Below, one piece after another: positions 1 to 64,000 of a stretch of 64,000 bases of DNA. The translations under genes were made by a program, and so were the position numbers. The notes under the pieces were generated by a model. It made no database searches. It was not told where the DNA came from and worked only from the letters and a program-made list of their open reading frames with translations. The DNA comes from a virus, in the IMG/VR virus record IMGVR_UViG_3300047585_000208, positions 1-64,000 of that record; one strand, given 5' to 3'. Position 1 is the first letter of the stretch, and the number at the start of each line of letters is the position of its first letter.

Positions 1-288
1 GGTAACCGTGCAAGCATAGAGAGATGGGGTTCCGAGCAGGCTGCTCGGGATTCTCTGGCTACTTTGATTAAATGCTCCCGATGCTCCGATTGCTCCCGCT
101 GCTACGACTGCTCCCACTGCTACCGCTGCTCCGGCTGCTCCGACTGCTCCCACTGCTACGACTGCTACGACTGCTCCGACTGCTCCGGCTGCTCCGGCTG
201 CTCCCGCTGCTACCGCTGCTACGACTGCTCCGACTGCTCCGGCTGCTCCGACTGTTCCGAAATGGCACCGCAAAAAAATTTAGAATAA
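1..288 (+). CDS. Cys-rich (CxxCxx)n repeat protein, 5'-partial
   Basis: Frame 1 is open from base 1 (GNRASIERWGSEQAARDSLATLIK), followed by about 21 C-[SY]-[RDHG] triplets and a stop at 288. Confidence 0.7.
   Translation, partial: GNRASIERWGSEQAARDSLATLIKCSRCSDCSRCYDCSHCYRCSGCSDCSHCYDCYDCSDCSGCSGCSRCYRCYDCSDCSGCSDCSEMAPQKNLE
73..261 (+). repeat. 9-bp tandem repeat TGCT(C/A)C(C/G)(A/G)C
   Basis: About 21 consecutive units, read directly from the sequence. Confidence 0.9.
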
Positions 289-350
289 AACGCTGGCTGT
301 TCCAGCGTAGCGAAATTTTTTACGTAACGCATTACTCAAAAGGAGAACCC

Positions 351-632
351 GTGATCCAAGAGATTGAAAACCCCGTCGGTCACGCTATAGCTGAGGAACT
401 TCGAGCGAGCCTCCTCAAGCTTCTAGAAGAGACAGCAGACAAGCTCGCTAGAATGGATACGCCTATTCTCGTTTGCGCCTTTGGGCCTGTCGAGCTGGGC
501 CTTGACGGACTGAAATTCGGCATTTTGCATGTCAGGGGCGGGGCAACTAAACGCTGCGACTTACGCACTCCGCTTGTTGCGGGTAATAAGTTTATCGGCG
601 GCGCAATGGACGTACTCGACGAACTCTATTAA
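351..632 (+). CDS. hypothetical protein
   Basis: AAGGAG RBS followed by GTG at 351. The upstream Leu-rich part of track ORF 72..632 is a shadow of the 9-bp repeat. Confidence 0.7.
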   Translation: MIQEIENPVGHAIAEELRASLLKLLEETADKLARMDTPILVCAFGPVELGLDGLKFGILHVRGGATKRCDLRTPLVAGNKFIGGAMDVLDELY

Positions 633-647
633 CAAAGGAGCGCTCAA

Positions 648-848
648 GTGCCAGTCTTCATGCCTTGGAGCGAGTGGCAAACCTATGAAGCTGACGTTAA
701 AAACGTAAAAAGCCCGTTTCTAGCTATTTGGAAGGCTAACCAGTTCTTTGAAACTTGGGTAAAGTACCACGACTGCCTTTACCGCATAACTGGCTGGCAA
801 ATACCTGGTAGTGCTCCGTATGTAATCGCTTTACCTGCGGTTGAGTAA
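648..848 (+). CDS. hypothetical protein
   Basis: AAGGAG RBS; the stop codon lies inside the palindrome. Confidence 0.7.
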   Translation: MPVFMPWSEWQTYEADVKNVKSPFLAIWKANQFFETWVKYHDCLYRITGWQIPGSAPYVIALPAVE

Positions 849-934
849 CGCATTACTCAGAAAAAAGACCGTGCGTTACGGTGGTTTCAGAGTGGCTTAG
901 CGTTTGTCAACTTTAACAAAGGAGGGCTATTTCA

Positions 935-1267
935 ATGAACATTTCCAATCGCCTAACTCGCGACGTTAACATTCAAGTTACACGTCTGCACATTTATCTT
1001 GGGAACCCGCACAGTGCCGTCACTAACCCAGTTGCCCGGGCTACGTGTAAATTGCTCATTCCCGAGTGCAAAGTTCGCGCTGCCGGTGGCCAACTTGTCA
1101 TTCAAGCTGACGAAACACTCACTGCGCGATTATTTGAGCAACCCTGGACTGGTGAACTTCCACTGGCGGTTACAGAGTGGCTTAAAAGCTACAACGCAAA
1201 CCAGTCTTCAGAATTCGAGTTCCAGATGGGTATTCCCGTGAAATTCCTCAAAAACCTTCGAGGCTAA
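935..1267 (+). CDS. small paralog-family protein (ITxxHIxxG...PVAxA...LP...W...F..IP), copy 1
   Basis: GGAGG RBS; motifs shared with 1494 and 53270-54897. Confidence 0.8.
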   Translation: MNISNRLTRDVNIQVTRLHIYLGNPHSAVTNPVARATCKLLIPECKVRAAGGQLVIQADETLTARLFEQPWTGELPLAVTEWLKSYNANQSSEFEFQMGIPVKFLKNLRG

Positions 1268-1274
1268 CACACCT

Positions 1275-1308
1275 TAAAATTCGCCCAAAATGCGCCAATA
1301 TTAAATGC
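1275..1308 (+). promoter_or_regulatory. putative sigma28-like promoter TAAA-N15-GCCAATAT
   Basis: The same bipartite motif recurs at 2478, 15120 and 46748. Confidence 0.55.
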
Positions 1309-1437
1309 TATAGCTTTAGCAATTTTTGCTGGACTGTAGTAAGGTGTCGAAACTACAAGGTAACCTTTAATCTAAGAGGCAAGCCTGAAGAGTGACGGCG
1401 TCTTTCAACACTTTGATCAGGTCTAAACAACCTGACA

Positions 1438-1474
1438 GCCCAACCGGAACTGGGACTTCCGGTTGGGCCTTTTT
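1438..1474 (+). terminator. intrinsic terminator
   Basis: 12-bp stem GCCCAACCGGAA/TTCCGGTTGGGC followed by a T-run. Confidence 0.8.
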
Positions 1475-1493
1475 ACACTTTTAGGAGGGTCAA

Positions 1494-1811
1494 ATGTCCA
1501 CAACAACAGTTTCGCCCGTCCGGTCGTTCAGGTTTAACATCACTCGCACAATGATTGATCTTGGTGTCACGCACAGCCAGCAGCTTAATCCCGTCGCCAA
1601 AGCCATCAGAACGCGGCTAAACAGTGATGACTACTTTGTAGTCATTCAGGGGCGTAAGGTAACCATTTATCCGCACAACCACCGCGAGCCGTTCGTTACT
1701 AAAATTTCGGAAGACGTCGAGCAGTGGCTCGAAAACTATAACGGCACAAAGCCGGTCAGGCCGCGCGAGTTCGTCTTGGCGCTTCCTGTTGAGTTCATTG
1801 CGAGCGAATAG
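1494..1811 (+). CDS. small paralog-family protein, copy 2
   Basis: GGAGG RBS; ITRTMIDLG...NPVAKA...W...VRPREF..LP. Confidence 0.8.
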   Translation: MSTTTVSPVRSFRFNITRTMIDLGVTHSQQLNPVAKAIRTRLNSDDYFVVIQGRKVTIYPHNHREPFVTKISEDVEQWLENYNGTKPVRPREFVLALPVEFIASE

Positions 1812-1832
1812 CCAGGTGAAACTGGCCAAACG

Positions 1833-1860
1833 AGCCTCGCTTTTAGCGAGGCTTTCTTTT
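1833..1860 (+). terminator. intrinsic terminator
   Basis: AGCCTCGCT-TTT-AGCGAGGCT followed by TTCTTTT. Confidence 0.75.
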
Positions 1861-1875
1861 ACCTAGGAGAAAGTC

Positions 1876-2220
1876 TTGTCTAGTCCGTTAAGGCACTGGT
1901 TCGTCAGAGATTGGCTTGTGAAGCCGATTAATAAAGCGCTTACGTTCTTTTGGCTTGACCGCATTGCTGGCTTTTTGATTTGGCTTACGCGAGAAATTCC
2001 ACCAGCGGCCATTCCGTATTCTCCAGTTAAGTGCAAGCGCGACTGCTGGTTTGCAAAAGATGCTGGGCATCTTGTTGCAGAAGATTGCTCAGATTGCGCG
2101 AACTATCTTGGCAATTCTACTAACCCTTATCAAGAAAACGCCGTAGGTAAAGGCTATGGCGGAGGTTCAAAGCCTCCAATTAGCCCAGTAGTTAAAAAAG
2201 AGGTGTTCCTTGAATCCTGA
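1876..2220 (+). CDS. hypothetical protein
   Basis: AGGAG RBS with TTG start. Confidence 0.6.
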   Translation: MSSPLRHWFVRDWLVKPINKALTFFWLDRIAGFLIWLTREIPPAAIPYSPVKCKRDCWFAKDAGHLVAEDCSDCANYLGNSTNPYQENAVGKGYGGGSKPPISPVVKKEVFLES

Positions 2221-2452
2221 TAGCGGCAGTGGTCAAGGAGATGGAAGAGGCGGAAGGATATCTCTACCATACGCCCGTGACAGAGATTATGAATACAGCT
2301 ATGCAGGCGGTATGGCTAGCGGGGGCGGCAACGCCAGTAGCGAGGGTGATGGAGACCTGTATTATTGGTTAAGCACTGTTGACGGTACCGGGAAAGAAAA
2401 CAATTTAAGAGCTGATAGCGGAAAACTAGACGGTAGTGGCTCGGATTATTAA
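2210..2452 (+). CDS. Gly-rich mini-protein
   Basis: GAGG RBS; GxGxG repeats; ends GKLDGSGSDY like its paralogs. Confidence 0.65.
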   Translation: MNPDSGSGQGDGRGGRISLPYARDRDYEYSYAGGMASGGGNASSEGDGDLYYWLSTVDGTGKENNLRADSGKLDGSGSDY

Positions 2453-2477
2453 TAGTTTTGAGTAATGCGTTACTCAA

Positions 2478-2513
2478 CTAAAAAAGCCCCCAAAACAAGG
2501 CATTATAAAATGC
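2478..2513 (+). promoter_or_regulatory. putative sigma28-like promoter CTAAA-N16-GGCATTAT
   Basis: Recurrent motif with conserved spacing. Confidence 0.55.
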
Positions 2514-2553
2514 TTGGCTTTAGCAATTTAAGCTAGGCATTCTGTTGGAGACG

Positions 2554-2588
2554 GGCCGCTAGCCTGTTGCTAGCGGCCTTTGCTTTTT
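2554..2588 (+). terminator. leader terminator or attenuator
   Basis: GGCCGCTAGC-CTGTT-GCTAGCGGCC followed by TTTGCTTTTT, lying between the putative promoter and the first gene. Confidence 0.65.
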
Positions 2589-2600
2589 AAGGAAAAAAAA

Positions 2601-2909
2601 ATGGCAATCCCCACAGTAGCGCCGAAGATGCTAAAAAGCAAAAACTTTATGGACGCAGTGTCAGAATTTAAGGCTAAGTTTGACAACGAGAAAAAGAAAA
2701 TTAATGAGGCAAGGGCAAAAATTAAATCGGTGATTGGGCCAGCTTTAATTAAACAGGCAAAAGAAGCGCATAAACAGCTTGACAAAGCTCTACAGGATCT
2801 AAGAGATCTGGGAACTGCCCTAGATGGCTATATCGAGGAACTTGAAGCACAGGCAGATGACTTTGAGGAATCTTTAGAGGCGCTTAAAGACAACTCACTT
2901 TGTAATTAG
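2601..2909 (+). CDS. coiled-coil hypothetical protein
   Basis: AAGGA RBS before ATG 2601; heptad-rich sequence. Confidence 0.7.
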   Translation: MAIPTVAPKMLKSKNFMDAVSEFKAKFDNEKKKINEARAKIKSVIGPALIKQAKEAHKQLDKALQDLRDLGTALDGYIEELEAQADDFEESLEALKDNSLCN

Positions 2910-2972
2910 CCGATCATCGGCCAATCGTCTTTTGCTTAAAGACTTCCTTTCTTTTAGCACTGGAGAGTTCGC

Positions 2973-3173
2973 ATGAATACGATACTAGAGCAGTACACTG
3001 CGATTGCATCAGTCAACACGCCAATCGGTCGCGAGCAATTTGTCAAAGATATTGTGTCGTGGATTGAAATAGAGTGGGAAAGCCGAGATGGTCGAGAAGT
3101 CCTCACAGATAGTCGGGCGACCAAGTCACTTAAACAAGCATTACACAGGTGGGTAGAAGAAGCGGCGCTTTAG
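2973..3173 (+). CDS. hypothetical protein (3' half duplicated at about 3526-3640)
   Basis: GGAG RBS. Confidence 0.65.
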   Translation: MNTILEQYTAIASVNTPIGREQFVKDIVSWIEIEWESRDGREVLTDSRATKSLKQALHRWVEEAAL

Positions 3174-3287
3174 CCGCTCCTACTGTAACCTGTCCTCGGC
3201 AGAGGCGTTATATCTGCCTTACATACAGTCTGGCTAGTGGGGTCTTTGCACCCCTGAAACTGTTTTGTAGATGCATGGAGCAAAGCG

Positions 3288-3533
3288 ATGAAGATTCTGT
3301 TGGTGCACAATGTGGGCGCTGGTTTGACCGAGAACATCGACGTTGCTGATAACTGCAATATCAAGTCGGTTATCGAATCTCGGCCTGAGCTAAATGGTTT
3401 TAACTTGTCCCGCGTCAGGATAGTCGTTCGTCGGTTGACGAATGGCCAGATTGCTTCCATTTCGGACGTGAATGGCTTCACGCCGCTGCATGAGGGTGAT
3501 CGTCTCACCTTGAATCCTGCGAGACTGGATTGA
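3288..3533 (+). CDS. ubiquitin-like (beta-grasp) protein, copy 1, lacking C-terminal Gly
   Basis: Clear paralog of 3804..4064; ends NPARLD-stop at the duplication junction. Confidence 0.75.
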   Translation: MKILLVHNVGAGLTENIDVADNCNIKSVIESRPELNGFNLSRVRIVVRRLTNGQIASISDVNGFTPLHEGDRLTLNPARLD

Positions 3534-3803
3534 GCTTGAGTGGGAAAGCCGAGACGGACAAGCCATTCCTACAGATAGTCTAGCGACCAAGTCACTTAAA
3601 CAAGCATTACACAGGTGGGTAGAAGAAGCGGCACTGTAATCGCTCCTACTTGCCTATATTGAGCCATGCTCTCTCGTTCGAAGCTGTAACTTGTCCTCGG
3701 CAGAGGCGTTATATCTGCCTTACATACAGTCCGATTAGCGGAGCCGCTAATCGTGGGGTCTTTGCACCCCTGAAACTGTTTTGTAGATGCATGGAGCAAA
3801 GCG

Positions 3804-4064
3804 ATGAAGATTCTGTTGGTGCACAATGTGGGCGCGGGCGTGACTGAGAATATCAATGTCACTGATAGCAGCACTATCAAGTCCGTTATTGAATCTCGGC
3901 CGGAATTGAACGGGTTTAACCTGACCCACTTCAAGATGACTGTTCGCCGGCTGGTGAATGGCCAAATCACTCCGATCCCGGATGTGAACGGCTATACAAA
4001 CCTGCGCGAAGGCGACCGTCTCACCTTGAATCCCGCGAAACTCGAAGGCGCCTTCGCCGCCTAA
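3804..4064 (+). CDS. ubiquitin-like (ThiS/MoaD/Ub beta-grasp) modifier
   Basis: L(R)EGDRLTL C-terminal strand motif; KLEG followed by an AFAA tail; lies upstream of E2, JAB and E1 genes. Confidence 0.8.
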   Translation: MKILLVHNVGAGVTENINVTDSSTIKSVIESRPELNGFNLTHFKMTVRRLVNGQITPIPDVNGYTNLREGDRLTLNPAKLEGAFAA

Positions 4065-4158
4065 TCGGGTGAACCCTAATTGAAAACGACCGCCTCGGCG
4101 TAGGCTTTTATACGCCGTGTCTTTATTGCCCCCTAATTGAGCACAAGGGAGCGCTATT

Positions 4159-5634
4159 TTGTCTGACTTGCGTAGTATATTCCGCGCTGCCAAACGAATT
4201 CAGGAATCGCTACTTAAAACAAAATTTAGGCTGGCCTTTTCTGAGCTTAACATTCGAGTAGCTGACGCGACTCGGGGACTTCATGTAACAAAGTCAATTT
4301 TGGCTGGTAACGTGAAAAAGCAGCGCTTCGAAAAGTACACTGTAAAAAGGCTAACAAATTATCTCGACACTCTTTTAAACGCTATTGCTACGACTCGAAC
4401 AGTGTTATCGCAAGAGGGGCTTAAGAATGCCGAGATTCCGACGCTACGATTTATCGTTGAAGAGCTGCTTCACTCCGCATACGAGTTTAAAGGCCTGAAT
4501 GTCCATCTGGGTAACCGCCCAGGACAAACACCGACTTTGAGGCCGTACGTCAGCATAGTTACAGAACCGATTGTGCTTGAAAAAGTTCCACTTGGTCGAT
4601 TCGAGCTTCAGATTTTCACTGATACGTTAACGCAACATAACTTTACAGAAAACGTTGAAAGGTCCATTCACGCGGTTGCGCTTGACGCAAATCTGTCTTA
4701 TAAGCGCCAGTTTCCTCATCCGCACATTGATACTAGCGGCAACATATGCACGGGGGAGGGTAAAGCGCTTATTGCGCGATCGCTGCGAGAGGGTCGATTT
4801 TCAGACGCCTTTCAGCTATTGCACAGCGTTTTAAACTCTTACAACGCAAGAAGCGCCTATCAGACTATTGAGACCTGGCAGGGGGTCCGAAAAACTTGTG
4901 TGGCCTGCGGTCAAACTGAGTACGAAGAGGAAATGGTGCTGTGCCCAAGGTGCCGAACCATTCGATACTGTGCTAACTGCGTGTCTATTTGTAAAGGTTG
5001 CAGGTGTTCAACTTGTCCACAATGCTTTGTTGCATGTCGAAACTGTACAGAACCGTCATGTCTTAATTGCCGACGAAATTGTAACAGTTGCGCCCTAAGC
5101 GGGTGTGCAACATGTGTCTTTACGTGCGATCGCTGCCTCAGAGGAACTTGTAAAACGTGTCAATCGATTATTACAAACACGTGTGGGCACAATGTTTGCT
5201 CTGCTTGTGCAATAGTTTGTCTTAGTTGTAACACGATGTATTGCGCAAGCTGTAGCAAGTTTAAAATCAGCAACTGTGTAACTTGCCTGAAGCCTTGTTG
5301 TACTAAATGCGGCACAAGAAGGCCTGGGTCAAGTAACCGTACGCATACAGTTTGTCCTACTTTGATAACGCCAGTTTTACCAAGGCCCGCGCCACAACTA
5401 CAAGAGGTAGTTTTTTTTAATGCGGAGAACTTTGGTCTAGTACCGATTACAACTCCAGAACCGATAACAGAGTTACAAGCAGTTTTAGGAACTCCGATAC
5501 CTGCTAGGCTTATTGAGACCGCAGCCGAAGACTTTGATGATGAAGACGACGAAAACGACGATGATGACGAAGTTGAAAATGACGAAGACTTTGACGATGA
5601 AGATGATGAGGAGGATGACGATGAGATCGGCTAA
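4159..5634 (+). CDS. prokaryotic E2 (UBC-fold) protein with CxxC array and acidic tail
   Basis: HPHIDTSGNICTG active-site-like motif; about 16 CxxC; poly-D/E C-terminus. Confidence 0.75.
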   Translation: MSDLRSIFRAAKRIQESLLKTKFRLAFSELNIRVADATRGLHVTKSILAGNVKKQRFEKYTVKRLTNYLDTLLNAIATTRTVLSQEGLKNAEIPTLRFIVEELLHSAYEFKGLNVHLGNRPGQTPTLRPYVSIVTEPIVLEKVPLGRFELQIFTDTLTQHNFTENVERSIHAVALDANLSYKRQFPHPHIDTSGNICTGEGKALIARSLREGRFSDAFQLLHSVLNSYNARSAYQTIETWQGVRKTCVACGQTEYEEEMVLCPRCRTIRYCANCVSICKGCRCSTCPQCFVACRNCTEPSCLNCRRNCNSCALSGCATCVFTCDRCLRGTCKTCQSIITNTCGHNVCSACAIVCLSCNTMYCASCSKFKISNCVTCLKPCCTKCGTRRPGSSNRTHTVCPTLITPVLPRPAPQLQEVVFFNAENFGLVPITTPEPITELQAVLGTPIPARLIETAAEDFDDEDDENDDDDEVENDEDFDDEDDEEDDDEIG

Positions 5635-5676
5635 TAACCTTAAGTTGAGTAATACATTACTCAAAAGGAAGGAATT

Positions 5677-6651
5677 ATGACAGATCCAAATGTTTTACAA
5701 GCAGCTGTTGAGCTTTTTCTTGGCAAAACGCTTGGGCCAGCAGATTTAGTAGTTAACTCGCTCATCGAATTCGAGAAGGATTATGCGCGAGCAATCAAGG
5801 CATCAAAGGCCTACCGCAGGCTTTTAGCTACCCCGGGAAAAATTGGACCGTTTGAAAAGGTTAAACGCGTTTTATCGCGGTCTGTGTTTTGTCGACAAAA
5901 TTATTCGGTGCCTTATAGGAATATCATCGCCGTTAAGCATTCGGATACGACTGCTTTGACCGCTGAGGCACTTTTAGCCGAGATGGTACAGATTTCAATT
6001 GAGTTTGCCAATTTCGGTGTTAAAAACTCGTCGTCGCGTAAGTACATCTTTGCGGACACTCCTCCAATTACCCTTAAAGGTGTTGAACTCGGCTCGTTTC
6101 AGCTTCGAATTTCTAAGGGTCGGTGTTTAAGCGCACATGCTATTACGCCGAATAAAGCTGTATACGGGAACGAACTAATCCGTAATCTCACACATCCACA
6201 CGTATGTGACAATAAGGTCTGTTTAGGCGAAGCCCAAAGCTTAGTGCACAGAGCTCTAAACGATTTAAGGTTGGCAGACGTCTTTCAGCTCGCACACTCT
6301 GTGCTTACGACTTATTCCGCGGTGTCGGCTTATCGAAAGCTAGATCACTGGACGACGGCTATTAGGCACTGTTTTAATTGCGGAAGTACCCACTATAACT
6401 CGACAGAAAAACAGTGTACTGATTGTCTACGGTTTCCTTGTTTACAGTGCATTACGGATATTAAGGGCTGTATTGAGTGTCGGCGCATAACTTGTTTTAC
6501 CTGCGGTGGTTGGCAAACGTGCTCAGTTTGTCAATGTAGAATTTGTTTAACTTGCAGTAAATCATTCACACCGACAAAAATTTGTCAAAATTGTCTTCAA
6601 AAGCCTCCAACTAAACCCAGAAGGAGAAAAGCTGCTGTGCCGGTAGCATAA
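5677..6651 (+). CDS. prokaryotic E2 paralog 2 with CxxC array
   Basis: LGSFQL...HPHVCDNKVCLG...LTTYS..SAY..L..W; 8 CxxC. Confidence 0.75.
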   Translation: MTDPNVLQAAVELFLGKTLGPADLVVNSLIEFEKDYARAIKASKAYRRLLATPGKIGPFEKVKRVLSRSVFCRQNYSVPYRNIIAVKHSDTTALTAEALLAEMVQISIEFANFGVKNSSSRKYIFADTPPITLKGVELGSFQLRISKGRCLSAHAITPNKAVYGNELIRNLTHPHVCDNKVCLGEAQSLVHRALNDLRLADVFQLAHSVLTTYSAVSAYRKLDHWTTAIRHCFNCGSTHYNSTEKQCTDCLRFPCLQCITDIKGCIECRRITCFTCGGWQTCSVCQCRICLTCSKSFTPTKICQNCLQKPPTKPRRRKAAVPVA

Positions 6652-6687
6652 CAAGGCTTATGCCTTTCTTTCGTAAAGGAATAACTC

Positions 6688-7650
6688 ATGATCACAGCTG
6701 ATGGAATTTACCTTCAGGCTGCCGGCTGGTTTAAAGCGCCCGTCGCTGACATTATTTGTGATTTTCAGCAGTTATCCCAATCCTTTGATGACTTTGAAAT
6801 AAACCTTGTCGATAAGACCATCAGTGTGGTAACCAAGTTTATTGAGATGGAAAAGATTAGGCTTGGCCGATTTCGCCTAACAATGAGGACAGCCGATATA
6901 CAGCTAGGTATCCAAGTTGTGACATCGTTGTTTAGCGTTAAGGCCTTAGACCCAAATCCACCCAGCCGCGATAAGCTTATTTTTCATCCAAACATCAATT
7001 TTCAAGGAAATGTTTGTCTTGGCTATAATGCCCAAGCAGTACTTAGTAAAATAATGGCCGATTTTCGCATTGCTGACGCTTTTGAATTGATTAATACGAT
7101 TATGCACAGCTCCAGCGCTGGGCACGGCTACGTTAAATTACAAAACTGGGTAACTCAACCCGTAGTTTGCGCTGATTGTGCTTTTAAAGAAGAACAAGCG
7201 CAGGCGCAGCGCTGCACCGGTTGTCCAACTTACTTTTGCAAACGATGCATTAATAAATGCGCTTGCGGCGGCGTTACGTGCCAGAAGTGCGTTAAGCCTT
7301 GTAAGAACTGTGGCATTAACCATTGTCAAGTTTGTCCGAAAAGTTGTGAAGGCTGCAAGAAGAAATTTTGTCCGTCTTGCACGAAAACTTGCAAAAGCTG
7401 CCCAGCCGACACTTGCGAGAATTGCCAGCTTGTTTGTGCAGTTTGCGAAGTTTTTGGTTGTAAAGCTTGTACCGTTGCGACAGAGTTGTCAAAACGGCAC
7501 TGCCACGACACTTGTACAACACAGTGTGTACGTTGTGGTCAGATTTACGCAGATGATGAATCGCCCAGCAATGTTTGTGTATCGTGTCTTGAAGAAGAGG
7601 CCATACGCGATGAGCCAAGTATTGAAGTTCAGTCCGCTAGCATGGCATAA
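6688..7650 (+). CDS. prokaryotic E2 paralog 3 with CxxC array
   Basis: FHPNINFQGNVCLG matches the canonical UBC HPN-x7-C pattern; about 14 CxxC. Confidence 0.8.
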   Translation: MITADGIYLQAAGWFKAPVADIICDFQQLSQSFDDFEINLVDKTISVVTKFIEMEKIRLGRFRLTMRTADIQLGIQVVTSLFSVKALDPNPPSRDKLIFHPNINFQGNVCLGYNAQAVLSKIMADFRIADAFELINTIMHSSSAGHGYVKLQNWVTQPVVCADCAFKEEQAQAQRCTGCPTYFCKRCINKCACGGVTCQKCVKPCKNCGINHCQVCPKSCEGCKKKFCPSCTKTCKSCPADTCENCQLVCAVCEVFGCKACTVATELSKRHCHDTCTTQCVRCGQIYADDESPSNVCVSCLEEEAIRDEPSIEVQSASMA

Positions 7651-10600
7651 ATTGCAATACATGTGCCATCTCGGTGATACCGAGGTGGGCGGATTCGGTA
7701 TTTCAAAACCAGTGAAGTTGACCCACGGAACTGTCGTTCCTGAGAATTATTTCTACATCGAGGATTTTAAACTCGTTAAACAGCGCTCGACTTATGCCTT
7801 TGTTAAATTCACGGACGAAGGTATTGACGAGCACATGACTTACTGTGTGGACAATGAGATCGACCTTCAGCGCGGCATGAGAATCTGGATTCACACTCAT
7901 CCAGGCCAATCTGCACAGCCATCCTTCACTGATGAAAACACCTTTAAAGACCAAGACAGCCTAGGTCAGTGCGACTGGGCTGTGATGTTCATTTTGTCTC
8001 GAACTAACGAAACTTATGCTCGTTTACGTTTTTCAGCCGGTCCTGGCGGTCAGATTATGCTTCCTGTTGAAATTGATTGGTCCACAGTAAAAGAGAGCAT
8101 TAGGACATTTGCAAATAATATTGATGCGTACGACGCTGAATATGCTCGCTGCGTTGAGAAATCTTCCTACAGCACGGGATATGCACCGTATGGGGGAGGT
8201 GTGTCTTCGGACAAAAATTTTCCCCGTCACGCGTGGGAAAGAAATCACGCAAGCGAAAGCGGCGTCGGCACAAGCACCGTGCACGGTAAGTTTGATGACC
8301 ATGGACTCGCCTATGAAAACCGCCTCGTTAGGCATCCGAGCTCGCTTAATCGCTTGCCTCAGCAAAGTCAAGAGCCTGTTATTGCTACGCCAGCGCCCAA
8401 TACCATAAGGCTTTATCTCATTTACAACCAGATGACCAAGCAATACGGGTTTTACAAGAAAGAAGAAATTAAGAACGCGGCCATCCTCGTAAGATCACAG
8501 GGGATGAAGTTGCTTAATCGCGGAAGTTGGGACTTTCCCGATAACATCGAAGAGCGATTGGCAAAAGAAGGTAAAAAGCTTCCAAAGTTCAATTTTGAAG
8601 AAGAAGCAGAAGCTATTACTTGGGCGTCGACTAACGGAGAAAAAGTCGATCCGCACCAGCACGCTAAAACTTGCCCGTGCGAGAAGTGCTGGGAGTCGTT
8701 TAAACCAGGTAATTCAGTCAGAAAGCAGCAACTTCACCTTGTCATGCTAAAGTTAGCTAGGCGCTATGAGTTCAGAGACGCTACACAGATGATTGAACTC
8801 GATAATAGCGATCTCAGCTATGACGATTTTGGTACTTGGGAATTTGACGAAATTATCAAGACATTCCCGACTTGGGATATCCAAGATGGCAGTGGAGCTT
8901 ATTTCAGGGCAACTGATTGGGCTAATAAACACGGACGAAAGGTATTAACTACTCAAACGGTTAAGGCAATTGAGTCATCAAAGGGCTGGTTAGAGGCTGA
9001 TCGGTATTATCTGACCTGGATTCCGACTGTCAGTCAGTTTCAATTCTTGTCGTATGACCAGCTTTGTGAGACTTGGCACCATGTGGTCGAAGATGAAACT
9101 TCTTGGCCAATAGTTAAGAGCAATTGGTACATTAAGCCAGACAGCCTTCCAAATATCCAGAGCTGGCAAGCCGCTGAAGAAGAAGTTGCGCACAGTTGGG
9201 GTCGTGCCCATGGTGAACTGATTGGCAATACCGGTAATTACGATCCGTTTAGAGGCGGTTACGAAGCAGCCAAAACGGCTAAAGAAACTCTGACAGTTAA
9301 TACGGACATGCGTCGGCTTTTTCTGACTTACGATCCAATTTTCAAAGACTATTGTTTCATTAACGAAACAATTCTTAATACTCGTTGGCAAACTTGTTGC
9401 ACAAAGTCGCTTCATCCGCCAGCCGTGCACAGTAGCTGGGATATTCCGGTTTCGATAAATGAAACTGCTTTGAAGTGGACTAAAGACGAACTCGATGAGG
9501 CTATTGCCTGGGGTCGGCGATTCGGCACTGAGATTACAGAAGTTGGCAATTACGATCCTTGTAAGTTTAGACATACTAACAGCTCTAGCGCCACTATTAC
9601 TAAGCTCTTTCTGACTTATCGTGGCGCATTTGACGATTATGCTTTTCTGACAGACGGCCAGCTTAAGGATTATTGGGTGCGTTGGCAACATATGCCGAAT
9701 CAGCATCCAAAGGTCAACAGTGTTTGGGAAATCAGGGGTAACAGCAGCGTAACGCACGTTTACGGAAAAAGTCAATTGGTAGACGCCAGAATTTGGGCTA
9801 ACACCCACGGCAAATCTTTCTTTATGGACCCGCTTGATCCGTTTGAAGCCACGTACAAAAAGCCAGTTACCGTTGCGACAATCCCAGATTTACCGACAAT
9901 CCGATTTCTAACTTACAGCCCGATACTGCAGGATCACGAGCTTATCACTAATTCCATGCTTGAAGCTCGTTGGCGCAACAACGAAAAGAAACCACATCAT
10001 TATCCAGTTGTTGACAGCGTGTGGGATATGGCCGCGCCAGAGCATCCTAACGTAAACTGGCGGCGCTGGGCTAAAGATAAAATTGAAGATGCTAGAACCT
10101 TTTGTAAGGAAAACGGTAAACAAGTCATTACGGCTTGCGTTGACCCTTACCGCGAGTTTTACGAATTACCAACTAAGCCAAAAGCGAGTTACCCTACACT
10201 CGTAAACCCAATTAGTTACTATTTGACTTGGTTGCCAGTTCGAGTAGAGTTTAAGTTCTTGCTAGCAAACGACCTTATGGCGGCCAGCGGCACAAAGGGT
10301 GTGTATGCCCCGACTGTTATCTCCGTTTGGTTGTTTAGTGAAAGTCGAAAGCTGTCTTTAAGCGTCACTACGTTCTCTAAAGCCGAAACTGCGGAAGACT
10401 GGGCTAATGAAAATGGTGTTTGCATTAAAGCCATTTCAACCGAAGAAGCTTTAATCGAAGCTAAAACAGCGCTAAGTTCTGGAGCGCAAGTCTCTACTGA
10501 AGTTGTTCTAGTAAAACCGGAAATTACTGCGGCTATTGACGAAGCGTTATCTGCCCCCATAACCCCCGCTACTTCGACGACAGCTGGACCCTCGTCAGTC

Positions 10601-11179
10601 GATCTGGGTGGCGATATTCAGTTGTTTTATTTGGCTTGGGTTCCAGCTCAGCAAACTTTCAAATTTCTATCGCCACAAGAAATTATTGACATTTGCACCG
10701 ATTCAGGCCAAAATGACCCGCACATCCGAAGTAGCTGGATCTTTAGCACAGTTTATTACGGAACCCTTTTAGACTACAGCGTCGACGAATATGAATTAGC
10801 CGAGAATTACGGCAAAGAACACGGGGAATTTTATGAATTTTGCACTTTAAAGGAAGCGCTTCCAGAGAGCATCATGATTGTTGAGTCTATTGACAAAGAA
10901 GCAGCTGAAGCGCTTATACTCGCAGGGTTAGACGACACCTTTGCGGAAGAGTACTTAAAAACGCTTGACAAAGCTGAGGCTGAGGAAAAGCCTAAGGTTG
11001 TCGGGCTTTTACCCTATGTCCCAGAAAAGGAACCAGAAAATGCAAACAATGGAAGCATCAACGATGTCGGAATTAAAGGCGAAGTTGCCGCCGGTCATGG
11101 ACTCGACACCGGCTGCGGCTTTGGAGGAGGGTACGGCAGCCCAAACTCCCAATGGGGTCCCGGCTACGAATACGACTAA
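7610..11179 (+). CDS. JAB/MPN+ metallo-isopeptidase with long C-terminal repeat region
   Basis: TEVGGFG (catalytic Glu) and WIHTHPGQSAQPSFTD (HxH-x7-S-xx-D). Likely start ATG 7610. Confidence 0.85.
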   Translation: MSQVLKFSPLAWHKLQYMCHLGDTEVGGFGISKPVKLTHGTVVPENYFYIEDFKLVKQRSTYAFVKFTDEGIDEHMTYCVDNEIDLQRGMRIWIHTHPGQSAQPSFTDENTFKDQDSLGQCDWAVMFILSRTNETYARLRFSAGPGGQIMLPVEIDWSTVKESIRTFANNIDAYDAEYARCVEKSSYSTGYAPYGGGVSSDKNFPRHAWERNHASESGVGTSTVHGKFDDHGLAYENRLVRHPSSLNRLPQQSQEPVIATPAPNTIRLYLIYNQMTKQYGFYKKEEIKNAAILVRSQGMKLLNRGSWDFPDNIEERLAKEGKKLPKFNFEEEAEAITWASTNGEKVDPHQHAKTCPCEKCWESFKPGNSVRKQQLHLVMLKLARRYEFRDATQMIELDNSDLSYDDFGTWEFDEIIKTFPTWDIQDGSGAYFRATDWANKHGRKVLTTQTVKAIESSKGWLEADRYYLTWIPTVSQFQFLSYDQLCETWHHVVEDETSWPIVKSNWYIKPDSLPNIQSWQAAEEEVAHSWGRAHGELIGNTGNYDPFRGGYEAAKTAKETLTVNTDMRRLFLTYDPIFKDYCFINETILNTRWQTCCTKSLHPPAVHSSWDIPVSINETALKWTKDELDEAIAWGRRFGTEITEVGNYDPCKFRHTNSSSATITKLFLTYRGAFDDYAFLTDGQLKDYWVRWQHMPNQHPKVNSVWEIRGNSSVTHVYGKSQLVDARIWANTHGKSFFMDPLDPFEATYKKPVTVATIPDLPTIRFLTYSPILQDHELITNSMLEARWRNNEKKPHHYPVVDSVWDMAAPEHPNVNWRRWAKDKIEDARTFCKENGKQVITACVDPYREFYELPTKPKASYPTLVNPISYYLTWLPVRVEFKFLLANDLMAASGTKGVYAPTVISVWLFSESRKLSLSVTTFSKAETAEDWANENGVCIKAISTEEALIEAKTALSSGAQVSTEVVLVKPEITAAIDEALSAPITPATSTTAGPSSVDLGGDIQLFYLAWVPAQQTFKFLSPQEIIDICTDSGQNDPHIRSSWIFSTVYYGTLLDYSVDEYELAENYGKEHGEFYEFCTLKEALPESIMIVESIDKEAAEALILAGLDDTFAEEYLKTLDKAEAEEKPKVVGLLPYVPEKEPENANNGSINDVGIKGEVAAGHGLDTGCGFGGGYGSPNSQWGPGYEYD

Positions 11180-11921
11180 GCCAGAACTTACCAGAAATTC
11201 CCGTCAGCGAGACATCATCCCACCCGCCAAGCTCGCTGAGGTACATGCCCTGGTCATCGGTGTTGGCGCAGTCGGTCGGCAGGTGGCTTTAATGCTTGCC
11301 GCTGTCGGTACTCCAGAAGTAAGTATTTACGACGACGACATTGTTGCGATCGAGAATCTCGGTCCTCAAGCTTACTTCCAACAAGATATTAATATCCCGA
11401 AGGTTGTTGCGACCAAAGAGTTGATGAGGTTAGTCAATCCAGACATTACTTGCACAGCAAAGCAAGACCGGTTCAAGCGGTCGACGGAGTTTAAGGTCAA
11501 AGATGGGCGGCAGCTTTGCGTTTTCTGTTGCGTTGACGATATCGAGGTTCGAAAACTCCTTTGGGAGCGCCTCAAGGATCAAATTGATTTCTGGGTCGAT
11601 GGCCGAATGTCCGCAGAGATTTACGAAGTTTTGAGCGTCAATACGCCTCGCGAAGAGAAGGCGCTGGCCAAGATCAAAACCGAGAACTTGTTTACGACTT
11701 TTCGGGAGATCAAGTACAAGCCTTACGAAGATACCTTCTTTGCGAAGAATGAGGCATTCCCGGTTTCCTGTACTGCAAAATCGACTGTATTTACTGCCAA
11801 CATCTGCGCCGGCAACATGATTCAGCCGTGGTCAATGTATCTGCGTGGCGTGTCCACGGAAGATGAACTTGATGCGATCGAGTCGCACAAAGTGCTGATG
11901 AAGGCGGCTAAAGCCGAATAG
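11040..11921 (+). CDS. ThiF/MoeB-family E1-like activating enzyme
   Basis: SRQ, VIGVGAVG, DDDIV..ENL..Q, PKV, CCVDD...R, DGRM and candidate catalytic Cys in SCTAK. AAGGA RBS before ATG 11040. Confidence 0.9.
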   Translation: MQTMEASTMSELKAKLPPVMDSTPAAALEEGTAAQTPNGVPATNTTKPELTRNSRQRDIIPPAKLAEVHALVIGVGAVGRQVALMLAAVGTPEVSIYDDDIVAIENLGPQAYFQQDINIPKVVATKELMRLVNPDITCTAKQDRFKRSTEFKVKDGRQLCVFCCVDDIEVRKLLWERLKDQIDFWVDGRMSAEIYEVLSVNTPREEKALAKIKTENLFTTFREIKYKPYEDTFFAKNEAFPVSCTAKSTVFTANICAGNMIQPWSMYLRGVSTEDELDAIESHKVLMKAAKAE

Positions 11922-11995
11922 AATTGAGATAGGAGCTTGGTCAGAGGCTATATTCTGATCCTGAGTAACGCATTACTCAACTTTAGGCCTAGACT

Positions 11996-12904
11996 ATGAC
12001 GTTACCTTCTGGAACATCTCAAACTTATCTTTGGCCTGGCACAACCAGGGTCGAAGATGTCCCACTGCCGGCAAAGATCAAGGCAGTGGCATGTTCACAA
12101 GGTACAAACCCAAATCTTGGCTGGACTTTCTTAGATCAACAAGGTAAGCCTGTTGATATTTCTGATTTGCTCGCTCAGAGCTATACTTGTCAAGTCCGTA
12201 TGCGAGAAGCTGCCTTTTTGCACACCACCGAACCACCGACCATAATCAACTGCACTGTTATAACCCCAACAGAAGACGCAGCGCCAACAACCTCGATAAC
12301 AGCGCTGCTCCCGACTACTGCAACAGCCTGGAATCAGATCCTTCTGGCTGAATGGGCAGTATTGTCCCCTGCGGGCGTTCCGGCCTTTACGAACCTAGAG
12401 TACGTCTGGGTTGAAGCTGGCCAATACGCCCAACAGGTCAATTTTTACGGAACACCGTCGGTTCAAGACCTCCGGATGATCGTTCGCGATGTGTCTAGAG
12501 ATGGAAATCTCTGGCTCAAGAACTTCGAATACGACCTTAGCGACTTTGCCTGGAGTATTATTAGGTGTGTTCAGGAATTCCAAGAATCGCTTCCGCCGAT
12601 TAACAATTTCTATTCCACCAAGACATTCCCCTTCAGAAATAACCTCATGACCGGGGTAGCGGCTTATCTAATGCAAATTCAAGCTACTTGGTATAGGCGT
12701 GTACATTTGCCTTATCAAGCTGCAGGAATTTCTTTGGATGATAAAGCTAAATTTGCTGAATACACTAATGAGTCGCAAAGACTAATGAGCGATTGGAAAA
12801 AGTGGATGCAGCTTAAAAAAGTTCAGCTCAATGCCGACGGAGCGTATCAAAGCTTTGGCAGCGCATACGGAGAAGGCGCGTATGGCGGCTATGGTGGTTG
12901 GTGA
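11996..12904 (+). CDS. putative head-tail adaptor or neck protein
   Basis: Pattern ..PP...Y....FP.......G......Y.A.GIS.DDK; sits at the start of the virion gene block. Confidence 0.45.
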   Translation: MTLPSGTSQTYLWPGTTRVEDVPLPAKIKAVACSQGTNPNLGWTFLDQQGKPVDISDLLAQSYTCQVRMREAAFLHTTEPPTIINCTVITPTEDAAPTTSITALLPTTATAWNQILLAEWAVLSPAGVPAFTNLEYVWVEAGQYAQQVNFYGTPSVQDLRMIVRDVSRDGNLWLKNFEYDLSDFAWSIIRCVQEFQESLPPINNFYSTKTFPFRNNLMTGVAAYLMQIQATWYRRVHLPYQAAGISLDDKAKFAEYTNESQRLMSDWKKWMQLKKVQLNADGAYQSFGSAYGEGAYGGYGGW

Positions 12905-12928
12905 GTTATTTTTTAGCTGTGTGCCGAT

Positions 12929-13825
12929 ATGCCAGAACAAATCCATTCAATCGATCCTTATGGGCTTAATCCTTTTACGCGAGTAACGGTAGATTACTCC
13001 TTTCGCAATACAACTCGCATCTACTGGGAGTACCAACCCCTCTTTAACGACATTCCTGTTTACAGTATTCAAGTGCAGGTTGCCGAGGTAGATAATCCTA
13101 ATGCGACCTGGACAAATGTTGGAGCTCCTATAGTCGGAACCAACATCCGCTTTATAACCAACGACGAGCTTGGACTAGAGAGTGGGAAAGAGTTGACATT
13201 GTTCTTTAGAGTCGTTCTTACAGCTGCTCCAGGCCCAGGCCCCGAAAACCGTCCAGGTAACATCTATATCTCTCCTACTGCAGGAGTCTTTGGCAATTTA
13301 CCTCCTTTTACTTGGGGGTTATTTCAAGAGATCGTCAGAAAAGAATATCTGCGCTTTGCTTTACTCGGAGTAGCTAATCAGGGCTATCTTTTACAAGAAA
13401 AGCGCTCTGGACCTCTTTGCCCCCTTTGTATTGACCAGTTAACTGGCGAGTGTATAGATTCGGATTGCCCTTCTTGCTGCGGTACTCGCTTCGAGGGTGG
13501 GTTTTGGCCAGGGATTGAAAACTTCTGGTTTGACAGCGAGCCTTTTGGGCATTTCCCGAATATGGACCAGCAAATGCGCGGCACTATTGATGACGATGAA
13601 GTTACAACTGCTCGTGTTATTGCTAATCCTTATTGCACGGCTCGTGATGTTGTTGTCGATCTAACGTCAGATAGGCGCTTTAGGGTAAGGAAAGTAGAAA
13701 CACTGGCGCAATTTCGGATGGTCCCGATTGTGTCGCGAATAACCCTTAAAGAGGCACCATTTTCCGACGCTATCTATAAATTTCCTGTTCCGGCTATTTG
13801 CCCTAGCCAGTGCGATTTTGAGTAA
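12929..13825 (+). CDS. putative neck/head-closure protein with Zn finger
   Basis: G.LCPLC.D......CPSCCGT.F.GG motif followed by a beta-barrel-like C-terminus. Confidence 0.5.
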   Translation: MPEQIHSIDPYGLNPFTRVTVDYSFRNTTRIYWEYQPLFNDIPVYSIQVQVAEVDNPNATWTNVGAPIVGTNIRFITNDELGLESGKELTLFFRVVLTAAPGPGPENRPGNIYISPTAGVFGNLPPFTWGLFQEIVRKEYLRFALLGVANQGYLLQEKRSGPLCPLCIDQLTGECIDSDCPSCCGTRFEGGFWPGIENFWFDSEPFGHFPNMDQQMRGTIDDDEVTTARVIANPYCTARDVVVDLTSDRRFRVRKVETLAQFRMVPIVSRITLKEAPFSDAIYKFPVPAICPSQCDFE

Positions 13826-13848
13826 TGCATTACTCAAAAGGAGAAGCA

Positions 13849-14073
13849 ATGATATATGCAGGGTTCAAGTATGCTGGTACTAAAGATGGTACTGGTTATG
13901 GTGATATTAGTGGAACCGTAAACGGATCCGCAAGAGAATACTATGGTACAACCCCAGACGACTCAGTTCAATACGGTGGTAACGCTCAAGGGTGGGGTGA
14001 GCGCTCCGGAACCGGGAGTGGCGCTGAAAATTGGATAGTTCGACTTAATGGTCACAACAGACTTCAGAAATAA
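13849..14073 (+). CDS. Gly-rich mini-protein
   Basis: Palindrome plus AAGGAG before ATG 13849. Confidence 0.65.
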   Translation: MIYAGFKYAGTKDGTGYGDISGTVNGSAREYYGTTPDDSVQYGGNAQGWGERSGTGSGAENWIVRLNGHNRLQK

Positions 14074-14105
14074 GCTGAGTAACGCATTACTCAAAAGGAG
14101 CAGGT

Positions 14106-14339
14106 ATGGATATAAAAATAGCTACTGGTAGCGGTAACCCAGATGGAAGTGGGTACAGTTGTTCCGATTGGACAGGGGACGGTAGATCGGCTTACTTCGT
14201 GATGCTGCCTACACGCACAGACGGCTTCGGACAAGGCATTGGGACAGGTGCGGGGAAGTTATATGGGTGCGGGTTCGGAAAAGAGCATTGGGATGTAGTA
14301 AACCTAGGCCACGCCGTGGGGCAAGGTACCGGAGAGTAA
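14106..14339 (+). CDS. Gly-rich mini-protein
   Basis: Palindrome plus AAGGAG RBS. Confidence 0.7.
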   Translation: MDIKIATGSGNPDGSGYSCSDWTGDGRSAYFVMLPTRTDGFGQGIGTGAGKLYGCGFGKEHWDVVNLGHAVGQGTGE

Positions 14340-14343
14340 TTTT

Positions 14344-14487
14344 GTGGAAGAACAACCAATTACCCCGATCCAAGAAACAACACCAATTGAAAATCCGTTT
14401 ATCAAGCGGATTAAATCTCTTAATGACTTCAAACCCGATGAAGAGGCCTTAGAGCGGTTTGCTGGTCAAACGCTTGAAAAGAATTAA
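14344..14487 (+). CDS. small hypothetical protein (47 aa, below track cutoff)
   Basis: GGAG upstream; GTG start; MEEQPITPIQ...LEKN fills the gap between genes. Confidence 0.45.
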   Translation: MEEQPITPIQETTPIENPFIKRIKSLNDFKPDEEALERFAGQTLEKN

Positions 14488-14490
14488 CAA

Positions 14491-15123
14491 ATGCCCAGCG
14501 TAAATCCGTATACCAGATTTGACCCCAAATGGCTTCATGACGAATGCTGTGTAATACCTCGTCCATTTCTCATGACCGGCTGGCTTCGTACTCTATTAGC
14601 CGGCCACTTTCAAGCAGGTAACCTTTCAGACGAGTCTCAAAGTATTCAGCGGCTAATTTGGACTCCACTCAATACAACTGGCATAAAGATCGAGTCAATC
14701 ACTCGCTGGGACCCGTCTACAGCCGAAAAGCGTGCGGCTTTAATCATTAAGCGCAACGGCTGGAAGAGGGTCAAGCTTGGAATAGGTGATCGCGTTGGAG
14801 TAAATGCAAAGCAGCAGGAAATTAAAGGCAATGCCTGGATGGGCAGCCATACGACGTTCTGTATCGCAGCAGACGGGGCTGAAGCTGAAAAGCTTGGGGC
14901 AGAGGTTTTCAATTACTTCAACCAGTTTAGCCAAGCTATTAGAGCTACCCTTAATCTATTACGATTTGAAGTAACTGAGGTTGGGGAGCTGTTAATTGTT
15001 GAAGAAGCTAGGCAAAACTACGTGGTCCCTGTGGTAGTGGCTTATGCGTTTGAGGAGCAGTGGCTACTTAATCCCGAAAAGCCTCTTCTTATCTCTTCAA
15101 GCATTGAGACAGTAGAGCCCTAA
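14491..15123 (+). CDS. putative tail completion/terminator protein
   Basis: Size, position and an alpha/beta pattern (R.ALIIKR...C.A....EAE.L..EV...YVVPV.V.Y). Confidence 0.45.
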   Translation: MPSVNPYTRFDPKWLHDECCVIPRPFLMTGWLRTLLAGHFQAGNLSDESQSIQRLIWTPLNTTGIKIESITRWDPSTAEKRAALIIKRNGWKRVKLGIGDRVGVNAKQQEIKGNAWMGSHTTFCIAADGAEAEKLGAEVFNYFNQFSQAIRATLNLLRFEVTEVGELLIVEEARQNYVVPVVVAYAFEEQWLLNPEKPLLISSSIETVEP

Positions 15124-15155
15124 AATTTAAGCCGAATTGCGCCATTATTACATGC
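15120..15155 (+). promoter_or_regulatory. putative sigma28-like promoter CTAAA-N16-GCCATTAT
   Basis: Recurrent motif. Confidence 0.5.
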
Positions 15156-15213
15156 GTAAGATTTAAGTAGTATTCCGAGTAACGCATTACTCAAGTTTTA
15201 AAAGGAGGACCGC

Positions 15214-15519
15214 ATGTCTACAACTACTCAAACTCGCAAACCAATCAGCGAGCGCCTTCCGAGCGATTATCTAGAAATGGGGCGACCATCCGAGTCAGTA
15301 TTTTACAAAGTAGAGTACGAAGATTTCGCTAAGGCGATCTTAGGCCGGCTCGTCGAGCTTGGGGACAAATGGCGCAAATTATCGTTTGAAGAAGTCACAG
15401 TTGGAATGTCATCAAACCTCCAACGTTATTACCAACTGTGTCGTAGCCAGTACGAGGCAGTCGCAGCGTACACGGCCAGTCCAGAAGCCGCGGCTTCTTT
15501 CAGTCCTTACTGGAAATAG
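15214..15519 (+). CDS. hypothetical protein
   Basis: AAGGAGG RBS. Confidence 0.75.
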   Translation: MSTTTQTRKPISERLPSDYLEMGRPSESVFYKVEYEDFAKAILGRLVELGDKWRKLSFEEVTVGMSSNLQRYYQLCRSQYEAVAAYTASPEAAASFSPYWK

Positions 15520-15537
15520 CAGCAATTTAAGCTGCGG

Positions 15538-15565
15538 AGCCTATCGCTATAGCGATAGGCTTTTT
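15538..15565 (+). terminator. intrinsic terminator
   Basis: AGCCTATCGC-TATA-GCGATAGGCT followed by TTTT. Confidence 0.8.
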
Positions 15566-15613
15566 CATAGCTGTCAACAAGTTGAGTAACGCATTACTCA
15601 AAGGAGGAAGGGT

Positions 15614-15805
15614 GTGAAAGGAATAAAATTTGCATTACAGTTTGCAGGCGTTTCACTTTACACGTCTTTGTGGTGGATGGCTTGCTTAGGTTGGGCGCGT
15701 GCTCCAGCCGGGATAAGCTTCTTTTGGTTTCCGTTATGGCTTTCAACTGCCGCGTTAATCATCGTAGCCTTCATATGGCTGCATGTACACTGGGATGACG
15801 ATTAG
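15614..15805 (+). CDS. small two-TM membrane protein
   Basis: AAGGAGG RBS; two hydrophobic segments. Confidence 0.65.
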   Translation: MKGIKFALQFAGVSLYTSLWWMACLGWARAPAGISFFWFPLWLSTAALIIVAFIWLHVHWDDD

Positions 15806-15942
15806 TCATTTCTTTAGCTTCTTCAGAAGCTACGTCTGAAGCTGGCGTAATTGCCGCCGTATTGTTTAGCGAAGTGGATCTTCGCTATACAGAAACTCGC
15901 TCCAGGTGAGTTTCTTCTACTGGTCGCCCAAAGGAGCGTTTT

Positions 15943-16254
15943 GTGACTGCGGAATCGATGATCAAGGTAGGGTCGTACGTTTTGGTTCGTACTTATTCAG
16001 CTGGGTGTTTTGCCGGTATCCTCGTGAGTAGGGACGGTAAAGAGGTGGTGATGCACCAAGCTCGCCGGATCTGGTATTGGGCTGGCGCTGCTTCTCTGAG
16101 TCAGTTGGCACAAGAGGGTACTTCAAAGCCCGAAGAGTGTAAGTTTCCGGTTGAAGTTGATGAGGTGATCTTGACTGAGGCTATTGAGATTCTCAGAGTT
16201 ACTCAAAAAGCCCAGAACTCCATCATGGATGTTCCGGTCTGGACCGCTCACTAA
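15943..16254 (+). CDS. conserved phage protein, DUF6948-like
   Basis: YVLVRTYSAG.FAG.L......V.M..ARRIWYW.GAASLSQLA.EG pattern, recognised from memory. Confidence 0.7.
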   Translation: MTAESMIKVGSYVLVRTYSAGCFAGILVSRDGKEVVMHQARRIWYWAGAASLSQLAQEGTSKPEECKFPVEVDEVILTEAIEILRVTQKAQNSIMDVPVWTAH

Positions 16255-16332
16255 TCTTTGTTCTCCTTCGGCAGCAGGGTAAAAATCTGCCGCGTAGCTA
16301 AAAGCTACCACACCAAATTAAAAAGAACTAAC

Positions 16333-16584
16333 ATGACGCGAAAAGATTTTAGAGTTGGCTACGAAAACGGATGCGGCTACTCGCCAGGGAGCTCAATATA
16401 CCCTAAGCCGATAAGCATTAATAGTACTGCTTATTTCAGCTACGGGCATGGAGCGGCTGCTGGCGAAATGCATGGCTACGGTCGTGCGTCCAGCGGCCGT
16501 AACCATAGTGAAACGGAGGCGGGTACTTGCGGAACTCTTCGTAGAGCGGATGGTCGACTTAACGGAACAGGAAGAGAAGATTAA
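16333..16584 (+). CDS. Gly-rich mini-protein
   Basis: Likely ATG 16333; ends GRLNGTGRED. Confidence 0.6.
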   Translation: MTRKDFRVGYENGCGYSPGSSIYPKPISINSTAYFSYGHGAAAGEMHGYGRASSGRNHSETEAGTCGTLRRADGRLNGTGRED

Positions 16585-16585
16585 C

Positions 16586-16813
16586 ATGATAAAATCAGAA
16601 AGCAAACTACTTACTGATGAAATAAACGGAAAAGGAGCTGGATTTCACTTTCTCAGCGGCCAAGGTATGAGGCGCGGCGATGGCTACGGCAGTGGCTATG
16701 GCAACGGGTTTAGTTCTACTGATTATGGTAGTAGCGGGAACACTGAGCTTACTGTGGATAGTAGTGCGCATGCAAAAGGAACCTTAGAAGGAACAGGCAC
16801 AGACTATGCATAG
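16586..16813 (+). CDS. Gly-rich mini-protein
   Basis: ATG immediately after the previous stop; ends GTLEGTGTDYA. Confidence 0.6.
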   Translation: MIKSESKLLTDEINGKGAGFHFLSGQGMRRGDGYGSGYGNGFSSTDYGSSGNTELTVDSSAHAKGTLEGTGTDYA

Positions 16814-17027
16814 CGCAAAAACAAACGACGGTACAGAGAGTGGCACAGGTGGAGATATAGAGTTTGGCAACATCTTTGGAGCAGGTCCTTTTATTTTTCG
16901 TCAAGCTTTCCTAACAAACAGTGACGAAAGTAGCGCCTGCGGGCATGGGTTTTCTGACTTCGCGGGGATTGGCGCTGGTTGGGGAAATGGCGCCGGAAAT
17001 TCTCAAAGCGAAGACGGGAACTTTTAA
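16806..17027 (+). CDS. Gly-rich mini-protein
   Basis: Overlaps the previous ORF; GxG repeats. Confidence 0.6.
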   Translation: MHSAKTNDGTESGTGGDIEFGNIFGAGPFIFRQAFLTNSDESSACGHGFSDFAGIGAGWGNGAGNSQSEDGNF

Positions 17028-17029
17028 AC

Positions 17030-17293
17030 ATGGATATAAACTATTTAGGAGACGGCTCTGGCGAAGCTAGCGGTTACGGCGATTCGGCTGGTAGGGGTGG
17101 TGTTGAGGACACCCCCTACGGCCTGGCTGACGGAACCGGGCCAATCTGTCGACTTGGCCAGAATTTGAGTGACGGCGGCCACGGCACTGGGCTAGCTAGC
17201 GGCGCAGGTTTCTCCACTAGCTCGGGTAGCGGCTACGGCTACACTCAAGGAAACGGTGGTACCAATAGTTTAGATTTCTCTATAAACCTATAA
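17030..17293 (+). CDS. Gly-rich mini-protein
   Basis: ATG 17030; GDGSG..SGYG repeats. Confidence 0.6.
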   Translation: MDINYLGDGSGEASGYGDSAGRGGVEDTPYGLADGTGPICRLGQNLSDGGHGTGLASGAGFSTSSGSGYGYTQGNGGTNSLDFSINL

Positions 17294-17328
17294 AGCCCGG
17301 GGCCACCCCGGGCTCCTTTTTCCTTTTT
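17294..17328 (+). terminator. intrinsic terminator
   Basis: AGCCCGGGG-CCA-CCCCGGGCT followed by T-runs. Confidence 0.8.
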
Positions 17329-17399
17329 CTTAGTTATTATCTGCCCTATACTTGAAGTAGCTATCTGAGTAATGCATTACTCAAATTTTGGAGCCGATC

Positions 17400-20300
17400 A
17401 TGGCCTTGGTTTTAAGTCAGTCAACAGTTTTTAGCGAATTTAACTCCTTGCCGATCCCTCCAGTGATCGCGGCAGCGACTAGCTGTCATGTCAGCGGTGG
17501 GCAAGCTGAGCTTCATAGGTACAGTCAACCTTCCGAAAAAGAAGGAATCTCCCTTGGGTCCTATAATCCACTCGCTAATACTAGCTACCCTTGGCCAAGC
17601 CAGTCTCCTGGATCGATTGTTGACCTGAGCTTTGTTCAGCTCTACATCGATAACGCCTACCTTCAATACTTCTATAACCCGTCTTCTGGCGCAGACACAA
17701 TCGCCCCGGTACCGAGTTATCAAAACCAAATCAAGTCTGCTGCAACAAACTGGGTAGCAAACGGTACCCTTTATCCGCGAGCTGCGGCTCTTTATGACCG
17801 AAATGTTGAAGTTGGCGACTGGGTCTTGGTAACGGGGGGTGGAGCTTCAGTTTGGAGCTCGATCGCGAATATCCTGCCGACCCAGCTCCCCGGCTCTGTT
17901 TCCTCGGCTGTTCCTGCCAGCACTAATCAAGCTTCCCAGTCGCTGACAGTGACTACTACTCAGATCGCCGGATCTGACAATTACATTGATCTCTCTTCTA
18001 GCGCGAGTCTTTATGACGGCTCAGCTACTGGTGATATCAATGAAACTTACACAATTACAGTTACACAGGCTTCTGTCGGTGGCGACGCTACAACTGCGTT
18101 GCTAAACGTAGCTTCTGCTTCTGGTCGCGATAACCAAGCTTCGGTTAAGCCTTTGGCTTTTGGAACTGCCTTCGCTATTGGTACCCGCGGCCTTCGCTGT
18201 ACTTTTACTAACACCAACACCGGTAACACGCTTACTCCTGGCGCCTCTCCGAACAACTTTATCGTTGGGCAAGTCTGGACTGTCGCGATTCAAGAAGCTT
18301 GGACCGCGCCTATTGCAACTGCTGGCGGAACTTACACTGGAACCGTCAACCAACAGTACATTTGCACAGTAACCCGTGGCGGCCTTTATCAAAATCAACA
18401 GCCTATTACTGCCCCCACTGTCGTTCCAACTATTAATGCAACCGGCGGTGGTTCAACCGGCGGGTTACTCCAGGCTGGAACTTATTTTCTGAAGTACACC
18501 TGGGTAAACTCAAACGGTGAATCGACACCTAGCCCAGAATCGACTGTATTCTCTGTATCGGCTGGAAATATCCCTCAAGTTACACTTCCAGCTTTGCCGA
18601 CGGGCGTAACCAGCATTAGCCTTTACGTCACGCCGACTAACGGCCTCGCGGGTACCGAAATTCAGTACGCGACCGGTATTACTACTCTGACTTATAACCT
18701 TGCTTCAGCTGTCTCGACTGAACCGCCGGCTAGCAATACAGCTTACGGAGTTCTAACTGCTCCTGTTTCTGCGGCTGTTGTTAACCCGACCGGTGGCGGT
18801 GCTAGCGGCGGTGCTCTTCAGGCTGGTACTTTTTACCTCAAATATACCTACACGAATTCGGCTGGTGAGACTGCTCCAAGTCCGGAATCTCTTCAGTTTA
18901 CGGTCGCAGCCGGAAATCAGCCTTTAGTTACGCTTCCAGCTCTTCCTTCTGGTGCAACTGGGATCAGTTTGTACATTACACCTCCTGGAGGAGCTAGCGG
19001 CAGTGAGGTTGTCCAGTACGCGACCGGAATCAACTCTACTAGCTACACAATGGCTTCGGCGACTTCCAAGTTGCCGAATAGTTCTAATACGACTAGCCCG
19101 ACTGTAACTAGCCCAGCCACTACCCCGACAGTTACAGCGACTGGCGGTGGCACAACTGGTGGAAGCCTTCCAGCTGGGACCTATTACCTCAAATATTCTT
19201 ACACGGGAACTGCCGGCGAAACCTTACCGAGCCCTGAATCTGCTGCTTTCACAATCGCAGCTGGTAATATTCCCCAGGTTACTAACCTCCCGTCCTCGGC
19301 TCCAACTAACGCAATTGACTTCCGCCTTTACCTGACTCCGGTCGGGGCTGGTACTGGAACTGAAGTTTTCTATTATCAGTCGACTGGCTCTTGGGCTGCG
19401 ACCTATAACATGTCGGCCGCTTTCCCAACAACCGCCGTCACTGTACCTGTTTCGAACACGACTAACCCAGTTATTTCGGCCCCATCTGCGGCTGCTACTG
19501 TGGTTGCTACTGGTGGTGGTGCTTCTGGTGGTCTTCTTCCTCCGGGCACCTACTACCTTAAATATTCCTATTCTGGAAAAGGCGGCGAAACGACTCCTTC
19601 ACCAGAATCTTTAGTTTTCACAGTTGCAGCTGGTAATATCCCCCAAGTTACTCTTCCAGCTCTACCTACGAACTCAACTGCGATCAACCTCTACCTCACG
19701 CAGCCCTCTGGCGGAAGCAATACTGAAATCCTTTACGCTCAGGGTGTTACGACAACGACCTATAACTTGTCGTTGCCGATGCCGATTCATCGCGCGCCCC
19801 CTGGACCCAATACTTCTGCGACCTTTACTATCACTAATCCTAGCGTTGCGCCAACAGCCAACGCCACAGGTGGTGGAGCAATTGGCGGAAATCTCTCGGC
19901 CGGTTCGTATTATCTGAAATACTCCTGGGTTGGAGACGTAAACGGAGAAACTCTACCTTCCAGTGAAATCTCCTTTTCTATCGCGGCTGGTAACATTCCT
20001 GCGATTACTGTGCCGACTTTGCCGAATGGGGTTGCTGGCGCAAACATCTACATTTCGCAGCCAGGCGGAAACTCTGGAAGCGAGACTAAATTCCCGTCTA
20101 CAAACGTTAGCGCTGGCCCGACGATCAACCTCAACGCAACTGCAACGAGCGCTTTGATCAACCCCCCGCCTGCGACGAATACTTGCACTTCACTGCAAGC
20201 TAATCCGAGTCCTCCGCAGATAACTGCAGTAGCTAACTCCTCGACTGGGGGTTCTTCGGCTGGCCCTGTTAGTGTTACAGCCGCTGCTTCAAATGTTGCA

Positions 20301-22019
20301 GTTGGCACTAACGGAGTTTTGATTCAGTTCAGCGGAAGCGGCCTTGATAAGGGTGATGTTTATACGATCCAGGCTTCGGCACCTTCGGCCGGACCTTACC
20401 GAACCCTTGTCCTGAACAACAATCTTCCATCTGCGATCCAGAACTCTTCTTCGCTTGCGGTGACGCTATTCCTCAAGGAAGACCTTCAGATTCCTCAGCA
20501 AAGCCTGGCTTCTCCGCCAAACCTTAATTGGTCAGCCACGGAGAACTTGTTTACTATCAACGCCGGAATCTTGGCTTACAGTCCGACTCTAACCAATAAT
20601 GGAGTTCCTTTTGCTGTTCCGGTTGTGTCGGGTACGGACACGGATTGTTACGCGAACTATAGGGCTTGGCTTACTACTTACGCAAATTCCATTAGCTCGC
20701 TTCAGGTGACCAGTGGTGGTCCTAACGGCTTCACTGCGTCCGACCTTGCCACGATCACCGCTGCCCTTGGAACGATTGATCCAGATAATCCGTTGTGCTT
20801 CGGAGTCTACGAAGCACTCAATAACTCTAATTCTCAGCCGGTTTACTTTAGCGCGACCGGTGATCCGACTGTTACTGCGAATTGGGAAAATATCCTCGCA
20901 ATGCTGATCGGGAATAAGAATATCCGGCAGCTTGTGCCTCTTACGACGAACTCGGCTGTTCTAAGTCTGTATCAGCAACACATCGATACTCAAAGCGCTT
21001 CTACTGTGAGCGGTGAATGGCGATTTGGTTTGTTTGCGCTGTCGGCCATTACTACGATTCCAATTGTGACTATGGCGACTTCTAGCAATATGGAAGTTGT
21101 TAGTGCTGTCATTAATCAGAATCCTGCTGTGGTCGGTACTGCTTATACCTACTTGACGGACACCACGCTGAATGCCCACTTTGTGACGAATGGGGTTTTA
21201 CCTGGTGACACGGTCAGGACTCTTTATACTCAGGATGCTTTTGGAAACGTTACGTTCAGCTCTTTCACTGTGGCTTCGGTTGTCAATGAAGATACGCTGA
21301 TCCTTGTGGCCGGCCCTGCTTCTGCGGTTACGACGACCCAAAGGACTGAAGTCTGGCGGAATTTGTCACCAGACCAAATTGCTGAGAACTTGGCTGCGCA
21401 GATTGTCGCGACTAATGATGCTAGGATTGCTTGGGTTTGGCCAGATCAGATTAATGTGAATGGGGTGACGGTTCCTGGGTATTTCTTGTGTGCTGGTCTT
21501 GGCGGGTTCATGTCTGGAATTGCGCCACACCAGGGGATCAGGTTTGTTGGGATTAGCGGGTTCGATGCTCCAGTTTTGCGGTCGACCGTGTTCTTTAGCC
21601 AAGCTCAGCTGAACATTTTGGCTGCGGCTGGGGCGATCATTGTAACGAGTGATTCGCTAGGTGACGTCTATCCGATGCTAGCGACGACGAGCGCACAAGC
21701 TGCGCCGTTGTCAATGTCGTTGGAGCAAATCGTTAGGACGTTGGACGCAGTGAGTTACTTGACCTATTCCATGATGTCTTCCTATTTTGGGAATGCCAAT
21801 GTGACTTCGGGCACTTTGGCCTCTATGAAAACGGATGTTCAAGCTGCAATTAATCTCGCGATCTCTGGAACGCTTATCACCCGTATAGGTAGCATGATTA
21901 ATAGCGGAACAATTGTTACATTAGCCCAGAGCCCGACGATTCTGAACTCGACGACTTTGTCTCTTTCAGTCACGTATAACTATCCTGACGATAACGCGAT
22001 GGTAACGCTGGTGTTCTAA
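17400..22019 (+). CDS. tail sheath protein with five inserted Ig/FN3-like repeats
   Basis: Sheath-like C-terminus (PGYFLCAGLGG...PHQ...FSQAQLNIL..AG...VRTLD...G.ANVT); directly followed by a tube-sized gene. Confidence 0.75.
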   Translation: MALVLSQSTVFSEFNSLPIPPVIAAATSCHVSGGQAELHRYSQPSEKEGISLGSYNPLANTSYPWPSQSPGSIVDLSFVQLYIDNAYLQYFYNPSSGADTIAPVPSYQNQIKSAATNWVANGTLYPRAAALYDRNVEVGDWVLVTGGGASVWSSIANILPTQLPGSVSSAVPASTNQASQSLTVTTTQIAGSDNYIDLSSSASLYDGSATGDINETYTITVTQASVGGDATTALLNVASASGRDNQASVKPLAFGTAFAIGTRGLRCTFTNTNTGNTLTPGASPNNFIVGQVWTVAIQEAWTAPIATAGGTYTGTVNQQYICTVTRGGLYQNQQPITAPTVVPTINATGGGSTGGLLQAGTYFLKYTWVNSNGESTPSPESTVFSVSAGNIPQVTLPALPTGVTSISLYVTPTNGLAGTEIQYATGITTLTYNLASAVSTEPPASNTAYGVLTAPVSAAVVNPTGGGASGGALQAGTFYLKYTYTNSAGETAPSPESLQFTVAAGNQPLVTLPALPSGATGISLYITPPGGASGSEVVQYATGINSTSYTMASATSKLPNSSNTTSPTVTSPATTPTVTATGGGTTGGSLPAGTYYLKYSYTGTAGETLPSPESAAFTIAAGNIPQVTNLPSSAPTNAIDFRLYLTPVGAGTGTEVFYYQSTGSWAATYNMSAAFPTTAVTVPVSNTTNPVISAPSAAATVVATGGGASGGLLPPGTYYLKYSYSGKGGETTPSPESLVFTVAAGNIPQVTLPALPTNSTAINLYLTQPSGGSNTEILYAQGVTTTTYNLSLPMPIHRAPPGPNTSATFTITNPSVAPTANATGGGAIGGNLSAGSYYLKYSWVGDVNGETLPSSEISFSIAAGNIPAITVPTLPNGVAGANIYISQPGGNSGSETKFPSTNVSAGPTINLNATATSALINPPPATNTCTSLQANPSPPQITAVANSSTGGSSAGPVSVTAAASNVAVGTNGVLIQFSGSGLDKGDVYTIQASAPSAGPYRTLVLNNNLPSAIQNSSSLAVTLFLKEDLQIPQQSLASPPNLNWSATENLFTINAGILAYSPTLTNNGVPFAVPVVSGTDTDCYANYRAWLTTYANSISSLQVTSGGPNGFTASDLATITAALGTIDPDNPLCFGVYEALNNSNSQPVYFSATGDPTVTANWENILAMLIGNKNIRQLVPLTTNSAVLSLYQQHIDTQSASTVSGEWRFGLFALSAITTIPIVTMATSSNMEVVSAVINQNPAVVGTAYTYLTDTTLNAHFVTNGVLPGDTVRTLYTQDAFGNVTFSSFTVASVVNEDTLILVAGPASAVTTTQRTEVWRNLSPDQIAENLAAQIVATNDARIAWVWPDQINVNGVTVPGYFLCAGLGGFMSGIAPHQGIRFVGISGFDAPVLRSTVFFSQAQLNILAAAGAIIVTSDSLGDVYPMLATTSAQAAPLSMSLEQIVRTLDAVSYLTYSMMSSYFGNANVTSGTLASMKTDVQAAINLAISGTLITRIGSMINSGTIVTLAQSPTILNSTTLSLSVTYNYPDDNAMVTLVF

Positions 22020-22048
22020 TCGAGTAATGCATTACTCAAGGATTTAAT

Positions 22049-22591
22049 ATGGCTGTGCCTGTGCCATTAGACGTTTTCGGAGCAGTGCCACTTAATTTCG
22101 GCGGAAGCTTTTCTGCTGATAGTGCTATCTTCACGTTCGGTACTGGAGGAGCAGTTGTAGACGGTGGTGGTACTGTTTCTGGCGCTGGGGTAGGTTTGCT
22201 TACTCAGAGCGTGTCGTTCAGTTATCAGCAGCAAATTACAAGACTTTTTGAAGTTGGCACTCGCTCGACTTATTTCATCTCTGGACGTAGTAGCGGGTCT
22301 GCACAATGTCAGCGCGTTCTAGGCCCCAGGCCAATTATTGTAAGTTTCTACACAGTTTTCGGGAATGTTTGTAAAGCAGCTACAAATAACCTAAGTGTTA
22401 CGATTGCTTCAGGTTGTAACGCCCCTGTGAGCGGTAATCTTGTTAACACGCTTAACGTAGGCCAGTCAACGACGTTCTATATGTTGGCGTGCGTCATCAA
22501 CTCGCTATCGTATAGCACGACAGCGGAGTCAATGATCATCTCAGAGTCGCTGTCATTGATGTTCGTTAGTTTGCTATTAAGTCAGCCTTAA
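22049..22591 (+). CDS. putative tail tube protein
   Basis: 180 aa after the sheath; L.QS....YQQQI.RLFEVG....Y...G...GS...IISES.S pattern. Confidence 0.7.
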   Translation: MAVPVPLDVFGAVPLNFGGSFSADSAIFTFGTGGAVVDGGGTVSGAGVGLLTQSVSFSYQQQITRLFEVGTRSTYFISGRSSGSAQCQRVLGPRPIIVSFYTVFGNVCKAATNNLSVTIASGCNAPVSGNLVNTLNVGQSTTFYMLACVINSLSYSTTAESMIISESLSLMFVSLLLSQP

Positions 22592-22764
22592 TAACCGATT
22601 CTATGTCGGGATGCTGTAACTCGTTTAATCTGCCGTTTTTACCACGGCCAGTTGTCAATTTTTTGTCTCGACCATCTCAAGTCGCATCTAGACTAAAATT
22701 ATTAAAGTGATCCGTTCACCTTACTGGGGCACTGCTTAATCGGCAAACCCATTTTGGACAAAAA

Positions 22765-25347
22765 ATGTTTCAAGCCTCAGATCCTCGGCCCTACGCGCTT
22801 GAACTTCAAGGACTTCGCGATTCTCCGTCCCCAACCACTCGTCCCTTCCGTGATCCAACAAACTCTTTCAATCGGCACAAACTCGACCTAGGCGTCGAGC
22901 CGTCATTCATATTTGCTCGCATAGTCGATTACGTAGCTCAAAGCCATTGTTACAAATGTCAATTGAGCAGAGGCGGCCCCATCATCATGGCGACCGACTT
23001 GACCCATACTTCTCTTCAAATAACCGGCGCCTCCTCTATAGCGACCTACTCTCCTGGCACCGGCGTTTTCCTTCTGTATCATCCCCAAAGTACCGTTGCA
23101 TTTATTTTAGGCTGCCTGCCGGATTTCTCCTACGACCCCACAATCGGCCTTTCCGATCTCCTAGTTCAGGGTTCAAACGTTGGCCTACGCTCTGACGTTG
23201 TCCATACCTTCCCATTTAGCTTTCCACAAGGGGGTAACATCGAGGATCGGTCAGCTCGAAGGCCTTTCGACTCCCTCTCAGGTGAATGGGGAGCAATGAG
23301 CGAACTAGGCGTAGGCGTCCTAGTCGACAGCTTCATGGCCTATTTGCGAGCAGATGAGGAAACTGGCTTTTTTGCCTTCTACCATGACCAACTCGCTCGA
23401 ATGGCTGGTCACAACTTAGAACTCCGCTCCTCTGGTCACGTCAGAACCGAATACGACGATCAAAATGAATTTGACGGAGTATCGGGTTGGAGTCCGTACC
23501 TATTTGAAGCCCGTGGTGCGTTCTACCCAAATAAGCAAGTCTTTCGCGAGCTCGGTGCCGCCGATGCTCAGCAGCAAACCCCCTGGTATTCCGCCTATGA
23601 GCCCTTCTATGACGACCAACTAGCTTTCAACCGAAGATCTAACTACACCGGCTACTTAGGCCAAGGTGGCGCTTCTACTGTGGCTGTACCACCTATCGGG
23701 GTCAGCCAAAACGAAATCAACCGGCTGTCCGTTCCGCAGATTTTCCCGGGAGTATTCGAAGAAGGGGTAGGACTAGACGGCTCTGTCGCGATCCGCAGTG
23801 CTAAAGGAATCTTCATTTCCAAGCGACCTTTGATTCCTCTGCCAAAACAGCAAAAGCTTCCAGATGACCCAACCGGCGACACCGACCTAAACTACAAAGC
23901 GGCCGGTATTTACGGAGATGGCCCTGATCAACTAGTCCATGACCTTCCTCAGCCAACTGTAGGTGGTTCTGCTTCGCGAGCTGCTGGAATCATGGACCTT
24001 TACGACTTCACCTACAATTGGCAAGCTTGGCGTAGCGGTTTTCAATATCACACTCTCGACTGGTATCTCCCACAAGAATCAGCCATGCCAATGGCTGGCA
24101 ACATGCAAGCCGGCATTCCTTTTTACGGCAATCTCTCTGCGAGTCAATATCTTCCTGCTCCAGCTCCTTTCACGATGGCTGTTGATGAAAGATACGGCAA
24201 TGTAATGTACTTTCCCAATAACTCGCTGATCGCGCTAATGGAAGATGGCGGGCTGATGTTTGTCGATGGCTGGGGCAGCGAGATTTTGATGTCAGCCGGA
24301 TCGATTAGGCTGTCCTGTGCTGGGGATGTATTTGCGGCACCGGGTAGGAACTTCAACGTGTGGAGCGGCTACGATACTGAAATCAAGGCCAATAACTGCG
24401 TAGATATTTCTGCTAACCAGGGCAGCATTCGCACGAAAGCTCAACAGCAGCATATGGCAGTTGCTGGAAATGGCGGGTGTGGCGGGTTCCTGTTTGAAAG
24501 TAGAGCTGCTACTGGACCAGGTTATACCTATGACCCAAACAATCCGATTTCAAACGGCTTCAATGTAAGGTGTCCTGCGAGTCCTGTCGTAATGATGGGT
24601 CAGGATATGCTTTTAACAACCCGATATCCTGTGCAAGGCAACCACATTGTCATAGACGCTGGAACGGCTAAGACTATTCTTAATGGTGAATACGTTGAGG
24701 CTCAAGCAACTGAGGCTGTAACTTTGATTACTGGTGGAGCTGTTCATGAATTCTGGAACGGCTACGTAACACTAACTGGCGACACGAGCGTAGATGGAAA
24801 GATCGTTGTTTCGAATTGCGGGTTATTTGGGACTTCGGTAGCTGCGCCTCAAGTAGCAGCTAACTTGAACATATACGACGGAACCACATCGGCTATTGTT
24901 TCAACTGCGGTAGCAGATATAGCTACGAGAGAGTCTGCTCTTGCTAGTTATGCGATTGTTGCGTCTTTAGACGTTACTGAGCTCGTAACTACTGCACCAG
25001 CTCTTCCAACCGTTCAATTCGAATGGCGAGATGCGCCGGACTACCTCACAGAAGGTTTCGTGTATTATGAATCCCGCTGGCAGCAGGTAGCTAGACTAAC
25101 TGGTCAAGGGCTTCCGGGCTGGGTTGAGAGCGCTTCAGTTGACGCTTTCGGTAACAGAACGATGCCGTACCCTGGAATCAGCACTTGGACGGCTGAAGAC
25201 AGCTATGCCACTCAAAATCTGAATATCCATGACCAAGTTACTGATATTGCTCAAGACCGGGGTAGCTTGTATGAGACAGCTACTTATGCTGTTCCCGAGT
25301 TTATTACATTAAACGGTAATTACTCAGTAATCTCAAATGCTGAGTAA
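22765..25347 (+). CDS. putative baseplate spike (gp5/VgrG-like)
   Basis: N-terminal OB-like segment and later short beta-repeat stretches; tail module context. Confidence 0.4.
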   Translation: MFQASDPRPYALELQGLRDSPSPTTRPFRDPTNSFNRHKLDLGVEPSFIFARIVDYVAQSHCYKCQLSRGGPIIMATDLTHTSLQITGASSIATYSPGTGVFLLYHPQSTVAFILGCLPDFSYDPTIGLSDLLVQGSNVGLRSDVVHTFPFSFPQGGNIEDRSARRPFDSLSGEWGAMSELGVGVLVDSFMAYLRADEETGFFAFYHDQLARMAGHNLELRSSGHVRTEYDDQNEFDGVSGWSPYLFEARGAFYPNKQVFRELGAADAQQQTPWYSAYEPFYDDQLAFNRRSNYTGYLGQGGASTVAVPPIGVSQNEINRLSVPQIFPGVFEEGVGLDGSVAIRSAKGIFISKRPLIPLPKQQKLPDDPTGDTDLNYKAAGIYGDGPDQLVHDLPQPTVGGSASRAAGIMDLYDFTYNWQAWRSGFQYHTLDWYLPQESAMPMAGNMQAGIPFYGNLSASQYLPAPAPFTMAVDERYGNVMYFPNNSLIALMEDGGLMFVDGWGSEILMSAGSIRLSCAGDVFAAPGRNFNVWSGYDTEIKANNCVDISANQGSIRTKAQQQHMAVAGNGGCGGFLFESRAATGPGYTYDPNNPISNGFNVRCPASPVVMMGQDMLLTTRYPVQGNHIVIDAGTAKTILNGEYVEAQATEAVTLITGGAVHEFWNGYVTLTGDTSVDGKIVVSNCGLFGTSVAAPQVAANLNIYDGTTSAIVSTAVADIATRESALASYAIVASLDVTELVTTAPALPTVQFEWRDAPDYLTEGFVYYESRWQQVARLTGQGLPGWVESASVDAFGNRTMPYPGISTWTAEDSYATQNLNIHDQVTDIAQDRGSLYETATYAVPEFITLNGNYSVISNAE

Positions 25348-25369
25348 TGCATTACTCAAGGAGTCCAAA

Positions 25370-26398
25370 ATGGCAGAATTTAAAGTGCACGACCGTCGTC
25401 CTAGCCCTAAACTGGCGCCTGGCCAAGACAAACTCGCTGAAATGATCAAAGCTGGGCCGCTTCCGTTTAAGCCTGGTACGGTTCTGCATGCTAGCGAAAG
25501 TCAAGACCTAAAGGTCTTGGGTTGGGAAGAAGGTGATCCTATTCCGGCTAACTTCGCTAAAGAAGTAGCTAAAGAGAAGGAGCTAGCTGCGGCGGACTTC
25601 AAAGCTGAAGTAAATAAGCTAACAAAGCTTCCCAACCTCAAGCTTCCCCCTGAAACTCGTATTGGCGACCTGCCCAGGGAACACCAGCAGCGGCTCTCTA
25701 AAGCTCTCCAAGACTATAAAGAGATGCTTCCACAGCTAAAGAAAAGCCAGGAGAGTCAGGCAGCTTTGCCTCCGCATATTGCTCAGGCAGTAGCTCAGAT
25801 TCAAAGTGCTGTAGAAGAACCAGTTGTGAAAGAAGAAAACAAGGAAGAAACTAACCCCGAGAAGCACGAGCACTGTCCGCGCTGCTTTTGGGATGTTAAG
25901 CAGAAAAATGTAGCTGAACCGGACATGATCGACAAAATGGTCTTTACAGCCGCCATTTTGGGAGGGTTACCGTTCAAGAAAGATTACTCTTTCCTTAATG
26001 GAAAGCTTGTTGCGGCTTTTAGGAGCGCCAGCACCTCAGCTATGTCTCTATTGTCTGACCAAATCAGCCATGACATGAAAAACGGCAAGATTGGCAGCAT
26101 TGACGACGCTTTGCGCCTCGGACATAATTACAGGCTCGCGATCAGTCTTGATTACATTGCTTGCGATGGCCAAGTTACTAAAATTGCTCCTGGAGTAGAC
26201 GAAGCGCTTAGCCAGCCAACGGACGGAAATGAAACTCAGCTGCCTAGGATTGTCGAGCAGCTCAAAGAAACTTCTCCGCTAAACAACGAATTTACTTGGG
26301 ATCTTCTTCTTGGAGCTGTAACCAGGTTCATCGCTATTGGTAGGACACTCCAGGACAGGGCGCATAAGCCGGATTTTTCGATAGCGACCGAAGCCTAA
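25370..26398 (+). CDS. putative tail assembly chaperone
   Basis: AAGGAG before ATG 25370; CPRC; ends with a G GAT TTT slippery site; lies upstream of the tape-measure-like gene. Confidence 0.55.
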   Translation: MAEFKVHDRRPSPKLAPGQDKLAEMIKAGPLPFKPGTVLHASESQDLKVLGWEEGDPIPANFAKEVAKEKELAAADFKAEVNKLTKLPNLKLPPETRIGDLPREHQQRLSKALQDYKEMLPQLKKSQESQAALPPHIAQAVAQIQSAVEEPVVKEENKEETNPEKHEHCPRCFWDVKQKNVAEPDMIDKMVFTAAILGGLPFKKDYSFLNGKLVAAFRSASTSAMSLLSDQISHDMKNGKIGSIDDALRLGHNYRLAISLDYIACDGQVTKIAPGVDEALSQPTDGNETQLPRIVEQLKETSPLNNEFTWDLLLGAVTRFIAIGRTLQDRAHKPDFSIATEA

Positions 26399-26418
26399 GC
26401 CTGCTTCGCGAGTCGCAC

Positions 26419-26817
26419 ATGCGGAAGCTTTTAGACTTCCGAGAGGCTCAGTTCCAAGACCCCGATTGGTGGTTACTAGTCAGCTGGACGACTGACTGGG
26501 TAGAACAAACTCTGCTCAACGAGCTTTTGGAGCTGAGCCACGACCTAAATCTAGCAGTAATGGATTACTCGCTAGAGCAAAAAGCCTTCGATACGCACTG
26601 GGATCGCGCTAATACCATACGCGAAGCCGTTCAAAAGCATAAGCTTCCATGGATCGAGACTAAAATTAAGGGAGTCTCTCGCGGAGAGACAAAGAGCCTT
26701 ATTGCGCAGTGGAAAGCTATCTTTGGTGATCCTGAGGACCCAGAGGTCGCAAAGAGAATTGAACTAACTGTATTGCGCATGCGGCAAGCGTCTCAGCAAG
26801 TTTGCGAGGTAAACTAA
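26419..26817 (+). CDS. putative frameshift extension (gpT-like) of the tail chaperone
   Basis: In the -1 frame relative to the upstream ORF and open from 26368. Confidence 0.5.
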   Translation: MRKLLDFREAQFQDPDWWLLVSWTTDWVEQTLLNELLELSHDLNLAVMDYSLEQKAFDTHWDRANTIREAVQKHKLPWIETKIKGVSRGETKSLIAQWKAIFGDPEDPEVAKRIELTVLRMRQASQQVCEVN

Positions 26818-26818
26818 C

Positions 26819-28924
26819 GTGCCTGGTCAACCAGTCAATAGTTGGCAACCTCGTGTTGACCCGTCTTTTCAAACCGGCAGTAGTACTGCCGACATGCTTC
26901 TTCAGCTTCTCTCTCAGCCCATTCATCAGCGAGCTGCCAGCGCCGGTGTGGCGATGGGGCAGTTTAGCCCGACTCAGAGTTATTACGACCGACTTCAGGG
27001 ACTACAGTTTAACCAGCAGCTAATGCAGTCCATGACTGCTGGTAATGTTGGTGATCGTCAATTCTATAGTCAGTTTCTTAACGGCCTCAACCATATAGTT
27101 GGTGGTGCCCCCCTCACAGGCGCACGAGGCACTGCGGCACAACAAGCTATTAACGACGTTGCAGCGATTAGCCCAGCTCTAGCTGTAACAATGCCGAGAT
27201 TGTTCGATCAGTTGCACGGTCAGCGAGGTTCTTCTCAAGTTCTAGCCGCTGAGCTCTTTATGTCTGGCCGTGGGATGTTTAATCCTGCGACCGGCCATCT
27301 TGGATTTGACGGAGCAAGAGCCGGAGCACTAGCTAACTCAGTTTACGCAGATCTTTTTGCAGTTCGCGGTACGCCAGGTAGCGATGCGGACGCAGCTAAC
27401 CTTCGGCGAACTCACGGTTTTAGCGCTGGGCAAGCTGGTGAAATCTTTAATCAGCTTCAGCAGATGGGGCAAGGAGGCCAACTTACTGGGAATGTTAGAC
27501 AAGACTCTAGGAACATATCTCGCAGAATCGAAGAAATGACAGGGGCTGTCCGTGCTATGCAGGACATTTTTGGTGATATGGGGCATCCCAACGCACCAAT
27601 GCACCAGCTTATGGCCTCGTTAGACGCGCTGACTGCTGGCGGTGTAATGACGATGAGCCCAGAGCGCATGCAGCAAAATGTTCGGCGCATGCAAGCTCTA
27701 GCGCACCAGGGCGGGGTTGGATTTGAATATATGGCTGCAGCTGCTCAAGCTGGCGGCATGATGGCTGAAGGTGTTGGGATAAGCAGGCAGTTTGGAGTGG
27801 CAACTGCTCAATCGTCTATGGCTTTTCGAACCGCGTTTAGAAGCTTAGCCGGAAATCAAGGGTTCGGCGGATTCGAAAGTCCTGACGATGCTAGGGTTGA
27901 AGATCAGCGATTAAGGACTGCGGCGGCTAATAGTTCAGTTGGTCGGGTTGTTGGCGCTGTTCAAGCTATGGCAGAAGCCGGGTTGATTCACGGAGCCGAT
28001 CCTTCAACACCAGAAGGGCGTAGACGATTAAGCGAAATTTCAAACCAAGTAGCTGATCTCGGGCCAGGTCAAACCTCTCAATTTTTACAAGGACTTGGTG
28101 TAGCTCCGGCTACATTTAATAACTTTCTTAGTAACCACCAAGCTAATAACGGAGCTTTATTCCGTAACGGCGGAGCAGACATTGTTCAAGCTCGTCAAAT
28201 TAATGAAGTGGCTCAAGGTGCTATACCGCTAGCTGGTAGCGCTTTTGCTGGGTCGCAACCCGCAGCTAATTTGCAAGGCATTGGCGCGGCTGTTTTTGGC
28301 GCGCTTAGACAAATAGGTGATTCAAACCCAGATCTTTTAGAGAATCGCGAAGGTAGGAGACCTGCCCTTATTCAAGCTGTTCAGCAGCGATTACGCGCTA
28401 ACAACATTCACGGTAGCGATGCCGAGGTTGCTAATTCTATTCAAAGCGTTGAAGGCTTTGCGTGGGGCCAGCACAACCGACCTTTAGCTTCAGTGCTCTC
28501 GGTTCATGGCGATCGGATACGCCAAGAGGCTAATCGCAACCTTTTGAATGCTGATGCCCAAGGTGCTGCAGCAGAAGGATTAGCCGGGTTAGGCCAACAA
28601 AACGTTACTCGTCGATTAGCTGATGTAATAGCCGCAGCTCCTGGAATATCAATAGGCGCAGCTGTACAAAGGCTTTTAGGCGCTATTCCGCAAGAACAAC
28701 GCCAAGCTGCCGCCCGAGATTTATTAAACGACCAGAGAGTTGCTAATGACCCAATGATTAGTGGGTTTTTACGCGGTGTTGCTGGACCTCAAGAAGCTGT
28801 TAGCCCAGCGGCAGCCGGTGCCGGAGGCGCAATGCGAATCACTGGAACGCTTGATCTTCGTAATGGAAACATTAATGCTAATGGAGACATTGGAGCTGTT
28901 CCGCCGCCCGGAGGTAGGCAATAA
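26819..28924 (+). CDS. tape-measure-like protein
   Basis: Helical composition rich in A, G and Q; follows the chaperone pair. Confidence 0.55.
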   Translation: MPGQPVNSWQPRVDPSFQTGSSTADMLLQLLSQPIHQRAASAGVAMGQFSPTQSYYDRLQGLQFNQQLMQSMTAGNVGDRQFYSQFLNGLNHIVGGAPLTGARGTAAQQAINDVAAISPALAVTMPRLFDQLHGQRGSSQVLAAELFMSGRGMFNPATGHLGFDGARAGALANSVYADLFAVRGTPGSDADAANLRRTHGFSAGQAGEIFNQLQQMGQGGQLTGNVRQDSRNISRRIEEMTGAVRAMQDIFGDMGHPNAPMHQLMASLDALTAGGVMTMSPERMQQNVRRMQALAHQGGVGFEYMAAAAQAGGMMAEGVGISRQFGVATAQSSMAFRTAFRSLAGNQGFGGFESPDDARVEDQRLRTAAANSSVGRVVGAVQAMAEAGLIHGADPSTPEGRRRLSEISNQVADLGPGQTSQFLQGLGVAPATFNNFLSNHQANNGALFRNGGADIVQARQINEVAQGAIPLAGSAFAGSQPAANLQGIGAAVFGALRQIGDSNPDLLENREGRRPALIQAVQQRLRANNIHGSDAEVANSIQSVEGFAWGQHNRPLASVLSVHGDRIRQEANRNLLNADAQGAAAEGLAGLGQQNVTRRLADVIAAAPGISIGAAVQRLLGAIPQEQRQAAARDLLNDQRVANDPMISGFLRGVAGPQEAVSPAAAGAGGAMRITGTLDLRNGNINANGDIGAVPPPGGRQ

Positions 28925-29460
28925 TGGCTGACATATTCGTTTCAAGCCCCGGTTCAGTTGTAGTGGTTGCAAGCCCCGGTATACCGATGAAACTATCGAT
29001 GCAGCGCTGGGGCGGATTCTCTAGTATGAACTCAATTTTGACTGGCATTCAAACTCAGACAAAATCTGGTGTTCAGTACATGTACTCGCTCAGAGACATG
29101 ATTTATATCTACACTTTTGGAGAGCGGCTTGCCCCTATGTCAATCTCCGGGCTAGCCTTCGCTCAGGCCTGCGTAGACGCAAACTTTGTTGGACCACCTA
29201 CTCTTCAGCAGTCTTCTCATGGTATTGAACTTGCTCTTAGGTATTACGGAGAAAACCGGGTTGCTAAATTGGGAGCGCCAGTCACAATAACCCTTGGAGT
29301 TCAAACAACCTTTTATGGGTTTATGGACGGTGGGTCTTTTAATGTTACGGATCCAGACAGCATGATTGGTAATTTTTCCTTCAACTTTACTGCGATCTTG
29401 TCTCCTCAGGCTCTAGCAGACACGCCACCTTCTTCTAACATCCCATCAGGAAATACTTAG
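28924..29460 (+). CDS. putative tube-fold baseplate (tube initiator) protein
   Basis: YIYTFGER...MSISG.AF pattern; position in the tail module. Confidence 0.45.
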   Translation: MADIFVSSPGSVVVVASPGIPMKLSMQRWGGFSSMNSILTGIQTQTKSGVQYMYSLRDMIYIYTFGERLAPMSISGLAFAQACVDANFVGPPTLQQSSHGIELALRYYGENRVAKLGAPVTITLGVQTTFYGFMDGGSFNVTDPDSMIGNFSFNFTAILSPQALADTPPSSNIPSGNT

Positions 29461-30248
29461 TGATAAACCAAGTACGAACTCTTCTGCTTAACCAAAACAG
29501 TAGCAACGCTCCAGGGCCAAACTACCCAGGAGAAGAGTACGTACCAGTCGGTTACGCTGCGCAGCAACTGCCTAATGCTCTTCAAACTGTCTGGAGTGTT
29601 CTATTCGGAGTAAGCCCAGACAGGGCTTTACTTAACTGGCGTCTTCGCGCTTACATGGGCATTCTTCACGCGAGCCAGCTCGCTGAGTACGTTTATGCTT
29701 TAGACCCTAGAGTTACCTATCTGCCGTTTAAGGACGATTTGCTTTATCTGGCTGCAGAAGGTGCAAGCTTTGCGCAGCTAGTTAATAGCGGCCAAACTCT
29801 TACCTGGGCTAGTTCTATTTACCCAGCGCAGTATGGTAATCGGATTCTTCTTCAATACGGGCTGACTGTTACAAGTAACTCGCAGGTAGAGATTACGTAT
29901 TACAGCAATTCGTCTGGCACAGTTACTACTGTTCCACAGAGTTACTCAGTTAACAGTGGACTGTCTTCTCCTGTAGCTTTGCCTGGTTCATCTTTAGCAG
30001 TGCAGTTTACAGCCGGAACTGGAAGTGTTTGGAACATTCAAGCGCTTGCGCGACCGACGGTTGGGATTCCAGAAGTATTAGCTGAATGTTTAGCCTCTTT
30101 GACTAGCCAACAGCTAAACGCTGTTTTCAATAACTCAGCAACTTCTCAAATTCCAACCTTCCAGAATCTTTGGGAGCAAGAGGATCAGCTTCCGTATAGG
30201 CTTGGCGGGTTAATCATCGCACTCGCGTACTCTATCAATAACTTATGA
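29460..30248 (+). CDS. virion/baseplate hypothetical protein
   Basis: Coupled to its neighbours; composition typical of structural proteins. Confidence 0.5.
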   Translation: MINQVRTLLLNQNSSNAPGPNYPGEEYVPVGYAAQQLPNALQTVWSVLFGVSPDRALLNWRLRAYMGILHASQLAEYVYALDPRVTYLPFKDDLLYLAAEGASFAQLVNSGQTLTWASSIYPAQYGNRILLQYGLTVTSNSQVEITYYSNSSGTVTTVPQSYSVNSGLSSPVALPGSSLAVQFTAGTGSVWNIQALARPTVGIPEVLAECLASLTSQQLNAVFNNSATSQIPTFQNLWEQEDQLPYRLGGLIIALAYSINNL

Positions 30249-30255
30249 GATACGC

Positions 30256-32010
30256 ATGTCAACAATAAATTGGGCAACAAATCGAATTCAGATGTGGGGG
30301 TCAATCTGGATTCCTATTAATGGAGTGCCGACTCCATTCATTCTCGACATTTCTCATGCAGAAATGAACTGGGGAATTAACTCTATTCCTACAGCAACGG
30401 TTCTTTTAAGCACTGGTTTTAATTCTAAAGATGGTTTACCTGCGACTATTCACTATCTCGTAAATTACTTAAAGATGCAGTTGCCATTTGCGCTAATTCT
30501 TCAAGTAACCCCTTTAACTAATTCACTAGGTATTCCTCCTTATGTGTGGCCAGACACTTGGCCCAACACGCCGTTTTCAGTGTTTGAAGGCTACACTGCT
30601 GCGATAGGCTTTTCAACTAGCATGAGTGGACAAGCTACTTATACACTCACGATTGATCATTGGCTTTCAGATCTAAATTATTCGTCAGCGCTTACAGCTT
30701 CGACGAATACACTTAGCGCTAGCCGGCTCGCAAGATCTGCGAACATCTTCTTTAATACCCCCGTTGGCGTAGCAGCCGGGGGTGCCGGTGCTAATTTTGT
30801 TTCTGCAACTGGAGGGCTTGCTTATTTTAGTACTGGGCGCATTGCTACTGATTTTTGGGGGCTAAGTCTTAAGCCTTGGCTACAAGGGCTTTGTCGACAA
30901 GATGTTTTAACTGACCCGTCTACAATCGCAGCCGGAGGCGCTATTGCTGGTGGCGAAAATAGCCAAGCACTTAAGGCTTTGGCTAGATTCGAGCCTTTCG
31001 CAAATACTGGTTATACCTGGGGTGTTCCTTTACCTTTCGGTATTGATATTACCCAGCAAGCAACTGCGCTTAATATTCTATTTCAATCGATCAATGAAGA
31101 CGCGGTTCAAGGAAGTATAACAAGCTGGTATTCGCAGACACTGTGGGAAAAACTCGGAACTTACGCCGCTAACTACTTGTTCTCAGTTGTCCCAATGGTA
31201 AAGCGTTGTTTAGTTGTACCAATGCAACCAGGTATTCAGGGCGTTTGGCAAACAATTTACACAGAAGAGTACGATCAAATCAGCTTTGGTGGGTTACTTC
31301 CCAGACTTATTCGTGGAGTACGAATTCTTGGAGGACTGGGTAATGATTTTGGGGCAAACGGTGGAGTACAGCCACAGAACGGCGCAAATGCAGCTCAGAC
31401 TTCTGTAGGTGGAACTTTCAATAATCCAAATCTGACCGCTGGGATGCTCCTTTATCTCGACGCGCCAAAGTGGCTTAGCTGCATAACTAGCCCAAATGCA
31501 CTAGGCCGGGCCGCTTTAGCGCCTAACGGAGTTTGTGGTAATGCTTTGTTTCCAGGGTCTGGAGTTACTTTTAATGGGTTTACAGCAGTCGCAAGAAGGC
31601 AAGCTGGTCAAGGTGTTCTAACCAATTATGCGCAGTCAATGTACGTTAATGAAATTCTGCAAGGTCGTACCGGTAGACTTACAGGCAAACTGCGCTTTGA
31701 TATCTCCCCCGGTTCAAGCGTGCGTGTAGCGATTAACGAAGAAGCATTTATTGCTGCGAAGCTTCCAGCCGTGGTCGGCGATAATTACATGTATGGAACC
31801 GTTAGGCGACTTACGCACGTTATTGACGCAGAGCAAACTTCAGCTTCAACTACATTCGATATCGGTTGGTTGCGCTCAGAAGCTGAAAATGCTCTTCCAG
31901 GAACCTCAATTGCTGCGCACCCAATATGGGCTAATCAGTGGTATGGGGCGCCAAATGTAGACTTGCCGCAGTTTATACCTAACACCCTTGGCCCAAACCC
32001 GCTTAGTTGA
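30256..32010 (+). CDS. putative baseplate hub (gp27/gpD-like)
   Basis: FEGY in the N-terminal barrel; C-terminal G.L.G.LRFDI.PG..V...G.V..LTH.I....T.F. Confidence 0.55.
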   Translation: MSTINWATNRIQMWGSIWIPINGVPTPFILDISHAEMNWGINSIPTATVLLSTGFNSKDGLPATIHYLVNYLKMQLPFALILQVTPLTNSLGIPPYVWPDTWPNTPFSVFEGYTAAIGFSTSMSGQATYTLTIDHWLSDLNYSSALTASTNTLSASRLARSANIFFNTPVGVAAGGAGANFVSATGGLAYFSTGRIATDFWGLSLKPWLQGLCRQDVLTDPSTIAAGGAIAGGENSQALKALARFEPFANTGYTWGVPLPFGIDITQQATALNILFQSINEDAVQGSITSWYSQTLWEKLGTYAANYLFSVVPMVKRCLVVPMQPGIQGVWQTIYTEEYDQISFGGLLPRLIRGVRILGGLGNDFGANGGVQPQNGANAAQTSVGGTFNNPNLTAGMLLYLDAPKWLSCITSPNALGRAALAPNGVCGNALFPGSGVTFNGFTAVARRQAGQGVLTNYAQSMYVNEILQGRTGRLTGKLRFDISPGSSVRVAINEEAFIAAKLPAVVGDNYMYGTVRRLTHVIDAEQTSASTTFDIGWLRSEAENALPGTSIAAHPIWANQWYGAPNVDLPQFIPNTLGPNPLS

Positions 32011-32035
32011 GTAATGCATTACTCAGATAAAAACT

Positions 32036-32773
32036 ATGGACGATTATCTAGAGCCCCATTTTGCAGAGCCATTTAAGGCCTGGCAAGCTAAGCCGACGTC
32101 AGACGCTACTAGCTCGCTCCTAAAAGCTATTAATCCAGTCCTAGACGCGGCTGTAAGAACCTATGGCGGTAGTAAAGCTAGTCCTACGCTAAAGAGCCAC
32201 GCTAAAGTTATGGCGCTTGACGCCCTAAAGCGCTACGACCCTTCCAGAGCTAAACTCCGTACCCATCTAATGGTTCAGTTGCAAGGTCTTAGGCGTGTGT
32301 CTGCTAAAGAAGGCCAAATGGTCTCAATCCCTGAGCGCGTAGCGCTGCACCTTGGAATGCTGCACTCTGCTGAGAATGAACTCAAAGATCAGCTTGGTCG
32401 TGATCCGTCTGATATTGAGCTAGCTGACCACACAAAGCTGTCTACAAAAAGAATTGCTTATATTCGGCAAGCTAAGCCTACTTACGCCGAAGGGCAATTT
32501 ATGAGTCAGTCCGAAGAGGGCGGAGAAGAGCTAATCCATCCAGCTACAGCTGGGCTAAATGACGAACACTGGGTCAAATACGTTCACAGCGACCTCAGCC
32601 CAACAGATCAAGTTATCCTTGAGCACTCTCTTGGGCTCTTTGGTAAGCGAAAATTGAATAAGGGCGCTATTGCTCGCAAACTCAATATGAGCGGCGGCGC
32701 TGTTACTCAAAGAGCAGCTAAGATTCAATCGATGCTGGATAAAGGTAGTCAACTCGGGGCGGGATTAATTTAA
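32036..32773 (+). CDS. phage-encoded sigma70-family factor (FliA/WhiG/SigB-like, group 3)
   Basis: Region 2 ALKRYDPSRAKLRTH; region 3 LGRDPSDIELAD; region 4 HTH LSPTDQVIL...GL...IARKLNMSGGAVTQ. Confidence 0.85.
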   Translation: MDDYLEPHFAEPFKAWQAKPTSDATSSLLKAINPVLDAAVRTYGGSKASPTLKSHAKVMALDALKRYDPSRAKLRTHLMVQLQGLRRVSAKEGQMVSIPERVALHLGMLHSAENELKDQLGRDPSDIELADHTKLSTKRIAYIRQAKPTYAEGQFMSQSEEGGEELIHPATAGLNDEHWVKYVHSDLSPTDQVILEHSLGLFGKRKLNKGAIARKLNMSGGAVTQRAAKIQSMLDKGSQLGAGLI

Positions 32774-33205
32774 ATGCCTATCGGACATCTGGATTCAAAT
32801 TATGTCGCCCAGAGTAATACACTCGCGGACTACGGCACAACTGACGGTGATGCCAACCTTGAACAAGATCAGCGAATGTGGATGGTCCCAGAGCTAAATG
32901 GGGCTTCTTGGGATATTCCTGGCTGGGCAGCTGCTTATTCACGAAAAGGCATTGGAGATGTTTATACCCAGGTCTTGTCTTACCCGAGTGGCTCAGCTGG
33001 CGACGCGATGGCTATGAAGATGCAATCGGATTATGTGGCTACTCAAGAGCGAGCTTATAGGCTTAGGCAGCTTAGCCCAGTTAGGGCTTGTATGCATGCG
33101 GCAGCTCGCAGGCTAGGCCATGGGCAAGACAACGGTATATTTGGTCGAATTGATTCTACTATCCAAGACGTAATTGCTGCTGGCGCAGCAGGATTTTCGA
33201 GTTAG
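32774..33205 (+). CDS. hypothetical protein
   Basis: Abuts the sigma factor gene. Confidence 0.6.
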   Translation: MPIGHLDSNYVAQSNTLADYGTTDGDANLEQDQRMWMVPELNGASWDIPGWAAAYSRKGIGDVYTQVLSYPSGSAGDAMAMKMQSDYVATQERAYRLRQLSPVRACMHAAARRLGHGQDNGIFGRIDSTIQDVIAAGAAGFSS

Positions 33206-33207
33206 CA

Positions 33208-33765
33208 ATGCCAGATATTCTGGTTTACACCACTAGCTCAGACGGTCAAATTCTTGTCACCTCAGTTGGGTCGACTCAAGGTATCCCTGCAATTACGCCT
33301 TCGGGGCAGATTACAGCCCCGGCTACTCCGACCTACGTTCAATCCTTAACGCTTAGCTTTGTCCAGCCTGGAACGAACGATCAGTTGATTTTTGGTCCCG
33401 GCTACAGCGGTTTTACTATCCAGGGTGGTCAAAAGCTTGTTCAGCGCTTTCTTCTTCAGTTGTTGACAGTTCAAGGGTCGATTCTCTATAGGCCGCAAAT
33501 TGGAACGAACTTTGTTCCTGAGCTTCAAACGCCTCTTGGCTCAAACGAGTCAGACGTCTTTGCTGCTTTCGCCGCTGCGATGCTTACTCTAGGCCCAAAT
33601 ATGTGGGCAGAGGAGCTTGTTACTGATCCGCCAGACGAACGCTTCTCTAGCGCGACCATGACTCAGCTAACAGTTGGCTCTGGGTCACTCTCTGCTACGA
33701 TTGTGATAGTTAGCTTGGCAGGCGGTACTCAAACGATGTCGCTTCCGCTGAACTTTGCAATTTGA
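33208..33765 (+). CDS. baseplate wedge gp25/W-like protein
   Basis: G.QKLVQRFL..LLT..GS..YRP..GT.F ... PPDER motif. Confidence 0.65.
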   Translation: MPDILVYTTSSDGQILVTSVGSTQGIPAITPSGQITAPATPTYVQSLTLSFVQPGTNDQLIFGPGYSGFTIQGGQKLVQRFLLQLLTVQGSILYRPQIGTNFVPELQTPLGSNESDVFAAFAAAMLTLGPNMWAEELVTDPPDERFSSATMTQLTVGSGSLSATIVIVSLAGGTQTMSLPLNFAI

Positions 33766-33796
33766 GTAATGCGTTACTCAACTTTAGGCCTGGATT

Positions 33797-35437
33797 ATGA
33801 CGTTAACTATTACAGACCTGAATACGCTAAACCAACAGCAGGTCGAGCAGATGCGCCAACTGCTCACTCAGCTGCTCTCTGAGTACAACCCTAATGCCGG
33901 GCTTGAGATGGGTCCAACCCAGGACCTTATCGTTACGCCGAAGGCCGTTCTTGACACTGCAACTCAAAACAATATCAATTTAGTCGTTCAATCTAGCAGC
34001 CTTGCGGCAATCGTTGCAAACCCGGCTCTTGGTGATCCAACTACAGTCGCTAACCTTCTTTCGAACTACGGCATTACCCCTACGGCAGCTGCCCCTGCAA
34101 GCGGGAATGTCACTATTCTTTTAAGCACTCTTATTCCTACTGTTATTCCGTCTACTACAGTTTTTACAATTAGTGGTCAGACATTCCAACCAGCGCAAAC
34201 TTATTCTGCAAGAGTGTCTTCTACCCTTGTGCAACTTTCAACTGATGTGCTGATTTCCCAGCTTGGCAACTATTACGCTTTTACTATTCCTGTAACTGCT
34301 GTAACTGCCGGTTCTGCTGGAAACGTTACCCTTGGCTCTCCTGCAACTCTTTCTCAAAATCCTGGTTCTTTTGTAAGCGCTTATGCTTCAACTAGCTTTT
34401 CTGGCGGCACAGACGCCGAATCTAATTCTCAATTAGTTACTCAGCTTCAGTCTGGGCTCGCGGCTAAAGCCTGGGGAAACCGGGTTACAGCCGCAGCCCA
34501 GATAACTCAGCAGTTTCCTTCTGTAACTGAGACGTCGATCATTGGCTTTGGCGATCCAGAGATGCTCAGAGATGAGCATTCAATCTGGCCAGGACATACA
34601 GGTGGTCGAACGGATACTTATATCCAAACAGCGCCAATACAGCAGTACGTAACTGTCACTGAAACCGCTACCCTTATTGCTACAGCTGGTAACGTTGGAA
34701 CTTGGCAGTTTCAAATAGCTCGCGATGATGCTCCTGGCTTCTATGAAGTTACTCAAATATTGACACCGTCAATGCCCTTGACCGCTCAAGGCTTCCTTCC
34801 GGCTAGCGATGTTAGAGGATTTGATCTTTCAATAGACTCAACCCATACTTACATTCCAGACATTATTTCTCCGCTGGAAGCAGCTTATACCGAATTCCAA
34901 ACTTCAACGATTACCTTCATCGATACAGTCACGAGCGTTTCAGGGTTAACTGTCGGAGTGGCAACTGCTCCTTACCAAGTTGTAATGAGTCTAATGCCCC
35001 AGATTGACACGATTCAGGCTTTTCTTGGGCTGAGGACAAACCGACCTCCGATGGGTGATGTTCTAGTCAGAGGTGCTGTTCCGTGCTTTACTGGAGTTTC
35101 TCTGACGCTGAATGTAATATCAGCTTCAACGCTCACAGTCGCAGCAGTTCAGGCAGCGCTTGCGTCAGCTGTGAATAGCCAGGGGTTTGTAGGAAGCCTA
35201 GCTGCCTCCTTTATCAATCAAGTCTTGCATAACCTGGCCGGAACTAGCCTGGTATCGGTAAGCGGTCTTTCGATGACTGGTAGGATTAGGCGACCCGATG
35301 GGGTTAATGTCTTTGTCAATAGCTCAACAGTCCTGAGCGTTCCGAGTTCACCGCAGGTTATGTCAACGGCCAATACTGTGTTATTCTTACTAAGTCCAAG
35401 TAACGTGGCAGTGAACCTAGTCACGGTATCAAGTTAG
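33797..35437 (+). CDS. baseplate J-like wedge protein
   Basis: A.G.VT....T.IP..T.F ... V.A..AGSAGNV ... FSGGTDAESN..L. Confidence 0.8.
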   Translation: MTLTITDLNTLNQQQVEQMRQLLTQLLSEYNPNAGLEMGPTQDLIVTPKAVLDTATQNNINLVVQSSSLAAIVANPALGDPTTVANLLSNYGITPTAAAPASGNVTILLSTLIPTVIPSTTVFTISGQTFQPAQTYSARVSSTLVQLSTDVLISQLGNYYAFTIPVTAVTAGSAGNVTLGSPATLSQNPGSFVSAYASTSFSGGTDAESNSQLVTQLQSGLAAKAWGNRVTAAAQITQQFPSVTETSIIGFGDPEMLRDEHSIWPGHTGGRTDTYIQTAPIQQYVTVTETATLIATAGNVGTWQFQIARDDAPGFYEVTQILTPSMPLTAQGFLPASDVRGFDLSIDSTHTYIPDIISPLEAAYTEFQTSTITFIDTVTSVSGLTVGVATAPYQVVMSLMPQIDTIQAFLGLRTNRPPMGDVLVRGAVPCFTGVSLTLNVISASTLTVAAVQAALASAVNSQGFVGSLAASFINQVLHNLAGTSLVSVSGLSMTGRIRRPDGVNVFVNSSTVLSVPSSPQVMSTANTVLFLLSPSNVAVNLVTVSS

Positions 35438-35449
35438 CGGGGTTGAATC

Positions 35450-36286
35450 ATGCGTTTGTTTAGAATTGCTGCGATTATCCTTCTGCTGTTGCCAGTCGGC
35501 GCTTTGACTTGTGCTGAAAGTAAGAAAGTGCTCGTCTCGGCTCCAGAATTTAAACTGCCAGACCAGCCTCCGGTTACTCCGCCCGTGCCAGTTCAGCCGC
35601 CGACCCCGGTTCAACCTCCGGCGCCTGTCCAGCCACCAGCTCCACCAGCGCCTACTCCTGATGAATTTCAAGAAATTACTCCTCCTACTAGTTCTAAAGT
35701 GGCTGGTCTAGAGATCACCAGTGACCGCACACTTTCTGCGAGTACGAAATTTATTCTCTTAACAGCTAAAACAGACACCGCTAATCAAAAAATCAAGTGG
35801 CTTGTTTTTGGTTCGAATCCTTCTTTGCCTCCTTCCGCGCTTGTTTCGCCAAGTGGAAAAAGTGTTCTGGTGTTCCCTGGCTCTCTGAATGACGATCTTA
35901 TTGCTGTACTAGCTTATACAAGCGTTAATGGGGTCCCGTCCGATACTGTGGTTTGTAAACTGACCTTGCAGGCTACCCCAGTTATTCCGCCAACCCCAAC
36001 TAAACAGGGTCTTAAAGGCACTATTCACTGCACTGTTGTAATTGATCCAAGTGTCAAGTTTGAGATGCCTGCAGTTTTTCAAGCGGCTATGCAATCTGCA
36101 AACGTTCGGATTTATACAAAGAGCACACTGGATCTTCCTGAAGCTATGCGTCCAGCTCTCGCTCGCGCCGGTGGTACTCCAGCTTTGATTACTCAAGATA
36201 GCGATGGGACAATCGTCGCTAGTGAAAAAATTGGAAATATTGAAGATATTTCAAATCGGGTCGCTGCTTTGCGACAGGGCTTATAA
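35450..36286 (+). CDS. secreted Pro-rich protein
   Basis: Signal peptide, PVQPP linkers and a small C-terminal domain. Confidence 0.6.
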   Translation: MRLFRIAAIILLLLPVGALTCAESKKVLVSAPEFKLPDQPPVTPPVPVQPPTPVQPPAPVQPPAPPAPTPDEFQEITPPTSSKVAGLEITSDRTLSASTKFILLTAKTDTANQKIKWLVFGSNPSLPPSALVSPSGKSVLVFPGSLNDDLIAVLAYTSVNGVPSDTVVCKLTLQATPVIPPTPTKQGLKGTIHCTVVIDPSVKFEMPAVFQAAMQSANVRIYTKSTLDLPEAMRPALARAGGTPALITQDSDGTIVASEKIGNIEDISNRVAALRQGL

Positions 36287-36327
36287 TTAGAAAGTGATCT
36301 CTAAACTTTTACTTGCGGGGAATCAAA

Positions 36328-36621
36328 ATGAATGGGTCTAAAGCGTCTTTGGAAACTCGTGGTGCCTCGGTTGGGTTGTCGGCTGTCCAAATTTTGCAGC
36401 TCATTGAGCAATACGGCGTGCCAGCGGCTGAAGCTATTATTCAAGCCCTTGCAAGCGGTGGCACTGGCGCGCTAAGAGCTAACGACGCCTCTTCTCCAGT
36501 TATCTGGGCCAAGTCCGCTATCGTTACACTGCTTAAGCAGTATCACGATCAGATCTTGGCTACCATGAACGAGGCTGAAGGTCAAGCGCTTGATTTGTTG
36601 ATTGCCGCGCTTTCGAAGTGA
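36328..36621 (+). CDS. hypothetical helical protein
   Basis: Likely ATG 36328. Confidence 0.55.
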   Translation: MNGSKASLETRGASVGLSAVQILQLIEQYGVPAAEAIIQALASGGTGALRANDASSPVIWAKSAIVTLLKQYHDQILATMNEAEGQALDLLIAALSK

Positions 36622-36670
36622 CGATTTCTTCGCCTGGCGCTACCAGCTTCTAGTTAGTGGCGCCTACCTT

Positions 36671-36741
36671 GCGGGTATAGTTCAAGGGTAGAACCCTAGT
36701 TTTCCAAACTAGTCACGTCGGCTCGACTCCGACTACCCGCT
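36671..36741 (+). tRNA. tRNA-Gly (TCC)
   Basis: Acceptor GCGGGTA/TACCCGC; anticodon arm CTAGT-TTTCCAA-ACTAG; T arm GTCGG-CTCGACT-CCGAC; no encoded CCA. Confidence 0.9.
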
Positions 36742-36770
36742 ATAAGCTGAGTAACGCATTACTCAAATGA

Positions 36771-38726
36771 GTGCGCACAATGGCGGCAAGGCTGCCGATA
36801 CTTTTGGCCTTTCTTTTAGCTTTGGCAGCTTTGCCAGCCCTCGCTCAGCCTCCACAAACTCCTCCATTAGTTCGCGGTGACACCACCAGAGCTCGAAGAG
36901 CTGTTCGCGAGTGGAAACTCGATGATAAGCTCTTTTCTCCTAACGACGATTCGACTGCGGCCCTTTTTGATCTTGAGCAGCTTTATCAAATGAAGTTGGC
37001 CTCTAGAGGCCTTGTAACAGACGCCAAAGCTGCTGCAGCCGCTGAGCGCTACGTCTTAGACGAATTATCAACAATTCGTTATCTGTCTTTAGCTAACATC
37101 CCTTCTGCGATGCGTTCAGAGATGTGGGAGCTGGTTAGCTTCTGGGTTAACTCCCTCTCGCGAACTCCGGACATAATTCGCCCCGCGCTGGGAGGTCCAT
37201 CAAACACACTCATTCGCATTGATCTGTCTGACTACGACATCCGCGGAACTGATTGGGATACACTCGCTGTTCAGGAGCCTTATCACAACCAAGACATTAC
37301 TGTTATCAGCTCTAAAACTCCAGCTATCACGACTAAAGCTGCTCCAGGGACGATTGTCATCTTGACGCAGCCAGGCGCAGACATTTCAGTAGATGGTACT
37401 TTTATTGGTAAAGGTCCTGAGCTTAAACGGACAACCGCAGTCCTTGAAGTTGATTCTCAGTACTTCTACAATGTCACATCGACCTGGACAGAGGACGGCA
37501 AGCAGCGCAAAGCTACTCAAAGAGCTACGATGCAAGCCGGTAAGACAACTACAGTTGATCTGCGAAAAGAAGGCGAACAGAACGAGCTTGTAGTTGTTTC
37601 TAGTGGTAAGACTGTTCGGGCAATGGCTGCTTGGATTAACCCGGAAGTTAATAAACGGCTAGCTTTCCTTACCGGATCAGCGGCTCCAGTCACCAGAGCT
37701 GACTGGTGGCTTGCTAATGCTTCAGTTGCTCCTGCCTACTATGACTTGCTCAGGATTAAGACTCTCGACGACTTCAAAGCTTTAGTTGCTTTTGATAAGA
37801 AAGCTGAAGACTTAAAAGAAATTCGTGCCACTGTTGTTAAAAGCGGCTCTGGTGGAGTCTCAACACCGGTGGCCCGCAATAACCGCATCTTATCGCGATC
37901 CCCTACATTTCAGGGGAACTATTGGCAGACCTTTGATTTTCTGACCTCTATCAAAGCTGCAAACGTAATCAATAATTTCCTGAACATTAAAGCTGGAAAA
38001 GAAAACTCGTTTGAAGTTGGCGAGCTGTCTGGGCTTAAGAACGCTAAAGAGTGGTTGAAGCAAGCTCGCGCACATCTAGTTGGCTTTAAAGATGCCTCTG
38101 AGATTATTGGAAATTTGCCTAACGGACTTCAGGCTTATCTATTGACAGACGGCCAAGACAAGGTAATCAATGAAGCGGACATTAAGATTGCCTACGACCT
38201 TGGAGCTGCCGATTTGCGGGTAAGGTCAGCCAGAAGCTGTGTTACTTGCCACACCAACGGACACCAGAAGTTTTTGAGCCATTTTCAGTTAGAAGTATCG
38301 CCTAAGTCGGCAATCGATCTTGGGATTTACCTTAACGATGAAAAGAGAGTTAGAGCACTAGTCCAGTACATCCGGTCTTCATATGGAACCCCTGAATTTG
38401 AAGACTACATTCAAAACGATCAAACTCTGTACCGTAAAGCGGTAGCAGCTTCTAATGGGGCAGAAGCTCCAAAGAACGCAGCCAGCTTTAATTATTTTTA
38501 TAACTCTTACGCAGAGGTCGATTTAGACCTCACTCGGGTTTGCCTTGAAATCGGCCTTCAGCCAAACGAAGTAAAAGCGCTGCTTACGCTGCGGCCAAAC
38601 GGCGCTAATAACGGGGTTTTAATTCAGCAACTTCTTCAGCCGCCTATCGCTATTAGGCGCGATCAATTTGAAGAAGCATTTTCGGATTTGGCTATGTTGT
38701 CATTGCTATTAAAAAAACATCCGTAA
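36771..38726 (+). CDS. secreted Planctomycete-type protein with TIGR03000-like insert and CxxCH motif
   Basis: Signal peptide; GADISVDG...Y.Y.V..TW..DG......AG....VDL; EII.NLPNGLQAY; SCVTCH. Confidence 0.6.
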   Translation: MRTMAARLPILLAFLLALAALPALAQPPQTPPLVRGDTTRARRAVREWKLDDKLFSPNDDSTAALFDLEQLYQMKLASRGLVTDAKAAAAAERYVLDELSTIRYLSLANIPSAMRSEMWELVSFWVNSLSRTPDIIRPALGGPSNTLIRIDLSDYDIRGTDWDTLAVQEPYHNQDITVISSKTPAITTKAAPGTIVILTQPGADISVDGTFIGKGPELKRTTAVLEVDSQYFYNVTSTWTEDGKQRKATQRATMQAGKTTTVDLRKEGEQNELVVVSSGKTVRAMAAWINPEVNKRLAFLTGSAAPVTRADWWLANASVAPAYYDLLRIKTLDDFKALVAFDKKAEDLKEIRATVVKSGSGGVSTPVARNNRILSRSPTFQGNYWQTFDFLTSIKAANVINNFLNIKAGKENSFEVGELSGLKNAKEWLKQARAHLVGFKDASEIIGNLPNGLQAYLLTDGQDKVINEADIKIAYDLGAADLRVRSARSCVTCHTNGHQKFLSHFQLEVSPKSAIDLGIYLNDEKRVRALVQYIRSSYGTPEFEDYIQNDQTLYRKAVAASNGAEAPKNAASFNYFYNSYAEVDLDLTRVCLEIGLQPNEVKALLTLRPNGANNGVLIQQLLQPPIAIRRDQFEEAFSDLAMLSLLLKKHP

Positions 38727-38764
38727 CGCTATAATCAAGTTAGTACCAAATTAAAGGAACTCAA

Positions 38765-39454
38765 ATGCGCTCGCTCATTGCTTCTATTGTTCTTGTTTGC
38801 TCGACCTCGGTTGCTTCGGCACAATGCGGTATTCACAACTCGTATGTGCCTAGCTATACTCCGACTTATACTCCAACAGTCGTTCACGATACGACTACGA
38901 TCATTGTTGCTTCGCCTGCGGTCTTCACAGTTGCGGTTCCAGTAGTTTCATATTTGTACGGAAACGGCTATAGCCCGGCCTTCGCGGCTGTTCCTGCAGC
39001 TCCCGGTTTCCCGGGTATGATTGCCCCGCAAGCCCCCGCAGCTCAAGCCCCGCAATCGCTAGAGTTGTCTGATGCCGCGATTGACAAACTGATTGACCGG
39101 ATTGAAAAGCGCCTTCAACAGCGACAACCCGTTCAGCCTGTTCAGCCGATTCAACAGCCTATTGTTCAGCCAAGTCCTCCGCCAGTTAAAACATCGATGT
39201 CGGTCGATGAAATTAACACTCGTGCAGTTGTAGCTCTTCGAACCAGCTGTGCAGCTTGCCACGGCGGTCAAACTGTGAAAGGGGGTGTTAGAATCTTTAC
39301 TCCCGAAGGCCAATTGGCAGCGAACCTTAATCGCTCGCGAATCGTCAATGCGATTGAGTCCGGTGAAATGCCTAAATTGACTGACCCGCGGTTTTCCGTG
39401 CCGGATATTACTGACTACGATCTGGCAATACTCCGCGCTTGGGTTAAAACTTGA
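38765..39454 (+). CDS. secreted c-type cytochrome-domain protein (Planctomycete PSCyt1-like)
   Basis: Signal peptide; SCAACHG...KGG...I..GEMP.....L..LRAWV. Confidence 0.7.
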   Translation: MRSLIASIVLVCSTSVASAQCGIHNSYVPSYTPTYTPTVVHDTTTIIVASPAVFTVAVPVVSYLYGNGYSPAFAAVPAAPGFPGMIAPQAPAAQAPQSLELSDAAIDKLIDRIEKRLQQRQPVQPVQPIQQPIVQPSPPPVKTSMSVDEINTRAVVALRTSCAACHGGQTVKGGVRIFTPEGQLAANLNRSRIVNAIESGEMPKLTDPRFSVPDITDYDLAILRAWVKT

Positions 39455-39493
39455 TAGTATAACGGTAGACAAAATTCTCGCTAAAGGTGACTT

Positions 39494-40120
39494 ATGATTC
39501 GAACGATTGCTGCTTTTCTGGTTGGAAGTATCCTCGCTGTTATCCCGGCTGAGGCTCAAGCCATTGGTATTCATCGCACAATCGCCATTCGGCGCGCAGA
39601 GCGCCAATTGGCGATTGCTCAAGCGATTGCTGCGTCTCGTTCAGTTATTGTGGCGCCTACGGTTGTTAATCACGTCGTTCGCAATTCTGCAATCGTGGTT
39701 ACCCCGGCTGTGTCGGTTGTTCACTCGATTGCACCGAGTTACGTCGCGCCGGTGGCTTTCAGCGCGCCAGTTTCTTACGGGGTCGTGCCAAGCGCAGTTG
39801 CTTCCACGGCTTTCCAGGCTTCGCCACCGGTCGCGAGCTGTGCTGCGACGTCGTTCGCGGCCCCGGTTGTACCGAGCTGTCCACTGACGACCAGACTTGT
39901 TAGTTCTTACTCCCTGCCTGTTAGCGGCTCGGTCGGTTATAGTGGGCTGAGCGCTATTGGCTTCAATCATGCGGGTTCTGTAGTTAACTCACTGGTTAGT
40001 GGGTCTAGATTTGGTATTACAGGCGGCGGGTTCGGGTTTGGTTTTAGCCCGTTTGGCTTTAACACCTTTAACCCGTTCTTTGGATTTGGTTTCGGCCGAG
40101 GCTTTGGTTTCCGGCTGTAA
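39494..40120 (+). CDS. secreted low-complexity protein with GF-rich tail
   Basis: Signal peptide ending AEAQA; V/A/S-rich; GFGFG repeats. Confidence 0.6.
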   Translation: MIRTIAAFLVGSILAVIPAEAQAIGIHRTIAIRRAERQLAIAQAIAASRSVIVAPTVVNHVVRNSAIVVTPAVSVVHSIAPSYVAPVAFSAPVSYGVVPSAVASTAFQASPPVASCAATSFAAPVVPSCPLTTRLVSSYSLPVSGSVGYSGLSAIGFNHAGSVVNSLVSGSRFGITGGGFGFGFSPFGFNTFNPFFGFGFGRGFGFRL

Positions 40121-40238
40121 CCTGGATGGATGCTCCTCGGCTGGTCACTTCGCTCCTCGGTGACTAGCCTTCTTTCGCGGCTGATGCGGTTCCCTCCTTG
40201 CCGCATCAGTCGCTTTTATTTTTAGCTGAGGTTGTGCT

Positions 40239-41945
40239 GTGGCTCTCTGGGAATTCCCCACAACGTCGCTTGACTCCTTAGCCACTTTTCAGGCGTTCTC
40301 TTCGTCTTATTGGATTGCTGGTCTATTTGGTTCTATCGAGAACATTCTCGATATCAACAATCTTTTCAAAGTTGTTGAAACGCAATTACTAGAACAAAGC
40401 CAGGAGATGCAGGCTTCAGTTGGGCTACAAACCTGCCCAGTCTGGCATACCAGCTGCTGGTATCCAGTAACAATCTTTCAGTCACAAGGAACCCCGGGAA
40501 ATCCGCTCCTATACGGCGCAGGGGAGCTTTATGGGCCACAACCATCAAATCAACCCTCCAGCCCCGTCTCAAGCTTAACTGGGCAATCTATAGGCCTACT
40601 CAGCGCGATCACCTACAGCTCTAACCAGCCACAACCCATTCCTACGAACGGATTGACCTATCTTTACGGCCAAAACCTTGACTCAACAATCAAATATCCT
40701 CTTCCAGGCGAAGTCAGCGAAGCTCTCTATCTTGCGAGTGGTATAACCAATCCGAGCGTAACCTGGGCTTTAGGGGTGGATTTCGAAATAGCGTCTGGTG
40801 AGTCCTTAATCCTTACCCAGAACCCTTTCAGTAATGCATTACTCAACCCAACTGCTGTTACCAACACTTTGGGCGATATTATCGATTACTCATTAACTCT
40901 GTGGTTATTCCGTGCCAAACTTGACTGGGGCTATCTTTACCAGAACTTCGGTTCTGTCTTAGGGATTGGTCAAAGTTTGCCCAGTACTCCGAATTACAAA
41001 AGGTTATTGGAAGCTTACTGGTCTTCGGCTCAAGGAACCACATATGAAAACGTAGTGGAAGCTTTGAGCGCAATGTGCGACGTTCCTTTTGTGAAGTCAA
41101 CTGGTGAAACAGTTGAAATAATTTCTGAAGATAGCGAAAACCTTCTAATCATCACAGATCAACAAGTTTACAAGTTGGCCTTAACAGCTAATCCTTTAGT
41201 GCAAATTGGGCAAACACTAGTTGAAGGACAAGCTTTAGCAGACTCTGTTCAAATCTTTGAGCCTCGTAGAGGCATCCTTCCAAGCGTAATTGGACAAATC
41301 ACACTAGATGACGAGTTTCTGTTAACTGACCTTTCAAACATTCTCGTGTTCGCGAATGTAAACGAGTCGCTGAATGTTCAAACTAACGTCCAAGGTTATA
41401 CGAAGCTCAGCTGGAACCTTGGGGGCTTTCCATCCGACATTGCGACCTTCTTCTCAGATCTTCATGAAAACGGCGTAGAGGCTGGTAATACACTCGCTAA
41501 CTACCTCAGAACTAGCAATGAGCCTTATCCCTGGAGCCTAGAAGAAACTATTTGGTCTAATTGGCAAGTGCCTTGGGGCCAGACTCAGCCACTACCAACG
41601 CTTAACTGGAGTGACGAATCAACTGTTTGGTGGTTATGGAAGCAGCCGTGGGGGCAAGGTGGACCAACCAATCAGCCAACTGCATCTCAACTGCCTACCA
41701 ATATCAACCCAGCTCAGTTTTTAGTTGCTAACGTACTTCGGGATGATTGCTTACTTATTTCGGTTAAACCAGACGAGTTTGGACCAGCTGCACTAGGTCT
41801 TCAGTATTCCTGGGTATTTCGCGAGATGCTTCCACCCCAGACTACTGCGATAATTATTGGAGAAGTGGCTGGTTATGTCGATACGTGTAACGCCGTAGCT
41901 GGGGCCACCTCAAGCTACACAGTAATGGCTGTTCCGGGGCAATGA
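40239..41945 (+). CDS. putative baseplate wedge protein
   Basis: YLYQNFG..LG...S..YK...; context between the J-like gene and fibre genes. Confidence 0.5.
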   Translation: MALWEFPTTSLDSLATFQAFSSSYWIAGLFGSIENILDINNLFKVVETQLLEQSQEMQASVGLQTCPVWHTSCWYPVTIFQSQGTPGNPLLYGAGELYGPQPSNQPSSPVSSLTGQSIGLLSAITYSSNQPQPIPTNGLTYLYGQNLDSTIKYPLPGEVSEALYLASGITNPSVTWALGVDFEIASGESLILTQNPFSNALLNPTAVTNTLGDIIDYSLTLWLFRAKLDWGYLYQNFGSVLGIGQSLPSTPNYKRLLEAYWSSAQGTTYENVVEALSAMCDVPFVKSTGETVEIISEDSENLLIITDQQVYKLALTANPLVQIGQTLVEGQALADSVQIFEPRRGILPSVIGQITLDDEFLLTDLSNILVFANVNESLNVQTNVQGYTKLSWNLGGFPSDIATFFSDLHENGVEAGNTLANYLRTSNEPYPWSLEETIWSNWQVPWGQTQPLPTLNWSDESTVWWLWKQPWGQGGPTNQPTASQLPTNINPAQFLVANVLRDDCLLISVKPDEFGPAALGLQYSWVFREMLPPQTTAIIIGEVAGYVDTCNAVAGATSSYTVMAVPGQ

Positions 41946-41946
41946 C

Positions 41947-42525
41947 ATGGTTAAAGGTTATTACGAAATCAGCTCTGTGGAGGAAGCCACTGGAATCCGT
42001 AAGCCGCTTTTCTCGCGAGCTAACCAGCTTATGGTTAGCTGGGGGTGGATCGCAGCTCAAGCTATTGGACTAGGAAATCCGGCTTATAAGGTAGCTGGTG
42101 GGTATCTTGAGTTCCAAAATGTCGCAGATACCGGCAATACTGTTCCTGTTCCGAATTTCTTGCCGACAGACGGGCTTTCCTATTTCAACAACCTGCCCGC
42201 TGGAAATGACTACCTTCGGTTACCATTAGCGACTACGCCGACAATCAGTATCGCGCCAGGTTATAACTCATCCTTTATTTCTGGTTTTTCTGGTAACCAG
42301 GTGACCTTTACTCTGCAATCAGGTGGAACAGTCGGGGTCAACGGGCTACCATTTAATTACCAGTCGCTGTCAACTATTTTTGGTATTACGCTGGTTGCAA
42401 TGCCTGTCGCTAATTCACCATCGCAAGATGTGATTTTAAGTCGTGGTTATTTTCTGCCAAGCGACCAGCAGCTAAAAGCTTACGGCTATCAAACAGCTGT
42501 TTCCTGGGCGATCACGTTTGAGTAA
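41947..42525 (+). CDS. putative baseplate or fibre-attachment protein
   Basis: N.L...G start and V.W.ITF end typical of tail collar-like proteins. Confidence 0.45.
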   Translation: MVKGYYEISSVEEATGIRKPLFSRANQLMVSWGWIAAQAIGLGNPAYKVAGGYLEFQNVADTGNTVPVPNFLPTDGLSYFNNLPAGNDYLRLPLATTPTISIAPGYNSSFISGFSGNQVTFTLQSGGTVGVNGLPFNYQSLSTIFGITLVAMPVANSPSQDVILSRGYFLPSDQQLKAYGYQTAVSWAITFE

Positions 42526-42546
42526 TGCGTTACTCAAGAGGAACCA

Positions 42547-43392
42547 ATGAGCTCTTTTACGCAGACTATCCCGACAATTCAAGATGGCACAGCGGTTAGC
42601 GCGGCTAACACCAATCCGCCACTGCTAGCACTCCAGAACAATTGTCTGTACCTATATCAGGTTTTGCAGGCTCTTGGCGCGAGTCAAGCCCTTTATATTC
42701 AAAACGCTTCAGTTAATCCAACCGCGATGGTTGGTCAGGTTCTTTACTACAACACAAGCGCTGGATATTTTGATCTTGCGTTAGCCGCTGGTGGGTTACC
42801 TCAAAATGTTGTTGGGCTTTTGCTTAATAAGAGCTCTGCCGGTGTTGGAACGATTATCACTAGCGGGTTTGCAGCTCTCTCACTCGCGAATGCGCTACCT
42901 AGCGGGACAAGCCTTCCAGCTATAGCCGGACAATACTTTTTATCTCCCTATACGGCTGGTTCTCTTAGCACAGCCCCCAGCGCTGTTTTAGTTTGTATTT
43001 CTGACGGAACTGGCAATCTCTTTGTTCTGCCTCAGAACTATAACCTTGAACCAGCTCAGCCTTACGCGCTAACAGGTGGCGGAACGACTACAAACGCAGC
43101 CGCGACCGCTGTGACAGTTAATGGGCCAAACGGTATTCTTGGAACAGTCTGTATTCAAAACACTGGCTCCACTAACGGGCTTACTTGGACAGTCACCGTA
43201 AATGATCAATTTGGCCACACCGGCTCGACCGGTACTGGAAACGTTGCTGCGAGCTCTAGCCAAATCCTTACAATGGGCTCCACTGCTTACGGCGCCGCCT
43301 TGCCGCCATACACAAGCTTTAGCCTCGCGGTCCAAGCTGAGAACGCGGGCAACCAGACTACTTATAGCCTCAAGGGAGCGGTGATGTACTAA
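42547..43392 (+). CDS. putative tail fibre-related protein
   Basis: I.DG..V.A.NTN.PL..L..N..YL fibre N-terminal motif. Confidence 0.5.
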   Translation: MSSFTQTIPTIQDGTAVSAANTNPPLLALQNNCLYLYQVLQALGASQALYIQNASVNPTAMVGQVLYYNTSAGYFDLALAAGGLPQNVVGLLLNKSSAGVGTIITSGFAALSLANALPSGTSLPAIAGQYFLSPYTAGSLSTAPSAVLVCISDGTGNLFVLPQNYNLEPAQPYALTGGGTTTNAAATAVTVNGPNGILGTVCIQNTGSTNGLTWTVTVNDQFGHTGSTGTGNVAASSSQILTMGSTAYGAALPPYTSFSLAVQAENAGNQTTYSLKGAVMY

Positions 43393-45179
43393 TGCCGCAG
43401 TACGATACCGGAAATTGCCCAGGTAAGCCTTCACCAGGAGATCATTTTTTAATTGGTCCTTCCGGACTACCGGTCTGTCCAAATAGCTTTACGCCGATAA
43501 CAACCGCTTCCTCGGTGTTGATCGTCTCAATCGCGTATTTTCATGTTACTTCGCCTATTTCAGCCGGTATGCAGATTTTGACGCCTAGCAGTATGCAAGG
43601 CATTATCAACGGTGCTAGTTATTATTGCGATACAGGAGAAAATCAAGAGCTGGTCACGCTTATCGCAGTAGGTTCAACAACCCTTACGGCGGTCTTTGCG
43701 TATGACCACGAAGCTAATACACAGTTTGCTGGTGGACCAACTACAGTTAGCTCAGTAAGCTATTACTGGCCAGGGCAAGTAAGCTCTTTTAGTGGTTCAG
43801 ACGATATCTCGTACATCGGTAACATTTGGATTCTTGACCCGAACGCTGTCCCGCCAGCTCCAGTCATTTATTACACTGGAGCGCTATGTGTCGGCACAAC
43901 CGGCGGTTTGCCGGTCTACTGGCTCACTAGCATAATCGAATATTTTCCAGTTCAGATCACAGACGCGTATCGCAGCGATCTGCCCGGTATTACATGGGGA
44001 ACTTACGACGAGACCTATGAGTCAATTGATACTCCTTGGGGCGGGCTAATCTTCTATAGCTGGCTAGAGCAGATCAGAAACTTTTCAACAGTTAATTATT
44101 TCCCGCTGCCTGCAGGCAGAACTGGAAGTGCCGCTTTAAATCCTGCGCTTGAGATAAACAATCTTGACCTGATTGACGCTATCCCTTTCATAGCTGAAGC
44201 CAAATATTCAGCCTTAATCCCCGGGCTTGGGTTTGTATACGAGTTTACTGACCCAGTTGAAGACGGTGTTGGGGTTGCATACGATGGAGAGTTCATCGGC
44301 ATTGAGCCAATCATCAACTTCATTGCTGGTCAAAATATCGAGCTCGCGATCGAAGATGTGCCAGAAGATGAGCAGATTGATGTTGAAATTACTGCCCTTA
44401 CAACAGTTGAATCCGCCGGCACCCCTGTAGGAACTGAAAAGAATATCAACTTTATTGCTGGGCCGAATATTGGATTAACCATCGCAGATGACCCTAGTTA
44501 TTACCGTGTTGATATCGGTATTACTGGTTTTGTTAGTGTCGAGAATAGCGGTTCTTATGTTGGCACTGAAGAGTACATTAACTTCATCGCTGATCAAAAT
44601 ATTTCTTTAAACATTACCAATAATCCGACCAATAACCGGGTCGATGTAGCGATTACTGGGCTTGTTTCAGTTGAGGACGACGGAGATGACGTAGGTACTG
44701 AGAAAAACATCAACTTCATTGCTGATCAGAATATTGAATTAGACATTACGGATGACCCGGACAATGCTCGCGTCGATGTGGCGATTACTGGGCTTGTAAC
44801 GGTTGAAGACAGCGGTGAAGAGGTTGGAACAGAAAAAAACCTTAACTTCATTGCCGAGCAAAACATTGATTTGACAATTACAGACAACCCCGACGATAAT
44901 CGCGTTGATATTAAAATTGAAGCGCTTACAAGTGTTGAGAACAACGGTTCACTTGTAGGAACCGAACCAAACATCAATATAATCAATACCTGTTTGTCAG
45001 CTATAGTTGTCAGTGTCGTTAATAATACGGAAGACAATCGAATCGATATTACGATTAAAGATGCGGCTATGGAACAAGTAACTATTGTTGAATCGTTTAA
45101 TCCATCAACTTGTGAAGTTACAGATTTTACGTTGTGCGTTCCATCTGCCTGGATAAACGCTTCTTGTACAGATTGTTAA
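43392..45179 (+). CDS. acidic fibre-like protein with six ~44-aa repeats
   Basis: V.VE..G..VGTE.NINFIA.QNI.L.IT..P...RVD..IT.L repeats. Confidence 0.65.
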   Translation: MPQYDTGNCPGKPSPGDHFLIGPSGLPVCPNSFTPITTASSVLIVSIAYFHVTSPISAGMQILTPSSMQGIINGASYYCDTGENQELVTLIAVGSTTLTAVFAYDHEANTQFAGGPTTVSSVSYYWPGQVSSFSGSDDISYIGNIWILDPNAVPPAPVIYYTGALCVGTTGGLPVYWLTSIIEYFPVQITDAYRSDLPGITWGTYDETYESIDTPWGGLIFYSWLEQIRNFSTVNYFPLPAGRTGSAALNPALEINNLDLIDAIPFIAEAKYSALIPGLGFVYEFTDPVEDGVGVAYDGEFIGIEPIINFIAGQNIELAIEDVPEDEQIDVEITALTTVESAGTPVGTEKNINFIAGPNIGLTIADDPSYYRVDIGITGFVSVENSGSYVGTEEYINFIADQNISLNITNNPTNNRVDVAITGLVSVEDDGDDVGTEKNINFIADQNIELDITDDPDNARVDVAITGLVTVEDSGEEVGTEKNLNFIAEQNIDLTITDNPDDNRVDIKIEALTSVENNGSLVGTEPNINIINTCLSAIVVSVVNNTEDNRIDITIKDAAMEQVTIVESFNPSTCEVTDFTLCVPSAWINASCTDC

Positions 45180-45641
45180 ATGAGCACATACCATGTCAAT
45201 TGTTCCTGCTGCGGCGGCATACCTGGAGCACCATGCTGTCCAGACGTATTGATTCCGAGTACGCTTTACATGACATGGACCAGCCAGATTGGCACCAGTT
45301 ACGATTTCCCAACAAGCATTCCGCTTACCTATGGAAACAATACGGCTCCTTGGATGGCGTACAACGGCTACGGGTGGATTTCTACTTGCTACTACGATTC
45401 GACGAGCGGGTGCTACACTTTCATATTCCTTTTTTGCGATCCGTCCTCGAATACGTGGATTCTGGAGGTAGGTGTTGATTCCACAACCATGACCCAGTCC
45501 AGTTGCTCGCCCTTGGTTCTTACGCTCTCTTCAATTGGTGGTGCTGTTGGAGTTACTGATTCATCGTGCCAGGGATCTGTTGGGCCGGCAAACTGCAATT
45601 TGGACTCAAGCGGCATGACCGGGATAGCGATAGGCCCATGA
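45180..45641 (+). CDS. Cys-rich hypothetical protein
   Basis: Coupled ORF; CSCC and CC motifs. Confidence 0.6.
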   Translation: MSTYHVNCSCCGGIPGAPCCPDVLIPSTLYMTWTSQIGTSYDFPTSIPLTYGNNTAPWMAYNGYGWISTCYYDSTSGCYTFIFLFCDPSSNTWILEVGVDSTTMTQSSCSPLVLTLSSIGGAVGVTDSSCQGSVGPANCNLDSSGMTGIAIGP

Positions 45642-46048
45642 CGCTAATTTGTGGTCACCAAACGAATGCTCTACGATGTGTTCCAGGTTCCGAGTTTACA
45701 TTAGACCAATGCCGCCATTGCTGGATGTACGCGGAGAAAAACTCGACTTCTAACATAAAGCAAGCCACCGATTTCGTCCAAGTGCAAATCCCAGGATTTG
45801 TCCAGAAAATGATAAATGCCACCGGCGCTGTCGTTCAGCACATTTCGGGTGGAATGCGGCATACATCCGAAGAGCAAAGGCAAGCAAGGTTGCTTGTTTG
45901 CCACGATTGCCCAATGTTCAGCAGCAAAACTTGCGCCTTGTGCGGGTGCAAGTTATGGATAAAGGCTGGCTGGGCAGATCAGCATTGCCCGCACCCAGAT
46001 AACGATAAATGGGTGGAAATAGATAAAAAGTTCAACGAGGGTAAATAA
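45638..46048 (+). CDS. Cys-rich small protein (R..VC..CP...C..CGC....K......CP...W)
   Basis: ATGA overlap with the previous gene; motif common next to phage fibre genes. Confidence 0.65.
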   Translation: MTLICGHQTNALRCVPGSEFTLDQCRHCWMYAEKNSTSNIKQATDFVQVQIPGFVQKMINATGAVVQHISGGMRHTSEEQRQARLLVCHDCPMFSSKTCALCGCKLWIKAGWADQHCPHPDNDKWVEIDKKFNEGK

Positions 46049-46050
46049 GC

Positions 46051-46482
46051 ATGGCTATCCACACAATTCAAGTAACGCGTTACGTGGCGCAGCCAAACCC
46101 ACCGCTTAGCGGTTCGCAAAATGGAGAGAGTTTTGGGTACAGTGTTCAGATAATTGCATCGGGTGCTGTTGGAATGCCTAACGAGGTCTTTGTAGAACAT
46201 CAAAGGCCACTTAATCCGCTTTGCCCAACTGCCCCACTTGTGTCTGACTTCTGGGGAGTAGCCACTACTAGCGAGTTAGTGGATCTTCCAATTAATGCCC
46301 CACTTCCTGGGCAGTTCCTTTACAGGGTCGCGAATGTGTCCATTGTTTACCCAAGCCAGGTTCAGGCAGACGCTTCTTGGCAAGGAATAGAAACCCAGGT
46401 TCAGTCGCTAATCAACGCGCTTTACGCTAGCGACGACCTTAACGTAATCGACACTTTTGTACCAATTGCGCCAATAAACTAA
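46051..46482 (+). CDS. hypothetical protein
   Basis: Coupled ORF. Confidence 0.6.
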   Translation: MAIHTIQVTRYVAQPNPPLSGSQNGESFGYSVQIIASGAVGMPNEVFVEHQRPLNPLCPTAPLVSDFWGVATTSELVDLPINAPLPGQFLYRVANVSIVYPSQVQADASWQGIETQVQSLINALYASDDLNVIDTFVPIAPIN

Positions 46483-46745
46483 TGACAGCCATCTCTGACC
46501 AACTGATTCAGTCTCTCAGGCAGCGCCCGGACATTCTTCTAGCGTTTCCTATTCTTGCCTCCACAACTCAAACTAAACGTGCTTGCTGTGGTAAACCCGC
46601 AGTTGCGCCAAACTTTAACGCGATCAAGCTCTCAATCGCGAGCATGCCTGCAAGTCAACAGCAGAAGTTCAAATCTCTAATCGGCGCCACTTCTTGCCGA
46701 GTAATTTGCCGCCAAGGCGACGACGTCCTCGATAGGACATTCTAG
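46482..46745 (+). CDS. hypothetical protein
   Basis: Coupled ORF; ACCG motif. Confidence 0.6.
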   Translation: MTAISDQLIQSLRQRPDILLAFPILASTTQTKRACCGKPAVAPNFNAIKLSIASMPASQQQKFKSLIGATSCRVICRQGDDVLDRTF

Positions 46746-46747
46746 CT

Positions 46748-46783
46748 CTAAAATTTTGGCTTATTTGAGGCATTATAAAAAGC
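46748..46783 (+). promoter_or_regulatory. putative sigma28-like promoter CTAAA-N16-GGCATTAT
   Basis: Fourth copy of the motif, upstream of the DUF1559 gene. Confidence 0.5.
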
Positions 46784-46847
46784 AGAGCTGTAGCTCAGCA
46801 GGCTTGCCAGCGCCATTTTGTCTGGCACTACTTAAAGGAGCAAAGTT

Positions 46848-47741
46848 ATGCGAAAAGCGTTTACGCTCATCGAGATGCTGGTCGTCATTGCGATCATCGC
46901 CATCCTGATGGGGCTATTACTCCCGGCTATCCAGTACGCCAGAACAGCTGCGGCGTATACTCAAACGTCGAACAATCTCAAGAACATCGGATTATCTGGG
47001 ATCAACTTCCACGGAATGTACAAATTCCTTCCGTACAACGGTACGTCAACAAGCGCGACTTGGACGCTCTGGACACCCCAAGCGCCGAACAACTGGGCTA
47101 ATAGCCTAGATGTTGAATCTGGTTCTTGGTGTTTCGCGCTATTACCGTTTATGGATCAAAGGCAACTTTGGCAGCAGGTTGTACCGCCACCTAATGTGCC
47201 CACGCCAACGAGCGCTACACTGACTTACTGGCAGCCGCCTAACACAATCGCGTCAACTGTTTTGGCGGTGTTTAATGACCCAGAACGCAACCGAACAGGA
47301 ACGTATGTTTACGGCTCTAACATCCTCGCTTCGACGGATTATGCCATAAACACCTGGGTCAATTCTCCTACTGGCACGCTCAACGATCCTGACGCGCGAT
47401 TGACGCTGCTTGGCATCCGGGATGGTACCAGCAATACAATCTTCGCTGGAATAGCGGGGATGGCGTCGGCTGATTACCGTAACGCGTTTCCAAGCCAGTG
47501 GAATCAGACTTGGTGGCTTGGCGGACTCGGCGGCTCTGGTCGAAATTCAACCGTTCTCCAACCGGACGGCGCTACAACGGCATCGGCAGCTGGTCAGTGG
47601 GGCGGCCCATATCCTGGAGCTTGCCCATTCGTCTTCTGCGACGGCTCAGTCAGATCGATTGGATATGGGCTAATTACAGGCACACAGCTTCAGGCGCTCA
47701 TGACACCCAATGGAAACGATCAGGCGCCTTCAATACCGTAA
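46848..47741 (+). CDS. DUF1559-family prepilin-type N-terminal cleavage/methylation protein
   Basis: [30 protein letters not shown]...NNLK.IGL; SW...LLPFMDQ; IRDGTSNT; F.DGSVR. Confidence 0.92.
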
Positions 47742-47786
47742 TGCGTAGCTTTGCTGAGTAACGCATTACTCAGAAAGGAAAAAGAC

Positions 47787-47906
47787 ATGAAAATTACCGA
47801 CGCAGTCGCGTTCGCTGTATGGGGCGCCGCTTCTGTGCTGGGGTTCGTTTTTGGAATTCTTCCATACGCGCCTCGATTATGCGAGGTACTGTTTCGCCAT
47901 AACTAG
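47787..47906 (+). CDS. small membrane peptide (39 aa)
   Basis: Palindrome plus AAAGGA RBS; hydrophobic. Confidence 0.5.
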   Translation: MKITDAVAFAVWGAASVLGFVFGILPYAPRLCEVLFRHN

Positions 47907-47923
47907 CTAGACACGGAGGATCA

Positions 47924-48070
47924 GTGCGTATTTCTACCCCCATCGCCCTTGGTAGCTACTCGGCTGGTTTTTTGACCATCATGACCTGGCTCGTCATACC
48001 CCAGTATGGCGAGCAGTTCATGGTGATACGGTTCTGGCTCAAGGCGTTGTTTGGAAGTAGTTTCATCTAA
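47924..48070 (+). CDS. small membrane peptide (48 aa)
   Basis: GGAGG RBS with GTG start. Confidence 0.5.
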   Translation: MRISTPIALGSYSAGFLTIMTWLVIPQYGEQFMVIRFWLKALFGSSFI

Positions 48071-48142
48071 CAATCTTAGGGTTATCCTAAGCGCCCGCTT
48101 ATTTTGCGGAGCGCTTTTAATTTAGTTATTAAAAGGAGAAGC

Positions 48143-48511
48143 ATGGGACTTGATGTTTATTTAGAAACCGGAGAAGAGCTCAAAGAGACGTGTCCACACT
48201 GTGGCGGGCATGGTGTCATCAACCTAGGTAAAGAACAACTTTACAGAGACTCGATTACACACAACCACTGGAAAATGGTAGATAATGCCAGTCTCTATCG
48301 CGCGATTTGGCGACCAGAAGAATTGCAAATTACAAAAGCTGCACAGTTAATACCAATTCTGGAACAAGGCCTTAAGCACATTGAAGAGCATCAGGATGAA
48401 CTCTGTAAGCTAGGAACTGCAAATGACCATACAGAGGTTTGGTCGTTTGTTCGAGCTTACTTGAAAGCTTGTCGCGAACACCCGGACGCTGACATCCGCG
48501 TATCCAGGTAG
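48143..48511 (+). CDS. conserved phage hypothetical protein (MGLDVYL...ITHN...)
   Basis: AAGGAG RBS before ATG 48143; CPHC. Confidence 0.75.
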   Translation: MGLDVYLETGEELKETCPHCGGHGVINLGKEQLYRDSITHNHWKMVDNASLYRAIWRPEELQITKAAQLIPILEQGLKHIEEHQDELCKLGTANDHTEVWSFVRAYLKACREHPDADIRVSR

Positions 48512-48559
48512 AATGTACCGCTGTGGCTAAACCATTTTGTTTTCACAGCGGAGTTTGAA

Positions 48560-48865
48560 ATGTCTGTCAAAGTTGTTAAGGACAAGTGCGAGCAAAGCCC
48601 CACCGAGATGCGTATCGTCGTTGAATCGACCAACCGTGAGGAGGCGATTAGCCTTCAAACTCGTAACGACGTAATCAAGTACGCGCAGCAGTGTGGTTTC
48701 CCGGCCAGGGGACTTGCTGGAGTGCCTACGCCGTATCCGGTTGATGCTGCCGGTAAAACGGACGAGGATGGCGATGTTGAGCAGGCGGAACTAGCTTTGG
48801 GTAAGCGAGCGATCGCTGGCTACCGCGCGGACTTTAAACTTCACGCCGGAATAGGAGCGCGATAA
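48560..48865 (+). CDS. hypothetical protein
   Basis: GGAG RBS. Confidence 0.7.
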   Translation: MSVKVVKDKCEQSPTEMRIVVESTNREEAISLQTRNDVIKYAQQCGFPARGLAGVPTPYPVDAAGKTDEDGDVEQAELALGKRAIAGYRADFKLHAGIGAR

Positions 48866-48927
48866 TTATCGAATACCGAATAGACCAGTTAGGGGCCGCA
48901 GTTAATCACCGCATTGACTCAAGCAAA

Positions 48928-49368
48928 GTGCGGCGTATTTTACGGTACCATTTCAAGGGACTGGCTAAGCTTGCAACTTGCTCACCCGGGCAAGCGCTAA
49001 TTGTGTGGTTGTACAGCTGGCCCGATATTAACGAAGTGTGGTTAGACACAATAGTAGAAGCTTTCGAAGAAGAGCTTCTACTGTTTGCCCAACAGTTAGA
49101 TAGGGAGCTTACGTCCAGTGAACAATCTTCTGATTGGCACGGACAAGCTTGTTTGTCTAATTTACCGGACTATTGGCTAACAATCTGGGATAACCGAACG
49201 GCGGCAATAAGCCGCAGAGAAAACGCTATAGACCTTACAACCGGTGAAGACCTGCCAAAGGACTATAATCCTAAACCGCTTTATAGCGTTGCGATTTGCC
49301 TGACCAAGTTGTTCTTGATCGGACGAGCAGGACTTTTCCGCGAACAAACCAAACAAAAACTTGAGTAA
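48928..49368 (+). CDS. hypothetical protein
   Basis: ORF whose stop lies in the palindrome. Confidence 0.55.
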   Translation: MRRILRYHFKGLAKLATCSPGQALIVWLYSWPDINEVWLDTIVEAFEEELLLFAQQLDRELTSSEQSSDWHGQACLSNLPDYWLTIWDNRTAAISRRENAIDLTTGEDLPKDYNPKPLYSVAICLTKLFLIGRAGLFREQTKQKLE

Positions 49369-49443
49369 CGCATTACTCAAATTTCGGCGTAGATTACAAA
49401 TACGCCGCCATCGCTAATTGCCCGATCCAGCCGTGGAACGATA

Positions 49444-50571
49444 ATGCTAGAGGTTCAAAAGTATCTAAAGTCAGGGAAAACGCTTCAAGATCTTTCAGCT
49501 GAACTTGGGATAATCGCATCAGCCCACGACACTCTTCCGCTCGTCATTCTCAATTACGGCCAAATTGATAGCCCCAAAACTAATCCAATCGCGAGAGAGT
49601 GCCGTGGGCTTGTTCTGAATAGCCAGACCTTTGATCTTGTTGCCCGGTCTTTTCCGCGATTCTTCAATTGGGGCGAAGTAGCTGACGAAATGCCCCTTTT
49701 CAATTTCAACACCTTTAATGCCTTTGAAAAAGTCGACGGAAGCTTGGTCATCTTATATAACTTCGAAGGTAAGTGGATGGCTAACACCCGCGGCAGCTTT
49801 GGCACAGGTGCAATTGATCGATTTAGCAACCGAACTTGGCATGATGGGTTTTGTGCAGCGATGGGTGTTGACAATTTAGAAGTTTTAGCTAAAGTTGGAC
49901 TTGATCCAAAGCTTACTTATGTCTGTGAATTCTGCTCTCCATGGAATAAGATTGTTCGGCGTTACCCCGAACCTTTGATGTACTTGTTATCTAGATTTGA
50001 GGGTGAAACTGAAATCCAGTGGAACGAGAACGCTTACCGAGATATCTGTACTACAGGTTTATTTGAAAAGGTTAAGCACTGGCATTTTAGTAACGTTGAT
50101 CAAATTCTTGTCTTTCTAGAAAAGAACAGCACAGACGACCCAACTTTCGAAGGTGTCGTAATTCGCGATGACAACAACCGGCGTTGGAAGATCAAAAGCA
50201 AAACGTACCTAGGTCTCCACGCAATTAAAGGTGCTGAAGGCAATCTGTTTAACCCTAAACATCTATTGCCTTTCGTCTTGTCTGGTAACGGCGCTGAGCT
50301 CTTGACCTACTTTGAAGAAGCCACTGACGCGTTTAATGAGTTAAAGAAAAGCGTTGACCGAGAGTTTGAACAATTAACCCAGGTCTGGCACGATTACAAA
50401 GATGTCGCGGACCAAAAAACCTTCGCACTTGCGATCAATGGGAAAACGCGCTTTACATCGATCTTATTTACGATTAAGAAAAAATTCGGTAACGCCCAAA
50501 CACTTGAACACCTTCAACATGCCTGGCGAAACTCAGAAGCGCAGATTTTAAACAACCTCAAACTTGAGTAA
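49444..50571 (+). CDS. RNA ligase 1 (T4 Rnl1-like)
   Basis: ECRGL, F.RFFN, motif I EKVDGSL, FEGVV and KIKS. Confidence 0.9.
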   Translation: MLEVQKYLKSGKTLQDLSAELGIIASAHDTLPLVILNYGQIDSPKTNPIARECRGLVLNSQTFDLVARSFPRFFNWGEVADEMPLFNFNTFNAFEKVDGSLVILYNFEGKWMANTRGSFGTGAIDRFSNRTWHDGFCAAMGVDNLEVLAKVGLDPKLTYVCEFCSPWNKIVRRYPEPLMYLLSRFEGETEIQWNENAYRDICTTGLFEKVKHWHFSNVDQILVFLEKNSTDDPTFEGVVIRDDNNRRWKIKSKTYLGLHAIKGAEGNLFNPKHLLPFVLSGNGAELLTYFEEATDAFNELKKSVDREFEQLTQVWHDYKDVADQKTFALAINGKTRFTSILFTIKKKFGNAQTLEHLQHAWRNSEAQILNNLKLE

Positions 50572-50649
50572 CGCATTACTCAACTCCGAGTCAGGAGGCA
50601 TACTGGCTACTCGGCAAAGGCCGCATCGTTTCTATAACACGGTGAGCCA

Positions 50650-51060
50650 ATGATGTACATGTCGAGCATCAAGATGCAAACAACTGTCAAGAAGTCGGTA
50701 CTTCTTGAAACACTCAAGAAGAACTTAGCCGTTCATGAGACGATCGTTAAAGAAGCGTTTGCTGGCTACGCTAAAGCAGCCAAGCATCTTCTGGCGGACA
50801 AACTGGCTAAGTTTGAAAAGGGTGAATACCCGTCTTTAGCTTGTCGGCTGGAAAGACCAGATGATTGCAGCGAGGTCTACAAGACCTCCATCCACATGCT
50901 GGAATTAAACAACGACGACCTTATCGTTCTGTCTCCGGATGAATTCCGACAACTTGTAGAAGACAAATGGGACTGGACTAACTCTTTCTTTGCCAAAAAC
51001 AGCACTTACTCTTTGACTGCCTCACGAATGAGCAATAATAGCGATGAAGACTCTTGGTGA
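50650..51060 (+). CDS. hypothetical protein
   Basis: ORF of plausible composition. Confidence 0.7.
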   Translation: MMYMSSIKMQTTVKKSVLLETLKKNLAVHETIVKEAFAGYAKAAKHLLADKLAKFEKGEYPSLACRLERPDDCSEVYKTSIHMLELNNDDLIVLSPDEFRQLVEDKWDWTNSFFAKNSTYSLTASRMSNNSDEDSW

Positions 51061-51094
51061 CTATTCGTGAAAAGATCGCGGGAAAGGTTCTTCA

Positions 51095-51799
51095 ATGCCA
51101 GTCCAAGCCCATCAGCTTCAGCGCCATTTTCTCGACCCTGAATCATACACTTTCACTTTGATAGCGTGTTTCCTCGAAATCTACGGTACTGAAGCGGTAT
51201 CGTGGAGCCCTTTGACTATTGATATGGAGCTAACTCAAGACGTTGGAGATGTTCCCAGAGAGAACTTTGACAAGCTTCAGACAGCGATCTTTCTTCTTAC
51301 TTCGAACTCCTTTTTTGTCAGTGTGGCGGATTTTGCTAGAACCTGCTGTGTTCTGGCAGGACATTCTTTTAACCCCAACTCAATTATTCTTCCTGACTGC
51401 GTTGACTTAGCTTGGGGTATTACTGAGGGGATGCTTATCTGCCCACCTGAGGAAGAAGATAAAGAGCCATTCTCGGCCGAGATCCTCGGCTTTATTGGAG
51501 CGTGCCTTTCGCAAGAGGGCATTCTAAACGCTCCAGACGTGCTACGAATTGGAACCCGCGATAAAGACTTGGCTAATCAAGCACGCCTCAACTTTTCTGA
51601 TGACCCCGAGATGTTTGGCGCTGTAATGGGCGTTGACAAACTCAAGGGGGAAGATATTACCAAGACAGTTGAGGCCAAACTCCAGCAGCTACTGCGCCAG
51701 CTCGTTGACCTTCCCGTTGCAGAAGGCCGAGCCAGTCAATTAGCAAAAGCGCTGCTAGAGCGATTAAGCCAGTCTGGAAAGCTTCCAATTCCCATGTAG
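51095..51799 (+). CDS. hypothetical protein
   Basis: ORF of 234 aa with AAAGG RBS. Confidence 0.7.
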   Translation: MPVQAHQLQRHFLDPESYTFTLIACFLEIYGTEAVSWSPLTIDMELTQDVGDVPRENFDKLQTAIFLLTSNSFFVSVADFARTCCVLAGHSFNPNSIILPDCVDLAWGITEGMLICPPEEEDKEPFSAEILGFIGACLSQEGILNAPDVLRIGTRDKDLANQARLNFSDDPEMFGAVMGVDKLKGEDITKTVEAKLQQLLRQLVDLPVAEGRASQLAKALLERLSQSGKLPIPM

Positions 51800-51863
51800 C
51801 TTCGGCAGAGGCGTATCTGCCGCATACCTAGGTGTTCGTCCTATTCAGTTCTCAAGGAGAAAT

Positions 51864-52454
51864 GTGATGAGGGTACGGATTGTACTTTGCATGATTGCCT
51901 TGTTTGTTTGCGCGGCTTGCGTGTTCGGAAACCAGAATACGTCTACGACCAGGGTCAGCAATCAAGCGCAGCCTGGCAATTTGAAGTATTTGATCAGCGT
52001 TAACGGCAAGATCACGAATGAAGGCGATACTGGCACGCACGAATTCAAGATGACCGCCGGTAAGACCTACGTACTGTACGCGGCTAGCAAGACGATCGAT
52101 ACGATGCTCAGCTTGCAGACACTCGGCGGCGAAGAGCTGGCTGAAAACGATGACGAAGTTACTCCGCCAAACCAAGATGTATCTTTGAATTCCAAAATCG
52201 TTTACAAGTGCACAACAACGGGCACGTACAAAGCAGTTATTAAAGCTTACGACTGGAAAAATGCCGCAGAAGCGCCTCGCGAAGCGACTGGTCCGTACAC
52301 GTTTACGGTTCGTGAAGCAACTGATGATGAGGCCGCCTTGAAAAGGATGCCAGTAGCGCCTGGGGTTGGTCGGGTCGGCCAACGCGGAGGTGAGCTTATC
52401 CCCCTCCCCAGGGTTGGGCAATTTCCAGATTCTAGTGTGATTGGTGGGACGTAA
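51864..52454 (+). CDS. secreted PPC-like (pre-peptidase C-terminal) domain protein
   Basis: Signal peptide; F...AGKTY......DT.L.L....G.ELAENDD......NS.I......G.Y.......G.Y...V. Confidence 0.7.
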   Translation: MMRVRIVLCMIALFVCAACVFGNQNTSTTRVSNQAQPGNLKYLISVNGKITNEGDTGTHEFKMTAGKTYVLYAASKTIDTMLSLQTLGGEELAENDDEVTPPNQDVSLNSKIVYKCTTTGTYKAVIKAYDWKNAAEAPREATGPYTFTVREATDDEAALKRMPVAPGVGRVGQRGGELIPLPRVGQFPDSSVIGGT

Positions 52455-52478
52455 CTTCCGAAAGGCTTCCCAGGTGGC

Positions 52479-52595
52479 ATGTTCGAAATCAAGGTCAGTG
52501 ACATTCAACCTCTTCTGCAATACTTGACCGACGACCAGATCAACATGCTCACAACCATCCTCCAAGCCGAAAAGACCGCTCGCAGCAAGAAGTAA
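52479..52595 (+). CDS. small hypothetical protein (38 aa)
   Basis: AGGTGG RBS; fills the gap before a hairpin. Confidence 0.45.
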   Translation: MFEIKVSDIQPLLQYLTDDQINMLTTILQAEKTARSKK

Positions 52596-52706
52596 GCTTT
52601 GACTAGCGGCTTCGGCAGAGGTTTATCTGCCGCTAAGCAAGAAGGGCATGGTTCTCGGCCTGCTTAAACAGGCTACCCCGTAAAACAGAAAATCTGAAAG
52701 ATACAG

Positions 52707-53123
52707 ATGAGCAAACCAACGCGATATGATCCGCGTTCTTTTTGGTTCGTAATTGCCCGAAAGCCCAACAAGGATGTTGGGCTTTACTCTTTTCAATCTC
52801 GTGAAGATGCACGAGAGTTTGTTGATGAAAGTCCAAATCGCCCCTTTGGTCCTGTAGCGGTGGCTAAATCACCGCTTGAGCAGATCGCTCCGATGATGTA
52901 TCAGGCACTGCAACATCTTGTTCTAACAACTGGAACTCCGGCTGAAGGACTTGCTAAAGCGTTTGCCGAAGCGGTTTTAGCGGTTGCGTGCAAAGAACCT
53001 CGGCTGCCAGCTGCTTGCAGAATTACCAAGAACTGGCTGATGTACGACCGGGTCCAACCTGAGTGGGACCCTGACACGACGCTAGTAGGCCAGCTAAGAA
53101 CTGGGCTAGCTGCTGTTGGTTAA
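52707..53123 (+). CDS. hypothetical protein
   Basis: ORF followed by a terminator. Confidence 0.65.
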   Translation: MSKPTRYDPRSFWFVIARKPNKDVGLYSFQSREDAREFVDESPNRPFGPVAVAKSPLEQIAPMMYQALQHLVLTTGTPAEGLAKAFAEAVLAVACKEPRLPAACRITKNWLMYDRVQPEWDPDTTLVGQLRTGLAAVG

Positions 53124-53130
53124 AGGGAAC

Positions 53131-53174
53131 GCCCAGCAAGCTTTTCTAGTTGAAGAGCTTGCTGGGCTTATTTT
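53131..53174 (+). terminator. intrinsic terminator
   Basis: 16-bp stem GCCCAGCAAGCTTTTC/GAAGAGCTTGCTGGGC followed by TTATTTT. Confidence 0.8.
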
Positions 53175-53269
53175 AAGGAGACCGTTTTGATCATTGACAT
53201 TGTCTAAAAGAAACCATTCGTGTTTGTCAGTTCAACGGTAAGTAATGCATTACTCAAAGGAGGAGTTTC

Positions 53270-53557
53270 ATGCTTGTGTTAATTAAGGTCACTCACAAAC
53301 TGCTCAATAGTGGTATCCGAAGTAGTTGTACCGAGTGCGCAATTTCTTTGGCGATTAAGCGTCTGGTGAAAAGGCCAGAGCTTGTTTCTGTTGGGATTTC
53401 AAAAATTAATCTTGGGCTCAGCGAAGCAATTGAATTACCGCTTAACGCTTATGTGTGGCGGCAACTCTACGATAAGGGGCTTCGTGTTGGCCCCACGTCG
53501 TTTGAGCTATTTATCCCGGATAACTTACTCAAACCAGAAGTGCTTAAAGCAAATTGA
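53270..53557 (+). CDS. small paralog-family protein, copy 3
   Basis: Palindrome plus AGGAGG; shared family motifs. Confidence 0.8.
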   Translation: MLVLIKVTHKLLNSGIRSSCTECAISLAIKRLVKRPELVSVGISKINLGLSEAIELPLNAYVWRQLYDKGLRVGPTSFELFIPDNLLKPEVLKAN

Positions 53558-53586
53558 GTAATGCGTTACTCAGAAAGGACGATTAA

Positions 53587-53874
53587 ATGAGAATTGTTAT
53601 CACGCATAAACACATCCGCAACGGGGTCAAAGCTGACCCAGCTAATCATCCGCTCAAAAAGGCCGTTGATGACATACTTCGACTCGGTGTCTACGTCAGA
53701 GTCAAACAAGCTTCATTGTTCCTTTACAAAGAAGAACCAACTGAAAAAACACAACCATGGCGGGTTATACCGCTGGCAAGGTCTATTGTCAACTGGGTCA
53801 AAAACTTCGATCTTGGATTCAATCACAGCCCCAGAACGGTCTGGATAAGTTTACCAAAAGAAGTTTTAAAATAA
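53587..53874 (+). CDS. small paralog-family protein, copy 4
   Basis: ITHKHIRNG...HPL..A...W..NFD.G. Confidence 0.8.
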   Translation: MRIVITHKHIRNGVKADPANHPLKKAVDDILRLGVYVRVKQASLFLYKEEPTEKTQPWRVIPLARSIVNWVKNFDLGFNHSPRTVWISLPKEVLK

Positions 53875-53908
53875 ACTGGGCAGCGCATTACTCAAAAGGA
53901 AGGCCTTA

Positions 53909-54202
53909 ATGCAATTTACCATCACACAAGAACACATCGATCACGGGGTCAAAAATAACAGCTTAGCCAACCCAATTGCGTTGGCTATTAATGAAAGCCT
54001 GCGCGATGAGTTTTTCATAAGGATGGGCTGCAGTGTGTTAGGCGTTTTTTCTAAAAATGCGACCGTCAACTTGGCATTGGTATGGGTAGAGCTACCAACT
54101 GACATTAAAGACTGGTACGCAAAATATGGCTTAGGGCTAAAGTGCGGTCCAACGACCTTCGATTTGCGCATTTCAGCTGAGTTTCTAAAGCCAATTAAGT
54201 AA
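53909..54202 (+). CDS. small paralog-family protein, copy 5
   Basis: ITQEHIDHG...NPIALA...LP....W...GPTTF. Confidence 0.8.
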   Translation: MQFTITQEHIDHGVKNNSLANPIALAINESLRDEFFIRMGCSVLGVFSKNATVNLALVWVELPTDIKDWYAKYGLGLKCGPTTFDLRISAEFLKPIK

Positions 54203-54227
54203 GGCATTACTCAAAAGGAGGGCCTTA

Positions 54228-54521
54228 ATGAAGATTACTATCGCTATCACTGAAGAACACATTAAACACGGAATAAGAAAAAGTGCAGCTGACTGTCCAG
54301 TTAAACTTGCGATCGATGAGGTAGTGCGGTCGAACGTGCTTGTGCGTGCTGGGTATTACCTAACAATGCGAGAGCTGGGCAGTGTTGACAGTACCAGAGT
54401 TTTTGTGGCTCGGCTAGTTGAACTACGTTGCTGGATGGGCCGTTTTGATTGCGGCCTCCCCGTTAAACCAATCACATTTGAAATAGATATACCAAACTGG
54501 TTTTTAAAGCCAATTAAGTAA
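54228..54521 (+). CDS. small paralog-family protein, copy 6
   Basis: ITEEHIKHG...CPVKLA. Confidence 0.8.
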   Translation: MKITIAITEEHIKHGIRKSAADCPVKLAIDEVVRSNVLVRAGYYLTMRELGSVDSTRVFVARLVELRCWMGRFDCGLPVKPITFEIDIPNWFLKPIK

Positions 54522-54546
54522 GGCATTACTCAAAAGGAGAGTCTTA

Positions 54547-54897
54547 ATGAAGATTACTATCACTGTCACTGAAGAACACATTAGACACGGAATAAAAAGA
54601 AGTACAGCTAACTGTCCAGTTAAACTTGCGATCGATGAGGTAGTGCGATCGAACGTGCTTGTACGTGTTGGGAATTGCCTAATAATACAAGAGCTGGGCA
54701 GTGTCGTCAAGGCCGGATTTTATTTGAGTCCGCTAGTTGAACCACGTCTCTGGATAGCCCGTTTTGATAACGACCTCCCCGTTAAACCAATCACATTTGA
54801 AATAAATATACCAAGCCGGTTTTTAAAGTTTAGCGCCGACGATGCGCTAACTGCTGCCGGTACTCTCCCGCAAGTTCTCCGAGATACTGTTCGCTGA
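54547..54897 (+). CDS. small paralog-family protein, copy 7 (recent duplicate of copy 6)
   Basis: High nucleotide identity to 54228..54521. Confidence 0.8.
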   Translation: MKITITVTEEHIRHGIKRSTANCPVKLAIDEVVRSNVLVRVGNCLIIQELGSVVKAGFYLSPLVEPRLWIARFDNDLPVKPITFEINIPSRFLKFSADDALTAAGTLPQVLRDTVR

Positions 54898-56035
54898 GCC
54901 TAGTTTGTTCCTGAGAGGCTTCTTTGGCGATGGGCTGAACTCCGAGGCTGCTTAAGAGTCGATCAAGCTGTATAGCGTCTGGAACGGGCAGCGTTGGCAA
55001 AAGCGCCGCTGCCTTTTCGCTATCAACATGAAGTCCGTCGCTAGTAACACGATCCGCAAAGCCATCCCCAAAATAATCGCGAATCTCCGCCAGCTTGACT
55101 CTTTCGAGATCCGCAAGCTTATAAATGCTACCAGTGAGAAGGCCACAATGTTCTTTGGCAACTTCAGCCATCTTCTCACCGGTTAACCCGAAAACAACGT
55201 CTTCGACCGGGCGAATCGCACTATCGTACTGTTTGATTTTCATCGTACGGTCAAACTGATCAATCACACCAGCAACCTTCACTCGCATTCCGGGCTCTCG
55301 CAACTTTGCCCGGTTGCTTTCAAGCATAGTTGCGAATTTGAGCATTTCGCTCTGCAGCTCGCTAAGTTGGTTGCCTTGGCGAGTTGCTTTTACTCTGTTT
55401 TTGATAGCCGTTACGACTTCGCTGCAAGGAGAAGCCCCATGTCCAGCTTGCTTTGTGATGTACTCATTAAGCGCACCAAGCGTAACCCCGTATTCAGCTT
55501 GCTTCTGGAGGATCTTATCTGCAATTTGCTGCCTAATCTCAAACGGCAATTCAACGCGGTGTTTGACAAGATAGTCAGCAGCGGCCTTTACCTCGTTTAC
55601 GTTCACCATCCGGTAGTGCCTGCGCTTACTGCCGTTTTCTTCCCATACAAGTGCAAAGTCGTCGTCACTAAGAGTTGAATCGTCCGGAATAACCGTTTTC
55701 GCCAATTTTATAGATTCGACTTTCTTTTTTAATTCGTCAACGGCATTGCCGATTCCGTGGATATGCGCACAACGAGTAATGCGTTTCTCAATAAACTCAG
55801 CGTCTGTCGGTTTAAAGAGCGCCTTCTTCTCTAGAAAGAAAGCCGCGCTTGTCCAGGTCGCAGCAGCGGTGTCACAAGGGAAGAGCCTGTGCTTTGGATC
55901 ACCGTAGGCCTCTGTAGGAAGCGTAGAATTACCACACAGTTCCTCGTGGCTGGCCTGTTTCACATAATCAGGCGTATTATAAGTAGCCGCGATCTTGTGG
56001 AATTCCCGTTGACCTTTGTCGGAGCGCTGATCCAT
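54830..56035 (-). CDS. hypothetical protein, possibly head-associated
   Basis: 401-aa ORF; two related segments (LPTEAYG...RLFP, LSDDDFA...RHY); recurrent K-x-A motifs. Confidence 0.7.
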   Translation of the reverse strand: MDQRSDKGQREFHKIAATYNTPDYVKQASHEELCGNSTLPTEAYGDPKHRLFPCDTAAATWTSAAFFLEKKALFKPTDAEFIEKRITRCAHIHGIGNAVDELKKKVESIKLAKTVIPDDSTLSDDDFALVWEENGSKRRHYRMVNVNEVKAAADYLVKHRVELPFEIRQQIADKILQKQAEYGVTLGALNEYITKQAGHGASPCSEVVTAIKNRVKATRQGNQLSELQSEMLKFATMLESNRAKLREPGMRVKVAGVIDQFDRTMKIKQYDSAIRPVEDVVFGLTGEKMAEVAKEHCGLLTGSIYKLADLERVKLAEIRDYFGDGFADRVTSDGLHVDSEKAAALLPTLPVPDAIQLDRLLSSLGVQPIAKEASQEQTRLSEQYLGELAGEYRQQLAHRRR

Positions 56036-58705
56036 ATGACGAACCTTTCAAGCCGAATGATTTGGTACGACGTTTTGCAGTGTCTTAATATTGAGACTAC
56101 AACCAAGTCGCTTCCTTGCACAGCCCAGTGTCCTGCGTGCAAAGCGCTTACCCTCCTTATTATGAACGATCAAACGTTTGGCGGAGAGTGGTACTACTGT
56201 ACGAGTTGTAAGATATCAGGAGATAATTTTGACATATGGCAACTTGGTTCTGGATTACCTCCGGTAGAAGCGGCTTTTCGAGCTGCTGAACTGCGGCTGA
56301 TGGCAGACCGCCCAAGCTACGCCGATATTGACGAACATACAGCTCAAGTCAACGAACGAAATGCTAACCTCGAAGTTCTTCGGGAATCTCAAGACTATAT
56401 GCGATCGACCTCCTCGCTCGCGAGGATATTCCCGTTCATCGACGCTAAGAACTCGGACTGGCCCGAAAGATGCGGGAAATTTGTAGGCGCTCTAAGCCGT
56501 ATGCGACTGGCAGAAGTAGTAGTGCCACGCAGGCTCGATAACATTTCCACGAGCCTTCGCCGAAGTATGTTCGGAAAACAGCACCTAAAACCTGAATGGA
56601 ACGAAGTCCTCATAATTCCTTTTTGGGACATGCCGGGAAGGCTATCAGCGGTTACTGGAACTACTTATGACGGACAGCAGTTCTATACTCGCTACATAGC
56701 TGCGCCTTTTAATAAAAAGCCTGGGTCTGGCTTACGGACTGGCGCAGCAATGCTTCAAGTAGGCCTTGATCCGGCAATAAGGCCATTTGCTAAACCATTT
56801 GGCGCTATCCTTGTAGCAATTGATCCTCTAATGGCGCTTGAGCAGCACGCTAGGCAATTCCAAACCTCTGACGAGATATTACCCCTCGTAACGGTTTACC
56901 CGACGGCTAGAGCTTTTCAGTTCAAGCAAGTTTTCGACAACAGACCTATCGTCTTTGTTGGTCGGGAAAACCATGAACTTCCGCTGCTCTTCAAGTGTGC
57001 TCGCGAGCTGGATACTCGTATAGCAGTTATTGAAACAGACCATGTGGCTGGTCCTACTCGTCATTACATGACAACCGACAAAACTTGTCGTGCGTGGATG
57101 GAGTATGAACTTCAGTTTGCTAAGCCTTGGGCAGACGTGCTTGAGCAGCAGCTCGCAAAAATGCAAGCAACTGAAGCAGGACCGTTTCTAGAGAAAGTTG
57201 GATTTACCCAGGACGCCGCTTCGGCCTTTATTAGAGGCTGCCCAGCTACACTGCGTAACCGCCTTACTTTCTTAACAACTGAATCAAAAACTAAGTCAAC
57301 TAAGATCGGGACGATCGAAATAGTCGAAACAGAAGCTGGCTGGCGCATTGCTAAGACGAAGGAGCTTATTTGCAATGCTTCTTTCCGAATCGACGAGCTC
57401 GTGTACATGCAAAGCACCGGTAAGACACTAGCGTCAGGGGTAATCCGGTTCAACGGAGAAGATATTCCATTCTCAGCTCCTTACAGTTCTTTTGACCTAG
57501 CGCCGTTTAGGTGGTTTAAGCACTATCTACTGAAGCTTGGCAAAGGTGTGCTTTCTTTCCATTCCTCTTGGCAAAAACACGCTATCCACATATCGGAGAA
57601 CTTTCATAAGCCGGTTAGTCGCTCTGTAGCTGGAACCTACGGCTGGGACGAACCAAACAAAAATTGGCTCTTTCCTCACTGGACAATCGAAGACGGTGGT
57701 AAGGTCGTGGAGCACAGTGTTACTGATTTTGAAACTCCGTTTAGGCCGTGCCATGTCATTGCCAAACCCAGGAAGTTCACAATTCAGGAGCTCCTCGATC
57801 TTGGAGATATGAACTCAGTTGGTTTTTGGAAGCTTACTGGGGCAGTGCTAGCTAACCTGCTCGCAAAGAGATATTCAGCCAAACCAACTGGAATAGGCCT
57901 CATTGGTTGGAAGCTGCAGTCAACTCTGCCTCTCCTGGAACAACTCGGCTGCGCCTTAATAAAGCGTGGTAATCCAAGAAAGTGGCACAGAAGCCCGGAT
58001 CGCTGGCATGAATACGAGCTAGCTGAACAATGGCCTCTTGCTATGGAGCAGCTTGTGCGCGGCCAGAGGTGGTGGGACTGGATAGCGCAGCCAGAGCATA
58101 ACTGCATTGCTTGCTTTATTCCACTCCAAGGTAGGCTTGCCGCCCTGACTTACGGCTGGACTTTGATCCAAGAGCCACTTTGGGATCGAGTAATGCATTA
58201 CTCAGAATTCGCAAGATTCGTTGTACCGTCTGTGCTCCAGTGGATCGAGGGATCGAATAAGAAAATCAAACTGCACAGCCGCGGGATGTTCGATTGGGCA
58301 TTTGAGATTCTGAGGGAGTGGTTTACTGCGGAAGGTGGGAATCCGGTCGCAATCAACTATGCTGCGCTTGATATCGATGAAACGAACAGCCCGGGGATGA
58401 AGTTTGGTTATGCCCTTCAGGCGGCGCTGAAGAGGAATTTGCTAATAACAACAACAGAAGGGGTTGATGAAGCAGCTGGAACTCTTGTGCTAACTCGCAA
58501 TCAGAAGATTTGGCTAGCTGAAGCAGATCTCAGGACAGCGATTATCAAGAGCCGATCACCAAGGATTCCTGAAGAGCTCGTAACGAAGGAACTTGAAGCT
58601 GCGAAGGTTTTAAGCGAGAGAATTCGTATGGGTGAGAGAGGCTGGCTCTTTGACGAAAAGTGGTTTAGCTCTTGTAAAAGGAGAATTGCAAACGACGAAG
58701 AGTGA
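56036..58705 (+). CDS. primase-like protein with N-terminal Zn ribbon
   Basis: CPAC...WYYCTSC...GD; LIIPFWD..G (DnaG-like); GGAG RBS before ATG 56036. Confidence 0.55.
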   Translation: MTNLSSRMIWYDVLQCLNIETTTKSLPCTAQCPACKALTLLIMNDQTFGGEWYYCTSCKISGDNFDIWQLGSGLPPVEAAFRAAELRLMADRPSYADIDEHTAQVNERNANLEVLRESQDYMRSTSSLARIFPFIDAKNSDWPERCGKFVGALSRMRLAEVVVPRRLDNISTSLRRSMFGKQHLKPEWNEVLIIPFWDMPGRLSAVTGTTYDGQQFYTRYIAAPFNKKPGSGLRTGAAMLQVGLDPAIRPFAKPFGAILVAIDPLMALEQHARQFQTSDEILPLVTVYPTARAFQFKQVFDNRPIVFVGRENHELPLLFKCARELDTRIAVIETDHVAGPTRHYMTTDKTCRAWMEYELQFAKPWADVLEQQLAKMQATEAGPFLEKVGFTQDAASAFIRGCPATLRNRLTFLTTESKTKSTKIGTIEIVETEAGWRIAKTKELICNASFRIDELVYMQSTGKTLASGVIRFNGEDIPFSAPYSSFDLAPFRWFKHYLLKLGKGVLSFHSSWQKHAIHISENFHKPVSRSVAGTYGWDEPNKNWLFPHWTIEDGGKVVEHSVTDFETPFRPCHVIAKPRKFTIQELLDLGDMNSVGFWKLTGAVLANLLAKRYSAKPTGIGLIGWKLQSTLPLLEQLGCALIKRGNPRKWHRSPDRWHEYELAEQWPLAMEQLVRGQRWWDWIAQPEHNCIACFIPLQGRLAALTYGWTLIQEPLWDRVMHYSEFARFVVPSVLQWIEGSNKKIKLHSRGMFDWAFEILREWFTAEGGNPVAINYAALDIDETNSPGMKFGYALQAALKRNLLITTTEGVDEAAGTLVLTRNQKIWLAEADLRTAIIKSRSPRIPEELVTKELEAAKVLSERIRMGERGWLFDEKWFSSCKRRIANDEE

Positions 58706-58753
58706 TTTGCTGGTGAACTGCTGGATAATGGCGTCATAGCTAGGAGAAAAGTT

Positions 58754-59215
58754 ATGACGCCATATATTCGCTGGATGATTCGGATGGACATCCAAAGGTT
58801 ACTCACGATAGAAGAGAACAGCTTTGACCAACCCTGGGACGAAAAGACGTTTTTAGATCAGATGCGGAAAAGGGATGTGATTGGGCTGGTTTCTGAAGTT
58901 GACGGGATCGTCGCTGGGTACATAATGTACTCGCTGGAAGACGGCTGGATGAGACTTTTAAATTTGGCCGTGACGCCGGAGCTTAGGCGGCAATCAATAG
59001 GCTCACAGTTGGTGATGAAATTGAAGTCGAAGCTGGAGCTCCACAAAAGAGAGTTCATTGAGATTACGGTTCGTGAAGGAAATACAGTCGCACAGGTATT
59101 TTTCCGTGAACTTGGTTTCGTGTGCGAGTTGCCAGTGTTGCGCAGTCATTTTGAGGACCCAGTTGAAGATGGGTATCAACTTTTTTACAGACTTCGAAAA
59201 AAGATTAAAGAATAA
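58754..59215 (+). CDS. rimI: RimI-like GNAT N-acetyltransferase
   Basis: IRWM..D...IE..SF..PW; LNLAV.PE.RRQ.IG; VRE.N..AQ.FF..LGF; EDGY. Confidence 0.85.
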   Translation: MTPYIRWMIRMDIQRLLTIEENSFDQPWDEKTFLDQMRKRDVIGLVSEVDGIVAGYIMYSLEDGWMRLLNLAVTPELRRQSIGSQLVMKLKSKLELHKREFIEITVREGNTVAQVFFRELGFVCELPVLRSHFEDPVEDGYQLFYRLRKKIKE

Positions 59216-59241
59216 ACCAGATTACTTCAACTGACCAGAAG

Positions 59242-61125
59242 CTATTGAATTCCAAAGAAACCGGCCATACCGTCATCGGAAGGCCCGTAGTGCTGCGGAG
59301 ATAGCATTTGCATTTGGCTTTCGGATATTTTCGTATTTGCTACTTCTGCCAAATCTGGCCAAGAGCCTTTTATATGGCACGCGGCGCACACAGCGAAATT
59401 CACACTGTGCGCATAGTCGTCTGAACGCCCAACCGCCCTAACAATTGTGTAAACGTCTCTACCTCTAGCTGATTCCATTTTGTTTTCAGTCAGCGCAAGG
59501 AAGTCGTCCAGCAGCCCAACTTCATCCGAGTCGACGTAGTCATAGGCAAACGTACGAATGTATTGGAACTTTAGGAGCGTGCACGTGTTGACAAGACTGC
59601 GCGCTTTATCGAGTAACCAATAATTCCTGGAATTCTTAACTTCACTCTTGTGAAATGAAATTAGAGATTTAGACGAACAATATACAAATGGGACCAATTG
59701 TTCTATTGGTAAACCCATGTGGACCATCAAAGCTTCACGTACAGCGCCGCTGCCGCAATTATCATGAGCACAAAAATGGCAACGGAACTTTTGATAGTCC
59801 TGGAGGATTGAAATTCCTTCAGAAATCTGGTCGGCTGGGTTAAGTAATTGACGACCATAAATGACATCAAACTTACCGTCAGGTCTAACACCCAAAACAC
59901 AATACTTTGTAAGGCTGACGGCCTGCCGCTCACCGCTACTAACAGTTTCGGCTTTCAAACCGGAACCCCAGTCGACACCCATAATTCTCAAAATGTAATC
60001 ATCGAGATGGCGTAAAGCTTCTGTAGGTTCGTTCCGGCATAGTGGATCATTTTTCCACGGAAGTATAGCAGCATTCATCAAGTCCGTCTTCGTGACAAGT
60101 TTAATCCCCTGGTCACAGCTCTCGCCCAAAACCTCGTTGTCAAAGTTAGCTGGAGAAGTGTTGTCTTTTCCCTCTCGCTTTCCTAAAAGGGTCTTCCAGC
60201 GATCTCGTTTCGCATAATGCATTGGCATGATAATTTGAGGAATGTGCATACCAAAAAAATCCCATCTACGCTCTGGTCTCGAATGCAACCATCGTCCCGT
60301 TCTGGGGTTAATCGGTCTTTGGCACTTAGCACAAACCACCCCCGGGGCATGTTCAGAGATATCTTCGCGATCTGGGCCAATCATCTTGTCAATATCAAAA
60401 GCTTTAGCGGGGATATTGCTATAGTTACAAGCCGGACAGACGATCAACCATTCCGCCTGAGAGCTACTCTGCCAAAGGGATTCCAGGGTATTGTCGAGCG
60501 TCAGAGCTGTCCCACTATACTGCGTCAACCGCCACTGGCTAGCGCTCAGAACTTCCTTGATAACAGGCAACAAGTCAATACTGATGTTTTGAACTTCGTC
60601 GATTAGGAGATTATCAATAGCGAGACCGCGGATTCGGTCCGCGTCAGTTAAAGCAAAGCTAAAAAAAATCTTAGACAAATTACTAAAGCTACGCTGTAAA
60701 ACCGACGCATCGACTGTGGTACCCATAAGCAGTTGCTTAATCGGCGACTGGTCAATGAGTGGTCGGACGTACTGTGTGGACTCTCTTTTCGACTGCTCAA
60801 ACCTTGGCGCAACGTACAGCACAGAATAATAGGCTATAGCTGCGCACCTCAAAACGGCGTTGACAGCGATAGTCTGCGACTTCCCGACTTGCCGAGCCGC
60901 TTTAACAACGCTCTGCAACGGCGATCTAACCTGAAACATTGTCTCAAATGGAAAATGGTCTTTAAGCGTAAACGGCTTTCCGCGCAAATTGAACAATAGC
61001 GGCAAAACTGGCGCGAGGTTTGTAACCCGCCCACTTGCCATCAACTGACAAAACGCATTCACCTTCTCTACATCTGACAACCCTTTTCCCGATAACGATT
61101 TAACAGCGTTCTCTATGTCATGCAT
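59242..61125 (-). CDS. terL: terminase large subunit (GpA-like)
   Basis: Walker A ARQVGKS; DRIRG; Walker B LLIDE; CPAC/CAKC Zn motifs; nuclease MGVDWG; DDYAH. Confidence 0.88.
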   Translation of the reverse strand: MHDIENAVKSLSGKGLSDVEKVNAFCQLMASGRVTNLAPVLPLLFNLRGKPFTLKDHFPFETMFQVRSPLQSVVKAARQVGKSQTIAVNAVLRCAAIAYYSVLYVAPRFEQSKRESTQYVRPLIDQSPIKQLLMGTTVDASVLQRSFSNLSKIFFSFALTDADRIRGLAIDNLLIDEVQNISIDLLPVIKEVLSASQWRLTQYSGTALTLDNTLESLWQSSSQAEWLIVCPACNYSNIPAKAFDIDKMIGPDREDISEHAPGVVCAKCQRPINPRTGRWLHSRPERRWDFFGMHIPQIIMPMHYAKRDRWKTLLGKREGKDNTSPANFDNEVLGESCDQGIKLVTKTDLMNAAILPWKNDPLCRNEPTEALRHLDDYILRIMGVDWGSGLKAETVSSGERQAVSLTKYCVLGVRPDGKFDVIYGRQLLNPADQISEGISILQDYQKFRCHFCAHDNCGSGAVREALMVHMGLPIEQLVPFVYCSSKSLISFHKSEVKNSRNYWLLDKARSLVNTCTLLKFQYIRTFAYDYVDSDEVGLLDDFLALTENKMESARGRDVYTIVRAVGRSDDYAHSVNFAVCAACHIKGSWPDLAEVANTKISESQMQMLSPQHYGPSDDGMAGFFGIQ

Positions 61126-61212
61126 GTCCGAAACCCTTCAATTTCCCATTGACACCCCAAGAGGGTGCTTCTCCTGTATTAGCTAGACGGTTTTACATCA
61201 CAGGAGAATTTA

Positions 61213-61365
61213 GTGCAGCATCAAGAGTTCTTTCCGCGTTATGCAACAACTACGATAGCAGGCGGTTGCATCATCTGGTTTTGTGGCCTAGGCCCTTGGG
61301 CTTTAATTGGAGCGTCCATAGCTCTCGTCCTTAGTAAGTCTTTCCTTAACGAGCTAGACGATTAG
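61213..61365 (+). CDS. small membrane protein (50 aa)
   Basis: AGGAG RBS with GTG start; hydrophobic. Confidence 0.5.
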   Translation: MQHQEFFPRYATTTIAGGCIIWFCGLGPWALIGASIALVLSKSFLNELDD

Positions 61366-61454
61366 TATACGCTCGCAGCTGAGTAACGCATTACTCAGGC
61401 CCTACAGCAGAAGGTAATCTGCTGCTTTCATAAATTCAATTAAGGAGTTTCGCA

Positions 61455-61874
61455 ATGGAAGAAGTAATGACAGCGGCAATGGAAAATTGGCAGCTATGGC
61501 TACTGGGAGTGCTCGGGGTTATAGCTGTATGGCCAATTGGCGGTAAATTTACCATGGGGCTATTCTCAACGGGGGATTTTAGTGACGACATCGCATTTTG
61601 GCTTTGGCCAGCGCTCCTGCCAATGCTTGCAGTGGTCGCGGGGCTTACCGTTACAGTAGCTGTAGCTCACCGAGCTGGTTTAGCGGTTTATGCACTGTAC
61701 CCAAAAGGGAGTTCACTGCATAAAACGCGGGTATTTAAAGCTGGACAAGCTGTTGATTACATGATTACTTGGTTAATTTGCCCGGATGACTGTAAAACGT
61801 TTAAGATTCACCCAAGCAAAGCGTCACAATCCGATTCCAAGTACCCCGTCTTCGGCTACCCAAAGGGTCACTAA
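61455..61874 (+). CDS. membrane protein (xWP family)
   Basis: AAGGAG RBS; two TM segments; FWLWP. Confidence 0.7.
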   Translation: MEEVMTAAMENWQLWLLGVLGVIAVWPIGGKFTMGLFSTGDFSDDIAFWLWPALLPMLAVVAGLTVTVAVAHRAGLAVYALYPKGSSLHKTRVFKAGQAVDYMITWLICPDDCKTFKIHPSKASQSDSKYPVFGYPKGH

Positions 61875-61883
61875 GGAGCGCCA

Positions 61884-62216
61884 ATGCTAACAATCCTCTT
61901 TAGTGGCTGGCCTTACTTCTTGCTCGGACTCCTCTTGACCATCCTCGTTTGGCGAATTGGTTATCACACAACTCTCGGGATCTGCAACGCAAACGAGCAA
62001 GACAGGGGCTGTGGGTTAGTTTTTCTGTTCTGGCCAGTAATTGCAGCTTTCATTGTTATCGTGTCTGCGCTTATTCCCGTCTGTGTGGCCTTACCTCGCT
62101 TAGCGAGATGGCTTCAAGGTGGAGCTAAATTTTCAAAGGCTAACCCACCTGTTACTTACAAGTTCGGTAAATGGTGGATTGATCAAGTTCAAACCTTCTA
62201 CAAACTCAGTAGCTAA
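61884..62216 (+). CDS. membrane protein (xWP family)
   Basis: AAGGAG RBS; FLFWP. Confidence 0.7.
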   Translation: MLTILFSGWPYFLLGLLLTILVWRIGYHTTLGICNANEQDRGCGLVFLFWPVIAAFIVIVSALIPVCVALPRLARWLQGGAKFSKANPPVTYKFGKWWIDQVQTFYKLSS

Positions 62217-62227
62217 AGGAGACCTAA

Positions 62228-62659
62228 ATGGTTGAAATCTTCCTTTTACTGGTTCTTGCTTCGATCGCTCTTTCAAGAGCCTGGCACGAAAGTCCGCTGT
62301 TTATCGCTGCTCGCGAGTACACCAAAGCTTGGCAAACACTTCCGGGATTTAAAGGTTTTGTCGGTAAGCTCGCGAATTGTCATGTTTGTAACGCGTTTCA
62401 CTTTACGTTTTTGCTCCTCGTCCTATTCATTTTGCTGCCAATGCTACTTGGCGGCGGAGCTCCTTTTCTTGGAGAACTAATTTTGACTTGCCTCTCAGCC
62501 ACAACTTTAGTACACTGGCACGGGGACATTAAGAACTATTCAGGAGCACCCCGTGAGTCGAAAGAAAGGCAAGAAGGTCCGTATTCAGAAGCCACCGGAG
62601 CCCCTTTTGGAAGCGCCGGTCAGCCAGATCATACAAGAGCTTGGTCCAGATGCCGCTAA
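62228..62659 (+). CDS. DUF1360-like membrane protein
   Basis: TM...LF...R....G.L..CxxC...F pattern. Confidence 0.55.
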   Translation: MVEIFLLLVLASIALSRAWHESPLFIAAREYTKAWQTLPGFKGFVGKLANCHVCNAFHFTFLLLVLFILLPMLLGGGAPFLGELILTCLSATTLVHWHGDIKNYSGAPRESKERQEGPYSEATGAPFGSAGQPDHTRAWSRCR

Positions 62660-63182
62660 CTGGGACGCTACAATAATTGGCGACGGCAGCGGCAGTACTT
62701 GGGACGGCTCGTGCGGCTGGGCTTCAGTAATCGTTGATAAACACAGCGGAGTTCGAAAAGCTTTTAAAGGGGCTATGACACCCGGTACAAGTTTTCTTGG
62801 CGAGATCTTCGCGTACATCCAGCCTTTACTTTGGTATTCGCGTAACCCTGGAAGGCATTACTTAAGAAAGGCGATGCAAGACCACGCCTTTGCACAGCTA
62901 AAAGTAAACATCATTACAGACTCTGAAACACTGGCTAGGCAGGGGCGTGGTCTGTATTCCCGTGGCGGCTCGCAGCCGCTGTGGCAGATGATTGACAGTA
63001 TTGCAAGCGAAGGGTACAGCTTTAGGTGGTTTTGGATCCGAAGAGATCGAACCGGGCTCAATATGCTCGTTGACCATTTGTCGAGAATGTGCCGAAAAGC
63101 TGTTGAAGATGTTAGCCTGCCCGAAGGAACTAAACTCGAAGATTTTAATCCGGATGTTGCAGAAGAAGGAAGTCAGATATGA
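62553..63182 (+). CDS. RNase H (type 1)-like protein
   Basis: IIGDGS...GWA; GE; IITDS; LW; W; N..VD.LS acidic tetrad. Confidence 0.75.
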   Translation: MSRKKGKKVRIQKPPEPLLEAPVSQIIQELGPDAANWDATIIGDGSGSTWDGSCGWASVIVDKHSGVRKAFKGAMTPGTSFLGEIFAYIQPLLWYSRNPGRHYLRKAMQDHAFAQLKVNIITDSETLARQGRGLYSRGGSQPLWQMIDSIASEGYSFRWFWIRRDRTGLNMLVDHLSRMCRKAVEDVSLPEGTKLEDFNPDVAEEGSQI

Positions 63183-63481
63183 GCGATTTTGCCGGAGCGC
63201 CAACTATAACGACACCGGAAGGCGGTCATCAGAGTAAGTGCTGTATGCGAGCAGACTTACTGCCATTTAAAGCTTTGCGAGATATTTCTCAGGTTCTAGG
63301 TGAAGGTGCTAGGAAGTACGGAGTAGGCAACTGGAAGCTTATCCCAGTCGTGGATCATTTAAATCACGCCGTTGCTCACATCATGGCGAGCCTAGATGGT
63401 AACAGCGAAGAGCCTCATCTGCTGCACGCGGGGTGCCGCATACTCTTCGCAATCGAGTGTAATCGTGATAAAGCTGAGTAA
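63179..63481 (+). CDS. dATP/dGTP diphosphohydrolase N-terminal domain (DUF5664-like) protein
   Basis: R.DLLP..AL..I..VL..GA.KYG..NW......HL.HA..H........HL.HA.C. Confidence 0.8.
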   Translation: MSDFAGAPTITTPEGGHQSKCCMRADLLPFKALRDISQVLGEGARKYGVGNWKLIPVVDHLNHAVAHIMASLDGNSEEPHLLHAGCRILFAIECNRDKAE

Positions 63482-63505
63482 CGCATTACTCAAAAGGAGA
63501 AAGCT

Positions 63506-63805
63506 ATGACGTCTGAATGGATTCTTTACGGGTTACTTGGGTTGGTCGTCTACTGGCGGATAGCTGTTTTTACTTGCGCTGTTGCTTACGCAGCGCTTGG
63601 TGCGCCGAGGTATTTTGATTTTTCCGCAGGAATGGAGTACGTCGGAGCAATTTTTTGGCCTATAACCTGGGTTGTAATCGGGTGCGCTGTTGTTATTGGT
63701 ACTTGCTGTAAAGTCCTGCAGAACGCCGGTAATTCTAGCCCAAAAGGCTTAATCAACAAAGCCGGTGCCAAAATCGGCAATATCGTTTACAAAAGTGTTA
63801 ACTAG
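63506..63805 (+). CDS. membrane protein (xWP family)
   Basis: Palindrome plus AAGGAG; AIFWP. Confidence 0.7.
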   Translation: MTSEWILYGLLGLVVYWRIAVFTCAVAYAALGAPRYFDFSAGMEYVGAIFWPITWVVIGCAVVIGTCCKVLQNAGNSSPKGLINKAGAKIGNIVYKSVN

Positions 63806-63858
63806 GAGCAAAAGATGGAGCTTTCGTATATCCCGCTTGTGGTCTAAGGTAATTTCTC

Positions 63859-63887
63859 TTGACACCTAGCCTTTCATAGGCTATGAT
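63859..63887 (+). promoter_or_regulatory. sigma70-type promoter TTGACA-N17-TATGAT
   Basis: Near-consensus hexamers with 17-bp spacing, followed by AAGGAG RBS. Confidence 0.75.
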
Positions 63888-63909
63888 GCTTAAATATCAA
63901 GGAGTTGCC

Positions 63910-64000
63910 GTGCAACGAGCCGCTAAAGTCACATTGAAGTTTACGACTCAAGCAAAGCGCGACAAGCTGGCTGCGTTGCTCCGTCGGTATAGGTCAGCTG
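63910..64000 (+). mobile_element. 5' end of a probable TnpB-like (IS200/IS605/IS607-family) gene, runs off the window
   Basis: MQRAAKVTLKFTTQAKRDKLAALLRRYRSA resembles TnpB N-termini; only 30 codons are visible. Confidence 0.5.

What the first reader, a model, noticed from the sequence alone, without database searches (positions are those of the whole stretch)
4159..7650. Three divergent E2 paralogs, each fused to a different-length CxxC array
Seen: a shared core (T..I....V.LG.F.L...A...N...HP[HN]...C.G...R.[AS]D.F.L...[LM]...Y...W) followed by about 16, 8 and 14 CxxC pairs, often spaced CxxC-x4-CxxC-x3. The tails differ: poly-acidic in E2-1 and basic in E2-2. All three keep the candidate catalytic Cys. 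No separate E3 is visible. Inference: the Zn arrays may act as built-in E3 or substrate adaptors, giving one E1 three target specificities, like a miniature eukaryote-style cascade.
Basis: partly seen in the sequence, partly recalled or inferred. Interest (0 to 1): 0.7.

Follow-up and report, generated by a model that had tools for sequence, protein, structure and literature searches.

The report
Phage ubiquitin-like cassette, three E2s
A large bacteriophage carries its own ubiquitin-like protein-tagging machinery with three versions of the tag-transfer enzyme, each ending in a long zinc-type cysteine ladder; it is an expanded copy of an unnamed cassette that is scattered among Planctomycetota bacteria.

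Summary
Window 4159-7650 encodes three paralogs (491, 324 and 320 aa). Each has a UBC-fold core (HPH or HPN, then a Cys 7-8 residues on) and a C-terminal array of 17, 9 or 14 CxxC motifs.

They sit in a Bil-like cassette on an IMG/VR phage record: two Ubl genes, three E2s, a 1189-aa JAB protein and a short ThiF-type E1.

The fusion of E2 core and CxxC array is not special to this phage. A core profile finds 1708 protein clusters, typically about 350 aa with about 10 CxxC. In 52 genome loci (51 with Planctomycetota-lineage titles) they lie in Ubl-E2-JAB-E1 cassettes with one E2 each, next to integrases, recombinases and AAA ATPases.

The phage differs in four ways:
- It has three E2 genes (0 of 52 genome and 0 of 18 metagenome loci have more than one).
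- Its arrays are positively charged.
- Its JAB protein carries eight added repeats.
- Its second Ubl copy has a stop at the conserved Gly.

Array segments of the model resemble FYVE/RIM-type two-zinc fingers, and bacterial arrays score below threshold against a B-box model. Non-Cys positions are hypervariable. A built-in E3 or adaptor role is therefore plausible but untested.

Verdict: a real, new variant of a known kind.

The parts
3063..4064 (+). Tandem duplication. Each unit holds the tail of upstream gene 2973-3173, a leader and a Ubl gene. Copy 1 is about 3063-3533, copy 2 about 3535-4064.
   Evidence: Alignment of the two copies. An exact 40-mer occurs at 3191-3230 and 3692-3731. The leader is nearly identical between copies, whereas the Ubl coding parts are 77% identical in nucleotides with dS about 1.0.
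3288..3533 (+). Ubl-1, 81 aa, a beta-grasp-type small modifier. It ends ...NPARLD, and a TGA stop occupies the position of the family's conserved Gly.
   Evidence: 74% identical to Ubl-2. dN/dS 0.14. The family alignment ends ..TPxKIEGA. Read through the TGA, it aligns to residue 83 of Ubl-2. TGA is an ordinary stop in this phage.
3804..4064 (+). Ubl-2, 86 aa, ending ...NPAKLE-G82-A83-FAA. It has the family's conserved Gly-Ala followed by a short tail.
   Evidence: G82 and A83 nearly invariant. A profile against PDB gives only weak MoaD and RnfH beta-grasp hits (E 0.08-0.5).
4159..5634 (+). E2-1, 491 aa. N-terminal helical part res 1-101; UBC-like core 102-246 (HPH187-189, Cys197 = nt 4747-4749); CxxC array 247-384 (nt 4897-5310, 17 CxxC, net +9); acidic tail 385-491 (net -28).
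5677..6651 (+). E2-2, 324 aa. N-terminal part 1-87; core 88-231 (HPH173-175, Cys182 = nt 6220-6222); array 232-306 (nt 6370-6594, 9 CxxC, net +4); basic tail 307-324 (net +6).
   Evidence: It is the top hit of the core profile in the representative library (P0001).
6688..7650 (+). E2-3, 320 aa. It lacks the N-terminal helical part. Core 15-160 (HPN100-102, Cys110 = nt 7015-7017, 'IFHPNINFQGNVCL'); array 161-300 (nt 7168-7587, 14 CxxC, net +6); tail 301-320.
   Evidence: AlphaFold2 model with mean pLDDT 83.9. UBC/UEV fold matches up to Z 7.8. Array segments match FYVE/RIM/Slp4 fingers at Z 5.1-6.0.
7610..11179 (+). JAB/JAMM peptidase protein, 1189 aa if it starts at ATG 7610 (overlapping the end of E2-3). 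The N-terminal JAMM domain carries HTHPGQSAQPSFTD. Eight repeats of about 100 aa follow (res 265-1107, nt 8402-10930).
   Evidence: Prok-JAB E 0.0039, below cut-off. PADLOC JAB 0.0017. phmmer to the bacterial cassette JAB proteins gives down to 2.6e-39. Start candidates and repeats.
10965..11921 (+). E1, ThiF-type single adenylation domain. The longest ORF starts at TTG 10965; the homologous part begins near 11181. Conserved GVGAVGRQVA loop and a conserved Cys in 'SCTAKST'.
   Evidence: Pfam ThiF 3.9e-20. phmmer to cassette E1s gives down to 2.8e-51. Conservation map over 42 bacterial E1s.

Best explanation
The locus is a phage-borne, expanded member of an unnamed four-gene ubiquitin-like conjugation cassette (Ubl, E2 with CxxC array, JAB, E1). 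That cassette is scattered among Planctomycetota on integrative mobile elements and has the gene order of BilABCD systems.

Proposed mechanism. All catalytic steps are inferred; only the sequence features are shown.
1. The JAB peptidase trims Ubl-2 after Gly82, removing AFAA.
2. The short ThiF-type E1 adenylates that Gly and takes it onto the conserved Cys of its crossover-loop 'CTA' motif.
3. The Ubl passes to Cys197, Cys182 or Cys110 of the three UBC-fold E2 paralogs.
4. Each E2 transfers it to lysines without a separate E3.
5. Its rigid zinc ladder (roughly one Zn per two CxxC, built like consecutive B-box/FYVE-type two-zinc fingers with variable surfaces) and its differently charged tail choose the partner or target.
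6. The JAB protein also reverses the mark.

The three E2s most likely arose by duplication within the phage lineage and now give one E1 three outputs.

My odds:
- Real conjugation cassette with three constrained E2 paralogs: about 0.85.
- Arrays as the target-choosing or E3-like part: about 0.4.
- Biological role (tagging host or rival-phage proteins, as against the phage's own virion proteins): open.
For: E2 identity
- HP[HN] plus a Cys 7-8 residues downstream in all three.
- All 9 positions invariant across a 47-sequence family core alignment are kept in the three phage copies.
- The AF2 model of E2-3 has mean pLDDT 83.9.
- Foldseek's best PDB rows are nearly all UBC E2s (best E 0.012, probability up to 0.98).
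- VIA-align gives UBC/UEV matches at Z 7.5 (1zdn_A, 127 aligned, rmsd 3.7) and Z 7.8 (7ahf_A, 124 aligned, rmsd 3.7); 50 of 50 listed rows are UBC or UEV.
- A profile of the three phage cores hits 21 PDB sequences, all at the HPN...Cys motif of E2 chains (E 0.22-2).

Cassette
- ThiF E1 3.9e-20.
- JAMM motif read directly from the translation.
- 38 of 52 genome loci show Ubl-E2-JAB-E1 in this order.
- The Ubl family ends in a conserved ..KIEGA plus a tail of 0 to about 35 residues (mostly under 10), as Ubl-2 does.
- Type II Bil has the same order, a conserved Gly plus a short tail, and JAB pre-processing (paper passages).

Phage setting
- Terminase, baseplate J and RNA ligase in the window.
- IMG/VR virus record.
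- GC of the locus matches the rest of the window.

Duplication in the phage lineage
- The tree with the three E2s held together is 58 log-likelihood units better than the quick free tree (AU p 0.97).

Arrays as variable recognition scaffolds
- Cys columns are conserved (0.51 bits entropy) while non-Cys array columns reach 3.12 bits, against 1.92 in the core.
- Array segments match Slp4, RIM and FYVE two-zinc fingers at Z 5.1-6.0 over 48-54 residues.
- 8 of 12 bacterial arrays give sub-threshold ANCHR-like B-box hits (best 1.2e-4).
- Phage arrays are net positive, whereas 136 of 138 family arrays are not.
Against: - No biochemical data exist for any member.
- Pfam, PADLOC, PHROGs and NCBIfam give no hit for the E2s or Ubls.
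- The broad family core profile finds nothing in PDB at E<=10.
- All fold Z-scores are under 8, which the tool says can reflect only a common arrangement. Foldseek found no PDB match at E<=0.001.
- The window's own arrays give no Pfam hit at all (0 of 3).
- The array is present in single-E2 cassettes everywhere, so it may serve a function common to all of them (E1 docking, folding, assembly) rather than target choice.
- The tree has very long branches for the three phage E2s (1.6-2.5 substitutions per site), so long-branch attraction could mimic a clade.
- Ubl-1 lacks the Gly, so part of the locus may be decaying.
Confidence: 0.5

Rival explanations
1. The cassette is a working conjugation system, but the CxxC arrays are not target selectors. 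They are a common structural part: a zinc scaffold for E1 docking (the E1 has no ubiquitin-fold domain), for oligomer or higher-order assembly as in B-box proteins, or a zinc/redox switch. The three E2s would then differ in timing, partner Ubl or regulation rather than in target.
For: - The array is family-wide in one-E2 cassettes.
- The opening module CxxC-x11-CxxC-x4-CxxC and the Cys columns are conserved.
- The E1 is only about 220-270 aa, with no extra domain to hold an E2.
- Bil type II works without an E3 (paper passages).
Against: - Non-Cys array residues are far more variable than the core. That is unexpected for a docking surface on a conserved E1.
- Array length ranges from 6 to 16 CxxC across the family.
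- The charge reversal in the phage copies suggests changed partners.
Confidence: 0.28
2. Counter-defence or hijack. The phage copies mimic the host's own cassettes (hosts carry up to 3) in order to jam or redirect them. The Gly-less Ubl-1 would act as a non-conjugatable decoy for host E1 or E2, the enlarged JAB would strip host Ubl from phage proteins, and the three E2s would match different host cassettes.
For: - Bil systems tag phage tail proteins (abstract of the preprint seen in the listing).
- Hosts carry several diverged cassettes per genome (2, 2 and 3 matches in three genomes; 3 loci from single MAGs).
- Ubl-1 shows dN/dS 0.14 yet stops exactly at the Gly position.
- The cassette lies just upstream of the tail and baseplate genes.
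Against: - All three E2s keep the catalytic Cys and all family-invariant residues, and the E1 keeps its conserved motifs. Decoys need not.
- Ubl-2 is fully conjugation-competent by sequence.
- No host of this phage is known, so no matching host cassette can be named.
Confidence: 0.12
3. Only one E2 is functional. The other copies and Ubl-1 are decaying duplicates of a recently acquired host cassette, with no division of labour.
For: - Ubl-1 has a stop at the Gly position.
- The E2 paralogs are very divergent (27-35% identity).
- E2-3 lacks the N-terminal part present in most family members.
Against: - All three ORFs are intact, at 320-491 aa.
- All 9 family-invariant core residues and the array Cys columns are kept.
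- GC matches the phage rather than suggesting recent import.
- Divergence this deep without frame decay implies long selection.
Confidence: 0.07

Closest known systems
BilABCD (Bacterial ISG15-like) systems, types I and II
   Same: - Gene order Ubl-E2-JAB-E1.
- A Ubl with a conserved Gly followed by a short tail that the JAB peptidase removes.
- No E3.
- Patchy, mobile distribution (paper passages; this family).
   Different: - No sequence-level match: the PADLOC and Pfam Prok-E2 models are silent, and the family profile finds no solved chain.
- The E2 here has the classical HP[HN]...Cys site and a C-terminal CxxC array.
- The E1 is a single domain of about 220-270 aa, whereas type II BilD has inactive and active adenylation domains plus a Cys domain.
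- The present copy is phage-borne, with 3 E2s and 2 Ubls.
Ub/E1/E2/RING/Rpn11-like operons of Caldiarchaeum and some bacteria (Burroughs, Iyer and Aravind 2011)
   Same: An E2 working with a RING-type two-zinc finger inside one prokaryotic operon. A review states that related operons occur in Planctomycetes, Actinobacteria and Acidobacteria (passage seen).
   Different: - Here the zinc modules are fused to the E2 and form ladders of 6-17 CxxC.
- The Ubl profile leans to MoaD/RnfH-type beta-grasp, only weakly.
- The JAB is Prok-JAB/Cap3-like.
- The 2011 paper itself is not held, so I cannot say whether it already describes this family.
Eukaryotic UBC E2 enzymes (for example UBE2S, UBE2L3, UBC12, UBC13)
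   Same: - Fold matches at Z 7.0-7.8 over about 120-127 residues.
- HPN, then a Cys 8 residues on.
- E2-3's 'IFHPNINFQGNVCL' aligns with 'KIFHPNIDLKGNVCL' of UBC12.
   Different: Identity is only 10-19%. The Pfam UQ_con model does not hit. A cysteine ladder is fused at the C-terminus.
B-box, FYVE, RIM and Slp-type two-zinc (cross-brace) fingers; E2/E3 hybrids such as UBE2O and BIRC6 (the hybrids are recalled, not tested)
   Same: - Array segments superpose on Slp4, RIM and FYVE fingers (Z 5.1-6.0, 48-54 residues, rmsd 2.4-3.3).
- The opening spacing CxxC-x11-CxxC-x4-CxxC-x3-CxxC fits the B-box1 consensus as I recall it.
- Sub-threshold ANCHR-like B-box hits occur in 8 of 12 bacterial arrays.
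   Different: - All ligands are Cys, with almost no His.
- The ladder runs on for up to 17 knuckles instead of 4.
- No Pfam model passes its cut-off.
- E3 activity is untested.
Lambda-type tail assembly proteins (Ubl-like TAPI, JAB-bearing TAPK)
   Same: A precedent for Ubl and JAB domains encoded by phages next to tail genes (passages of Iyer et al. 2006).
   Different: That system has no E1 or E2 and makes no conjugation cascade.

Membership tests
UBC/E2 superfamily | UBC fold: N-terminal helix, beta-meander, active-site loop, C-terminal helices | tested here: met
   The AF2 model of E2-3 (mean pLDDT 83.9) has helix 19-32, strands 35-67 and helices 112-139. VIA-align gives Z 7.5 and 7.8 to UBE2S over 124-127 residues, and 50 of 50 rows in the second look are UBC or UEV. 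Z stays under 8, so the match is moderate.
UBC/E2 superfamily | HPN-type motif with the catalytic Cys 7-8 residues downstream | tested here: met
   HPH187-C197, HPH173-C182 and HPN100-C110. H, P and C are invariant in 142 and in 47 sequences.
UBC/E2 superfamily | Passes the curated sequence model (Pfam UQ_con or Prok-E2 families) | tested here: not met
   No Pfam family at E<=0.1 for any of the three E2s or for 14 family members above cut-off.
UBC/E2 superfamily | Forms a thioester with a Ubl delivered by an E1 | not testable with these tools
   Needs biochemistry. The E1:E2 complex prediction could not be queued.
BilABCD | Four genes in the order Ubl, E2, JAB peptidase, E1 | tested here: met
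   The window order is Ubl, Ubl, E2, E2, E2, JAB, E1. 38 of 52 genome loci show Ubl-E2-JAB-E1. The Bil order comes from the paper.
BilABCD | Ubl with a conserved C-terminal Gly followed by a short removable tail | tested here: met
   Ubl-2 ends ..LEG82-A-FAA, and the family ends ..KIEGA plus a tail of 0 to about 35 residues, mostly under 10. Ubl-1 does not meet this: it stops one residue before the Gly.
BilABCD | Sequence homology of the E2 and E1 to BilB and BilD models or solved chains | tested here: not met
   PADLOC gives no E2 hit, and the E1 matches only CBASS-type E1-E2 models. The family E2 profile finds no PDB chain at E<=10. Whether that PADLOC release holds Bil models was not checked.
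BilABCD | Anti-phage defence by Ubl conjugation to phage proteins | not testable with these tools
   Only context is available. The bacterial copies lie beside integrases, recombinases, DUF2958, DUF3150 and AAA ATPases.
RING/B-box/FYVE two-zinc treble-clef fingers | Eight metal ligands in four pairs with cross-brace fold | tested here: inconclusive
   The ligand pattern is compatible. Segments 157-206 and 203-256 match Slp4, RIM and FYVE fingers at Z 5.1-6.0.
RING/B-box/FYVE two-zinc treble-clef fingers | Passes a curated sequence model | tested here: not met
   The best hit is ANCHR-like B-box at 22.5 bits against a cut-off of 27. 8 of 12 bacterial arrays and 0 of 3 window arrays hit at E<=1.
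RING/B-box/FYVE two-zinc treble-clef fingers | E3 activity: binds an E2~Ubl and promotes transfer | not testable with these tools
   Needs biochemistry.

The most novel reading that the evidence does not exclude
A bacteriophage runs its own multi-E2 ubiquitin-like cascade in which each E2 is an E2/E3 hybrid. A canonical HPN-Cys UBC core is fused to a ladder of B-box/FYVE-like zinc fingers that picks the target. One minimal E1 thus feeds three specificities, which the phage uses offensively against host or rival-phage proteins, or against the host's homologous cassettes. The Gly-less Ubl-1 would serve as an inhibitor or a read-through-regulated second modifier. The same E2-zinc-ladder fusion, spread through Planctomycetota, would be a prokaryotic forerunner of the E2-RING partnership.
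Probability: 0.2. Interest if true: 0.85.

Novelty: new variant of a known kind. Interest (0 to 1): 0.62.

Why it matters
Bacterial ubiquitin-like conjugation (Bil, Bub, CBASS Cap2) has only recently been shown to work in phage defence.

This locus adds four things:
- A large family (1708 clusters at 50% identity) with no match above cut-off in the four libraries scanned. Its E2 keeps the classical HPN...Cys site and is always fused to a zinc-type cysteine ladder.
- The first case I could find of a phage carrying a complete cassette of this kind.
- A natural one-E1, three-E2 set, which makes a ready test bed for how E2 appendages set specificity without an E3.
- A Ubl paralog stopped exactly at its conjugation Gly.

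If the ladders act as built-in E3s, this bears on how the E2-RING partnership of eukaryotes arose. If the phage uses the system against the host's own cassettes, it would be a new counter-defence principle.

Tried and rejected
- **Single-sequence AF2 of E2-3.** Useless: pLDDT 30.8.
- **Word-based homolog searches with E2-2.** Found only the protein itself, and no viral locus.
- **tblastn of E2-3 against 50,697 phage records.** No match.
- **Phage relatives.** The neighbour gene 12929-13825 and the E1 alone gave nothing in viral contigs. The E1 alone gave nothing in metagenome contigs. The evolutionary path of the triplication therefore could not be traced.
- **Locus scans.** The wide alignment A5 was too diverse for the scan. 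The narrower A6 worked, but it biases the genome scan towards Planctomycetota, so I do not claim the family is restricted to that phylum.
- **ESM Atlas.** No usable hit for the JAB repeats or the E2-3 array.
- **BFVD fold search.** Only low-TM cysteine-rich look-alikes (TM 0.07-0.28).
- **Rfam on 2900-4200.** No match at E<=1.
- **Leader folding.** No better than shuffles: z 0.34 and -1.70.
- **Promoter and terminator scan.** At chance level.
- **TGA read as Gly (table 25) for Ubl-1.** Considered and rejected as a genome-wide code. 10 of 38 genes end in TGA, several with the next gene starting within 8-50 nt.
- **E1:E2-3 complex prediction.** No result either way.
- **Papers.** Burroughs 2011 and Burroughs 2012 are not held. 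Six literature searches returned no paper whose listed title or abstract start mentions a phage-borne Ubl-E1-E2 cassette or a Planctomycetota E2 fused to a CxxC array. Only seven of those papers were opened, and subscription journals and supplements were not searched.

Full report
**What is in the sequence**

The window is the first 64 kb of a 137,890-base IMG/VR virus record that CheckV rates 67% complete. Three adjacent + strand ORFs lie at 4159-5634 (491 aa), 5677-6651 (324 aa) and 6688-7650 (320 aa). They share a core of about 145 residues at 27-35% identity.

Each core has HPH or HPN followed 7-8 residues later by a Cys: C197, C182 and C110. Each ends in a cysteine array of 17, 9 or 14 CxxC motifs, counting overlaps. 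All three arrays open with CxxC-x11-CxxC-x4/5-CxxC and then alternate gaps of 3 and 4 residues. Cys makes up 23-25% of the array.

- E2-1: 107 aa, net charge -28
- E2-2: 18 aa, net +6
- E2-3: 20 aa, net -5

**The surroundings**

Upstream lie two small paralogous genes, 3288-3533 and 3804-4064, 74% identical in protein. Downstream lie two more parts:
- A long ORF with an intact JAMM motif, HTHPGQSAQPSFTD. Prok-JAB scores E 0.0039, below cut-off, and PADLOC JAB 0.0017.
- A ThiF-type E1 (Pfam 3.9e-20).

All genes are on the + strand. The rest of the window holds a large terminase (9.8e-47) and a tail-fibre-type RNA ligase. It also holds a Baseplate J protein, a GpJ-like tail protein, and a DUF1559 plus N-methyl pilin-like protein of the kind I recall as expanded in Planctomycetes.

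GC of the locus (0.447-0.460) is at the low end of the window's range (0.447-0.514). The cassette therefore belongs to a phage and sits just upstream of its tail and baseplate genes.

**Are they E2 enzymes?**

Curated libraries are silent for the E2s and the Ubls: Pfam, PADLOC, PHROGs and NCBIfam.

A profile of the three cores against PDB sequences gives 21 weak hits (E 0.22-2). Nineteen are named ubiquitin- or NEDD8-conjugating enzymes or UBC cores. Two are named L3A2-1 and align at the same positions as UBE2L3. Every hit falls on the HPN...Cys motif; for example, the profile consensus 'klifhPhidtdgnvCl' aligns with 'KKIFHPNIDLKGNVCL' of UBC12.

AlphaFold2 on E2-3 alone failed (pLDDT 30.8). 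With a 142-sequence family alignment it gave mean pLDDT 83.9 and pTM 0.64. Fold searches on that model gave:
- **Foldseek against PDB:** nothing at E<=0.001, but the ranked list is almost entirely UBC E2s (best E 0.012, probability up to 0.98, TM on target up to 0.51).
- **VIA-align against 48,161 representatives:** best match UBE2S 1zdn_A (Z 7.5, rmsd 3.7, 127 aligned). The listed rows over residues 1-158 are UBC, UEV or RWD-fold domains or relatives of that fold, including the bacterial BubB complex 9eav_D (Z 5.9).
- **VIA-align second look at Foldseek's top 997 chains:** 237 chains at Z>=5, and 50 of 50 listed rows are UBC or UEV. The best is 7ahf_A (Z 7.8, 124 aligned).

The tool warns that Z under 8 can be only a common arrangement. 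I take the fold as supported because the matches are uniform, they cover the whole core, and they agree with the motif. Against this, a broader family profile (47 cores) finds no PDB sequence at E<=10. Sequence similarity to canonical E2s is thus carried mainly by the phage copies, above all E2-3.

**A large unnamed family**

The three-core profile, searched against 1.84 billion representatives, finds 1708 proteins at E<=1e-3 and 883 at E<=1e-10. The typical member is about 350 aa. It has an N-terminal helical part of about 95 aa, a core with the signature THPHV-x4-LC-x-G-[DE], and then about 10 CxxC.

Among 138 members with arrays:
- The modal count is 10 CxxC, and the range is 6-16.
- Median array length is 81 aa.
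- Gaps of 3 (337 cases), 4 (425) and 11 (167) dominate.

Sources call them 'hypothetical protein'. No Pfam or NCBIfam model passes its cut-off.

**Genomic context of the family**

A scan of one genome per species found 52 loci. Fifty-one come from records titled Planctomycetota lineages and one from a Bdellovibrionaceae MAG. The search patterns were derived from Planctomycetota sequences, so this does not show restriction to that phylum.

In 38 of 52 loci my phmmer searches find all four genes in the order:
- Ubl (72-80 aa)
- E2 with array
- JAB (about 270 aa)
- E1 (about 220 aa)

The other 14 loci are cut by contig ends or lack one hit. None of the 52 has a second E2.

In 18 metagenome loci with at least 3.5 kb upstream of the E1, 18 of 18 have exactly one E2. 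Sixteen have one Ubl domain and two have a di-Ubl fusion. One representative, P0002 (733 aa), is a tandem fusion of two complete E2-array units.

The recurrent neighbours suggest an integrative mobile element:
- DUF2958 (11 loci)
- a CDC48/PAN-like AAA ATPase (9 loci)
- a tyrosine integrase (9 loci)
- DUF4230 (6 loci)
- In two IMG/VR contigs with single cassettes: large serine recombinases, an AAA ATPase, DUF3150 and DUF2924

The family is patchy. The core profile is found in 7 of 201 sampled genomes of the phylum, and three genomes hold 2, 2 and 3 matches.

**The other parts support a working cascade**

The bacterial Ubls end in a conserved ..TP-x-K-I-E-G-A, followed by a tail of 0 to about 35 residues, mostly under 10. 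Several end exactly at GA. Ubl-2 ends ..NPAKLE-G82-A83-FAA and fits this pattern.

This parallels type II Bil. There, a conserved Gly is followed by up to nine residues that the JAB peptidase removes, and the gene order is likewise Ubl-E2-DUB-E1 (passages read).

The E1 keeps the nucleotide loop GVGAxGRQVA, the FCCVD and DGRM motifs, and a conserved Cys in G-x-CTA. All are conserved across 42 bacterial E1s. That this Cys is the E1 thioester site is my inference.

The Ubl profile gives only weak MoaD and RnfH beta-grasp hits in PDB (4 of 7 hits, E 0.08-0.5). The other 3 are designed helical filaments that I take as spurious.

**What is special in the phage**

1. **Three E2 genes.** A tree of 73 cores leaves the three on very long branches (1.6-2.5 substitutions per site). 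The best tree with them held together is 58 log-likelihood units better than the quick free tree (AU p 0.97). This fits duplication in the phage lineage, although long-branch attraction cannot be excluded. All 9 residues invariant in the 47-core alignment are kept in all three.

2. **Unusual arrays.** Counts of 17 and 14 CxxC are rare: only 4 of 138 family members have 13 or more. All three phage arrays are net positive (+4.3 to +6.5 per 100 aa). The family median is -11.3, and only 2 of 138 arrays are positive.

3. **No N-terminal part in E2-3.** E2-3 lacks the N-terminal helical part.

4. **An enlarged JAB protein.** It is 1189 aa if it starts at ATG 7610, and it carries eight repeats of about 100 aa that match nothing.

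5. **Two Ubl genes from a tandem duplication.**
   - The duplicated unit also copied the 3' end of the upstream gene and a leader.
   - The coding parts have diverged (77% nucleotide identity, dS about 1.0, dN/dS 0.14), while the leader is almost identical, including an exact 40-mer.
   - Ubl-1 stops at TGA exactly where the family has its invariant Gly (..ARLD-TGA-GCT-TGA against ..AKLE-G-A).
   - TGA is an ordinary stop in this phage: 10 of 38 genes end with it. As written, Ubl-1 therefore lacks the residue needed for conjugation.

**The arrays**

In the model the array is a row of short beta-hairpins. Residues 250-276 are of low confidence.

Segments 157-206 and 203-256 superpose on the Slp4, RIM and several FYVE zinc fingers (Z 5.1-6.0, 48-54 residues, rmsd 2.4-3.3). 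As I recall, all of these are two-zinc cross-brace fingers of the RING/PHD/FYVE class.

Scanning arrays alone against Pfam gave only sub-threshold hits:
- ANCHR-like B-box in 8 of 12 bacterial arrays (best 1.2e-4, 22.5 bits against a cut-off of 27)
- IBR in one array (E 0.031)
- Nothing for the 3 window arrays

The opening spacing fits the B-box1 consensus as I recall it.

Across the family the Cys columns are nearly fixed (0.51 bits entropy). The other array columns are much more variable (3.12 bits) than the core (1.92 bits). This is the pattern of a rigid scaffold with a free surface. It fits a recognition module but does not prove one.

Iyer et al. 2006 already suggested that a separate Zn-finger protein in other bacterial Ubl operons might act as an E3-like adaptor (passage read).

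**Judgement**

I put about 0.85 on a real Ubl-conjugation cassette with three constrained E2 paralogs. I put about 0.4 on the arrays, together with the tails, choosing partners or acting E3-like.

The main rival is that the array serves a role common to all cassettes, such as E1 docking, assembly or a zinc/redox switch. A counter-defence reading and a decay reading are less likely but are not excluded.

The biological role in the phage is open. Its place next to tail genes and the Bil precedent of tagging a phage tail fibre (abstract seen) make both virion-directed and anti-rival uses conceivable.

**Novelty**

The kind of system is known: prokaryotic Ubl-E2-JAB-E1 operons, as in Bil. A review says that related operons occur in Planctomycetes, citing Burroughs et al. 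2011 (passage seen). I could not read that paper or its supplements, so the family may be partly described there.

Six full-text searches returned no paper whose listed title or abstract start mentions a phage-borne cassette, a multi-E2 version, or an E2 fused to a CxxC ladder. Only seven of the listed papers were opened.

I rate it a new variant of a known kind.

Noticed in passing
window 3063-3803: The leader upstream of the two Ubl genes (about 180 nt, including an exact 40-mer at 3191-3230 and 3692-3731) is almost identical between the two copies of the duplication. The Ubl coding parts have diverged to dS about 1. This points to a constrained regulatory element or to local gene conversion. 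There is no Rfam match, and folding is no better than shuffles.
   Followed up: partly
window 3531-3539: The stop of Ubl-1 is a TGA at exactly the family's invariant Gly position, followed by an Ala codon and a second TGA. TGA is otherwise a normal stop here (10 of 38 genes). This could be a non-conjugatable Ubl or one made conjugatable only by read-through.
   Followed up: partly
window 8402-10930: The JAB protein carries eight repeats of about 100 aa (pattern LFLTY...YxF...SxW.I...WA..HG). They are absent from the bacterial JAB proteins of about 270 aa and match nothing in Pfam or the ESM Atlas.
   Followed up: partly
window 1-288: At the very start of the record, an ORF has Cys at every third residue (CSRCSDCSRCYDCSHCYRC...). 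It looks like a short DNA tandem repeat and is unrelated in pattern to the E2 arrays.
   Followed up: no
L018:2287-2772; L133:7463-8092; L137:3582-4082: Some bacterial cassettes encode head-to-tail di-Ubl fusions (..KIEGAA directly followed by the next Ubl), reminiscent of polyubiquitin precursors.
   Followed up: partly
P0002 (733 aa, from the representative search): One protein is a tandem fusion of two complete units, each with N-terminal part, E2 core and CxxC array. E2 duplication therefore also occurs outside this phage, as a fusion.
   Followed up: no
L038:4068-5576, L056:6194-7687, L057:15259-16836 and others: A classical AAA ATPase of about 500 aa, closest to the CDC48, PAN and IteA models but below cut-off, recurs next to the bacterial cassettes together with DUF3150 and DUF2958. 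A possible unfoldase partner of the tagging system. The phage record has no PF00004 match.
   Followed up: partly
window 46848-47741: A DUF1559 protein with an N-terminal methylation motif, a family I recall as expanded in Planctomycetes, is encoded by the phage. This hints at a Planctomycetota host.
   Followed up: no
window 935-1267 and 1494-1811: Two small paralogous ORFs (110 and 105 aa) of unknown family lie upstream of the cassette. Several nearby proteins end in Gly/Tyr-rich tails (for example 11996-12904, 13825-14073 and the JAB C-terminus).
   Followed up: no
G001:C1:3527480-3554010: In the genome that holds locus L036, titled Planctomicrobium sp. SH661, two E2-array genes lie 26 kb apart on opposite strands. 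In G002 two copies give identical scores at 693 kb and 1138 kb, suggesting a duplicated element.
   Followed up: no
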